From: Octopus vulgaris
Taxonomy: Eukaryota
NCBI GenBank assembly: GCA_951406725.2
Contig: OX597831.1
Span: 4,030,001-4,094,000 of the forward strand
Direction of reading: 5' to 3'
DNA length: 64,000 bases
Each line of letters starts with the position of its first letter. Positions within the stretch are counted from its first letter, which is position 1. Below the pieces are notes generated by a model. The model had not been told where the DNA came from and searched no databases. It saw only the letters and a program-made list of their open reading frames with translations. Made by a program: the position numbers and the translations under genes. Positions 1-64,000 of this stretch are shown one piece after another.

Positions 1-527
1 CGTATATGAATATATATGTGCATGAATATGTCTGTGCGCATGTTCGAGTAGGAGTGCGTACACACACACACACACACACACACACCTGTGCATGTGCTTG
101 TGTGTGTTTGCATGCTTGTGTTGAAGAGTATGTTCGTCTTTGATCTATTTGCTACACTAATGCGAATCCGCATGTTTGCTGCCAAGTAGATCACCCTCTC
201 CAGTTAACTAATAATTTATTAATAACTTATTACTAAGTCGACTACAGCTAAACCACTTTTAAACACTATTCTAACTTGTCGATTTAGAACAGCGTCTCCT
301 TTCTTACCTTCATTCCTTAACTAACTACTAACTCTATAAAGAGAAAATTGCTATTCTGAAATGATTCTTGTCGTTATACATTTGCAGAATGTTAGTGTCA
401 TTTCTTTGGCATTCACAGCGGTTTTCTGCAAACCAGTTCATCTACTCTTTCAGCTTTCAACGATTTATATTTTGTACGCCTTAATTTCTATCAAAATACA
501 GTTTTGTAGTTTTCATAAGCTTTTATC

Positions 528-1250
528 TTTTACTTGTTTCAGTCATTAGACTGCGGCCATTTGAAGACTTCACTGGATTGAAGAAACATTTGGTCGAATG
601 AATCGACCCCAGTACGTATCTTTTTGTTAAGCCTGGTACTTATTCTACCGTCACTTTTTGCCGAAATGCTAAGTTGCTAGGACATATACACACTAACAGG
701 CGGCGAGCTGGCAGAGACGTTAGCACGCCGGGCGAAGTGCTTCGCGGTATTTCGCCCGTCGCTACGTTTTGAGTTCAAATTCCGCCGAGGTCGACTTTGC
801 CTTTCATCCTTTCGGGTCGATAAATTAAGTACCAGTTACGCACTGGGGTCGATGTAATCGACTTAATCCGTGTGTCTGTCCTTGTTTGTCCCCTCTGTGT
901 TTGGCCCCTTGTGGGTAGTAAAGAAACGCATATACACACTAACATCGGTTGTCAAGAGGTGATCGGGAACAAATACAGACACAAAGACACAAGAATAGAT
1001 GTACAGAAACCCAACGCACACACACGCGCGCACACACACACACATGCGCGCGCGCGCATAGTTATACATACATATTTCTATACGACGGGCTTCTTTCAGT
1101 TACTGTCTACCAATTCCACTCACAAGGCTTTGGTCAGCCCGAAGGTATAGTAAGAAACATGTGCCTAAGGTGCCACGCAGTGGGAGTGAACCCAGAACCA
1201 CGTGACTGGGAAGTAAACTTCTTACCCTTCTTACCACACAATCATACTTG
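528..1250 (-). mobile_element. tRNA-derived SINE family A (~430 bp with central microsatellite), interrupted by a family B SINE
   Basis: Matches the many other copies in the window (ttttacttgtttcagtcat...gtgccacgcagtggga...ttaccacaca). The reverse strand has an A/B-box-like head. Confidence 0.85.
699..928 (+). mobile_element. tRNA-derived SINE family B (~230 bp), full length with 16-bp TSD
   Basis: Head ggcggcgagctggcaga, B-box-like gagttcaaattcc, body gcctttcatcctttcggg. Flanked by the direct repeat catatacacactaaca at 683-698 and 929-944. Confidence 0.9.
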
Positions 1251-2825
1251 CACTTATATTTATTTATTTGCCTCTAAGTCTCATCCGGTAGGATTGTTTT
1301 GCCCGTGGGCGTGACAGTATGGTTGCATCATCACTTGAAAGTATAGTTTACCATAACGCATAGAGTCCATATTCAAGCCATCATAAATTGCTTAATGAAC
1401 TAGAATAATGGGACCTGTCCTGCGACCACACCCTCCTATACATGCACATATCGTCCCGCATCTTTCCTAACCCCCCCCCCCCATAGAACCGTGTTCCCAC
1501 CTGATTCCTCACCCCGTTCTTCTTTCTGTTTTTCTAACCATCTACTCTCATACTTAAATTTTTTTTGTTTTGTTATCAAGGATTAGCGTCCGAAGCATCG
1601 ATCTCTTTCCATTCTCTCTTTAAGCGTTAAACTAATACGAGATTAGTTAAAACCCGTTTCTCTTTCGTCTTATTTTTTGTGCTCATTGCTTAATATGTAT
1701 GTAAATATGTTTGCTTGTTTGTGTGTATGTACGTTCTCTTCTAGTTTTAATTATTTGAAGTCATCGTTTTCAAGGAGGAGCTGGTTTCTTACAAAGATGT
1801 AAAGCTATAAAACCAACGTCATATGCTGAACTTGAGAAAAATCTTGAGTATTTTTACTGTTCCACTTACAGATTTTTTTCTAATGTGCGTGTTAGCTGGT
1901 TAATTTCTATTTCTGAAAATTCTAGCTTTTACAGATTACCACTTAGGCATTTAATAACTAAACCAAATGCACCAATTACTATTTGGTACAAATGTGAATT
2001 TATAATCTGGTTATGAAAGCCGAAAGTTTCGAAGCAGTTGTTTGCCTTTATTCTGTTTCTCTTTGGTTTTCGAAGACCTATTCACTACAGCCGGAAGATT
2101 CATACATACATGCATAGGTATGTACATATTTATTTGTAGGTATGCATGCATCACACACATACACACACACACACACTGGTTAAGAGAGTGGCGGTAAAGA
2201 AAGGGAATTAGCGAGGTGATTTTGATCCATTGCTTTAGTGAAATTCTATTTTATTTCCATAATAAGGTTTTGCAGAGAAAGCATGAACGCCAAAATAATT
2301 TCCTACACTCAATCTTACCTTTGGAAATGAATTGACAACCAGTTGCCTGGCAAACGAAACACCATACTATTGCATTACAAAAATACAAGGACAGCTAGAA
2401 GGTTTATAGCTTCCGCTTATTTTTAATGGTGAGTGTATTTTTCACAATTCCTATCGAACTTCCATTTTGAATAATGTACGTTCGCCTTAAATGTCTCTGC
2501 CTTTTCTATCAAACAGATATAAACATTAGCAGACGTAAATGGATATTTTGTAGTATTTAAATATAAGTGAGTTGGATTTCTGTCTAATTGAAATCGGGTT
2601 TATATCGTCCTTTTCCCTTTCATTTTTGTTTTCATGAATTTTGCAGCAAAGAAATGAAGACGGCGACATCATGGCACAATGCAGTTTTATGAAGCATTGA
2701 ATAAGCATTCATTAGAGTACCGCATTATTTCCTTCTTTCTCTCAAAATAGGTAAGAGGTGGAAAAGAGAGAGATGGAGATGCATTCATCAAAGTATGATT
2801 CTGCACATTACACTTTTTTTACACA

Positions 2826-2874
<49 letters not shown>

Positions 2875-2940
2875 CAGATAAGCGCGTACGCACATATACA
2901 TACCATAAATATATATATTTTTTCATTTCTAATTTTATTC

Positions 2941-3250
2941 TTTTACTTGTTTCAGTCATTTGACTTCAGCCACGCTGGAGCACCGCCTTTAATCGAACAA
3001 ATCGAACCCAGGACTTATTCTTTGTAAGCTTCGTCCTTATTCTATCAGTCTCTATTGGCAAACCGCTAAGTTACGGGGACTTAGACACACTAACATCGAG
3101 CTTCTTTCAGTTTCCGTCTAACAAATCCACTCACAAGGCTTGGGTCAGCTCGAGGGTATAGTAGAAGACACTTGTTCAGCGTGGTGCCACGTAGTGGGAC
3201 TGAACCTGAAACCATGTGGTTGGGAAGCAAGCTTCTTACTACACCGCCAC
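2941..3250 (-). mobile_element. SINE family A, internally deleted (no microsatellite)
   Basis: Colinear with the family A copy at 13952-14376. Confidence 0.85.
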
Positions 3251-3443
3251 TTCTGTATTTATATATATATTCATATATATATATATATATCTATATACAA
3301 TCGTCACTAAATGTGACTAGGGGTGCGGAGACATCTATATTTCCAGAAATAGCAGTAGAATACTCCTGGTGCTGAGAGAAGAGCGCAAATCTATACACAT
3401 ACACTGACAGGGGAAGAAACCGCCCCATGACCGAATCGAGACC

Positions 3444-3497
3444 CTCTCAAACTAGACGTCTAGTTTCGCGCGTTTCCGTACGCTTTGTCAGTGAGAG
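3444..3497 (-). ncRNA. Type I hammerhead ribozyme motif, G8A-mutated
   Basis: Minus strand reads ctctca CTGACAA a gcgtacggaaacgcgc GAAA ctagacgtctag TT tgagag: 6-bp stem I and a palindromic 12-nt stem III. Confidence 0.7.
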
Positions 3498-3618
3498 TCG
3501 CCCGGTCGGCTGGTGTCAGCTACTTCCGCCAGTCAGCATAAATGTAGCGTGGAAGATGTTTATAAGCCATTAAAAAGCACACAAAAACCGTTAGATTCAC
3601 TTCAACATTTAAATTTAA

Positions 3619-3669
3619 TTTGCCTAAGTATTTTCGTCGCTTTGAGACCGCGACCTGTTCACTGACAAA
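3619..3669 (-). ncRNA. Hammerhead-like motif with G3-C8 swapped core (decayed)
   Basis: Minus strand reads tttgtca GTGAACA g gtcgc ggtctcaaa gcgac GAAA atac TT aggcaaa: 5-bp stem II and an imperfect stem I. Confidence 0.55.
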
Positions 3670-4215
3670 ATCTCGTGCTGCATAGATGTATTTGCCATAG
3701 AAATCTATGGAAGATCTAGCGGAATGTTAATGCAAATACAAAATATTAATATAAACAGCTAGGCGCAATATAATATAATTAGTGAGATACGTTTTTGTCA
3801 ATACACACACATACACACATTCATACATATATGTATACTTACATGTTTATCTGTCTATATCTATACATATAGATGCATACACACAAACTCTCACATACAT
3901 ACATACATACATACATACATACATACATACATACAAATATATATTCATACATATATATATATATGTGTGTGTGTGTGCGTGTGTGTGTGCGTGTGTGTGT
4001 TTGTGTGTATGTGTGTGTGTGTGTGTGTATGTTTGTGTGTGTATGTGTGTGTGTGTTTATGAATTTGTTTTGCAAGATTCCTGATGTGAAATCGTGTGTT
4101 GAAAACGATATTGTTATATTTCAGGCTCTCTTTTACTCTTTTACTCTTTTACTTGTTTCAGTCATTTGACTGCGGCCATGCTGGAGCACCGCCATTATTA
4201 CTTTTTATTTATATG

Positions 4216-4538
4216 AAATAAACACACGCACTATCTATTCGTTCTTCACTCGTTTATTATCGTTCTTATTTTATCCTAAGTCCATTGTCAGGGAATCTTT
4301 CGTCGCACACCTGTCAGGGAATCTTTCAGCGACTCTTCCACCCACCTATTTCCCTAGAGAGACAGAATGGACTAAACAGAAGGAAACAGGACAGGTGGAC
4401 TAAAAAGAACACGTGGATGGCAGAGTCGCTGAAGAGGTCACAGATGTGCGACGAAATATTCCCATACAATGGACGTAGGATAAAATAAGAACAATAGTAA
4501 ACGAGTGAAGAACGAATAAATAGTGCGTGTGTTTATTT
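4216..4538. repeat. Inverted-repeat element (~135-bp arms), PLE-terminus-like, with partial HHR core
   Basis: aaataaacacacgcactat...cagcgactc pairs with gagtcgctg...atagtgcgtgtgtttattt. The right arm has CTGAAGA g gtc...gac GAAA at 4429-4456. Confidence 0.75.
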
Positions 4539-4960
4539 GGCAAAGAAAATATGGTACGAGGGGAAATACGATACGGTTCACCTACCTCTCGTTGTCGGCT
4601 GTCCAGCTGTACTAAGTCTAAAACACGTTCCCTACCCGTCGCACCTAAAGTTAGCAGCTGCTACTGCCAATCCCGTTGGCGCGCTCCGCTGACGTCCGTT
4701 TAAGTTAGTTCAAATATATTTGTGACATATTTTAACTTCTAAAGGCAAGTTCACTGCAGTTCACAGCGGAGAAAAAAAATTCTTGCGTACGGTAAAAGGT
4801 GTAAACATACCATTATCAGCTTAGTGACGCTTTCTATTATACAGAAATACAGACGTGCATATACACCCGTACATACAAGTATGTATGAGTGTATACAGTG
4901 AGGCAGAGGCATGTTTTTGTGTACACATATGAACAAATTCTGACGTATGTGTATGCAATA

Positions 4961-5012
<52 letters not shown>

Positions 5013-5169
5013 GAAGTAAATATATGGCACAACGAAGTACCGATATTTACTGGAAATAGTGAACGTAATAATACGACGCTAATGTATAGCTTCACCGCGT
5101 ATGTACTAACAAAAATGCGTGAGTGCAACAAACTAGAAAAAAATTGTCTTACCTCCAGGGAGAACATCT

Positions 5170-5281
<112 letters not shown>

Positions 5282-5283
5282 AT

Positions 5284-5332
<49 letters not shown>

Positions 5333-5367
5333 TATCTGTAAATATAATATGTGACAATTATTCGATA

Positions 5368-5437
5368 GCCATGATAAAACTCCTAGTTTCGGATGTCGGG
5401 GTGGAAACCTACGCCGCCATCTCTTCAGTCATCGGGC
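5368..5437 (-). ncRNA. Type I hammerhead ribozyme motif (slightly decayed)
   Basis: Minus strand reads gcccgatga CTGAAGA gatg...catc c GAAA ctaggag TT ttatcatggc. It lies next to the (TA)n/(TAGA)n tract. Confidence 0.6.
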
Positions 5438-5609
5438 CATCGAGAAAAATACAATGAAAATGACCGTTAAACAAAGACTAATTACTGTGTGATTGACCGT
5501 TATTAAGACAAATGAGGTATTAACTGAACGCTAAGTGAGGGGAGGGAGTAAAAGTAAGGGAGTAAAAATGTTCATAGTATTCGCGTAATCGCGCATGTCC
5601 ATACATACA

Positions 5610-6157
5610 CATGCGCGCCCGCACACCTACGTACATGCGTCTATAGGTATATACTCATCCACCCTCACTTGAAACACACACATGCTCACCCACACATTGG
5701 CCAAAAAATATATACATACCCGCATACACGCTCGCACGCACACACACGCGTACGAAAAAGGTTCATGCACACGTCTATATACGCACAAGAAAAAATAGGG
5801 CTAAAGGTAAAATACAGAAATATGTGTAAAAAAGTGTAAAAAAATAAGCAATAAGAGTAAAACACGTCTATATACGCACATACTCGTAAGTACGCACATA
5901 CCCTTATGTGCGTATATAGACATGTTTTACTCTTATTGCTTATTTCTTTTACACTTCTTTACATATATTTCTGTATTTTGCCTTTAGCTCTGTTTTTCTT
6001 GCGCATGTGCGTATGTAGACGTGTGCAGGAACCTTTTTGGTGCGCGTGTGTGTGTGCGTGCGAGCGTGTATGCGTGGGTGAGCATGTGTGTGTTTCGAGT
6101 GGGGGTTGATGTGTATATACATATAGGCTCATATACGTGGGTGTACAGGCGCGCATG
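5610..6157. repeat. Long imperfect inverted repeat (~260-bp arms, ~20-nt spacer)
   Basis: agcaataagagtaaaaca pairs with tgttttactcttattgct near the centre (~5890). gaaacacacacatgctcaccca pairs with tgggtgagcatgtgtgtgtttc distally. Confidence 0.85.
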
Positions 6158-6228
6158 CACGCACGCACACAAACGATTTTACATTAATATGATGGTTTAC
6201 AGTATACTTTCGTAGGTTAAAAATCTGT

Positions 6229-6496
6229 TATTCTGTTGTGTCTGAGGAAAGTCATTTTCTTTTTTTAACATATTCGCCGGTAAAATTTCCACTTCTTTCT
6301 TATTTTTATTTTCCTAAAATTTTCGTTGCGTCTTGCAACCTTTTCAATAGTTTAGAGTCAAGACTATTGAAAATGTTGCAAGTCGCAACGAAAATTTTAG
6401 GAAAATAAAAATAAGGAATAAGTGGAAATTTTACCGGTGAATGTGTTACATTATAAGGCACAAAAGAAAATGACTCTCCCCAGACACAACAGAATA
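6229..6496. repeat. Palindromic element with two divergent minimal U3-A8 hammerhead-like motifs (6313-6351 minus, 6363-6401 plus)
   Basis: Arms run tattctgttgtgtctg...caatagt and actattg...cagacacaacagaata. Each arm reads cta TTGAAAA n gttgc aagnc gcaac GAAA at TT tag. Confidence 0.75.
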
Positions 6497-6859
6497 TGCT
6501 TCAACACACGAACTCATATAAAGAATCTTGCAAACTAAATCCAAAAACCAAATCTATTATTCTTATACAAGAATGATGTTGACAGTGGTTCGAAGTTTTG
6601 GCCAGCAGTTCGACGATGGCTTAGCAGGCCGAAGCTTCGAAGCCACTGTCAACAACATCCTTATATAAAAATATACATATGTGTGTGTGTTTGTGTTTAA
6701 ACACCCACAGACAAATACACATACCCACACAACTATATATATACACACATAGCTATGAACAACATATACATGCGCGCACATTATAGACAGTATATATTTG
6801 GAATGCCATCATTATCTATATTCCTTATTTGAAAGTTATATCTTCGAGAAGTTAGCATG

Positions 6860-7810
6860 TGGTTTCAAATGCCATAGAAGATAAAAAAAAAGAAGATAAA
6901 TTTCTATCTTTCAAATACGTTATAAAATATATTAAAATATATTGTATATTTAAGATATAAAAATGAACAGCCTCATTCACAGAGCATAAAACCTGAATAT
7001 TTTGAGACGCATAAACATATTTAAACGTTAAACAATAAAAGAATATATATCTTCTATCTCCATTGTTATTGGAACTGGTTACCAACATTTCGAAGATATC
7101 ATTCTTTTTTTTTTTTTTTTTTGAAATAAGGAATTTTAATAACGACATCGTTCTAGTATATATGCTTTCTCTATATTTTCTATGAAACATAATTGTCTTT
7201 CGTTATTGTTACCTGATATTGGTAGAAGCACTTTAAGTAGACACTCTTTTGTATCAATATGCACAAATTTGTATGGGAAACAATGAGGTTATGATTGACT
7301 ATCTCCCATGGTATTGGAAACCTGGAAATAAACGTCTTGAAGATATGATTTTTTTTTTAATGAGGAATTCAAAATAGCATCTTGGTATAGTAATATCTAT
7401 GCAGCAGAACGTGAAGTTTTCCAGAGAAGTTGGTTCTTGGAAGATGATATAGAAAGGAACATCGACTTGGAAGAATCTGCTGTTACACATTATCCATCTT
7501 CGATGAGGAACTTCTTTATTAACGTTTCCAGTGTTTGCTTACCATTCAGTCTTGAGCAACTGTGGTATAATTACCAGAACGATATCACACATAACATACT
7601 GTATCCAGCACAGGATTATAATACCCGCACGTAGGCTTTATCTCTGACGTATACAACAAAACGCTAAGCCTTATTGAAAATTTGGATTATGATTTACAAC
7701 AATAATTAATGCTGTAGACTGTTGGCCTTAATATGAACCTTCTGTTTCAACTCTCAATAGAATAGGTCTTCAGGGAAGCAGCTATGATATTTAACAGTTA
7801 GAAGAGCATA
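6860..7810 (+). pseudogene. Decayed Helitron Rep/helicase fragment
   Basis: Translation LEDD..DLEESAVTHYPSSMRNFF..CLPFSLEQLWYNYQNDITHNIL..SDVYNKTLSLIEN..LQGSSYDI resembles the conserved Helitron RepHel linker (LEEA..P.Q.R.LFA.IL..C.P..P..LW..Y...M.EDIL..YNEAL..IED..LRETSYD). An IKYI-like motif lies near 6920. Many stops and frameshifts. Confidence 0.7.
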
Positions 7811-8107
7811 TACATACACACATACTTACATAAATACATACATACATACATACATACATACATACATACATACATGTACGCAAGTACACACACACACAGA
7901 CACTCACACACACACACACAGACACTCACACTCACACACACACACAATTATTTGTCTATACTTTACAAGTGTTTGCAACTCTTATTGAAAAAAGATTATA
8001 GTAATTGAAAATTGTAGTGATGTTTCATTCCCTAATCAGACGAGCATATAACAACATGGCAGCCAAATCTCAGGATCTTCAGTGAGGCACAAACCTTTAT
8101 GTATAGA

Positions 8108-8213
8108 TGTACCCGATGAGACCCAGACTGTAAAATTGATGCAACACAGCATGTTTAAAGGAGTCCCACCCATAAGAGACAGAAACAAGATGAGTCGAAA
8201 CGACCGTTGTACA
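8108..8213 (+). ncRNA. Type I hammerhead-like motif with U4C core and long stem II insert
   Basis: tgtac CCGATGA gac [71 nt] gtc GAAA cgaccg TT gtaca, with 5-bp stem I tgtac/gtaca. Confidence 0.6.
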
Positions 8214-8269
8214 AAATAAAGATTAATACCAAATCTATTTTCTCGTTACTTAAGAAACTATTAACGAAC

Positions 8270-9020
8270 AAGCCAAATGCTTAGCGTGATTCAAACAGTC
8301 TTTAAATAAAATATTGTATCCCTTCGACAGAACTAATATCCAAAAACTGTCTGGATCAAGTCTGCACACCCGATACAAATTATAATGCCTGGAAAGGTGT
8401 TCCTTGGAACAACTAGGAAAAAGACGAAATGCTCTCTGTTTAGACGTACAGGACGTGTCAGACAACGTCTAAGTGACAATAACATAGATTTTCTGAATAG
8501 TCTGTCTTGAGTCAACAACCGTTATATTTGGTCACACTTTGAATGACATGTTGCTGACATCTTGGAACTGGATGTAGCAGCAACATTTGCAACATACTGA
8601 TGAAGGTAAAATATCTAAGCAAGATACTGATGAAGGTAAAATATCTAAGCAAGTTAAGAAGTTTATGAGGCGATAGAAGTTGAGGAGTATACTGTTTTTT
8701 TGGGGTTTTTTTTTTATGATGAAGATTCACTTAATCTTATTTGCGAGTGCCCACTTATCACAAATGTTCATTCAGTAAGTGTTTATAGTAGCCTCGAGCA
8801 GATTTGAAGCGATGTTATTGACTTTTTCCTCGAATGTTGTATTGTTATGATGCTTGAGCTCCCGTTTCGTTGTATTTACGCTTATCTGTAACACAGTTCT
8901 TTCCCTTCGTATGAAGGCAGGTATAAAACGTTGTTTTTGACTGTATGGTTTGTAGCATGAGAAATAGGGATCAAGGGAGATGACAAGGAGTGGATATGTT
9001 TTCAGTAAGATGTTGAAAAT
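8270..9020 (-). pseudogene. Possible decayed Penelope-like reverse transcriptase fragment
   Basis: Minus-strand pieces SPLIPISHATNHTVKN, KLLNLLRYFTF and QFLDI occur in the order expected for PLE RT. Heavily frameshifted. An HHR motif is adjacent. Confidence 0.4.
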
Positions 9021-9027
9021 TGACTGT

Positions 9028-9245
9028 TTTACTTGTTTCAGTCATTTGACTACGGCCATGCTGGAGCACCGCCTTTAGTCGAGCAAATCGACCACCAGAA
9101 CTTATTCTTTTTAAGCCTAGTACTTATTCTATCGGTCACTTTTGCCGAACCGCTAAGTTATGGGGACGTATGCACACCAGTATCGGTTGTCAAGCGATGC
9201 TGGAGTGACAAAGACACACAAACATATAGACACACATACATACAT

Positions 9246-9294
<49 letters not shown>

Positions 9295-9414
9295 ACGGGC
9301 TTCTTTCAGTTTCCGTCTACCAAATCCACTCACAAGCCTTTGGTCGGCACGAAGCTATAGTAGAAGACACTTGCCTAAGGTGCCACGCAGTGGGACTGAA
9401 CCCGGAACCATGTG

Positions 9415-9417
<3 letters not shown>
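9028..9417 (-). mobile_element. SINE family A
   Basis: Colinear with other copies. Central (TA)n; the head abuts a (CAT)n tract. Confidence 0.9.
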
Positions 9418-9474
<57 letters not shown>

Positions 9475-10254
9475 TCATCACCATCATCATCATGATGCTC
9501 CCATGTAACAATGCAAATTTTTGCTACCGTTCACATTGCAGGGCTGTCGGAGCCAGTCGAAAGCAACCAAAAACAAGATCTTCGCCCAGTCACCCCGACC
9601 CGGTAATTCTTTTCAAAAGACACACAGTTTTACAAACACTGAAATAACACACAGACACACACACACACACACACGCGACACATTTCTTCAGTAGCTCACT
9701 CAAGAATGGTTGACGAGTCATGCAAGATGTGTCTTTAACTAATTCTTGTTTTCATCCAGCTTGATACTTAGAGTTTCCTGAAATAGCATTTGCCGTCAAA
9801 ATGCTGTCGATATATATTTATCTTTTTGCTTTTAAATTATATATATTTGCTTATTCTGAAATTTCGTTATTTTCCAGTGAGTATATGATTGTATGTATCT
9901 ATGTATGTAAGAATACACGAATGCTTGTATGTTGTATGTATGTATGTTTGCGTGTATCTATGATTATGTGTATGCAGCTAATATAGTATTTGAGTTACAT
10001 ACGTAGGTATCTGTGTATGTCTGTATTATGTATGCGTGCGCATGCCATTTATTTTATATGTGTGTATCTGTGTACGTTTGAATATATTTTTGAACGCTTG
10101 TAAGTGAAATATGTGTGTTTGTGTGTGCTTGTGCGCGTGTTTGTGCGTTTGTGTGTGTTTGTGTGTATATATATATGTACATATATATATATATACATAT
10201 GTATGCATATGTATATGTATGTATATATATATGCATCCATATATGTATATCTAC

Positions 10255-10329
<75 letters not shown>

Positions 10330-10413
10330 CATCTCTAACTGTATATATATATACACACATATATAACACACACACATAAACACATATATAGATATATAGA
10401 TACGTTTATGTAT

Positions 10414-10577
<164 letters not shown>

Positions 10578-11250
10578 TGAGAGAGAGAGAGATGTATAGA
10601 TACGTTTATGTATGTATACCCACACATATATATATAGATACGTATATATATATAAACTGTCATATGAAACTCTGAGTAACAATTTATGAAGATTTTTTTC
10701 GGCATTGATAAACAGCGTACTACTCTACCTTTGGTATTCGAGTACTGTTTTTCCACCTTGTTTTGCATCTATGTGCTTACTATACGCATGTATGTATATG
10801 CGCGTGTTTATATCTATCTACACTTCTAAGCTTAATCTTGCTCTCTTTTCCTCTATCTTTCCCCTACCTCTCTCTGTACATGTATACATATAAACACATA
10901 CATGCGTATTCATATACACATATATATATATGAACACACACACACACATATATAAATATATACATACTCTCGTGGATACATATATGCATACACACATACA
11001 TGTATATGTATATGTTCATATAGATGTTTCTGTGTATGTGTCTCTGTGTGTGAGTTGTTTGCTTTAAACACATGCTTATTCTCTCTCTTTTTTTTCCTTT
11101 ATTTCTCTCTCGCTTTCTGTGTATATCTACATATATACATACATCCAAAGATCTACACAAACATACACATAAATAATCACATTTATTTCATACATCGTTA
11201 TGCACCTCGTACACAAAGACACAATTAGTCGCGTATACAATTCGTTCTTC

Positions 11251-11289
<39 letters not shown>

Positions 11290-13951
11290 GCACACACTCT
11301 CACACACACACTCTCACACACACATCATTATTCGCACATCCCTATATGTATAAACGGATATTAACTTTACAAAGTAAACAAAATGAAGATAATATATCTA
11401 TATACAGATATATATTATTTTTCTTTTTTAAATTCCACGAACTTCGAAATTCTCAAGACTGTTATGAAAACTGAAAGAATGGTAAAACATTCTACCACTT
11501 CAGAAGGAAAATAGCTTTAGAATTTTCTGGAACAATTCTTTACATACGAACAATTCTTAGCATTAAATTATAAAAAGAAACATTGTGTATAATACTGAAT
11601 TACGTTGCTTCGAATGTCGAAGTGCATACGGGCAAGGAAACTCATGTAGTCACATTGGATCTCTCTTTCGATTCTCGATAGAATCTACATTAATTTTAAT
11701 GCTACAGTTTTTTTTATTTAGATATAGTGAGATTTTGTAACGTTCGTACTATTTTAAAAGACATGTTTGGATTCTGTGATTATTTCTTCCCTTTAGTTCC
11801 ATGCTATTTCTGGATTATCACATCTATGATCCAAGAATCTTATCTCGTTAACAACATGTCTGTATTTTAAGAGTATCGAGGACTACTTAACCTAATGTGT
11901 CCTTGCTGTCTTGCTAGTATTTGGTAATTACGCCACCTTCCCAACCCTGCTTTCCATTCTTGTATGCCCTCATATACACCTTTTCACCAACTTTAAAGAA
12001 TCTTGCTATGTCTTCCCTGGCACTTTTTCTTTTCTTGCCAGGTAGCAATCTATCAAAGACTAATTTTACTTTCCTTACAAACATTAGCTCAGTTGGTGAG
12101 CTACCTGCTGGTGTATTCGGATTTTGTGTCACACAGTACAGTCTTAAAAATTGTTGTAGAGTTACCTCATCCGTGACTTCCTAATTTGATTTTTTAATGG
12201 CTCTCTTGAAGGTATTGACAAAGAGTTCTGCCTGTCCGTTAGATCTGAGATGGTATGGCGCAGTAGTTACATGTTCTAACGCCAACGTTTCACAAAACTT
12301 TTAAAATTCGCTAGACACAAATTGCGTTTCATTGTCAGACATTATCTTGTCTGAGATGCCAAATCTTGCAAACAATTCGTGTAAAAAAAATTTATCACAG
12401 TTGAGGAGGTTGGTTTTTTTATACTTGCAAATTTCAGGCCATTTCGAAAAAACTATCAACTACCACTAAGTAGTAAGAACTATTTAAAGGACCAGCGAAA
12501 TCGATGTGTAGTCTCGACTACGGAACATCTACTTTTGGCCAAGGTTCACTTTCTATAGTAGGCAATTTTGCTGCTATAGCCTTTCACCGAATTTTCGATT
12601 TTTCTCTCCATCTTTGGACAAAATACGTAACTGCGCTTTAACGCTTTCATCCTTGGAATATCAAGATGTCTGACCTGAAATTCTCTCAGCATTTTCTTTT
12701 GTAGTGTTTCCGGTATCACTATTTTCTCTGTATACATCAGTACACCATCACACATTGAGTATAGGTTCACATCTTGGTTTCGTTTCGCACCAAACCTGTT
12801 CCTATCTTCTTTTGTTGACCACAATGTTTTCTGTTTCCTTTATAAACTTGTCTTTAACCGCAAGTTCTTTGCTAACCAGTCTATTGCTGCGAATGGTGCA
12901 TTCCGTTTGGCCTAAAGACCGGTGTTACACTTTGTTTTACAGCGCCTTTAGCTTTTGTTTTTGTATAATAACCCAATTTTTCAAAAAAAAAACAGAAAAA
13001 AAAAATCTGGAACTAATGTTTTTTTAAATGTTTTGTTACAGTCCTCCGGCCTCATTTGAACATTTGACTGGCCCAACTACATTCCCACACAATTTGAATA
13101 GTTCCACCCACTCTGTGCCAAATAAATTAAGTGAATCTTTTAATATATATATCTTTGACTTTTTCATTTGACCTCGAAATGTTACATTATATACAAATTT
13201 ACCGAAAAAAATATAATCTTTTTTCCCGTAACGTCATGTGCTACCTTTTTAGATTTAATCAATTTCGGCTTAGCAACATATTTACACGTTTTCTCGTTTA
13301 TAATGGTAATATCACTACTACTAGTGTCCAATTGTATTTTAACACTTGTATTTCTGATTTTCCCCTTCACGAATTTCCTCATCATCATTTTACCAATTTC
13401 TTCCGATGACGTACTATTTATTCTTTTTCTTTTGTTCTGATATTGTCATCTTTATTCTACAGTGCACCTTTATTTGTCTTATATTTCCACAACGAAAGCA
13501 CTTCACTTTTTTAAATGGATAATTTTTCCTGAGGTGTATACCTCCATATGCAAAACATGGATTTATTTCCTAATTTTTGTCGTGTTTTATCTCTATTCTG
13601 ACTATTTCTCACTTCCTTTACTTGGAAACAATCTTTAGGTTCAGTTTCCTGGGTGTCGTGTCTTAATTTGACTACCACTTCACGTTCTTCTGACACTTGC
13701 TGTAAGTTTACATCTCGGTTTTGTTCCAGCTTAGCTAGAATTCTGCATCCTTTTCGGCAATAAGTCCCTGTTTAAAAATTAAGCATTTGAATATATCTGG
13801 CGTTAATTCATACAACTTAAACTTCTCGCTTTCCCTATGTACTCTACCCGCATATGTGATGTAGTTCTCGTCGTTGGTTTTCTCTATGTTCAGACACTTC
13901 GAACGTGTGTTGAACAATGAAGTTTTTTCACTGAAAATTTTACGCAATATA

Positions 13952-14376
13952 TTCTCTTTACTCTTTTACTTGTTTCAGTCATTTGACTGCGGCCATGCTG
14001 GAGCACCGCCTTTAGTCGAGCAAATCGACCCTGGGACTTATTCTTTGTAAGCTCAGTACTTATTCTATCGCTCTCTTTTGCCGAACCGCTAAGTGACGGG
14101 GACGTAAACACACCAGCATCGGTTGTCAAGCAATGCTAGGGGGACAAACACAGACACACAAACATATACACACACACACTTATATATATATATATATATA
14201 CATATATACGACAGGCTTCTTTCAGTTTCCGTCTACCAAATCCACTCACAAGGCATTGGTCGGCCCGGGGCTATAGCAGAAGACACTTGCCCAAGATGCC
14301 ACGCAGTGGGACTGAACCCGGAACCATGTGGTTGGTTAGCAAGCTACACTTACCACACAGCCACTCCTGCGCCTAT
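13952..14376 (-). mobile_element. Full-length SINE family A inserted in Gypsy gag
   Basis: Head ataggcgcaggagtggctgtgtggtaag...ggttcagtccc and tail gtaaaagagtaaaagag. Gag reads through when the SINE is removed. Confidence 0.9.
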
Positions 14377-14899
14377 TATGTCATTAAAATTTATGTCCGA
14401 AAGTTTTGTTGGGAGTACATAATCTTTCATGTTCTTTTGCCACCAGTTTTCTCAAGATTAAGCGCGTTTTCATCTCGTTATTGCAGTCTTTACATTCTTT
14501 ATCGAAGATTTGATCATATCTTCTGCAGTGTGCTGCGAAGGTGTCTCCTTCGTCAGGTTCGTATTTGAACTCTGTTATGGAGTTCGCGACATAGTCTGGC
14601 GAGAACACTTTTTCTGACTTTCCTGTCGACTTCAGTCCTTTCGGTTCTTTCAGTTGTTGTTGGTGGTGTTGTTGTTGCTTCAGCTGTTGTTCTGGCAGTT
14701 GTAGTTGCTGCTGTTGTTGTTGTTGTTGTTGTTGTTGTTGCTGTTTTGTAACTCGTGCAAACCGGCCAACAAATTTTCCATAATTTTACGAATTTTTTTT
14801 GTGTAAAATTCGCACAACAAAACTTTATGAGTTTATTAACTCCCCTTCGAATTTATTAATTTCTCGCCGAGTTTATTAATTTCTCGTGAGTTGTTTAAA

Positions 14900-14912
14900 T
14901 CCTCGTCGCCAC
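14900..14912 (-). promoter_or_regulatory. Primer binding site of the Gypsy element
   Basis: Minus strand ...ttataaca|gTGGCGACGAGGA, where TGG is complementary to the tRNA 3' CCA. Confidence 0.75.
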
Positions 14913-15293
14913 TGTTATAATCCTTAAAATGCTAGATTTATAACGCCCACTTCGGTATACAATATACTTAGTAAAACCAGTAAAGATATGACTCTCTTTG
15001 GTCACTTACTACATACTCTCGTACTTCACAAACTTCTCTTTACTTATAGTGACTAGATTGTTCTATTTGTCAGGTGGGATGAGTATCATTATTATTAATT
15101 CCCTACAATACTTTTACACAAAGCTAGGAACTTTTCAGCACCCCTGTCATTAAATGCGATTAGGGTGTTAGAAACACCTACATTACTAGAAATAAGAGCT
15201 AAACTGCTCTAATACTGTAGTCAAAGCACATATTGTATGTATACAGTATATACAGACAGGGACTATAATCGTCCGATAACGCCACTCGAGAAT

Positions 15294-15343
15294 TCCTTAT
15301 CTGAATTCAGTTTCAGCAATTTCCGTTGCCTCATCAGTAGGGA
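15294..15343 (-). ncRNA. Type I hammerhead motif lacking U16.1
   Basis: Minus strand reads tcccta CTGATGA ggcaa cggaaa ttgct GAAA ctgaattcag A taagga. It lies inside a segment bounded by tatacagacag / ctgtctgtata. Confidence 0.65.
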
Positions 15344-16413
15344 CTGGCTCTACCTCGACAGATTTCGGACTTCATTCTCTGTCTGTATATATATTTCCAT
15401 CATAGAAATCTATGGATGATTTAGCGAATCACTAATGTGTATACGTAAAATTAAAATATATAAGAGAATAGTAGCCATACGTGTGTGTGTGTGTGCGCGT
15501 ACATGTGTGTGTGTGTGTTTGTGTGTGATATACATTACAAAATATTATGTAATTTTGCGATTGTTAATTGGATACCACTTGAGGATATATTCTAGAATAA
15601 ATATATGCACACATATACACACATTGGTAGGATGTGCGTAATGTATCGCTGGCAATAGAATGTATTATAGCCATTAGTGGAGTGTACACATTAAATTGAA
15701 TCAAAATTAATTGAGTTAATTTTATGAGTATGGCATATGACAGATTGTGAATGGATAAATACAAATGGGTTGTTTACGCACACGTATAGAATTAGTATTA
15801 TATTAGTCTATTAAAACGTTGAGATTTAGATGTATAGTTCAGTGTATATGCATGCAAAATCAAATGTCATTATATGTACGAGTGTAGTAGCAATTTGTTG
15901 CGGACGGGCAGGCTGTTTCATCTGTTGTTCAGTCGATTAGCGATTACACATTGTGACAGGATCATAAGTAGTAAGAAACGCTAGCGAAAGCTGAACAGAA
16001 AATCTTCTTCAGAGAAGAAGCATCCTCTACACTTATATAAGTGCTTCGACACTTAACTCCTTACTCTGTAAGAGTGCCGGATCCTGATTACGCCCTTATT
16101 ATAATTGCTGGATACCCTTTGTGGTCACATTTTGTGTTCATCTTTGGGTCCTAACTTTTACATTTCTCGGTGGTCAGGTGCCCCAATGTCAAATTGCCTT
16201 TGGTGATGTAAGCAATGGAATGCAGTATAATTTATACCTTCTGAACTTCAATTCCATTTCTCATCAACCAGGTACTCTTTTCCTCTACTATTTCTTTGCT
16301 TCAGTTTCCCTTTTTGTGTTATTCAGAGAGTGGTCATACGCTTTACCAAGTTTCTTTTACCACCAATGGAACAGCTTGAACAATAACAGTGAACAAGATC
16401 CTGTCCCCACATA

Positions 16414-16471
<58 letters not shown>

Positions 16472-16480
16472 TATATATAT

Positions 16481-16672
16481 AAAGGGAAAGTTTACGAAAA
16501 TAAACAAAAGACGAAGGCAGGTGGAGTACAAACAAACAAATGTATTAGTATAGCGCTCAGGAATAGAAAAAATTCTTTTACGTTTCGAGTCTACGCTCTT
16601 CGACAGAAAGATACACAGAAAAAAACAAGGAGAGAAAAAAAATGCGTGTAGGAGCTAACGATCTATCATGGC
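16481..16672 (-). mobile_element. PLE-terminus-like ~200-bp repeat in (TA)n with minimal HHR (16574-16611)
   Basis: Reverse complement of the 38464-38672 copy. Motif tcttt CTGTCGA a gagc gtag actc GAAA cg TA aaaga. Confidence 0.7.
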
Positions 16673-16756
16673 GTCCATATATATATATAGATATATATGT
16701 ATAGATGCAAGTATGTACATATACGTATGTATATATGCATATATATATATTTTATA

Positions 16757-16839
<83 letters not shown>

Positions 16840-17037
16840 GAAATCAGTGTATGCGCACAGACACACACTCACGCACACACATATATAGGTATGTATGTTT
16901 ATTATTAGTCTTATAATGTTAGTTTTGACCAAGCTATTGTATTATTTACACAATGTAAGAATAAAATTATATTTACCTCTTTAACTGTCTCCACCTATGC
17001 TCAGAAATTACATGTGTGTGTTTGTGTGTGTGTACAA

Positions 17038-17111
<74 letters not shown>

Positions 17112-17716
17112 TTGGTGTTTTTGAAACGACGCAAACAAAAAAAAAGCACAAATTATAAACAGCAAATGTAAGTAACTGAAAAATGACTCAATTCTGTTCC
17201 GAAATAGATTTGAACATTTCATTTGACAGAAATAGAAAGTGACTGCGATTTTCAAGTTTCGCCGTGAACGGTTTGTGAAACATTAAAGAAATTATAACTA
17301 TACAAAGAATGTATGTATGTATGTATGTACGTATGCATCCATGCGTGCATGTATGTATGTATCAAGTACACAAATGTATATATACATATGTAAATGAGAA
17401 AGAATGATAGATAGGAAAGAGTAAGAAGAGAGAGATGCTCTACAAAATATGGGAGGAGATAGAAAGTGATAGTAAAGTATGAAAGAAAGAATATTTGAAA
17501 GGGAATGGCATTGTTCTAACAGAAATAATCATCCAAATGAATTAGAATTAATGTTTAGGAAAAATATATATATTAGAAGTACTTTCAACCAGAGGTTGTA
17601 TACAAAAAATTAAATAAATCAAATCAATGAAATAAAAAAAAGAAAACAAACATGGATGCATATATATCAGTTCTTATATCGAAGTGAATGCAAATGCGCG
17701 CGCAGACACATATACA

Positions 17717-17782
<66 letters not shown>

Positions 17783-18030
17783 CATACTATACATACATAC
17801 TTATAAGCATACATATTGTTATGTATGTATTATACACACAGACACATATAGAGCGAATATTTAGTCGTATGTTAATAACATGTAGAAATATATATAAATA
17901 TTCGAGCATAAATATGTATATATAATTAAGAATATATATATAAATACATATATATATGTATATATATATTATATATATATATCTATATATATATATATAT
18001 ATGTACACACACACATATATTTATATGCAT

Positions 18031-18597
18031 CAGGAGTTGGACTCAATCTACAGATGGGCTGAGGATAATAATATGCAGTTTAATGCTGAAATTTTCCAGG
18101 CCCTGCGTTACCAGCATCCAAAACTGAATATTAAACTTACAGGATACACCGGTCCACAGGGAATTTCAATCCCAGAGCCTAAGTCTGTGAGGGACCTGGG
18201 TATCGACATGAGTGATGATACCTCTTTCCAAGTGCACATTACCAGGATGGCGACAAAGTGCAGACGACTGGCTGGGTGGATCCTAAGAACATTCAGAACC
18301 AGAGATAAGGAAACCATGATGGTCCTCTGGCGGACATTCGTCCTCAGTCGCCTGGATTACTGCTCACAGCTATGGTCACCCACCAGTGTAAAATTAACAG
18401 TGGACCTTGAAGCAATCCGGAGAAGATTCACAAAGAAGATCGTCTCTTTGCAACAGCTCAGCTACTGGGAAAGGTTGACACAGCTAAGACTCTACTCCCT
18501 AGAGAGAAGACGGGAGAGGTATGCAGGGATATATGTCTGGAAGATCCTGGAAGGAATTGTGCCAAATTTTGGCATTGTAAGCTACACCAATGCTCGC
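18031..18597 (+). mobile_element. CR1-group LINE ORF2 C-terminal fragment
   Basis: Open frame QELDSIYRWAEDNNMQFN..VRDLGI..ILRTF..SRLDYCSQLWSP..YWERLTQLRLYSLERRRER, typical of the CR1/L2-group RT tail. Confidence 0.9.
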
Positions 18598-19007
18598 ATA
18601 TATATACCTGTAGCAAGAATACTGGCCAAGTTCCAAACACTGATTCTATACAGGATTTTTTTGTCGGGGATTGATGCCGTCTGCTAGCAACTAAACATTC
18701 AGGCTCCTGCTGACCGTCGAAGCTGTAAACAGCTCAACCATTTAGGCGATAAACAGCATATTGGAATATCGATCTTGTCTTTGGTCCCTTTTCTTTCTCA
18801 GACCATCGGGTAAGTGATGCTAGTTTGCCTGGTAACTGATACAGTAATCATGACACAGCGTAAGCCATCTGTGGTAGGAACTTACACCACTCTCACCGGC
18901 TACAGGATTCGAAAACCTCAGCATTTCTCTATTGTTGCTGACATATACGCCTTGCACGGAGACATGCGGTCTGACTCAGGTGATGCAATCATATATTTTT
19001 CTGTCGT

Positions 19008-19164
19008 TGTCGTGGCTGTGTGGTAAGAAGATTGCTCCCCAACCACATGGTTGTTGGTTAAGTCCCACTGTGTGGCACCTTGTGTAAGTGTCCTCTAGTA
19101 TAGCCTCGAGCCGACCAAAGCCTTGTGACTTGATTTGGTAGACGGAAATTGAAAGAAGCCTGTC

Positions 19165-19218
<54 letters not shown>

Positions 19219-19790
19219 ATAAATATATGTGTGTGTGTGTGTGTCCTTTCGGTGCGAATGGTTTTGTTATACGGCGCTGTATAACAAATACATTCGCACT
19301 GAAAGCCTTTATAGAAAGTTTATTTACATAAAAATAAATACGAACTAATGAAGTTCTTAAATTTGACAGGGAAGCTGGTTCGCTGGTGCAAAGGTAACAC
19401 ACTAAGTCGCGTTAGCAAAAGGATGTGGGTTCGAGTCCCACGTAGATAGGAAAGCCTTCTTTTTTCCTTAGTCATTGCACGGTGATCGCCATTAGCTTTA
19501 AGCTTATATAAAAAAAACACCATATATCTATCTATCTATCTATATATATATATATATATAGATGTGTGTGTGCGTGCACATGTTTGTTGCCCCACACTAC
19601 TTGACGATCGGTGTTGGCTTGCTTACGTCCCCGTAACCTAACGATTCGGCCAAAAGAGGACGATAGAAATTGTACCGGGTCTAAGAAAATTGAAGTGTGG
19701 TCGAGTCATTCGACTAAAAGAAAAGTTCTTTTTGGTAGTGCCCCAGCATAGCCGCAGTCTATTGACTGAAACGGATAACAGAAAAAAGAT
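19008..19790 (+). mobile_element. SINE family A, diverged, with a foreign insert (~19244-19522) in its microsatellite
   Basis: Head gtggctgtgtggtaag...gtcccactg, then the tail gccgcagtc..gactgaaac. Confidence 0.8.
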
Positions 19791-19859
19791 TAATATATTT
19801 GGATTTCAGACAGATTTTTGCTTTTCTGTCAACTAAACAAAACTACTTTATTATCACAT

Positions 19860-20185
19860 AAAAAGACTCCGCCGGTTACGACGACGAGGGTCCCAGCTGA
19901 TACGATCAACGGAACAGCTTGCTCGTGAAATTAACGTGCAAATGGCTGAGCATTCCACAGACACGTGTACCCTTAACGTAGTTCTCGGGGATAATCAGCG
20001 TGACACAGAGAGTGACAAGGCTGACCCTTTGAAATACAAGTACAACTCATTTTTGCCAGCTGAGTGGACTGGAGCAACGTGAAATAAAGTGTCTTGCTCA
20101 AGGACACAACGCGTCGCCGGGAATCGAACTCACAATCTTACGATCATGAGCCGAATGCCCTAACCACTAAGCCACGCGCCCTCAC
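19860..20185 (-). mobile_element. tRNA-derived SINE family C, full length with 10-bp TSD
   Basis: Minus-strand head ggcgcgtggcttagtggttagg...gagttcgattccc, followed by tgtgtccttgagcaagacac. TSD attatcacat at 19850-19859 and 20186-20195. Confidence 0.9.
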
Positions 20186-22167
20186 ATTATCACATGACTT
20201 TGCAAGTTATTCGCAGTCAAACAATGAAGTAGTGAGCGGTTTAGCAGAAGTCTAAATACGTTTTAAATGAAGACCGTGAGTATTTAAAGAAAACATCGTG
20301 GAAAATAACCATGATTAATAAAAAGACATAGATTTACCAGAGAGAGAAAGTATTGAAGTTTGTATAATGTAGCATAAATGAACAGGAAAAGCAAAAGATC
20401 AAGCAGGATGAATTAAGAACCGAATAGAAACACGGGGACAGGAAAATGGCGGGTAGGGTGAAAATGAAGAGAAAGGAAGGAAGAAATAAAAGGAAAAAAT
20501 GAAAGACAGAGAGCAACCTTAGAATCTAATATTGGCCTTTTAAATGAGGAAATATTGCAATAATTATTAACATTCAGCTATGCTATAATCCACAAGTTTG
20601 GTTGTGCAAGTCAAGAAGTATGAGTTAAATAACAAACTTAATCAATAAATAGATGTAGATAAGAACGAATGTTGTGATTTGACGAAATCTTTTACGTAGT
20701 CAATAATCACGAAAGAGAAACGAACAAAAAGCTTAAAGATAATTTCAGAATAGATGATAGGAAAAATATGATTTCAGAAGAAAGAAAAACATACGTAAAA
20801 ATTATAATAGAGAAGTGGTTTGGACAAAAGCTCAGAAAATATATTAGTGGTGGTGGTGGTGGTGGTAGTGGTGGTGGGGATAGTTTGAAGGAGATGCAAA
20901 ATAAGGTAGGAATTAATTATTTACAAGGTTGTTTTTTTTTTTTAAAAATTGAATGTGAAAGAATAAATAATACGGTTAGGTCTCAAATGTGAGAGGTTTC
21001 TTATTATTAAAGGTGATAAGCTTTCAAAAATGTTTGTGTTTACGCTGCTTAGATTTTATATAGTTTGAATTTACATCGAAGAGATCATAATAAAGAAAAA
21101 TAAAACTACATACATACATACATACGTACATGCATATATATATATATATATATTAATCAATATAGGGTGGCAAAAAAATTTTGTAGAATTCTTTTGCCAC
21201 CAGCGGCTCAGTGGGAAAAAATTAAATAGTCATAAACCATTTTTAAATTCAACATCAACAATCAAGGAACGGCCATAATAGTCCATTCACCCACTAGAAA
21301 TAACAGCCAAAAGCTTTAACCGCAAAATAACATTAATTTATATATGTATATATAAGTGTATGTATGTGTATGTATATGTATGTATGTGTATATATGTATA
21401 TATATGTGTATATATACATATATACATACACTCATATATATGTATATATAAGGCTTCCGGAAGACTAATCCCTGCGCATGCGTGGATGAAAACCCCAAAA
21501 GGGTGTCCGGAACCAGGCGTCACTACATATTCATATGTATATATAATACTTCATAATACATAAAAAAACATATGTATATATATACACATGCATACATACA
21601 TGCATACATTTATACATACATACATACATGCATACATACATACATACGTACGTACGTACGTACATACATACATACATACATACATACATACATACATACA
21701 TACACATAAACTCTTTGAATTCATCTTAGTAACAAGGAGACAAAGGCTCTTCAATTGAAATTTATGTCCCTATAATCGTGAAAAGTTTCATGGTGAATTT
21801 TATGAAAGTTTGTTATATTTCCATTGTTCAGCTTATAGATTATTTTGGGAGAATCTATGTTTCATATTCTTATTTCTTTACGTGAAGACCTTAATTACTG
21901 CGATTAGGGCTTAAATACCTAGTAACACAGAGTATGTCAATATTCAGAAATGCATTATGCCTCACACAAACACACATACACACACATATCCCCTGTCAGA
22001 ATATGAAAATGCGTTTTCTTGCAACTCTAAGGGTTGCAACTCCTATTTCTAGCAATACAGATGCTACCCAGCACCCTCTCACACCGTTAATGACTATTGA
22101 ATTTTTTTCTGTATTGGTTTTTATATTGCATATGGCTGTCTTCGTTATTTTATATGTATACTCCCTT

Positions 22168-22551
22168 TCTTTTACTTGTTTCAGTCATCTGACTGCGGCC
22201 ATGCTGGAGCACCGCCTTTAGTCGAGCAACTCGACCCCGGGGACTTATTCTTTGTAAGCCCAGTACTCATTCCATCGGTCTCTTTTGCCGAACCGCTAAG
22301 TGACGGGGACATAAACACACTAGCATCGGTTGTCAAGCAATGCTAGGGGGGACAAACACAAACATACACGCACACATATATATATACATATATACGACGG
22401 GCTTCTTTCAGTTTCCGTCTACCAAATCCACTCACAAGGCTTTGGTCGGCCCGAGGCTATAACAGAAGACACTTGCCCAAGCTGCCACGCTGTGGGACTG
22501 AACCCGGAACCATGTGGTTGGTAAACAAGCTACTTACCACACAGCCACTCC
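22168..22551 (-). mobile_element. SINE family A
   Basis: Near-identical to 13952-14376. Confidence 0.9.
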
Positions 22552-22649
22552 TTATAAATATATGATATATATATTTATAAGAATTTTTTGCGTAATAAGA
22601 TAAAAAAAACCCAAGGCAGTGTAGATATTAGAGCATTTATAGATAGAAG

Positions 22650-22701
22650 GTCTTACAGCTGTTTCTAGGATATTTATTAATTATATTCCTTCATCGGAGA
22701 C
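22650..22701 (-). ncRNA. Type I hammerhead motif with U4C core
   Basis: Minus strand reads gtct CCGATGA aggaatat aattaataa atatccta GAAA cagctg TA agac, with a palindromic stem III. Confidence 0.65.
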
Positions 22702-22939
22702 GGTGTGAGAGGATAGTTAAGTCATAGTTAGTTTCGATGTAATATAAAGTAGAGAGTGAGGTGTAGGAAAGAAAATAGATGCAAGATATGTATGGGTATT
22801 GAAGTTTGCCTAAAAAATGGATTTACAACTTTGATGTTGAAATTCCACTGAAGGAGCCTTGGATCTAATTTAGAAACCGATACTTTCTTTATTGACAAGA
22901 AATCTTGAAATAAACTGAATAATGACATACTTACATACA

Positions 22940-24052
22940 CTGGGATTATATAACACTCTGCCTAAGTAACAATCTTGAGATGCTAGGCTTCTCAAAACCA
23001 GAAAGGAGAAAGCGGATTCGAAGACTACAGAACCAAGCCATCTCTGGAATTTTATGAATTTGTAAAACTTTCCAAGAGTTTATCATTTAAGTATATACGC
23101 GCATGTCTAGACATGCAAATATATGCATGAGAATACATGCATAAAGCATAAATCTTCACATGCAATGACTCCAAAGACTGCACATATAAATGCATACATA
23201 CACACATACATACATACATACATACATACATACATACGTACGTACGTACGTACATACATACATACATGCATTCATACATATATACATACATACATACATG
23301 CATGCATGCATGCATACATACATACATACATACATACATGCATACATACATGCATACATACGTACGCACATACATACATACATACATACATACATACATA
23401 CATACATACATACATGCATGCATACATACATACATACATACATGCATATATACATGCATACATACATACATACATACATACATACATACATACATACATA
23501 CATACATACATACATACATACATACATACATACATACATACATACATACATACATACATACATACATACATACATGTACGCACATACATACATACATACA
23601 TACATACATACATACATGCATACATACGTACGCACATACATACATACATACATACATACATACATACATACATACATACATACATACATACATACATACA
23701 TACATACATACATACGTACGTACATACATACATACATACATACATACATACATACATACATACATACATACATACATACATGCATACATACGTACGCACA
23801 TACATACATACATACATACATACATACATACATACATACATACATACATACATACATACATACATACATACATGCATACATACATACATACATACATACA
23901 TACATACATACATGCATACATACGTACGCACATACATACATACGTACGTACATACTCTGTTGATGTTGTTGAAATTCCAAAGCCTTGGATCTAAGATAGA
24001 AACCAGATATTTCTCTATTGGTAGGAAATCTTGAAAGAAATCTGAATAATGC
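22940..24052 (+). mobile_element. 3' end of a probable RLE-type non-LTR retrotransposon with expanded (TACA)n in its 3' UTR
   Basis: Coding-like tail LCLSNNLEMLGFSKPERRKRIRRLQNQAISGIL*ICKTFQEFII*, then UTR, ~750 bp of (TACA)n and the terminal module gatgttgaaattcca..ttggatcta..gaaatcttgaaa..ctgaataat. The same module occurs at 22830-22926 and inverted at 32345-32450. Confidence 0.6.
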
Positions 24053-25683
24053 CATACATACATGCATACATACATACATACATACATACATACATACATA
24101 CATACATACATACATACATACATGTTGTTTTGTGTGAAGAAGCGATGACTTTCGAGGTAGGTGTGTGTAAAAACGCTGTTTTTGTATGAATTTTTGATGA
24201 AACGTTCATAACCGTTTGACAGCTAAGTTCAACAACAATGAACGGATTTTGTGGAGCCTGTTAGCGTTTGCATTTGCCGCATGGGAATATATCGCTCTAT
24301 GCCATTGCTTTGAAATGTGTGAATGTACTCAATATCAATAGTATTCTTAATAACAAGAACAGTTGTTATTATTGTTTGAACGCAACCAGCTCTCATTAAG
24401 CAGACCTATTATTAGAGGCATTTGGTACACGACTATTTCGTCTCTTTGAATATCCTCGACTAGTTTATTTAAATGTGTCTTCATCTTTTTAAGTGTAAAT
24501 TTATAGAGAATTGGTTGGCAATTTTGCAGGTTGACTGAATGCGTAAAAGGCCCCACGCTGGTTTCCATAGTAGTTTTTTTTTTTTTAAGTGTGGCATCGT
24601 ATTGGCCTCTCAGATAAATTCAAGAAATTATATCACACATTGGTATTTCTTACAGTTTATAATCCATAACATACACCCATTAGACCTTATTGGAAAAAAT
24701 GACACTAGTTGCTGTGTCAGAATATACAGTAACACATAGAGACGGCCTCGGGGAATACGTAATTTCCTAGATGTGCTTTCAAGTACAAAAGCGAGTGGGT
24801 GGGGGTTGCAGGGGCCTGGCGTAGATTTGGTGAGTCCCTAGCTTGAAATAAAAAGCCTAGTAGGTACCAGCACGAAGATTAAGAATCTCAGCAATCACGA
24901 GTGAAAAATAGACTCTTACGTTTTTTTTTTCTTGCTGTGATTAAACCATTCTGTCACTAGGTTTCTGTAGCGTTTCCTATTAAAGTTCTTTTCCGGACAG
25001 AGAGGTTAGGGGCATTACGCCAATCTTTGTATTCTGAGTTCAAATCCCGCTGAGGCCGACTTTGACTGAGATCGACTTTCACTGTCGATAAAGTAAACGT
25101 CAGTTGAGCACTGACGTTGACGTAATCGACTGGCATCTTACCCCCACAGAAGTCCAGGCTTGGCCCCCACGGTACAAAGGAATCGTTACAAGATGTTCGG
25201 ATCTTCACCTACAATCTTTTCGGTTGTTTTCCATCCGCCTGTTTAGCATCTTACACCATTGTTTGACAAGCGCATTCTTCGATCGTAGTCCTATAGCTGG
25301 CATATTAGGCTCACGGTCATAAGACCGTGGGTTCGATCCCTGGACCCTAAACCGGTCATCACGTTGTCACTGGGTAATGTACATCATTTCCAGCCTACTC
25401 AATTGAAAATGTGCTCCGCTTGGAACACATTTTATACATGTTTATGCAAGCAACCGTCCAGCAGCGGTTTGTTTCTCTGCGTAAATTAATTTTCAGTAAC
25501 AAGATATGGCTGTGCTATGTCATCTCAGCTTGATATATGTATTTCACTCTAGGATATAAGCTTAGTGGAATTCTGGAAGTCGTCGGCAGTTAATACATAC
25601 AGACACACACAGACACACACGCTCTCTTTCTCTCTCTCTTATATATATTTAAGTGCATATATATGTAAATATATATGTAAAAA

Positions 25684-25899
25684 GGCGGCGAGCTGGTAGA
25701 AACGTTTGCACGCCGGGCGAAATTCGTCTGTCGTTACGTTCCGAGTTCAAATTCCGCCGAGGTCGACTTTGCCTTTCATCCTTTCGGGGTCGATAAATTA
25801 AGTACCAGTTACGCACTGGGGTCGATGTAGTCGACGTAATCCCTTTGTCTGTCCTTGTTTGTCCCCTCTGTGTTTAGCCCCTTGTGGGTAGTAAAGAAA
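25684..25899 (+). mobile_element. SINE family B
   Basis: Matches 699-928. Flanked by atatatatgtaaa repeats. Confidence 0.9.
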
Positions 25900-25929
25900 T
25901 ATATATGTAAATATATATACATGCATTCA

Positions 25930-26047
<118 letters not shown>

Positions 26048-26072
26048 CCTACCTACATACCTACCTACCTAC

Positions 26073-26199
<127 letters not shown>

Positions 26200-26253
26200 C
26201 CTACCTATCTATCTATCTATCTGTTTGTCCGTCTATCTGTCTATCTATCTATA

Positions 26254-26293
<40 letters not shown>

Positions 26294-26796
26294 GTATTAT
26301 CTATAATAATAAAAGCAAAACTCTGTCTCTGTATCTCAGTCTACATTTGGTCTACATAGACATATTATACATTTTTGGAATCAGGATAATCCTGCGATTG
26401 AAAATCTGTCCTTCACTTGGTTCTTGAACATGGGGATCTGATTTAAAAGCATTGGGGTTACTATTTCTAGCGGGTAAAGCTTGACTAATTCTAGGTTGGC
26501 GCATGTCAGAGATCAAAGATGAGATAGAATTACATTCCCTTTGTCAATTTTACGTTGAGATAAGAACTTTGGGACCAATTGGCCAACAGTTGTAATTCAA
26601 CTTGGGACTGGAACAATAGAATGATTGCATTACGGAATTAATTCTCATCCGTCCTTAACCTCTGGTCAAACACCATCGGGGTATATAGTCATTATAAACG
26701 TATTATAGTTATGCTATTTAGTTCTCTTTAGTTTGGGGCCACACGCCCACTTACTCCAATTAGCATGGAGTGCGGCTTTTAAGCTAGTATATAATA

Positions 26797-27195
26797 CTAG
26801 CAGTATCGCCCGGCGTTGCTCGGGTTTGTAAGGGAAATAACTATATAAGCATTTTTAGAGATGTAAAGTATAATAGCCATCTCAATATGGCTAACCACAA
26901 AGGGGGGGGGGTGTTACTGTAGCTTTTTACGTTCTGAGATTTAATAATAATTTTTTAGAGAGTTACTTCCCTTATATATGCAAAAAATGCATTAAAAATG
27001 AGAAAAATTGATGGTGAATTTTTTTTTTAATCGTAGACTCATCGTAGACGCGCGCTAATACCCAGAAGGGCTCGATATGAATCACGACTATAAGATACCC
27101 GGTTTTGGTTAAACTGCACCGCAAAATGTGGGAGTAGTTAGGAATCTATATCGTAGGAGACAGACAGCACACAACCTTACTTTTATATATAACGA
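26797..27195 (-). mobile_element. Non-autonomous Helitron
   Basis: Minus strand A|TC..tatatataaaag ... cccgagcaacgccggg hairpin ... CTAG|T, with no TSD. Confidence 0.85.
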
Positions 27196-27372
27196 TATAC
27201 ATTGTATGATATTAATATATATCTGCAAATGTTTCGTTATATATCAATGCATATATAAATATACATGTATAACGGATTTGGAATCCGAGCAGGTATCTTC
27301 TTGGCACTTCTCATATACTCCAGACCTCGCTAAACACATGGAATGATAGGAAACATATAGAATTGTTTTAAA

Positions 27373-27885
27373 CTAGCAGTATCGCCCGGCGTTGCTCGGG
27401 TTTGTAAGGGAAATAACTATATAAGCATTTTTAGAGAGTTACTTCCCTTATAGATGCCAATTCGGGCTTTCTTAGCCATTTCTGTTTTGGTGTCTTCAAG
27501 CCATGAAGTCGTTGTTCTAAAAGAACGCTGGTCTCCTTGACAACGCTTTACGACGTTGATTTCCTTACACTCCCTTCCCCACAGCTTCAAGAGGGAGGGA
27601 AGAAGGGGGAGAAGCAAACAGGTGCAGGTGTGACCATGGACGCCAACTCCGCCGCCATCGACACACGACAAATTATGCATCAAAATGGAATAAAAAATGA
27701 TGTTAAATTATTTTAAAAATCGTAGACTCATCGTAGATACGCGCTAATACGCAGACGGGCTCGATATGAATCACGACTATAAGATACCCGAATTTGGTTA
27801 AACTGCACCGCAAAAATGTGGGAGTAGTTAGGAATCTAAATCGTAGGAGACAGACAGCACACGACCTCACTTTTATATATAAAGA
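27373..27885 (-). mobile_element. Non-autonomous Helitron (same ends, different interior)
   Basis: A|TCtttatatataaaag ... cccgagcaacgccgggcgatactgCTAG|T. Confidence 0.85.
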
Positions 27886-28342
27886 TATACATTGCATGAT
27901 ATTAATATATATATCTGCAAATGTTTCGTTATATATCAATGCATATATAAATATACATGTATAACGGATTTGGAATCCGAGCAGGTATCTTCTTGGCACT
28001 TCTCATATACTCCCAGACCTCGCTAAACACATGGAATGATAGGAAACATATAGAATTGTTTTAAATAAGCAACTAAACGGTGTTTCACACGTTTAGTAAA
28101 TCCTGTGCTTGCTTCATTAGATTTCAAAATTTCATGAAAATAACACTTATAAGGAAATTTTGAAGATGTATAGTTCTCCATTCTTCTTTATGGTGTCTTA
28201 GAGTTATACGCATCTATTCATGCTTGAATATGTCTTGTCTTATATGTAGAAAAATGTATGTAAACGCATAGATATATTTAGATATCCATGTGTACAGATA
28301 TGCATACATATATGTGTATTCTTTTCTTCTTTTCTTCTTTTA

Positions 28343-29172
28343 TTCTTTTACTTGTTTCAGTCATTTGACTGCAGCCATGCTGGAGCACCGCCTTTTAGTC
28401 GAGCACATCGATCACAGGACTTAGTCTTTGTAAGCCTAGTACTTATTCTATCGGTCTCCTTTGCCGAACTGCTAAGTTACGGGGATGCAGACACAGCAGC
28501 ATCGGTTGTCAAGCGATGTTGGGAGGAGAAACACAGATACACAAACATACACACGCATATACATACATACATACATACATACATACATACATACATACAT
28601 ACATACATACATACATACATACATACTTACATACATTACATATATCTCTCTATATATAAACGGCAGTTTGTCTGTGTGTGTTTCTGTGTGTCTGTCAGGT
28701 TGTACCCTCACCCTGACCACGGCTTTCAACCGATTCTGATGAAACTTGACACACACATAGCCCAATGTCATAATTCAAAACTAACGCAGCGAAAATTTTG
28801 AAAAGTTCCCCCAGTTCTGAAAAAAATCGATAAATTCGACATGGGGTCGAGAATCAGAAACACAAACCACAGACTGTCTAGGGGACGCAACTCGACCTTT
28901 TTTTAACTAAAAAAAAAATTTACCATAATTTTTTCCATTTTTTTGCTATTTTTTGGCTATAACTCTCTAAAAATGCTTTATACATACATTCATAAATACA
29001 TACATACATACATACATATACGACGGGCTACTTTCAGCTTCCGTCAACCAAATCCACTCAAGGTTTTGGTTGGTCCAAGGCTATAGTAGAAGACACTTGG
29101 CCAAGGTGTCACGCAGTGGGGCTGAACCCGAAACAACGTGGTTTGGAAGCAAGCTACTTACCCCACAGCCAC
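28343..29172 (-). mobile_element. SINE family A containing a 3'-truncated Helitron (28645-28982, plus strand)
   Basis: Family A halves flank a segment nearly identical to 39621-39955. Confidence 0.85.
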
Positions 29173-29250
29173 ATATATATGTGTACATATATATATGTTT
29201 ATATATATATATATATGTTTATATATATATATATGTTTATATATATATGT

Positions 29251-29284
<34 letters not shown>

Positions 29285-29326
29285 ACATGTATATATGTAT
29301 ATATATATATATTTATATACATATAT

Positions 29327-29362
<36 letters not shown>

Positions 29363-29447
29363 GAATATATACATATGTATGTATGTATGTATATATGTAT
29401 ATACATACATATATGTATATATATATATGAATATATACATATGTATG

Positions 29448-29486
<39 letters not shown>

Positions 29487-29510
29487 CATATATACATACA
29501 TATGTATATA

Positions 29511-29558
<48 letters not shown>

Positions 29559-30034
29559 TATATACATATGTATGTACGTACATAATTATACGTATACACG
29601 CGTGCACACACACGCAAGCGCAATATATATACATATATATATATTGCATTGTAGGACATTTTCTGATTTTGTGTTCGTAATTAAGAACTGTGTAATTGCT
29701 AGCTAAACGCTTTCGCTAGCGTCCTATTGCGAGCCCATGATTGCAAAAACAGGTTTTAACTCGCAGATGCACAATTTAATTGCAAACTGCCATTGTATTT
29801 AAATGTCACGAAATATATTTTAGACCTAACTTCGTCTACGCTCTCATCTCTATCGCGTGATTCATGACATGTCAAACGTAAGTTCTTTATTTTCCTCCTA
29901 CATAGACACACGCATGAACCCAACACACATACAGTCACATATACACAAATAGACAGACACACAGACAAACATACACATAAACGCGCGCGTTCGTGCGCAC
30001 GTACATATGTATGTATATGAAATGTACATGTATC

Positions 30035-30085
<51 letters not shown>

Positions 30086-30288
30086 CTTACACATGCATGT
30101 GTGTATACATACATACATATATATATATGTATATTATATATATATAAATACGTACATACATGCATATATATGTACTATATACATATATATATGTGTGTGT
30201 GTCTGTGTGTGTCTCTGTGTGTGTGTACGTATGTGTACGCCCATACATGCATAAACACACATATATATATAAATATTTATCTACCTAC

Positions 30289-30331
<43 letters not shown>

Positions 30332-30349
30332 CATATATGTGTGTATGTG

Positions 30350-30382
<33 letters not shown>

Positions 30383-30554
30383 TTGTGTGTATTTGTAGAT
30401 GTGTTTATCTATTTGGTTGGTTGCTAGTCACATTGTTTCGCGTTCGGTCCCACTACGTGGTACCTTGTCTTCTGCAATATCTTCTGGCCGACCAAAGCCT
30501 TGCGAGTGGATTTTTTTAATACAGAACTGGATGTAGCCGGTCGTATACATATAT

Positions 30555-30630
<76 letters not shown>

Positions 30631-31954
30631 GTGTGTGTAGTCACTAAAGTAATACAGGGTGCTATTCAGTACCAACCTTGCTAGAAATACGTATACCATC
30701 CTCAGTCACTTTAGTAACGACTATACTTGTTGCCTTTCGGTTGTAAATTACGAATAGCCATCTTTATAATTTCTACATACATACATATATATATATGCAT
30801 ATATACATACACATATATATATACATATATATTTATACATATATATGTGCACACACACTCTGTTGTAATATTATCCAATACCCTACAGCTTTTTCACTTT
30901 ACTGCATCTCCCAGCCGTAAACAGAGTCGTAATAAGTGACACAAATCTTAACTCTTCATTAAATATTTTACTCACTTGTATTGTATTGAGTGCTTACATT
31001 TTTTGTCATGTTTATAAACTCTAAGCACAGGCACATATATCAATGTATATGTGTATGTGTATGCGAATGTATATATGTAAACACACACACACATATATAT
31101 ATATGAATATATACGTCAGTTTGTATGTGTGTATGTATGTATGTTTGTTTGTATGTATGTATGTACGAAGTGGGTGTGCGGATATATATAAGTAAATAAT
31201 TTTCAGACAAATCTAGGATTATGCTAAGTATGTAATATTTGTATTTATAATAAAATTTGAATGTAAATGCAAGTACACATGTCTTGTACAGCACGAAAAT
31301 CGCTCTTTGATTCCGTGTCTTCAAAATTAGTATTTTTTTTTTATTATTCATGACTGATTTAAAAATTACATATACACACACGTCACGCTCCAGATATATA
31401 TACGCACATCCAGACACATATGCATGTATGTTGTCTTGTATTTTTAATCAGTTGAAATCTTACTTTGCGGAAATAGCTGGTTTCTGACAAAGGTACGAAG
31501 AGCTCTGTCGTTCGAATATTGATAACAAAAGCAATTTCACACTTGAAACTTTAGAAAAGTCTTGCATATTTTTACTTTTCCATTTACAGATTGTAACTGT
31601 AATGTGTGAAATAGTTGGCTGATTTATTTTTCTGAAAACCCTTGCTTATCCAGATTGTCACGTGGGTATTTCTATGTATGTATGTGCGTATGTATGTATG
31701 TATGCATGTATGTATGTATGTATGTATGTATGTATGTATGTATGTATGTATGTATGTATGTATGTATGTATGCATGTATGTATGTATGTATGTATGTATG
31801 TATGTATGTATGTATGTATGTATGTATGTATTTATGTATGTATGTATGTATGTATGTATGTATATATGTATGTATCTATGTACGTACGTACGTATGTATT
31901 TATGTATGTATGTATGTACGTACGTACGTATGTATGTATGTATGTATGTATGTA

Positions 31955-31985
<31 letters not shown>

Positions 31986-32344
31986 ATGTATGTATGTATG
32001 TATGTATGTATGTATGTATGTATGTGTGGAGGTGCGTGGTTTAGTGCTTGGGGGTCAGCATCATGATCGTAAGATTGTGGTTTCGATTCCTGAACGGGGC
32101 GACGCGTTGCGTTCTTGAGAAAAACACTTCATTTCACATTGCTCCAGTCCACTCAGCTGGCAAAAATGAGTTACGCTGCGATGGACTGGCTATGCTTTAA
32201 AAGGGCGCATTTTTTATGTATATATGTATGTATGTATTATGTATGTATGTATGTTTGTATGTATGTATGTATGTATGTATGTATGTATGTATGTATGTAT
32301 GTATGTATGAATACATGCATGTATGTATATATGCATGTATGTAT

Positions 32345-33350
32345 GTTATTATTCAGTTTATTTGAAGATTTCTTGCCAAAAGAGAATGAACCGTTTTCTA
32401 ACCTAGATCCAATTTGGATCTCATTGGAATTTCAACATCAGAACAGGGTATTTTTGTTTGTATGTATGTATGTATGTATGTATGTATGTATGTATGTATG
32501 TATGTATGTATGTATGTATGTATGTATGTATGCATGCATGTATGTATGTATGTATGTATGTATGTATGTATGTATGTATGTATGTATGTATGTATGTATG
32601 TATGTATGTATGTGCAGATTTATATGTTTTTAGTATGTATTTTTATGCATATAGTTACATACCTAGACATGCTCATATATATTATGATCATGTACTCTCT
32701 TCTCAGTCGCTTTAAACATACTCTTCGCCACCCAAAGTGTTAACATCCGTTTTCTATTGCCCCTTCTTTTAGGCTCACTTTCTAAACAGCACTGTATCCC
32801 TATCCAGTTTTCTTCGCTGGTCCACTTCCTCCTTCTTGCTCTATTAACTGCTGATACTACTGTAATAGGATGACAGCTGTGGTCCGTCTGCATCTTTACT
32901 GATCCACTGCCGAGCGAGAGGTCTTCCCTTAATGGTCCAGCTTCATTTTTGTTGTTACAACCAGAGCTTTTCGGAAACTCCTGTCTCTCATAAACTGAGG
33001 TAAGGTAACGTTCATCACCATCGTCATCACCAGTATTATTTCTCGATATCTGAAAGTTTCAAGCAATTTTCTATTGCATCATTTGTTGCACTTTGTGCTG
33101 ATGGGGTCGTGTGTGCTGCATTTTCTTTTGGCGGGAGCGATATTGTATTGTATTAGTACGTTTTGTAATGGGGTCTTGTTTGAGTCTTCGGTTGTACTAG
33201 TTTTTATTTTTTCTGTTGTTTGTGTAGCGTAAGTTGTGTTCTTCTGTCGGGTATCGGCCTTCTATGGTACATGTTGTGGGTTTTGATCCTATTGTTGGGT
33301 ACTTACAGAATGAGTTTATTCCTTCATGATTTTGGAAGGGTGTTGCACAG
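32345..33350 (-). mobile_element. R4/Dong-like LINE N-terminal fragment fused to the (TACA)n-type 3' UTR
   Basis: RRKWTSEENWIGIQCCLESEPKRRGNRKRMLTLWVAKSMFKATEKR (32690-32840) resembles the R4/Dong N-terminal domain. 32345-32680 is the reverse complement of the UTR at 23095-24052. Confidence 0.7.
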
Positions 33351-33453
33351 TAGTGTGTGTGTGTGTGTATGTAACTCCTAAACCAAATATTTTATAGTAT
33401 TTATGATTATCAGTCCACCGTTCTTTTGCTTGGTTTTGTTATGGGTCCCGTTA

Positions 33454-33500
<47 letters not shown>

Positions 33501-33549
33501 CATCATCGTCGTCGTCGCCGTCGCCGTCATCCTCCTCCTCCTCCTCCTC

Positions 33550-33584
<35 letters not shown>

Positions 33585-33589
33585 CATCA

Positions 33590-34010
33590 TCTCTTTCATT
33601 ATCATCTTCCTTCAGTTCTGTTTCCTTTTCTTGCCGAGTGCCTTCATGACACCCATGACAGAGACACTCACTGTATACATTCGTAAGCCATTAGAATAAT
33701 CACACCAGTCTGTTCATTTACAAATTCATGTAACAGAAAAAAAAGGGCGAAGAAAGACAGATAGAATAAGAAAAAACATAAAAATAAACAAAGTAAAGAA
33801 AAGGTAAAAAAGGAAAGAAAATTCACAGCGGCAATACTCTTCTTCCCAATACGTGTGACGTACCAGTTAATACAATTTTTTGCGCTTCCTGCATGAATGG
33901 TGATCCAGGAATCATTCTCAAATAATTTTCAGTTCCTTTACTGATCATTTCAAGTGCTCGTACAATCACTGGTATTGTAACCGTCTTGAGACGCCATCTT
34001 TGCTTCAACT
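33590..34010 (-). mobile_element. R4/Dong-like LINE 3' end (RLE C-terminus plus UTR) ending in (TAA)n
   Basis: WRLKTVTIPVIVRALEMISKGTENYLRMIPGSPFMQEAQKIVLTGTSHVL, followed on the minus strand by TAA/GAT repeats (33455-33590), the known Dong target. Confidence 0.8.
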
Positions 34011-34353
34011 ACTGTGTGATAATATCAAATGTTGTTTAGTTTTGACTTTTGTCTTGTGCTTGAGGTAATCATAAATATATGAGGGTTGGAGGAAATGGTA
34101 GGAGAAAGACAAGCATCTTGGCGAATAGACCAAATTTCACAGGTCTGTAAATAGGGTCGACAGCCTGTGAAAGGGAGATCAACAAATGGGGCTTCGCAAT
34201 CCTGTACGATCGGGGACAAGTGAAACGTCACACTTCTGCGGCCAGCAGATGTCAAATGTGTTTACTACTACTAGCAATCGATGAGAGGGCTGACCTTGGC
34301 TTTGGAAAGAACCAATTCACCTTGTTCTGTTTTTAATTACCGACAGAAAATGA

Positions 34354-34391
<38 letters not shown>

Positions 34392-34552
34392 TGGCGTTTA
34401 CATCATCGATTGGGGGCTGCGAAGGGGATTTTATAGGTTTTGCAGTGGTTTATAGTTTTCGTAATTGTGCAGTTTGTATATATTGGTAGGTGCTTATCTC
34501 CTTAATTTTTATCGTGCGTTTAATTGTTGCAATAAAAGGCATGTTTACATAT

Positions 34553-34930
34553 TCAAGTAGTCAAGGAGAAAAGAAGGGTAAAATTCTTACAGAAAATTGT
34601 ATATAACAATGTTTTAAAAATTTCTAAAGTTGATCGTTTGTACGTTCGAACAAAGAAAACTGTAGTGTTCTTGCAATAAAAGGTTGTTACGTTTACTATT
34701 TTTGAAAATTCAGGGAGAAGGAAAAAGAAAGAGAAGACGTGTAAAGTTTTCACAGAAAAGTGTAGAAAATTGTAGATATTAAAGTCTTAAAGTTTTCTAA
34801 AGATGATCGTTTGTATGTCCGGACAGAGAAAACTGTAGTGTTCTTACAATAAAAAGTATGTTTACATTTTCGAATATTCAAGGAGAAAGGAAAGGATAGG
34901 TATTCACTGAAGTTGTAAATATTAAAGTTT
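34553..34930. repeat. Diverged tandem repeat, ~150-170-bp period, ~2.3 copies
   Basis: tca(a/g)ggagaa recurs at ~34561, ~34710 and ~34878. tttctaaag.tgatcgtttgta..gaaaactgtagtgttctt.caataaaa occurs twice. Confidence 0.75.
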
Positions 34931-35024
34931 TATATTATTGTAATTATAATTTTTATAACTTTTACAATTTATCATAATAATAATAATAATAATAATAATT
35001 ATTATTATTATTATTATTGTTATT

Positions 35025-35212
35025 ATAGGCGCAGGAGTGGCTGTGTGGTAAGTACCTTGTTTACCAACCACATGATTCTGGGTTCAGTCCCACTGCGTGG
35101 CACCTTGTGCAAGTGTCTTCTACTATAGCCTCGGGTCGACCAAAGCCTTGTGAGTGGATTTGGTAGACAGAAACAGAAAGAAGCCCGTCGTATATATGTG
35201 TGTGTGTATGTG

Positions 35213-35249
<37 letters not shown>

Positions 35250-35475
35250 ATGTGTGTGTGTGTGTGTGCGTGTGTGTTTGTGTGTCTGCGTTTGTCCCCC
35301 TAGCATTGCTTGACAACCGATGCTGGTGTGTTTATGTCCTCGTTACTTATCGGTTCGGCAAAAGAGACCGATAGAATAAGTACTGGGCTTACAAAGAATA
35401 AGTTCCGGGGTCGATTTGCTCGACTAAAGGCGGTGCTCCAGCATGGCCACAGTCAAATGACTGAAACAAGTAAAG
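35025..35475 (+). mobile_element. Full-length SINE family A
   Basis: ataggcgcaggagtggc head through the tgactgaaacaagtaaa tail. Confidence 0.9.
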
Positions 35476-36025
35476 AGAGAGAGCAGTGCATGCCATCAAA
35501 GTGACACTGGACTAAAATATACAAAGCCCAATATACCCATCATGGCTACTCGTCTGATAAGGGTACACCAAGCACATGCATCACAACCATATGTGCGCGA
35601 CATAGTAATTCCATATCAAGATAAACGGTGCATGACCTTGCAGGCGGGGCCCAGTTAGAATTTTCTTCAGGTCGAGTAGCCCATCCCGCTCAAAAGGTCC
35701 CTGAATAAGGGTTGTTTAAGGATGTTGAAAGAACCACCCATGTTTCCAGAGGTGAACTATTCAAACCCCAAAGAATCCCTCTCAACACGTGGCTATGATG
35801 CTCCCCCACTTCTTCTGCTCGTGATCAGAGATGCACATATCGTCAGCCACTAAGGGACATGCTCAACTGGTTACGGTCAAGCAAGTGACAAACAAATTCG
35901 TGGTTTTGAGCAGAATATTTACTGTAGTCCATCTTTTATACCAAGACAAAACAATGTACATGATAACACTTCCAATCAGTTAAGATGAGAAGCCATGAGA
36001 GCCACTGCCTGGTACTGCATCAGAG

Positions 36026-36028
<3 letters not shown>
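35476..36028. mobile_element. ~550-bp non-coding interspersed repeat (second copy at 48964-49530)
   Basis: Two colinear copies, each abutting trinucleotide microsatellites. Confidence 0.8.
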
Positions 36029-37975
<1,947 letters not shown>

Positions 37976-38418
37976 ACACTGTATAAATTTGTTAAATTTG
38001 CATGTTGACCCTGTTCTAGTATTCAGACTTGTTTCATTATAGGTTATACAACTGCAAGCAGCAACCGAAATAAACTTGAGCGAAATTCAATGCAAAAATA
38101 GAAACAAAACGAACGAACGAACGAACCACCACCACCACAACAACAACAAGAACAAGAACAAGAACAACAACAACAACAACAACAACAGTTGGAGCAGCAA
38201 GAGTAAACAAAGCTTAATCAAGGAAGGGCACACCTTAATAATACGACTTGCAAAGGAAGAATTAAAGTAGAAGGAAGATACAAGAAGCTATCGGAAGTAT
38301 GGCAGAGTGTAATTATGATTATTATAGACAACAGGTTTTAATTGTAATCATAGTAATTTATATGCATATTAATGTAATCATGCACTGCCGTGTCTGAACA
38401 AGTAAATATCTGTATGTT

Positions 38419-38463
<45 letters not shown>

Positions 38464-38465
<2 letters not shown>

Positions 38466-38672
38466 CCATGTTGACTCGCTAGCTTCTGCGCGCATTTTTT
38501 TTCTCTCCTTGTTTCTCTCCGTGTTTCTTTTCTGTGTATCTTTCTGTTGAAGAGCGTAGGCTCGAAACGTAAAAGACTTGTTTTATTTATATTCCTGAGC
38601 GCCATACTAATACAATTGTTTGTTTGTATTCCACCTGCCTTCGTCTTTTGTTTATTTTCATAAAGCTTCCCG
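38464..38672 (+). mobile_element. PLE-terminus-like ~200-bp repeat in (TA)n with minimal HHR (38539-38576, A6U core)
   Basis: tcttt CTGTTGA a gagc gtag gctc GAAA cg TA aaaga. Flanked on both sides by (TA)n. Confidence 0.75.
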
Positions 38673-38708
<36 letters not shown>

Positions 38709-38879
38709 CAGACTCTCCCGTCGAAGATGACGTATGAGTATTCAATGAGAAGACAGAAGCAAATCCAACAAAATAAACAATTAAAAGAACACTCACATTA
38801 CTATTACTATTACTATTACTCACCAATGTTTACAATTCATTCACTTCAGCTGGTGTCTTCTCATGTGAGGAGTCACCAG

Positions 38880-39280
38880 AAGCGTCTAAATCTTCACCCT
38901 GTCACGTCACCCAACCTTGCTTAAGATATCTCATTCGAAAGCTATTTGAACTAACTGATATGTCTTGTATAAGGTGCCCTGGTCTCTGCTCCATATAAAT
39001 GAGTTCTAAAGCCAACTGACTTATACGCATCTATTTTCTTCCTTACTGAGACATCATGGGCATTCCAGAGTCGATCATACAGTTTCTCAAAAGCTATGCT
39101 AGCTTTTTAAATACGAGTCTGGACTTTCTTACCGTGTTAAGCATCGCTTGTTACTGTAGAACCCAAATATGTGAAAGCATCAGTAGTTTTCAGAGCTTTG
39201 CCTTCAACAAACATTCTGAGCAACATTTCTAGACTGTTACCAGGAACGTGACTGATACAACGGCTCAGTCTTTTTTATGA
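38880..39280 (-). pseudogene. RTE-clade LINE RT C-terminal fragment
   Basis: Minus strand VEGKALKTTDAFTYLGSTVTSDA*..VQTRI*KASIAFEKLYDRLW..LYGAET..YTRHI matches the RTE/BovB pattern FTYLGS..RI.KAS.AFG.L..LLYG.ETW. Confidence 0.8.
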
Positions 39281-39324
39281 TGTCTTTTTTAAATAACGAT
39301 CTCATCCTTATGTATATATAAATT

Positions 39325-39369
<45 letters not shown>

Positions 39370-39590
39370 ATTTATGTATGTACTTGTACGCCTGTGTTTG
39401 TCCCGCGACAACCAATGATGGTGCGTTTACGTCCTAGTAACATAGCAGTTCGGCAAAAGGGACCGATAGAATAAGTACTAGGCTTACAAAGAATAGGTCC
39501 TGTGATCGATTTGCTCGACTAAAGGCGGTGCTCCAGCATGGCCACCGTCAAATGACTGAAACAAGTAAAAAGAGAGAATGTATGTGTGTG

Positions 39591-39620
<30 letters not shown>

Positions 39621-39621
<1 letters not shown>

Positions 39622-40000
39622 CTCTATATAAACGGCAGTTTGTCTGTGCGTTTTCTGTGTGTCTGTTTTCTCGTACCCTCACCCTGACCACGGCTTTCAA
39701 CCGATTCTGATGAAACTTGACACACACATAGCCCAATGTCATAATTCAAAACTAACGCAGCGAAAATTTTGAAAAGTTCCCCCAGTTCAGAAAAAAATCG
39801 ATAAATTCGACATGGGGTCGAGAATCAGAAACACAAACCACAGACCGTCTAGGGGACGCAACTCCACCTTTTTTAACTCTCAAAAAAAATTTACCATCAT
39901 TTTTTTTCCATTTTTTTGCTATTTTTTGGCTATAACTCTCTAAAAATGCTTTATAGTTATTTCCCTTACAAACCTGAGCAACGCCGGGCGATACTGCTAG
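39621..40000 (+). mobile_element. Full-length non-autonomous Helitron
   Basis: A|TCtctatataaa ... cctgagcaacgccggg ... CTAG|T. Confidence 0.9.
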
Positions 40001-40167
40001 TATATATATAAAATACAAAATGTGACAAGAACACAAAACATTCAGGCAGGTGATACAAAAACAGGGACAACAAAACATCCAGATAGACGTTACACAGAAA
40101 ACAAGGACAGGTCTTTCGGAGTTTTCTTTCCTCAGTTGAGTTCCAGATTATCTTTGCAATTTCGGCT

Positions 40168-40243
<76 letters not shown>

Positions 40244-41122
40244 GTAAATATATATATATATACATATTCATATATATATATATATATATATATTTATTTA
40301 TGGAGCATTGACGCAAAGCAGTGTTTATGTATGAGCAGAATTTAGCTTACTTGAAATATGTGACAAACATATTTCACCTAACCTAAATTCTGCTCACACA
40401 CACACACACACACACACAGTGCAGGACGTGAATCACAAGTAGCGAAATATATTTAAACAATATAAAGCCATTACCTGTGATAAAGAATTATGTAAGAATT
40501 TCAAAGGCGTTGTTTCTGTGCTTTCGACGAAGTTGCGAGAAGAACACACAAATAAACAACAACAAAAAAAGAAGGGTTGGAACCTCCTGATACATCGTTC
40601 CACAATCCATCGATTGGTGGAATGCATGTAAGAAATATATTCTTTTACACAATGTTTTTATAACGCTTAACTTTATATCAGTGCTGTTGCTTCATGGTGT
40701 GATGCTGTGTTGTAAATAACACAGACACACACACACACACACACACACACACGTATGTGCGTCTGTGTGCATATGTATGTATATACACACATACATACAT
40801 GCATACACATAATTGTTTTGCGTTGGTTCACAGAAGCTTTTTGATTGTTACGTTTCGTTTGGGAGACAAATTAAAAGCTAACGAACTAATTAGGATGTTG
40901 CAGCTATTTGTGATGTTTTTGTTTGTGTAAGAGAGTGCAGTATAGTTTGAAAGATGGCGTGCTTTACGCGATAGTAAGGTGGCGGTGTGTTAGAGTCGTC
41001 GTAGTTGCGTCGGAGTGTTTTGTTATTATAGAATGCCATTCTTCAAGGCGCTACCCTAACATGACCGCAGTCAGTCTAATGACTGAAACAATAGCCTCAG
41101 GCCGGTAAAAGCCTTGTGGGTC

Positions 41123-41174
<52 letters not shown>

Positions 41175-41442
41175 TAGAGAAAAAAACACCTTTTAGCATT
41201 TCAATAATGAAAAATTAAATTATACCATTTAGAAAAATTACATATTATAGAAAGATTAAATATAAGATAAAACATAAAACAACGATTAAGTAATGTGCAA
41301 AATAGTAAATAAAAAGTATATATTTTGTATATATTTTTCAAATTTATATATATATATATTATATTTTGTGAAATTTGATTTAGTATTTCTAAATTGAATT
41401 TTTCCTTGTAAGTTTGGAATAATATTCCCTCATATTATTATT

Positions 41443-41503
<61 letters not shown>

Positions 41504-41769
41504 ATATATATGAAAGTTCAATGTTCAAGTGAATCAGGTCCTTAAATAGTAAATCGCTAAGGTCGCGTACGAAGCCAAATTAGAACAACAACTATGTACT
41601 TACCGAAGTAGACGCGGGTTTATAATCCAGTTGCATGTACATTCACAAACAACCGACTGAATATAGAACAAGTCTCAAGGCTGCACTTGGATACAAACAC
41701 TGCACCAGTTGTACAACACTCACGAGGCTCTTGATTCACGCAAATTGCAGGTTCCGAATAAGGTGAATA

Positions 41770-41915
41770 ATAAACAAATAACAACAGGTGGATTGTGCTT
41801 CACTCATTACATATGTTTCAGATGTGTCTTTTTATTCTATTCATCAGTAAAAAATTAAACGCGTCTGAAACAGCTGAAGCGAATGAATCACAATTCATCT
41901 GCTGTTGTCATTTAT
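41770..41915. repeat. Short inverted repeat with hammerhead remnants
   Basis: acaacaggtggattgtg pairs with cacaattcatctgctgttgt. The minus strand has CTGATGA..GAAA catatg TA and the plus strand has GAAA cagctg. Confidence 0.55.
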
Positions 41916-42096
41916 TGATATGTATACGTATAAGCTAAGCAGAGTCAGCGGTTGGAATAACCGTCTAAGGGATAAGAATATCCGTTCTTACTACCGGTAT
42001 CATTTACTTATACTATCCCTGGGCATGGGTATGGAAGCACACTATGCTCATCGGGTAAGTTAATAACTAAATAAACAAAAGTTTATCAGGAATCAA

Positions 42097-42428
42097 ATTT
42101 AAATAAACAGAAAATGGAGAAAATTTTAGATCAACAAACAAACAAACGAATTGACCAATATCGGTTAATAATTTTTTTAATACAAAACATAACATTACAT
42201 AACATTTCTTATGGCCGTTTTATTTAGTTTAATTTATTTTTTTGTATTTGTATTCACTCAGATAAAGATGGCGAACATTATTTTCGGAATTTTTTTTGCA
42301 AGCATTGATTGACGTCGGCAGCCGACGGAAATGTTATGTTATGTTTTGATTTAAAATATTATTGACAAATGTTGGTCAATTTGTTTTGGTTGTCGATCTA
42401 AAGTTTCCTCCATTTTCTGCTTATTTAA

Positions 42429-42430
<2 letters not shown>
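42097..42430. repeat. Inverted-repeat element (~120-bp arms)
   Basis: atttaaataaacagaaaatggag..tttagatc..aattgaccaa..aaaacataacat pairs with atgttatgttttg..ttggtcaatt..gatctaaa..ctccattttctgcttatttaaat. Confidence 0.8.
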
Positions 42431-42495
<65 letters not shown>

Positions 42496-42989
42496 TGTGT
42501 GTGTGTGTGTGTGCACGTGTCTTCGTGTCTAATTTTGTCCCCACCACTGCTTGACAACCGGTGTTGGCGTGTTTATGTTCCCGTAACTTGGCAGTGCGGT
42601 AAAATACACCGAAATAATAATTTACTAGGCATAAAGCAGACCTAGGTTCGATTTGTTCGACTAACACATTTCAAAGCAGTACCCCAGCATGGCCGCAGTC
42701 AAATGACTGACACAATATAAAAGATATAAAGATTGAAAGGACAACCTCATTTCTGTCCACAGCCGTTCCTTTCTTCTTTTTATCAGACAGTCTTTTTTTT
42801 AAGGTACGTCATTTGAAAGAATCCTCGTTTCATGTGTTTGTTTTACCTTTTCTGGAACAAGAGAACATTTCAAATATCAAGAACTTATCTTGTATGGTAT
42901 CTTTTGTCGTATTTGTTGTTTAATTAAATGCCACTGGCCACACAGAGTAATTTCTTTAGACCATCTTCCTTTACACACGCGCACTTAAG

Positions 42990-43960
42990 TGCATACATAC
43001 ATACATGCATACATACATACATGCATACAAACATACATACATACATACATACATGCATACATACATACATGCATACATGCATACATGCATGCATACATGC
43101 ATACATACATACATACATACATACATGCATACATATATTCATACATACATACATGCATACATACATGCATACATACATACATACATACTCCATACATACA
43201 TACATACATACGTACATGCATACATACATACATACATACATACATACATACATACATACATACATACGTACACACATGCATACATACATACATACATACA
43301 TACATACATACATGCATACATACGTACATACATGCATACATACATGCATACATACATGCATGCATACGTACATACATACATGCATACATACATACATACA
43401 CACATACATACATACATACATACATGCATACATATATTCATACATACATACATGCATACATACATGCATACATACATACATACATACATACATACATACA
43501 TACCTACATACATACATACATAAATACATACATGCATACATACATACATACATGCATGCATACATGCATACATACGTACATACATTCATACATTCATTCA
43601 TACATACATACATACATTCATACATACCTACATACATACATGCATGCATACAAACATGCATACATACATACATACATACATACATACATACATACATGCA
43701 TACATACATACATACATACATACATACATACATACATACATACATACATACATACATACATACATACATACATACATACATACATACATACATACATACA
43801 TACATACATACATACCTACAGACATACATGCATACATACATACATACATACATACATACATACATACATACATACATACATACATACATACATACATACA
43901 TACATACATACATACATACATACATACATACATACATACATACATACATACATGCATACA
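42990..43960. repeat. ~1-kb (TACA)n microsatellite with TGCA variants
   Basis: Direct inspection. It is the source of the 300+ aa MYVC/HTYI pseudo-ORFs. Confidence 0.95.
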
Positions 43961-44456
43961 TTCTTTGCGAAAGGCATGTCAGTCAGTTCTAACCAGAAAC
44001 AGGAAAAGGAAGAAAAAAAAAGGAGGAAAACAAAAAAAAAAATAATAAAAAAATTAATGAAAACCTGAGACAAGAAATGGAAAGTATATAAACGAGAAGT
44101 TTCGAGAAGAATGAAACCAGAAACAAAAAACCATTTCAAGAACTGAGTGCGGTTGACTGTGTCTTCTTACTTCGGTCTATTTCCCTTACGTGCTTCCATA
44201 CAAGGAAACAAACATTTCGTTTAATTTAATCACTGTACGATGGTTTAAAAACAACAGTGTTCACAACGACACATATTCCGTTTTAGAATATGCTTGTATG
44301 TGTGTATATACGTATGTGCATGTGTGTGCGTGCTCTGGCATGTGTATGCATATATATAATCTATATACATATATTTAAAAGTTTATGCATGTGTGTCTGT
44401 GCTTGCATGTGTCTATGTCTTTGTGTTTTCCTGAACGCATAGGCACTTGTATATAT

Positions 44457-44513
<57 letters not shown>

Positions 44514-44856
44514 TGTGTGTGTGTGTATGTGTGTATATGCAGAAAGAGAGCGAGATAGGCAGATAGATATACAAATACATTTACACATTAGCACATGTAT
44601 ATATATACGCTCATGAATGCATACTAACATGCATAAATACATATATATGTCATTTTATGTGTATATATGTGTGTGTGTGTCTATACCTGTTTGCATACCT
44701 GTCTATCTCTGTCTCTCTCTGTCAATCTGTCTGCCTGTCTGTCTGTCTGTTTGACTCTCCCTCTCTCTCTCTCTTTCTCTCTCTCTCTTTATTTCTCTCT
44801 CTCTCTTTTTTTCTTTATCTCTCTTTCTTTCTCTTTCTCATATATATATATATAGG

Positions 44857-44894
<38 letters not shown>

Positions 44895-44911
44895 CATACA
44901 TACATACATAC

Positions 44912-44950
<39 letters not shown>

Positions 44951-45171
44951 AGGAAAGAAAGAGGGACAGGGAGAGACAGATAGGAGATAGCTATGCAAAC
45001 ATGTACATACATATACACATACACAAGCATATCTACATGCATACTTACGTACATACACACACATATATATATATATATATATACGTCCTCATATAAATAT
45101 GCGCGCGTGCGCGTGTGTGTTTGTGTATGTGTGTATGCGTATATTAACACACACGCGCACACACCCACACA

Positions 45172-45217
<46 letters not shown>

Positions 45218-45757
45218 TTGAATCAAAGTTGCTTGACATTAATACGCATTGCTTTCATACAAACAACACACCACAGTTCTATAAATACTTCCAATTTCTT
45301 TGATTTTCGGGTGTGGTTCTTCCTCTGTACGCGTATGCATGTGTATACATGCGTTTTCTTCTGTGTCTGTGTGTCTGTGTGCGTGTGCGTGCGTGTCCGT
45401 GCCGCTGTGTGTGTGTGTGAGCATGTCTTTGTGTGTATATACTCTTCCGCGTATGACTCTATATGAATGAACGTATGTATTGGATTTGGTGTGAACATAA
45501 GGTTGTATACATATTTGTGTTGTGTAAGGTTGAGTAGGAGTGTGTGCATATGTGTCTATGTACGTGTGTGTGCATGTGTGTGTGTGCTTGTATGTGTGCC
45601 TAGGTATGTATTTATGTGTATGTGTGTGTGTATGAACGTGTATATGAATTCCCCAGTTACATATTGGTGTACAGAAACAAGTTGCTTTAAGAACATATTC
45701 GTTTGAATGGATGTATACAGGCAAGACACAGGCACACAAACACACATACATTAACAA

Positions 45758-45836
<79 letters not shown>

Positions 45837-45898
45837 GTGTATACAATTATATACATACATATATACATATATATATATATAGTGAAAATATGTAGGAA

Positions 45899-45939
<41 letters not shown>

Positions 45940-46040
45940 ATTATATATACATATATATGTGTGTGTATATATCCAGTTATACAATATGTTTATATATATA
46001 CAATTATACATATTTATGTATATATATATATACTTGTGTG

Positions 46041-46082
<42 letters not shown>

Positions 46083-46125
46083 ATATATATACACATATTT
46101 ATATATATGCATCTATATATACATG

Positions 46126-46191
<66 letters not shown>

Positions 46192-46399
46192 GCTGTCTAT
46201 CTAACTGTCTGTCTGTCTGTCTGTCTGTCTATCCGTGTGTGTGTACATAAATATATATTGAATACTGCACTCCTCCAGGCTAGGTCTTTGTTATGAGAAT
46301 TATAAATATCCGATTGATAAATATATTTAAATAATTTAGTAAAGAAAGCCAGATATACCGCATAAACACACCGCCAGAACACATCTATTTATACATACA

Positions 46400-46470
<71 letters not shown>

Positions 46471-46724
46471 TTATATATATGTATGTATTTCTCTGTATGT
46501 ATAATGGAAGTATGCATATATACACACTCACACATACACTCAACACGCACGTGCGCACATACATACGTATGTGTATATATGTATATTGGATATATGTTTT
46601 ATGTATATATATATGTTTGTGTTTGTGCGCATGAGTGTAAGCTGTATGTATATATATCTATGTATACACACAGACATGCATGCATACATACATACATACA
46701 TACACACATACATACATACATACA

Positions 46725-46782
<58 letters not shown>

Positions 46783-47944
46783 TGTATGTATGTATGTATG
46801 TAGTATGTATGTGTGTATGTATGTGTGTGTGTATTTCTTACCGAAATTTCTACACTTCTCTGTAAGGTGACAAAAATTTCCAATTTTGAAATATCTGTTG
46901 GTAATACATTTGATTAAAGTGAATATCTAAAGAAAATGGATAGCTTTGATCTTTCAAAACACAAAAGCTGATTTCTTTTCTTCCTATCTGCTCTTTTCTT
47001 TATGTGTGTCAGACTAAAGATAATCTCTTTATTCTTAAAAACGACCCGAGCGAATGTGATCTAGTGTGGGCGAATGGGGGTGAGTCTCCGCATTAAATAA
47101 CGATTTCTAGTATAAGCAAAAAGCCATAATTTTGATGTTGGGGTTATACTCTATTAGCTGGAGCCCCAGTATATAATTGGTACTTGTTGTTTCTCTAAGG
47201 GAAGGATATAAGATGAAGTTGACCATGGTAGGATTTGAACGCTGAATCTCCAAGGGCGAAGCACAAGGTCCCTTTACATTCTAAAATGAAATCCAGCCGC
47301 AATCGAATAAAAGTTGTTGAGTCAGCTAGAGAGTGAGCATTTAGAGGGGGCAATCTGCTGTTTGCAGACTTTGTTAATTGCACGTCTGTCAAAAAATTAT
47401 TTTGAATTTTCTTTAGTAGGGTTGCCCGCCTGATGATGAATTATGTTTCATGCATGGTTCATCATCAGGCGGGCACCAAGCCCGCTTCTTGCAAATGTTT
47501 GCCCATGCCTGCTTTATGTGGCTGTTCGTCTTGCCAGACATTGCTACCAAATTCCCTCAAATGCCGCTGTTCCATCTTATCAACGTTATGGCTAGCTGCC
47601 TAATGTAATTTTTGACATGCAAGGCGGTATAGTTACAGGTTTGAATATCTCTCATCCTCTTTCTCCATCCAGCAAGTCTGACTTGGCGCTAAATATCAAC
47701 AACAACAACAACAAAACAAATTTCTTGACCTAACTGTTTCGAAATGACATAACGTACAAAAGAGACAGATTCACATTGCACTCTCTCTGTAATTGATACA
47801 CGATCACACCCTAAGCATAATAGATTATGGCTTGGGATTAATGGAGGGTTAAATTTTAGAATTAAAAGAGAATCTCACTATTGAACTGATACAGGATCGC
47901 GATATAGAAGTAATACAGAATATATGAAAACAAGATTTTTATAT

Positions 47945-48158
47945 TGGTTTCGAATTTTGGCACAAAGCCTGCAGTTTTGGGAGAGGAGGTAAGTCGATTA
48001 CATCGACCCCATCAATCACCTTGTACTTATTTTATCGATCGCAAAAAGATGAAAGGCAAAGAAAACCTCGGTGGTATTTGAACTCAGAATGTAAAGATGG
48101 ACGAGATATCGACAAGCATTTTGTCCGTTGTGTTAACAATTCTGCCAGCTCGCCGCCT
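47945..48158 (-). mobile_element. SINE family B
   Basis: Reverse complement of the family B consensus, ending ctgccagctcgccgcc. Confidence 0.8.
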
Positions 48159-48226
48159 TTCTAGAAGTTTAAATATTGCCATAAAGAACGGAACCTAGAG
48201 GACTGAGTGCATTCGATTAACTAGAT

Positions 48227-48373
48227 CAGACATGGACAATCGTTTTCGAAAAGAAGGCCGCATGAGACCAGCCTTGTCGTTAGGCAGGTCGAATTTCTAA
48301 AAAAAATTCAAGGTAATTTTTAGTTAGGCGTGATATGTAGAAAGTCCCGTGGGCCGCAATGTGTTCATGTCTG
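48227..48373. mobile_element. hAT (Charlie-like) MITE
   Basis: TIRs cagacatggaca / tgttcatgtctg. The 8-bp flanks aacTAgat / agcTAaac have a central TA. Internal ggccgc motifs. Confidence 0.55.
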
Positions 48374-48963
48374 AGCTAAACACTGTAATAATTGACTGAT
48401 ATTATCATTATTGTTGTTTTGCTCCGGCCAAGGTCAACCATGATTAATTGGACAAGAAATTAATAGCATTATAGTCCTTCCTATCTCACCTTTCATGATT
48501 AATTAGTGAGTATTATCAGGTGAATTATTTCCTTAATGAAGGACTGAGAGGTAATGTCCATGAGGTTCTTCATTTCATATGCTATTGGCCGTTCTGTTGA
48601 ATTCTTTTCTTCTTCAATGTCTTCCTTTCTAGTTTCTTGTTGTGCAAAACCAAAACCTTCAGCAATGAGGAATTGATTATCAAGATCACCTTCATCAACT
48701 CCAAACCATTCTTTAATTGGTTCCTAGTTATCAGTATTTACAAAGGTACGCTGAAAGCCATTTGCCACAAATCCTTGAACATTTAAATAAATCTTCTTCT
48801 TCTTCTTCTTCTTCTTCTTCTTCTTCGTCGTCTTCTTCTTCTTCTTCTCCTCCCCCTCCTCTTCCTCCTCTTCCTCCTCTTCCTCCTCCTCCTCCTCCTT
48901 CTTCTTCTTCTTCTTCTTCTTCTTCTTCTTCTTCTTCTTCTTCGTCGTCGTCGTCGTCGTCGT

Positions 48964-49530
48964 ATTGAGTGAGAGAGAAGAACATGACATCAAAGTGACA
49001 CTGGGGCACAAAATATATGAAAGCCAATATACTCATCATGACTACACATCTGATGAAGGTACACTAGGCACATGCATCACAACCATATGTGTGCGACAGG
49101 GTGGTCTCTTATCAAGATAAACAGCGCATGACCTTGCAGGTGGGAGCCCAGTTCGAATCTTCTTCAGTTCGAGTAGCCTATCTCGCGCAAAAGGTCCCTG
49201 AATAAGGTTTGCTTAAGTATGATGATCAAAACACCCATGTTTCCTCAAGTGAATTATTCAAACCCCAAGGAATTTCTTCTTAACACATGGCTATTATGCC
49301 CTCCCCCACTACTGCTGTTCGTGATCAGAGATGCACATATCGTCAGCCACTAAGGGATATGCTCAACTGGTTAAAGTCAAGCAACTGATAAGCAAATCTG
49401 TGGTATTGAGCAGAATTTTTGCTGTAGCCCATCTTTTATACCAAGACAAAGCAATGTACATGATAACACTTCCAATCAGTTAAGATCAGGAGCAATGAGA
49501 GCCAGTACCTGGTATTGCATCAGGGCATTT
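48964..49530. mobile_element. Second copy of the ~550-bp repeat
   Basis: Colinear with 35476-36028. Lies between (TTC/TCG)n and (TTA)n. Confidence 0.8.
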
Positions 49531-49535
49531 ATTAT

Positions 49536-49745
49536 TATTAATCTTCGCCTTAGCAAAGGCAGAGGTATTGTTTACAGTCGTGTTTGTTTGTTTATTTGCT
49601 TGACTGTGTACAAGATATCTCAAGAACCGCTGGATGGATTCGGATGAAACTTTCAGGGATGTTTGACATCGTGACTTGTGCGAACTGATTATATTTTGGG
49701 ATCGATCCGGTACCGGACAAGGATTCTTTTTTTATATTTTCTTTA
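49536..49745 (+). mobile_element. Helentron-associated (HINE/DINE-like) element fragment
   Basis: ttattaatcttcgcc..ggcagaggt subterminal hairpin, (gttt)n, then gatatctcaagaaccgctggatggattcggatgaaactt. Confidence 0.55.
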
Positions 49746-49992
49746 CGTTGCTTGTATATGTAAAGTTTCACATAGTTCTCTTGTACACATACACACATAC
49801 ATACATATACTCACACTTCAAACGCCGTTTATCGGCTTTTCCACCACTTCTTCATTATTCATCTATCACCCCTTCCTTTCTCATCCATTCGACGCTCTCT
49901 TTGCCATCTATCTCCTCTACCTTCACCTCTCTATTATGAATGTATGTATGTATGTATGTATGTATGTATGTATGTATGTATGTATGTATGTG

Positions 49993-50047
<55 letters not shown>

Positions 50048-50363
50048 ATATAGATATATGTATATATGTATATATATATATAGTAATAACAAAGGGTAAA
50101 ATTAATTAATTAAGAAGTAATCAATAATTTCACCAAGTAGAATTCGGCATGAAAAAAGGACCATTTCATGGTAAACTTAAGTAATACTAAATAATTAGGG
50201 TTCAGCAAAGATTTGCTTTACCACATACCGAAGCTTAGAAATAGCAGCTAAAAAACGTTAGCTATTTCTTCTACTTTAAAAAGGGACTCCCAGAAAAACC
50301 AAAATACTTGAAAACAATCCACACAGGCAGAGAAGAAGAAGTAACGAAAATCAATCAATATCT

Positions 50364-50454
50364 GGTCACCTATGGACGCGCGTTTCGGAATTAGGTTGGA
50401 ATGAAGAATATAAAATTATACTTTACCAACCGTTTTCCTCTTCAGCATAGGACC
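50364..50454 (-). ncRNA. Type I hammerhead ribozyme, canonical core
   Basis: Minus strand reads ggt cctatg CTGAAGA ggaa aac ggttgg[26 nt]ccaacc taa ttcc GAAA cgcgcg TC catagg tg acc. Confidence 0.85.
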
Positions 50455-50957
50455 CCATCAATAATTAAATATTGAAATATTAAATTCGGAGGTACTTGAA
50501 CCTCATTCATGTTTTGAATTCGGCATTACTGACGCTTAATATTATCTGTCCGATACCGTTAGGTGGAGAGATATGTTCAATTATTCCAGTACCTTCGAAA
50601 CTATTTCAAATGGTGAATTTGTTAACTTTGGCTTGTACTAGATAACGATATTACGGTTACTAAATTTTCTAGAGCTGCTTTGAGATGTCATCTTTACAAA
50701 AAATAACATACCAAATCTAATATATAACTTGCGAAGTAAATAAAACTATGTCATTCGGCACATTGCTTCATGATGGTCACTTGCTAGCTCTCACTGCACA
50801 AAACCGTGTGCTGCCATCTTTTGGCGCGCTGCAGAACTAATTCGGGAACGTTTTGATACCACCTCGTATATGTTTGTACACACGCGCGCTCACCCCCCCC
50901 CCCCAATAATAAAGGTGGCTTATTCGCAATTTACAACCAAAACTCAGAACTAAGTAC

Positions 50958-51300
50958 GTCCCTAAAGTGACTAAGAATACTAGTTAGCACCAGCGTTGCT
51001 AGACATAATAGTCAAAACAACTCTTAGCCACAAGAATGCACTTATCAGCGTGTGATTTCTACGGAGACTCTTATAAGCTGACAAGGTGGGATAACTTAAC
51101 CCTAGGCTGCTGGGGGAGAGCCACAGACGAGCATTAATCAAATGCGAAATCACTGATGATCTGGCTATGTCCTGAATGCTGTAGGGAGCTTGCCTCTCTT
51201 GTCATTCAAAAGGTAAATGCTTTCTAGTGGCTAAGAGTTGTTTCACTTTTATTTCTAGCAATGCTGGTGCTAACCAGTACCCTTACTCACCTTAGTGACA
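50958..51300. repeat. Inverted-repeat element (~90-bp arms) enclosing a hammerhead
   Basis: gttagcaccagc.ttgctaga..aaacaactcttagccac pairs with gtggctaagagttgttt..tctagcaa.gctggtgctaac. Confidence 0.8.
51119..51166 (+). ncRNA. Type I hammerhead with monomer-competent stem III (U4A core)
   Basis: agcca CAGACGA gcatt aatca aatgc GAAA tca ctga tga TC tggct. All three stems are Watson-Crick. Confidence 0.75.
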
Positions 51301-51398
<98 letters not shown>

Positions 51399-51610
51399 CA
51401 ATAATAATTCTCTAAATGAGATATAGACAGTAACTGCTCCATAACATAAGGGACTAAAGCCATCTGAATATGGCTAGGGACAGGGCAGGGTGGTGGGGGT
51501 GTTACTGTTGCATTTAGCCCCAGGCGAACATCAACGTCGCCAGATAGGCTTGACACCATCACGGCGTCCTCTATCCTGCAAAGGGAGATAATTCCCCGAT
51601 GAAGCGGAAA

Positions 51611-51659
51611 CCACACACGGACCTAGGTTTCAAGGTGTTTGCCTATTATCAACGTATGG
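51611..51659 (-). ncRNA. Type I hammerhead, U3-A8 variant (left arm copy)
   Basis: Minus strand reads ccatacg TTGATAA t agg caaaca cct t GAAA cctagg TC cgtgtgtgg. Confidence 0.75.
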
Positions 51660-52143
51660 TAGGCACCCGCTTCCCCGACGAACCACTCACTCTGCAGGAT
51701 ATTTATATAGATTTTCAAGCAAAATACATTTGCTGATTTCGAAAATCTGTTCGACAGCAATAATAATTCTCTAATTGAGATATAGACAGTAACTGCTCCA
51801 TAACATAAGGGACTAACCTAGGTCTGTGTGTGGTTTCCGCTTCATCGGGGAATTATCTCCCTTTGCAGGATAGAGGACGCCGTGATGGTGTCAAGCCTAT
51901 CTGGCGACGTTGATGTTCGCCTGGGGCTAAATGCAACAGTAACACCCCCACCACCCTGCCATGTCCCTAGTCATATTCAGATGGCTTTAGTCCCTTATGT
52001 TATGGAGCAGTTACTGTCTATATCTCATTTAGAGAATTATTATTGCTGTCGAACAGATTTTCGAAATCAGCAAATGTATTTTGCTTGAAAATCTATATAA
52101 ATATCCTGCAGAGTGAGTGGTTCGTCGGGGAAGCGGGTGCCTA

Positions 52144-52192
52144 CCATACGTTGATAATAGGCAAACACCTTGAAACCTAGGTCCGTGTGTGG
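52144..52192 (+). ncRNA. Type I hammerhead, U3-A8 variant (right arm copy)
   Basis: ccatacg TTGATAA t agg caaaca cct t GAAA cctagg TC cgtgtgtgg. Stem I is catacg/cgtgtg. Confidence 0.75.
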
Positions 52193-52397
52193 TTTCCGCT
52201 TCATCGGGGAATTATCTCCCTTTGCAGGATAGAGGACGCCGTGATGGTGTCAAGCCTATCTGGCGACGTTGATGTTCGCCTGGGGCTAAATGTAACAGTA
52301 ACACCCCCACCACCCTGCCCTGTCCCTAGCCATATTCAGATGGCTTTAGTCCCTTATGTTATATATATATATATATATATATAGATATATGAGTGTG

Positions 52398-52692
52398 AAG
52401 GAGCATTGGCTTAGTGGTTAGAGCGTCGAGCTTACGATCGTGAGGTTGTCGGTTCGAATCCCCGACCGGGTTGCGTGTTGTGTTCTTGAGCAAGACACTT
52501 TATTTCACGTTGCTCCAGTTCACTCAGCTGTAGAAATGAGTTGCGACGCCACAGGTGCCAAGCTGTATCGGCCTTTGCCTTTCCCTTGGATAACACTGAT
52601 GGTCTTCCATAAACGACCTTGCCCGGACTTGTGCCTGGGAGGGTAACTTTCTAGGTGCAATCCCACGGTCGGCCATGATCGAAGAGGGTCTC
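52398..52692 (+). mobile_element. SINE family C variant
   Basis: tggcttagtggttagagcg..ggttcgaatccc..ttgagcaagacactttatttcacgttgctccagt. The 3' half differs from 19860-20185. Confidence 0.8.
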
Positions 52693-52706
52693 AATATGTA
52701 TATGCA

Positions 52707-52740
<34 letters not shown>

Positions 52741-53847
52741 CATCGTGGGTTCACGCAACAGACGTGAGCATATAAAATAGCCTTGAAATAACACACTACA
52801 ATCATATTACGTGTGTGCTAACCTGAGTGAAAATGTATCCTTGTTTTAAAGCCTTTTGTGCATTTATATCACGCAGAGTATATCCCAGAGACAATAGTCT
52901 ACATCAAACATATTTTAAAAAAAACATATATTTCTTGGTAGTCTGATTCAGTTCGTTGTTTTTGTGCATACAAAAGATCACTTGTAAATGTCCTTTTATT
53001 ATTCAATTCAAATTCAAATTTGAAACGATGGAAATCAAAATTAATACAATTTATGGGTATAATGCAATTCAGAATAATTAAGAATTACCGTCGATACTTT
53101 TCCCATTACTATGGATAAGAACGGAGAAATGTTTGGAAAAGTTTCGTTTTTGTTCAATTCAAATTCAAATTTTAGCACTTACTGTACAACATAGATCCAA
53201 TCGATGCAGAGTTAGTATCGAATACTTTCGTTCGGTAAATATACTACAGTGTGGAAACAATCGTCTGATTGTGTAGTTTTTAGCAGACGACACAGTGACT
53301 GCATTAACAAAAGAGAAGTCTTGAATAAAAATGAAATCCATTGTGTTGATTTCTTCAACAGTAGTATCAGCACACACGCACTCAATTACTCACACACTCA
53401 AAAACTCACACACATATTCAGAAACGCACACACACACACATATGTGTGTACTTAGATGGATGTCACCCAACTCCGTTCTCTCTCACTCTCTCTCTCTGTC
53501 TCTCTCTCTCTCTTCACATACCACCATACGGCGATTTTCTCAATTATTTTTAATTGTATACATCATCGGCAGGCATTCTTGCTATACTACGTTGGTGGAA
53601 CATTTTGAGAATTGATTTGTTCCTTGCCAGATGTTTCATGAACGCGATTAATCAACGAACTTTACCAATCCTCTCAAAAATATGACGTAAAACATGGCTT
53701 AACTTCAACGTTTAGTTATTTCAAAAACATGCAAATTTAAGTCATATAAGATATAGTTATGCGACTCACCCCCATTCCCTAAAATTATTTACTTTGTACC
53801 AAAATTTGAAGCCATTATTATTACTTTTATCTGAACACCAGTTAAAG

Positions 53848-56425
53848 GGGTGAGCTGGCAGAATCGTTAACACGCTGGACGAAATGCTTAACAGTATTTC
53901 GTCTGCTGTTACGTTCCGAGTTCAAATTCCGCCGAGATCGACTTTGCCTTTCATCCTTTCGGGGTCGATTAAATAAGTACCAGTTACGCACTGGGGTCGA
54001 TATAATCGACTTAATCCGTTTACCTGTCCTTGTTTGTCCCTTCTGTGTTTAGCCTCTTGTAATTAATAAAGAAATAGGTATTTCGTCTGCCGCTACGTTC
54101 TGAGTTCAAATTCCGCCGAGGTGGACTTTGCCTTTCATCTTTTCGGGGTCAATATATTAAGTACTAGTTACGCACTGGGGTCGATGTAATCGACTTAATC
54201 CGTTTGTCTGTCCTTGTTTGTCCCATCTGTGTGTAGCCTCTTGTGGGCAATAAAGAAATAAGAATCGTTAGCACGCCGTAAAGAATGCATCCTGGCATTT
54301 CGCTGAGTTCAAATTTCACCGAGGTTGACTTAGCTTTAATCTTTTCGAGATCGATGAAATAAGTACCAGTTGAGTAGTGGGATCAATGTAATCGGCTAGC
54401 CTTCTTCTCCCAAATCTCAGGCCTTTTGCCTATAATAGAATGAATTATCTTAATACGATTTAAAGCAGCGAGCTGACAGAATCGTCAGCATGACGGAGAA
54501 AATGCTTTGTGACATTTCGTCCGGTTTTACTTTCTGGATTCAAAATCCCGCTGAGGTTGACGTTGTCTCTCATTTGATCGGGGTCGATGAAATAAGTACC
54601 TGATGAGCATTGGGGTCAACTGATTGGGTTCAGTAGACTGCAGCTACTCCAACATCTCATCTGTGTGTGCAGATACAAATTATGTAAAAGCAATTTATAC
54701 AGGGACAAGTCGTGAACAGCTGATCGGAGGACACCAAAACCCAAACAGCATAGGGATCAGACGCAGCGATAACAAGCCTTTTCGTTTAGGGTGTGCTCAA
54801 ATGTTACTGTAAATAATTTATTTCTAAATTTGGCACAAGGCCAGCAATTTTCAGAGGAAGTCAATTATATCGACCTCAGGTGGCGAGTTGGCAGAAACGT
54901 TAGCACGCCGGGCGAAATGCGTAGCCGTATTTCGTCTGCCGTTACGTTCTGGGTTCAAATTCCGCCGAGGTCGACTTTGCCTTTCATCCTTTAGGGGTCG
55001 ATAAATCAAGTACCAGTTACGCACTGGGGTCGATGTAATCGACTTAATCCCTTTGTCTATCCTTGTTTGTCCCCTCTATATTTAGCCCATTGTGCTTAGC
55101 CCCTTGTGGGTAGTAAAGAAATATATATCGACCCCAGGGCTCAACTGGCACCTATTTTATCGATTACGAAAGGGTGGGAGGCAAAGTAGGTCTCGGCAGA
55201 ATTTGAACTCAGAGTGTAACGAGCCGAAAGAAATGCCGCTAACCATTTTATCCGGCGCGGTAATGATTTTAGCAGCTCATCACCTTAATGTCACAGTGAT
55301 TAATCCTTTCTACTATAGACACAATACCTTAAATTTTCGGAGAGGAAGCTAGTCGACCATATCGACCCCAGTGCTCAGCTGGTACTCATTTCCTTGTCAC
55401 GGAAAAGATAAAAATAAAGTCGACCTCGTCGGAATTTGAACTGAGGGCCGGACGAAATGCTGTTAAGGATTTAGTCTGGCGTGCTAGCAATTTTATCAAT
55501 TCGCCACCTTAATGTCACAGTAAATTATACAATGCTCTTCTACGAACACCAATGCAAATTATTATTTTCAGAATGATGGCGAGCTTCGACATTAAGCATC
55601 TCCGAGAATGGACGACCAGACGACACGTTTTCATACATTTCTACTCACATTAAATTTTCTTGCACGTGAAAAATTTGCATGATTTCATTGTTCCGCATTT
55701 CTCTCGAGTGTGTGATTTTATGGAAGAGGTAAGATCATCTTTATGGTTTTCTCAATTGCTATTTTGACTCTTCAGTTCAAATTACAAAGCTATAAATAAT
55801 AGTATGTATATACTGGGTTGAAAAATCCTTTTAGATGGAGAAAGTCGAAGGCAGCCCGTGGGGCAGAACCCGCATCTCTTGAAGAAACTAAAAGCATTTT
55901 ACTATGGGCAGCCTTCGACTTTTTCAATTTGAAAGAGTTTTCAATCCAAAATCTACATTCTATCCTTAATCATAGCTTTAAGTCGGCGATCTGGCAGAAT
56001 CGTTAGCACGCCGGGAAAATGCTTAGTAGCATTTCGTCCGTCTTTATGTTCTGAGTTCAAATTCTGCCGAGGTCGACTTTGCCTTTCATCCTTTCGGAGT
56101 CAATAAAATGAGTACCAGTGAAACCCTGGGGTCGAGGTAATCGACTAAGCCCCTCCCCACAATTTTCAGGCCTTGTGCCTTCATTAGAAAGGATTATTCA
56201 TAGCTTTAAGGCGGCGAGCTGGCACAATCATTAACACGCCTGGAAAAATGATTTGAAGCATTTCGTCCGTCTTTACGTTCTGAGCTCAAATTCCGCCGAG
56301 GTTGACTTTGCCTTTCATCCTTTCAGGGTCGATAAAATAAGTATCTGTAGAGTACTAGGGTTGATTTAATCGTCTTATCCACTACCCCGAGCTTGCTGGC
56401 CTTGTGCCAAGTCTGGAAACGACTA
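53848..56425. mobile_element. Cluster of about nine nested or tandem family B SINEs on both strands
   Basis: Repeated gagttcaaattccgccgagg..gcctttcatcctttcggggtcgat and its reverse complement. Confidence 0.85.
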
Positions 56426-57199
56426 TTAATCATGGCTTTATGCGTACTTCAAAACCTACATTTCGAAAAAAAATTACTTCACGTTCTCTCGAGAGTTTAC
56501 AAATTCTTATGACGTCATCAAATTATAAAACTGTTTTTTTGGACAAATCCTTCTTGAAACAGACAATACTTATAGAATTAAAATGAATTTCCCGATAAGA
56601 TCAAGTCTACCAGAGAATTTATTGCATAATTTATTTTTTTTTAAACTAATAACGACTAATATTTTAGTTTTCTTTACGTAATGTTTTCTTTTATTTTCTT
56701 TAAGTATTGTATCTAACTAGAATTAAAATATTTTCTACGATGTTTGCATTTAAATGTCTCTATACTCCATTATAATATTTTCTAATTGTTAATTATTCAA
56801 AAATATTCTAATTTACTGATATCTCTTCTTATACTTTCTTCCCACTTCTGCTTTTAAGATAAAAGATGGATTTTCAAATTATTGTACCCGTGAAATCAGT
56901 AACTTAAAAATACACATAAATTTATTTTCATATCTTTCTTTCATTCTCAGTCTTTTTATTTTTTCTCATTTTTCTTTCTTTCTTTCTTTCCCACTATCTC
57001 TTTGCCTGCCTGAGTCTGTCTCTCTCTCTTCCCTTCTCTTTCTTGATAGATGTATGCAAATAAGCAACACACAAAAATCCTTGTGTATTTTATAGATATC
57101 TGTGGTTATGAATGTGCGTGTACGTGCTCGCGTGTGTGTACGTGAGTATGTTTCTTACTTCAGAATATTTGACCTTGTGGCAAACATTACGGATATCGA

Positions 57200-58800
57200 A
57201 AATGAAGGTGAGTAGGGCAGAAAGCGGGATGAAACGAAAATGCAAAACAGAAACGATCATTTGATTTTGTGAAGTCATTTCTTGAGCAGCTTAATCTTTC
57301 ACTATTATTAACTAAAGAAGTGTCTTTCAAACACTCAATGCTAAAACCTTGAATATCAAAAATAGAAAAACAAAACATAGCCTATAGCATGTTCGATCCA
57401 GTATCATGATTTCGGGATCTTCCGTTTGATATTTAAAACAATGCTTACTTTGTGTTTGAAATAATTTTCAAATTAGTAAAAGTCCATTGAAACCTTTTAG
57501 AAAATGGTGGAATCGTTAACAAAGCGCTTCAAGCTTAAATTACATTAGAAAAACCAAAATGGCGAGGCTTTTCTCCACAGAATTCTCCTTCGCATAAAAG
57601 TTTAGCTACATAAAACCTTACATTACATGGTGACAAGGAATCTTATGGACAGGAAAAGCAAAGCTATTTTGGAAAATTTGGGCGGTTACTAAAATTGTTG
57701 GCAAACTTTGATCTCGTCATGAAAGTGTTTCTCAATAATGAGGACAAGAACACGGGAAGAATTTATTTCTGTCCATTAGTGCGAAATGAATAAATTCACT
57801 TGGCGGCTTCTGCTGTTCACCACAAATTGCTATATAACATTCATTCATACGACGAAATATTGTGGTTTCGTGTTTGATTCTATTCAAGATCAAGCAAGCC
57901 GAGAACAAATGACAGAAACACTTCGTTATATTCACGTTAATTTTTAAGGAGAAATCAATTTTTTTTATAAAAGAATATTTTTCTAGAATTTATCCAATTA
58001 AAACAAAAGGATGCTGAATATATGATGGCGGTAATTTGGGATCAACTTGTAAAGGACGAAACGCCATTAGAAGACGATCTCAATGCCGTAGTTATTATGG
58101 CTGGTTATTAAAATGGTGTTGAATGGAGAATTAATAAAGAAAGAAAACCCTGATATTTGGTTGAGATACCCGCTGCTAACCATAATGGTAACATTTTCAG
58201 CATCATACAATCCATTTATTCGTTGTTTTCCTGCTCGATACGCCATTGGCAAAAGTTGAAAGATGTCATAGCATTAGTTATTAAATTTGAAACTCGATGG
58301 AATCGCATAACTGTAAAACCAGTTCACAAATATTTTGGTATCAGAGTGAACATTTTGCAAAGCCTGTTTTATCGTCAAAATTAAACTGTATGTAAAAGAG
58401 CAGATAAGGTAGGTACTGATTCAAATGTTATCTTTAGCTTTCAATTTCTTGGTTTTGCTTCGATTTTCGAATATATTCATTACTTGGATTCACCGTATTC
58501 CAAAGTGATTCTAGGGTTCTTTCATAAATTTATATAATGCTTCTTTATGTTTATTTTTTAGGCAACTGAGGACTATTGACCGGTGAATCACTTGGAATTC
58601 GGCTGAAATTAAGCAATGAGTAAGGATTATCCCAACAGGAAGGTACTCAGAAAAACGAAATACATGATAAACAATCCAGGAATTTAGAGGTTACTGCTAA
58701 TGACCGAAAGAAACTATTGATTGTCATCATGAAGAAATGAAAGAAATACTTGCTGACGTCGTTTAGAGTTTCCAAATTAAATTTCTCTGGCGAACTTAAT
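57200..58800 (+). pseudogene. Decayed hAT transposase (Tip100/ZMYM1-like)
   Basis: Ordered motifs LHGDKESYG, LLKLLANFDLVMK, KYCGFVFDSIQDQASREQMTETLRYI, IKEYFLEFIQLKQKDAE, MAGY*NGV and FSIIQSIYSLFSCSIRHWQKLK..ETRW..VKPVHKY. Many stops and indels; boundaries approximate. Confidence 0.8.
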
Positions 58801-58979
58801 AGAACTGGTGGGGCAAAAAAATATATACAGAACACTCAGTAGAGTGTTTTTCATTAGGAAGGACATCCAGCCACAGAAACCATGCCAGATTAGACAATGG
58901 AGCTTCCTGTGGTGGATCCTGTAAAACAGTTCAACTTATGCCAGCAGGGAGAACAGATGTTGAATGATGATGATGATGG

Positions 58980-60196
58980 ACTCAAAATTTGGCACAAGGC
59001 CAGCTATTTCGGGGGAGGGGGGGTTAGTCGATTGTATCGACCCCATTGATCAAGCGATAGTTATTTTATCATCCTCGAAAGGATGAAAGGCAAATTTGAC
59101 CCCGAAGGGTTTTGAACTCAGAACGTAAAGACGAACAAAATACCGATGAGCATTTTACCTGGAGTGCTAACGATTCTGCCAGTTCACTGCTTTAAGGACG
59201 AACCTAATAATGATTTCAAATTTTGGCACAAGGCCAGTATTTTCGAGTGAGGGCGTAAGTCAATTACATACACTCCAGTGCTCAGTTGATACTTACTTTA
59301 TCGACCCCGATGAATGAAAAGGTAAGTCGATGTCGGCGGAATTTGAACTCCGAGCGTATGGATTAAGGACGAATTTAATAGTCATTACTACCAGAGGTAT
59401 AAGGCTTGAAATCTTGGAGAGTTGGGGTTAGGCGACTATATCGACTCCAGTGTTCAACTGGTACTTATTTTATTGACCCTAAAAGGGTGAAAGGCAAAGT
59501 CAACCATGGCGAAATTTGAACTTAGAACGTAAAAACGGTCGAAGGATGAATTTAGTGGTTTCAAATTTTGACACAAGGCCACCAATTTCGGTGCGGTGGG
59601 GGATAAACCGATAAAATCGTTCCAAGTGTTCAACTGGTACTTATTTTATTGACCCCACAAGGATGAAAGGCAAAGTCAACCATGGCGGAATTTGAACTTA
59701 GATCGTAAAAACGGTCGAAGGATGAATTTAATGGTTTCAAATTTTGACACAAGGCCACCAATTTCAGTGCGGTGGGGGATAAACCGATAAAATCGACCCA
59801 AGTGTTCAACAGGTACTTATTTTATAGATTCCGAAGGATGAAAGGAAAAGCCTGCTCCGGGGAGTTAGAACTCAGAACGTACTGACGGATGAAATGCCGC
59901 TAAGCATTTTGTCCGGCATGATAGCAATTCTCCCAGCTTGCCACCGTGAAGGATGAATTTAATAATGACTTCGAATTTTGGGACAAAGCCAGCAATTTCG
60001 GGAGGGGTGCCAAGTTGATTACATCGACCCCAGTATTCAGTTGGTAAACATTTTATCGACCCTGAAAGTATGAAAGGCGATGTCAATGTCGATGAAGTTT
60101 GAACTCAGAATGTAAACACGGACGAAATGACGCTAAGCATTTAGTCCGACGTGCTAACGATTCTACCAGCTTACTACCTTATTGGATGAATTTAAT
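58980..60196 (-). repeat. Head-to-tail array of six family B SINEs separated by a recurring 14-bp motif
   Basis: AGGAYGAAYYTART at 59195, 59366, 59543, 59719 and 59950, and GGATGAATTTAAT at 60184. Confidence 0.85.
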
Positions 60197-60754
60197 ATTG
60201 AACAACATTATTAATTAGAAATAACCATGAATCGATCCCAAATATTCTACTTTTTTTTCTTCTGTTTTCGCAAGTTCTGCAACAAATAACAATAGGCATA
60301 GAATTTGGAGAAAAAAATTGTGATGTGAAATGTTTTGTAAATAGTTTCATTTATACTTTCATTTCCTGCAATTTCATTTTCGTGTGAACTGGTTTTTTTA
60401 GAGAAATGATTTCTTAAAAGGAGAAATGAAAGAAACAGTTTTTCGTTCGAATGAATAAAGTGTGAACCCCTTTTGATATATTTCAACTTAGAGATAATTG
60501 TTTAGAGATTTCAGGAAGAATCTCTTTTAAAAATTTTATCATTTTGCTGAAGTACTAGAAAAATATACTTCCAAAAATTAAAAGTGCTTGAATGCTGTGA
60601 ATATATTGTAATATTGAAATAATCAATAAAGAAATGTAAGAATATGGAATTAAACATTTATTTTATCACAGATAACAACATAAAGCAAAGCTGCAATTCT
60701 CGTAATAAAAGTATGCAATTTCATTCGTCTTATGCGGTGGCTTACTGATATACT

Positions 60755-61660
60755 TTCTATGATAGGTACAAGGCCTGAAATTTTGCGGGTATGGGGAAGT
60801 CGATTATATCTACTATAGTGCTCAATTGGTAATTATTTCATCGAGCCCGAAGGGACGAAAGACAAAGTCGATCTCGGTGGAATTCGAGCTCAGAACGTAA
60901 AGACGGGTCATATGCCGCTAGGTACTTTGTCCGATGCGCTAACGATTCTGCCAGCTCGCGGCCTTTTCTGGGTTCCTAATATATTATTCTACATTAGGCG
61001 GCGAGCTGGCAGAAACGCTAGCACGCCGGGCGAAATGCTTAGCAGTATTTCGTCTGCCGTTACGTTCTGAGTTCAAATTCCGCCGAGGTCGACTTTGCTT
61101 TCATCCTTTCGGGGTCGATAAATTAAGTACCAGTAAAGCATTGGAGTCGATATAATCGACTTAATCCGTTTGTCTATCCTTGTTTGTCCCCTCTGTGTTT
61201 AGCCCCTTTGTGGGTAGTAAAGAAATACGTATTTCGTCTGCCATTACGTTCTGAGTTCAAATTCCGCCGAGGTCGACTTTGCCTTTCATCCCATCAGGGT
61301 CGATAAATAAAGTACCAGTTATAAAGTACCAGAAAATAAAGCACTATGGTCGATTTAATCGACTTAATCCCGTTGTCTGTCCTTGTTTGTCCCCTCTATG
61401 TCTAGCCCCTTGTGGGCAATAAAGAAATATACATATAAGACAGCGAGGTTGCAGAACCGTTAGTACGTCGGGCAAAATGCTTAGCAGCATTTCGTCTGTC
61501 TTCACGTTCTGGGTTCAAATGCCACCGGAGTTAACTTTTCCTCTCGTCCTCTCGGGGTCGATAAAATAAGTACCAGTTGAGCATTGGGGTCGATTTAATC
61601 GACCCATTCCTCCGAAATTACTGGCTTTGTACCAAAATTTGAAACGAATATAATATTCTA
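60755..61660. mobile_element. Cluster of family B SINEs (one minus, then nested plus copies)
   Basis: Family B consensus. aatata.tattctacat direct repeats at ~60978 and ~61647. Confidence 0.85.
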
Positions 61661-62371
61661 CATACGCATTTGCCAGGTTCAGAATATATTTTGTCCTTTT
61701 TGCAAAGTTGATAGCGTTGGCAGCCCTATGTGTGTCACATCACAGAGTTAGGGTCTACTTAAACTATACGTGTGTATTAGTCCTGTCTGTCCGTGCTGAG
61801 TGAGGGGGATAGGGATTTACGTGGTCCTTGTAGTAGTCTTCAGGGATTGTCTGGGTGGCTACAGATGTTTTTTTTTAATGTTCTGACGATAACTGTAGGG
61901 TTTAAACATGTCACAGCAACAGAGTCTACCCTCCCAATGTACAAATGGTATTTTATGCTTGTGCAACCCTATTTTTGTAGCCGTGGTGTTTAAACACACA
62001 AATTATTATTATTATTATTATTATATATTTTTTGGGAGGGCTAGGCATATCTTGATTATAATATCTTTCATATCTAGCATAAATATAGGAATACTTTTAT
62101 AAGCAAAAATAGGATAAGCAAAAATAAGATATGTATCTTAGTCATGCGTGTCCTTGTTGAGTGAGGGAGATATGGATTTATTTGGTTTTTGTAGTAGTAT
62201 TCAGGGACTATCTGGTTAGTTAGAAACGTTTTCTAATGCAATGTTATTACTAGTGGCGAGTCTGGACTTCGTAAACTATCTATTCACTGTGTTTTGTCAT
62301 GGAGAAAATTTCTCGCTGTAGACAAATGGTGTAGATACACCTAAATCAGCTTACAGCGCTACCTATCCAGA

Positions 62372-62419
62372 CTGTGAGATGCAAGCATTTCGGAGTAGTT
62401 ATCTCCTCCTCAGTCACAG
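62372..62419 (-). ncRNA. Type I hammerhead ribozyme, canonical core
   Basis: Minus strand reads ctgtga CTGAGGA ggag ataacta ctcc GAAA tgcttgca TC tcacag. Confidence 0.85.
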
Positions 62420-62594
62420 AAACCGGGTGGTGGTGTTGCGAGCTGATAAAAGAGACAATCTCTCTTATGTTATTCTAGTCGCCGTACATCGGCTGGTAGT
62501 GTTAATCGGCGGCTGACCGTGATTAAATTACGAGGTAGGAGCACTAAGCATTGATGTGTGTTCTAATATTCTGATAGTAACAATCGGTGTTTAA

Positions 62595-62799
62595 CCCTTT
62601 AGTGTTCAGATTACTCTGTTAAATGTAATACTTTTTCACTTAAATTGTTTTGAATTACTCATGCACTATCTTATAGCTTTGAGGTTTCAGTGATGTGAGT
62701 GTTTATTTGTAGAATGCCAATGTAGGTTAGGTGTAGGAGGCTAGACATAAAACATGTAGAATATTTGGGGCAGATATAGCCGGTTTAAACACTAAAGGT
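62595..62799. mobile_element. piggyBac-type MITE
   Basis: TTAA|ccctttagtgtt ... aacactaaaggt|TTAA. The paralogous empty site reads gggtttaaacatgtcac at ~61898. Confidence 0.8.
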
Positions 62800-63247
62800 T
62801 TAAACATGTCACAACAACAAAGTGTCCCTTTTCAATGTCCAAATGATTTTTATGTTTGTGCTACTCTATTTTTGCTTATAAAAGTACTTCTATATGTGTG
62901 TTAAGCATGAAAGGAAGTATAACCAATACTATGCCCAAGCCACACAACCACCAAAAAAATTCTTTTAATCCTGCGACCGTGTACGTATATCTGAAATAAT
63001 GATTGTTTATACTGTTAAATTGTGTATCTTCTGGGTCGTTTTTTAAATATGGTTTGACGATTTTGTATGATAATTTTAAAAACTGTAAGAAACGTACCAA
63101 TGTACAGCTATGACAGCCTAATACTTTCTGGAACTTTGCTTCTAAAATTTCTGTATGCGCTGCTGGAGTATTTTCTGTGAGTGAACAATTTATCCTTCTG
63201 TGACATCCAAGCTGTACTCATCCTGCCTTCTTTCCTGGCACATTATA

Positions 63248-63553
63248 TTTTTATATATAAAATTGAAGTTGTGTGTGTGAGACTCTGTCTCCTCCGATTT
63301 AGATTCCAAACTACTCCCACATTTTGCGGTGCAGTTTAACCAAAAGCGGGTATCTTATAGTCGTCATTCATATCGAGCCCTTCTGGGTATTAGCGCGCGT
63401 CTACGATGAGTCTACGATTTAAAAAAAAATTACCATAATTTTTCCGCATTTTTAATGATCTTTGCTCGGGTTATATAAGGGAAGTAACTCTCTAAAAATG
63501 TTTATATAGTTATTTACCTTACAAACCCGAGCAACGCCGGGCGATACTGCTAG
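63248..63553 (+). mobile_element. Non-autonomous Helitron
   Basis: Reverse complement of the 26797-27195 family. Ends cccgagcaacgccgggcgatactgCTAG|T. Confidence 0.85.
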
Positions 63554-64000
63554 TCTTGTATAAATTTTGTTGTCTTTAAAAACACTAGAATGGTAGATGA
63601 GGAAGATTTGGTTATAATTCTCTACGGAATGAATGCGAGATAAAGTTTCCTTGTCTCGATTTTGCCTTTCCCGTGGTCGACTTCGTCTTTCATTCTTTCG
63701 TGGTCGATAAAATAAAGTACAGGTTGAGCTTTGATGTAATCGACCTCCCATTCCCTCTAAAATGGCTGGCCTTGTGACAAAATTTGGAACCCTTATTGGA
63801 TTGCTGTGGCGTTAATGTGAAATCGGTTCTTTCTTGTACACCATCTGGCGTTTTATTGATTTTATCTTTTGTTTTCGAGTGAGGAATCACCAAGAGTCTT
63901 TATTTTCATCGTCCGACAGGATTAGCACCGCAGCTGTGTGTCATTCCAGCATTTATTTGCCATTTTATATTCGTACTTTTACATTTGTTTTTTACAGAGT

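What the first reader, a model, noticed from the sequence alone, without database searches (positions are those of the whole stretch)
51397..52362. Candidate retrozyme / viroid-like circRNA: 359-nt self-complementary monomer with a U3-A8 hammerhead, integrated as an inverted partial-tandem array
Seen in the sequence: a non-coding unit with an exact 359-nt period, ~1.5 copies on the plus strand joined back to back (2-nt AA overlap at 51815-16) to ~1.2 copies on the minus strand. The two arms start and stop at different points of the unit (circular permutation), and both outer ends lie in (TA)n. The unit carries a type I HHR (catacg TTGATAA tagg caaaca cctt GAAA cctagg TC cgtgtg), complete at 51611-51659 and 52144-52192 and 5'-truncated at 51815. 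The unit is full of complementary blocks: ccgcttc/gaagcgg, tgcaggata/tatcctgca, gacgcc/ggtgtc, ggcga/tcgcc, acagtaac/gttactgt, agccat/atggct, agatttt/aaaatct. I count 4 differences in ~185 nt between the two right-hand copies, so the insertion is young. Established knowledge: non-LTR retrozymes in animals (corals, mussels, amphibians) are tandem repeats of a few hundred nt with type I HHRs that produce circRNAs; C3-G8 is a Watson-Crick pair that tolerates U-A; palindromic stem III indicates dimeric cleavage; PLE insertions are typically inverted and favour AT-rich targets. Inference: this is cDNA copied more than once around a circular RNA template by a PLE RT with one template switch. Searches for canonical CUGANGA would miss it.
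Basis: partly seen in the sequence, partly recalled or inferred. Interest (0 to 1): 0.92.

Follow-up and report, generated by a model that had tools for sequence, protein, structure and literature searches.

The report
Retrozyme spread by Penelope-like retroelement
This is one young copy of a widespread family of 360-base non-coding repeats with a self-cutting hammerhead RNA motif (a known class, 'retrozymes'), and the ends of its insertions match those of a Penelope-like jumping gene in the same genome, which most likely copies it from two fixed start points at once.

Summary
In detail: 359-nt period, back-to-back arms of 1.17 and 1.53 units in (TA)n, type I hammerhead. It belongs to a large clade (4,209 matches to a 3' hairpin) whose hammerhead and rod covary across subfamilies: a non-LTR retrozyme. 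The ends are not random permutations. 148 of 170 arm 3' ends fall at two unit sites about 44 nt apart, and 51 of 64 two-armed loci have one arm at each. A young Neptune-like Penelope element (PLE) in this genome shows the same two-site 'tail', (TA)n target and UUGAUAA core. Internal two-site priming of both strands is shown in vitro for another PLE (PMC11167929). So the inversion is twin priming, not one template switch. A circular template is likely, not shown: arrays reach 9+3 near-identical laps, but 3 of 46 loci look copied from non-identical multimers. U3-A8 is already in print (PMC4209133); sister subfamilies have canonical cores. Cleavage and expression are untested. The scan noted similar PLE passengers in other genomes.

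The parts
51338..51397 (.). (TA)n target, left flank
   Evidence: 141 of 148 fixed arm ends in the family are followed by AT-rich sequence
51397..51816 (-). Arm B: 1.17 units, RNA-sense 3' end at unit position 359 (outer, 51397), 5'-truncated at unit position 299
51397..51440 (-). 44-nt 'tail' (unit 316-359) between the two priming sites, terminal on this arm only
   Evidence: analogous 40-nt tail in the local PLE
51614..51658 (-). Complete type I hammerhead, minus copy
51815..51816 (.). Head-to-head junction of the two 5'-truncated arms, 2-nt AA overlap
   Evidence: overlaps/gaps of -7 to +9 nt in 56 of 64 two-armed loci
51815..52362 (+). Arm A: 1.53 units, 5'-truncated at unit position 127 (inside the hammerhead), 3' end at unit position 315
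52004..52362 (+). One full 359-nt monomer (no meaningful ORF; 46% GC)
52102..52231 (+). Long imperfect rod (52102-52136 with 52196-52231) that closes hammerhead stem I and would hold the ends of a cleaved monomer together
   Evidence: pair probabilities about 0.9-1.0; compensatory changes in helices 6-8
52145..52189 (+). Complete type I hammerhead: U3-A8 core, U.U at base of stem II, palindromic stem III, predicted cleavage after 52183
52328..52345 (+). AGCCAU/AUGGCU hairpin just upstream of priming site A; nearly invariant in the clade and echoed in a second retrozyme family
52360..52390 (.). (TA)n target, right flank

Best explanation
A non-autonomous, non-coding passenger (non-LTR retrozyme) of a (TA)n-targeting Neptune-like PLE. 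Steps: (1) tandem copies are transcribed into multimers [inferred]; (2) the hammerhead, working as a dimer through its palindromic stem III, cuts out ~360-nt monomers that a host ligase circularises [inferred from mussel/axolotl/coral retrozymes; structure under selection is shown, cleavage is not]; (3) a PLE RT-endonuclease dimer nicks both strands of (TA)n and starts cDNA from each nick at two fixed internal sites of the same RNA, unit positions ~315 and ~355-359 [genomic signature shown; biochemistry shown only for another PLE]; (4) each cDNA runs through the ribozyme site for a variable number of laps and stops at random [shown]; (5) the two 5'-truncated cDNAs are joined head to head with 0-few nt overlap [shown], giving an inverted partial tandem with a 44-nt tail on one arm. 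About 0.9 that it is a PLE-mobilised retrozyme, about 0.8 for two-site twin priming, about 0.55 that most templates are monomer circles.
For: 148 of 170 arm 3' ends at 308-315 or 353-359; 5' ends spread evenly. 51 of 64 two-armed loci have one arm of each type, 1 has two A ends, none two B ends, 12 have one atypical end; independent choice would give about half. Ends are not set by homology to the target: 1 of 170 ends at the unit's own TATATA stretch. Local PLE: 16 of 16 fetched copies keep a 781-aa RT + CxxxxCxxC + GIY-YIG frame, median 0.7% apart; ends at 107 (26) and 147 (10) of 38, in (TA)n; 3 of 3 two-armed copies have one arm each; same UUGAUAA core with palindromic stem III. PMC11167929: a PLE protein nicks and extends both strands and starts internally at two adjacent sites that define the tail. 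Hammerhead: 196 of 211 stem IIIs palindromic in five different palindromes; 3-8 pair C-G 40, U-A 123, U-G 47, other 1. Whole unit: 10 of 88 pairs with two-sided changes, 0 of 500 shuffles as high. For a monomer template: laps discordant at segregating sites 9 of 490 (188 expected from the pool), arms 9 of 847 (327 expected); L217 has 9.1+3.1 laps with 3 private variants in all 11 full laps; no pile-up of 5' ends (3 of 170, 5.2 expected) or indels at the cleavage site.
Against: No significant sequence similarity between the unit and the PLE termini or bodies tested, so the partner is assigned by insertion anatomy only. Three of 46 two-armed loci carry a variant in the outermost lap of both arms but not in an inner lap (L020 6-nt deletion, L097, L077), which a single monomer circle cannot give. 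Lap homogeneity is also expected from a young homogeneous source array or from assembly polishing. In PMC11167929 hammerhead mutants did not affect insertion and uncleaved RNA was the main substrate. In the 2026 preprint 8 of 9 Xenopus retrozyme dimers did not cleave. This core is doubly non-canonical (U3-A8, U10.1.U11.1) and stem II is not formed in the predicted circle (p about 0; about 5 kcal/mol above the minimum). The covariation test used 9 related sequences and a structure partly derived from them.
Confidence: 0.8

Rival explanations
1. Same PLE machinery and twin priming, but the template is usually an uncleaved linear (or circular) multimer transcript of a genomic array; monomer circles are rare or irrelevant and the hammerhead is weak.
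For: 3 of 46 loci show variants mirrored in register between arms. Uncleaved RNA is the main substrate for the anole PLE in vitro (PMC11167929). The most abundant core among the three counted is a U4C variant (1,209 matches vs 586 canonical and 305 of the window type).
Against: In-register copies are not closer than out-of-register ones overall (mean 1.2% vs 1.5%, 22 loci, Wilcoxon p 0.39). 36 sites are derived in all copies of a locus against 3 mirrored events. 5' truncation can only shorten arrays, so 9-lap arms with fixed private variants need a monomer bottleneck and regrowth. Mirroring could also come from conversion between inverted arms.
Confidence: 0.35
2. One reading: one RT runs round the template and makes the inversion by a single template switch or fold-back onto its own cDNA.
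For: Both arms of a locus share variants; some inner junctions are short palindromes or overlaps; self-priming was proposed for rotifer PLEs (PMC3846280).
Against: Fold-back needs one arm to be contained in the other: not so in the window locus nor in 28 of 51 A/B loci; 14 of 51 have both arms longer than one unit. It does not explain why the second arm ends at the other fixed site in 51 of 52 classed loci.
Confidence: 0.07
3. The copies are truncated ends of an unsampled autonomous PLE whose terminal region holds this repeat, or a satellite expanded at the DNA level.
For: Only 150 of 6,136 GIY-YIG candidates were scored and 46 loci examined; vertebrate retrozymes resemble pLTRs (2026 preprint).
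Against: In the 97 + further loci mapped, arms consist of the unit only and run lap after lap to an inner junction or unrelated flank; dispersed short arrays with fixed ends in (TA)n are not what unequal crossing-over makes. I did not run an ORF search over all retrozyme flanks.
Confidence: 0.08
4. An autonomously replicating viroid-like RNA whose genomic copies are by-products.
For: Size, branched-rod fold on both polarities (z -4.9 and -3.8), covariation.
Against: Hammerhead on one polarity only; every mapped insertion has the same polarity relative to the target; subfamily structure looks like successive retrotransposon bursts.
Confidence: 0.03
5. The inversion is an assembly artefact.
For: Inverted near-identical repeats are hard to assemble.
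Against: The same geometry recurs in 64 of 97 loci with different junctions and in the PLE; the arms differ by private mutations.
Confidence: 0.01

Closest known systems
Animal non-LTR retrozymes (Cervera & de la Pena 2020, PMC7229834; mussel 350-390 nt, axolotl 330/350 nt, coral 225-245 nt)
   Same: Tandem non-coding unit of this size, GC under 50%, one type I hammerhead per unit, palindromic stem III, self-paired monomer; U.U at the base of stem II as in axolotl HHR_Amex2.
   Different: Short dispersed arrays in (TA)n with two fixed 3' ends and inverted arms; cores U3-A8, U3.G8, U4C and canonical in sister subfamilies; circular RNA and cleavage not shown here.
Retrozymes as non-autonomous PLE derivatives (Li, Clavereau & Pollet 2026, 10.64898/2026.07.22.740005)
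   Same: Co-occurrence with PLEs; proposed use of PLE machinery.
   Different: Their link is sequence relatedness to pLTRs in Xenopus and they favour local DNA-level expansion; here the link is insertion anatomy, no similarity to the PLE ends tested, and arrays appear to arrive ready-made.
EN+ PLE insertions, Neptune-like (Craig et al. 2021, 10.1101/2021.04.23.441226; Arkhipova et al. 2013, PMC3846280)
   Same: Partial tandems, inverted 5'-truncated arm, 30-40-bp tail on one end, microsatellite target, hammerhead.
   Different: No ORF; 359-nt unit instead of 4.7 kb; tail 40-44 nt (about 60 nt in the second family).
Poseidon PAc of the green anole (Frangieh et al. 2024, PMC11167929)
   Same: Two adjacent internal start sites defining the tail, little homology to the nick, both target strands extended.
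   Different: PAc data are in vitro for an autonomous element; here the pattern is genomic, in a passenger, and one arm uses each site.
U3-A8 minimal hammerheads of Schistosoma mansoni PLEs (Cervera & de la Pena 2014, PMC4209133)
   Same: U3-A8 core covariation, dimer-type stem III.
   Different: Here 6-bp stem I on a long rod and a 3-4-bp stem II, i.e. canonical-size rather than minimal architecture.

Membership tests
Non-LTR retrozyme | Tandem non-coding repeat of about 150-450 nt without LTR features or ORF | tested here: met
   359-nt period; arrays up to 9.1 laps; only short incidental ORFs
Non-LTR retrozyme | One type I hammerhead per unit | tested here: met
   Motif and covariation; Rfam models do not detect it
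Non-LTR retrozyme | Multi-copy and dispersed | tested here: met
   305 window-type cores, 4,209 hairpin matches, reversed-pattern controls 0
Non-LTR retrozyme | Highly self-paired monomer | tested here: met
   z -4.9, 62% paired; compensatory changes
Non-LTR retrozyme | At least two consecutive complete hammerheads in a locus ('active' by the 2026 preprint's rule) | tested here: inconclusive
   Not met at the window locus (one complete hammerhead per arm); met by 30 of 170 family arms
Non-LTR retrozyme | Self-cleavage of the transcript | not testable with these tools
   Needs in vitro transcription
Non-LTR retrozyme | Expressed as circular monomer RNA | not testable with these tools
   Needs RNase R / northern or total-RNA reads
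PLE-mobilised insertion | Tail: two 3' ends 30-40+ nt apart, the longer on one side only | tested here: met
   148 of 170 ends; 51 of 64 two-armed loci
PLE-mobilised insertion | Partial tandem with inverted 5'-truncated arm | tested here: met
   64 of 97 loci two-armed
PLE-mobilised insertion | Intact contemporary PLE with the same target and end rule | tested here: met
PLE pLTR derivative | Sequence similarity to a pLTR | tested here: not met
   No significant alignment with 46 PLE loci examined beyond the hammerhead core; other PLE families were not sampled
Neptune clade (for the partner) | RT followed by CX2-5CxxC linker and C-terminal GIY-YIG | tested here: met
   DKG 155, YLDD 425, CGRPNCGIC 647, IY..YIG 686; Pfam RVT_1 and GIY-YIG
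Neptune clade (for the partner) | Phylogenetic placement with Neptune rather than Nematis (which shares the linker) | not tested
   No named references in the homologue list; no tree built
Viroid-like replicon | RNA-RNA replication, ribozymes or multimers of both polarities | tested here: inconclusive
   Hammerhead found on one polarity; RNA not testable

The most novel reading that the evidence does not exclude
A PLE protein dimer loads on one covalently closed ~360-nt RNA that it recognises by structure, not sequence, and runs two simultaneous rolling-circle reverse transcriptions from sites ~44 nt apart, one from each strand of a nicked (TA)n. The thousands of loci would then be the first genome-wide record that explains PLE head-to-head inversions, tails and tandems with one mechanism, and the unit would be a minimal natural cargo for PLE-mediated insertion. 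The C3-G8, U3-A8, U3.G8 and U4C subfamilies would be a natural series tuning ribozyme strength against circle stability.
Probability: 0.4. Interest if true: 0.72.

Novelty: new member of a known kind. Interest (0 to 1): 0.52.

Why it matters
Which enzyme mobilises animal retrozymes, and whether circles are the template, has been a proposal since 2014-2020, supported so far by co-occurrence and pLTR similarity. Here the passenger carries the PLE tail signature, a young intact candidate partner exists in the same genome, and the one-arm-per-site rule gives a sharp prediction for PLE integration (one start site per target strand). A 360-nt template, a 781-aa protein and a (TA)n target make this directly testable with the published in vitro assay. 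The class itself, the U3-A8 core and inverted PLE insertions are known.

Tried and rejected
Rfam scan: no hammerhead hit at E<=10; says only that the models miss it. Expression: no RNA holder listed on record; laying three guessed-RNA runs and one unlabelled run gave contigs only, no ends or strand, so nothing is concluded. Homology of the unit to PLE ends: BLAST and local alignments with shuffles not significant; an apparent shared CUC-N-GAG hairpin plus UAUUAU in both tails scored below the shuffle mean and is not counted. Microhomology as the cause of the fixed ends: rejected. Pile-up of 5' ends or indels at the cleavage site (linear monomer or end-to-end jumping): not seen. In-register vs out-of-register divergence: no overall difference. 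(window-wide hammerhead scan) had a faulty pattern and one search used wrong coordinates for stems I-II; superseded; the window-wide scan was not repeated. Protein homologue search gave no clade names. ARAGORN found no tRNA nearby. Literature searches for retrozyme or hammerhead plus octopus, cephalopod PLEs (55), twin priming in PLEs and core mutants found no description of this family or of the one-arm-per-site rule; the library lacks most subscription papers and Repbase/Dfam, and the supplement of PMC7229834 could not be read, so it may list such a family.

Full report
Observation. The sequence is as described. A minus-strand arm (51397-51816, 1.17 units) and a plus-strand arm (51815-52362, 1.53 units) of a 359-nt unit meet head to head with a 2-nt overlap; both outer ends run into (TA)n. 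The right-hand copies differ at 4 of 189 positions; all five discordant positions in the locus are private changes in one copy, so the insertion is young but not brand new. The hammerhead parses at 52145-52189 with cleavage predicted after 52183, and at 51614-51658 on the minus strand. The monomer folds far better than shuffles as a circle (-118.1 kcal/mol, z -4.9, 0 of 150). It has no meaningful ORF and no Rfam hammerhead hit.

Family. A genome search with the monomer gave 138 matches from only 40 of 1,463 candidates scored. Exact-pattern counts (reversed controls all 0): 305 cores of the window type, 586 canonical CUGANGA cores with G10.1-C11.1, 1,209 cores with U4C, 4,209 copies of the 3' hairpin. 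A second, distantly related ~360-nt family with UUGAUAA and stem III ACAUGU has 430 matches.

The hammerhead is under selection. Among 211 parsed motifs (overlapping loci de-duplicated by context; a few repeats may remain) the 3-8 pair is U-A 123, U-G 47, C-G 40, other 1; stem III is a perfect palindrome in 196, in five different sequences; stem I varies by G-U/G-C/U-A exchanges. Across 9 divergent laps, 10 of 88 pairs change on both sides, above all 500 shuffles and all slid controls, mostly in the rod that closes stem I; relatedness and a structure partly derived from these rows weaken this test. The palindrome gives an 8-bp intermolecular duplex (-11.4 kcal/mol), so dimeric cleavage is expected (PMC4209133, PMC7229834). 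In the predicted circle stem I forms but stem II does not. That U3-A8 keeps activity is recalled from general hammerhead literature and comes from no call; PMC11167929 shows partial rescue for C3G/G8C. U3-A8 was reported in about 1,300 S. mansoni PLE motifs (PMC4209133), and U.U at the base of stem II in an axolotl retrozyme that cleaves well as a dimer (PMC7229834).

The ends are fixed. I mapped 170 arms in 97 loci (best BLAST hits and the first listed pattern matches, so biased to longer copies; L106/L107 are a duplicated pair). With unit position 1 = 52048, 74 arms end at 308-315 (A) and 74 at 353-359 (B); 141 of these 148 are followed by AT-rich sequence; 5' ends are spread evenly. Of 64 two-armed loci, 51 are A+B, 1 is A+A, 12 have one atypical end; 33 loci are single-armed (17 A, 14 B, 2 other). 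A further set from other subfamilies gave 48 of 53 arms at the same sites (three loci repeat the first set). The unit's own TATATA stretch takes 1 of 170 ends, so target homology does not pick the sites. The window locus is a typical A+B case.

The partner. A GIY-YIG search (150 of 6,136 candidates scored) showed a young element with a 781-aa RT, CxxxxCxxC linker and GIY-YIG frame, a 4,713-nt period and an upstream frame; the 16 copies fetched were chosen for the intact frame and differ by a median 0.7%. Its terminal repeat holds a hammerhead-like motif with the same UUGAUAA core and palindromic ACAUGU. It ends in (TA)n at positions 107 (26) and 147 (10) of 38 mapped ends, and its three two-armed copies have one arm at each. 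This is the PLE tail (Craig et al., passages read; PMC3846280, passages read). PMC11167929 (main text read to the methods) shows that a purified PLE protein nicks and extends both target strands and starts at two adjacent internal RNA sites that match the tail; it is modelled as a dimer. The unit shows no significant similarity to the PLE ends examined, so this partner is inferred from anatomy, age and target, and the unit is not shown to be a pLTR derivative.

How the inversion arises. Fold-back of one cDNA needs one arm inside the other; that fails for the window locus and for 28 of 51 A+B loci, and 14 of 51 have both arms longer than a unit. Two primings, one per target strand and one per start site, on the same RNA explain the geometry. 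Both arms carry the same variants (9 of 847 comparisons discordant, 327 expected from the subfamily pool).

Circle or multimer. For a circle: 30 of 170 arms cross the cleavage site two or more times, with no excess of 5' ends or indels there; laps agree at segregating sites (9 of 490 discordant, 188 expected); L217 has 9.1+3.1 laps, mean 0.2 differences, with three variants in all 11 full laps and none of 75 other laps; arrays cannot lengthen by truncating retrotransposition alone. Against: in 46 A+B loci, 36 sites are derived in all copies, but three loci have a variant in the outermost lap of both arms and not in an inner lap; L020 (6-nt deletion) was checked by eye. These need a non-identical multimer template or conversion between arms; they also show that both arms can be read in register from one molecule. 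Overall in-register and out-of-register divergence do not differ (22 loci, p 0.39). In vitro, uncleaved RNA suffices for a PLE (PMC11167929), and 8 of 9 Xenopus dimers did not cleave (2026 preprint, read from abstract to discussion). I put monomer circles as the main template at about 0.55.

Comparison and novelty. By size, tandem arrangement, hammerhead type and fold this is a non-LTR retrozyme (PMC7229834, results and discussion read; supplement unreadable), with cleavage and circular RNA untested. PLE mobilisation and circular templates were proposed in PMC4209133 (results and discussion read) and PMC7229834, and pLTR relatedness in the 2026 preprint. My searches found no description of this family or of the one-arm-per-site rule, but repeat databases and most subscription papers were not searched. 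Earlier notes of this scan report PLE-type passengers and stumps in other genomes and none on this sequence or genome.

Verdict. Real, well supported, a new member of a known kind. Its value is the unusually clean genomic evidence on how PLE machinery copies a retrozyme and a ready in vitro test. Interest 0.52.

Noticed in passing
G000, e.g. L167-L186, L139:14-80: Second non-coding ~360-nt hammerhead family (UUGAUAA, stem III ACAUGU; 430 matches) with two fixed ends about 60 nt apart in (TA)n and a related GCCAU hairpin and tail.
   Followed up: partly
L217, L218, L220 (G000:C1): Subfamily with U4C in the hammerhead core (CCGAUGA/CCGACGA; 1,209 matches) is the most abundant of three counted and includes long, nearly identical arrays; a change at a normally invariant core position in an actively amplifying family is unexplained.
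   Followed up: partly
L154:1468-5171 and L151-L166: Young autonomous Neptune-like PLE, 4,713-nt period, with a 479-codon open frame without Pfam match upstream of and overlapping the 781-aa RT-EN frame.
   Followed up: partly
window 26860-26960: Short two-armed stump of a more distant relative of the same clade (hairpin region, 78% identity).
   Followed up: no
window 50958-51299: Element with 59-nt inverted ends (83% complementary), MITE-like, immediately left of the microsatellite.
   Followed up: no
window 52395-52690: tRNA-like head (weak Rfam tRNA match 52407-52466, no ARAGORN gene) followed by a repeat body: probably a tRNA-derived SINE.
   Followed up: no
window 53894-54260 and 59440-59850: Related 184-nt and 176-nt partial tandem repeats (2.0 and 2.3 copies) sharing a TTTGCCTTTCAT...GGGGTC core; possibly another tandem-inserting element.
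   Followed up: no
L020, L219, L019: Recurrent 6-nt deletions in the C-rich stretch at unit 255-282 in independent subfamilies.
   Followed up: partly
L124, L148: A more distant PLE family with a canonical CUGAAGA/UUGAAGA hammerhead-like motif, also ending in (TA)n; an alternative partner candidate.
   Followed up: no
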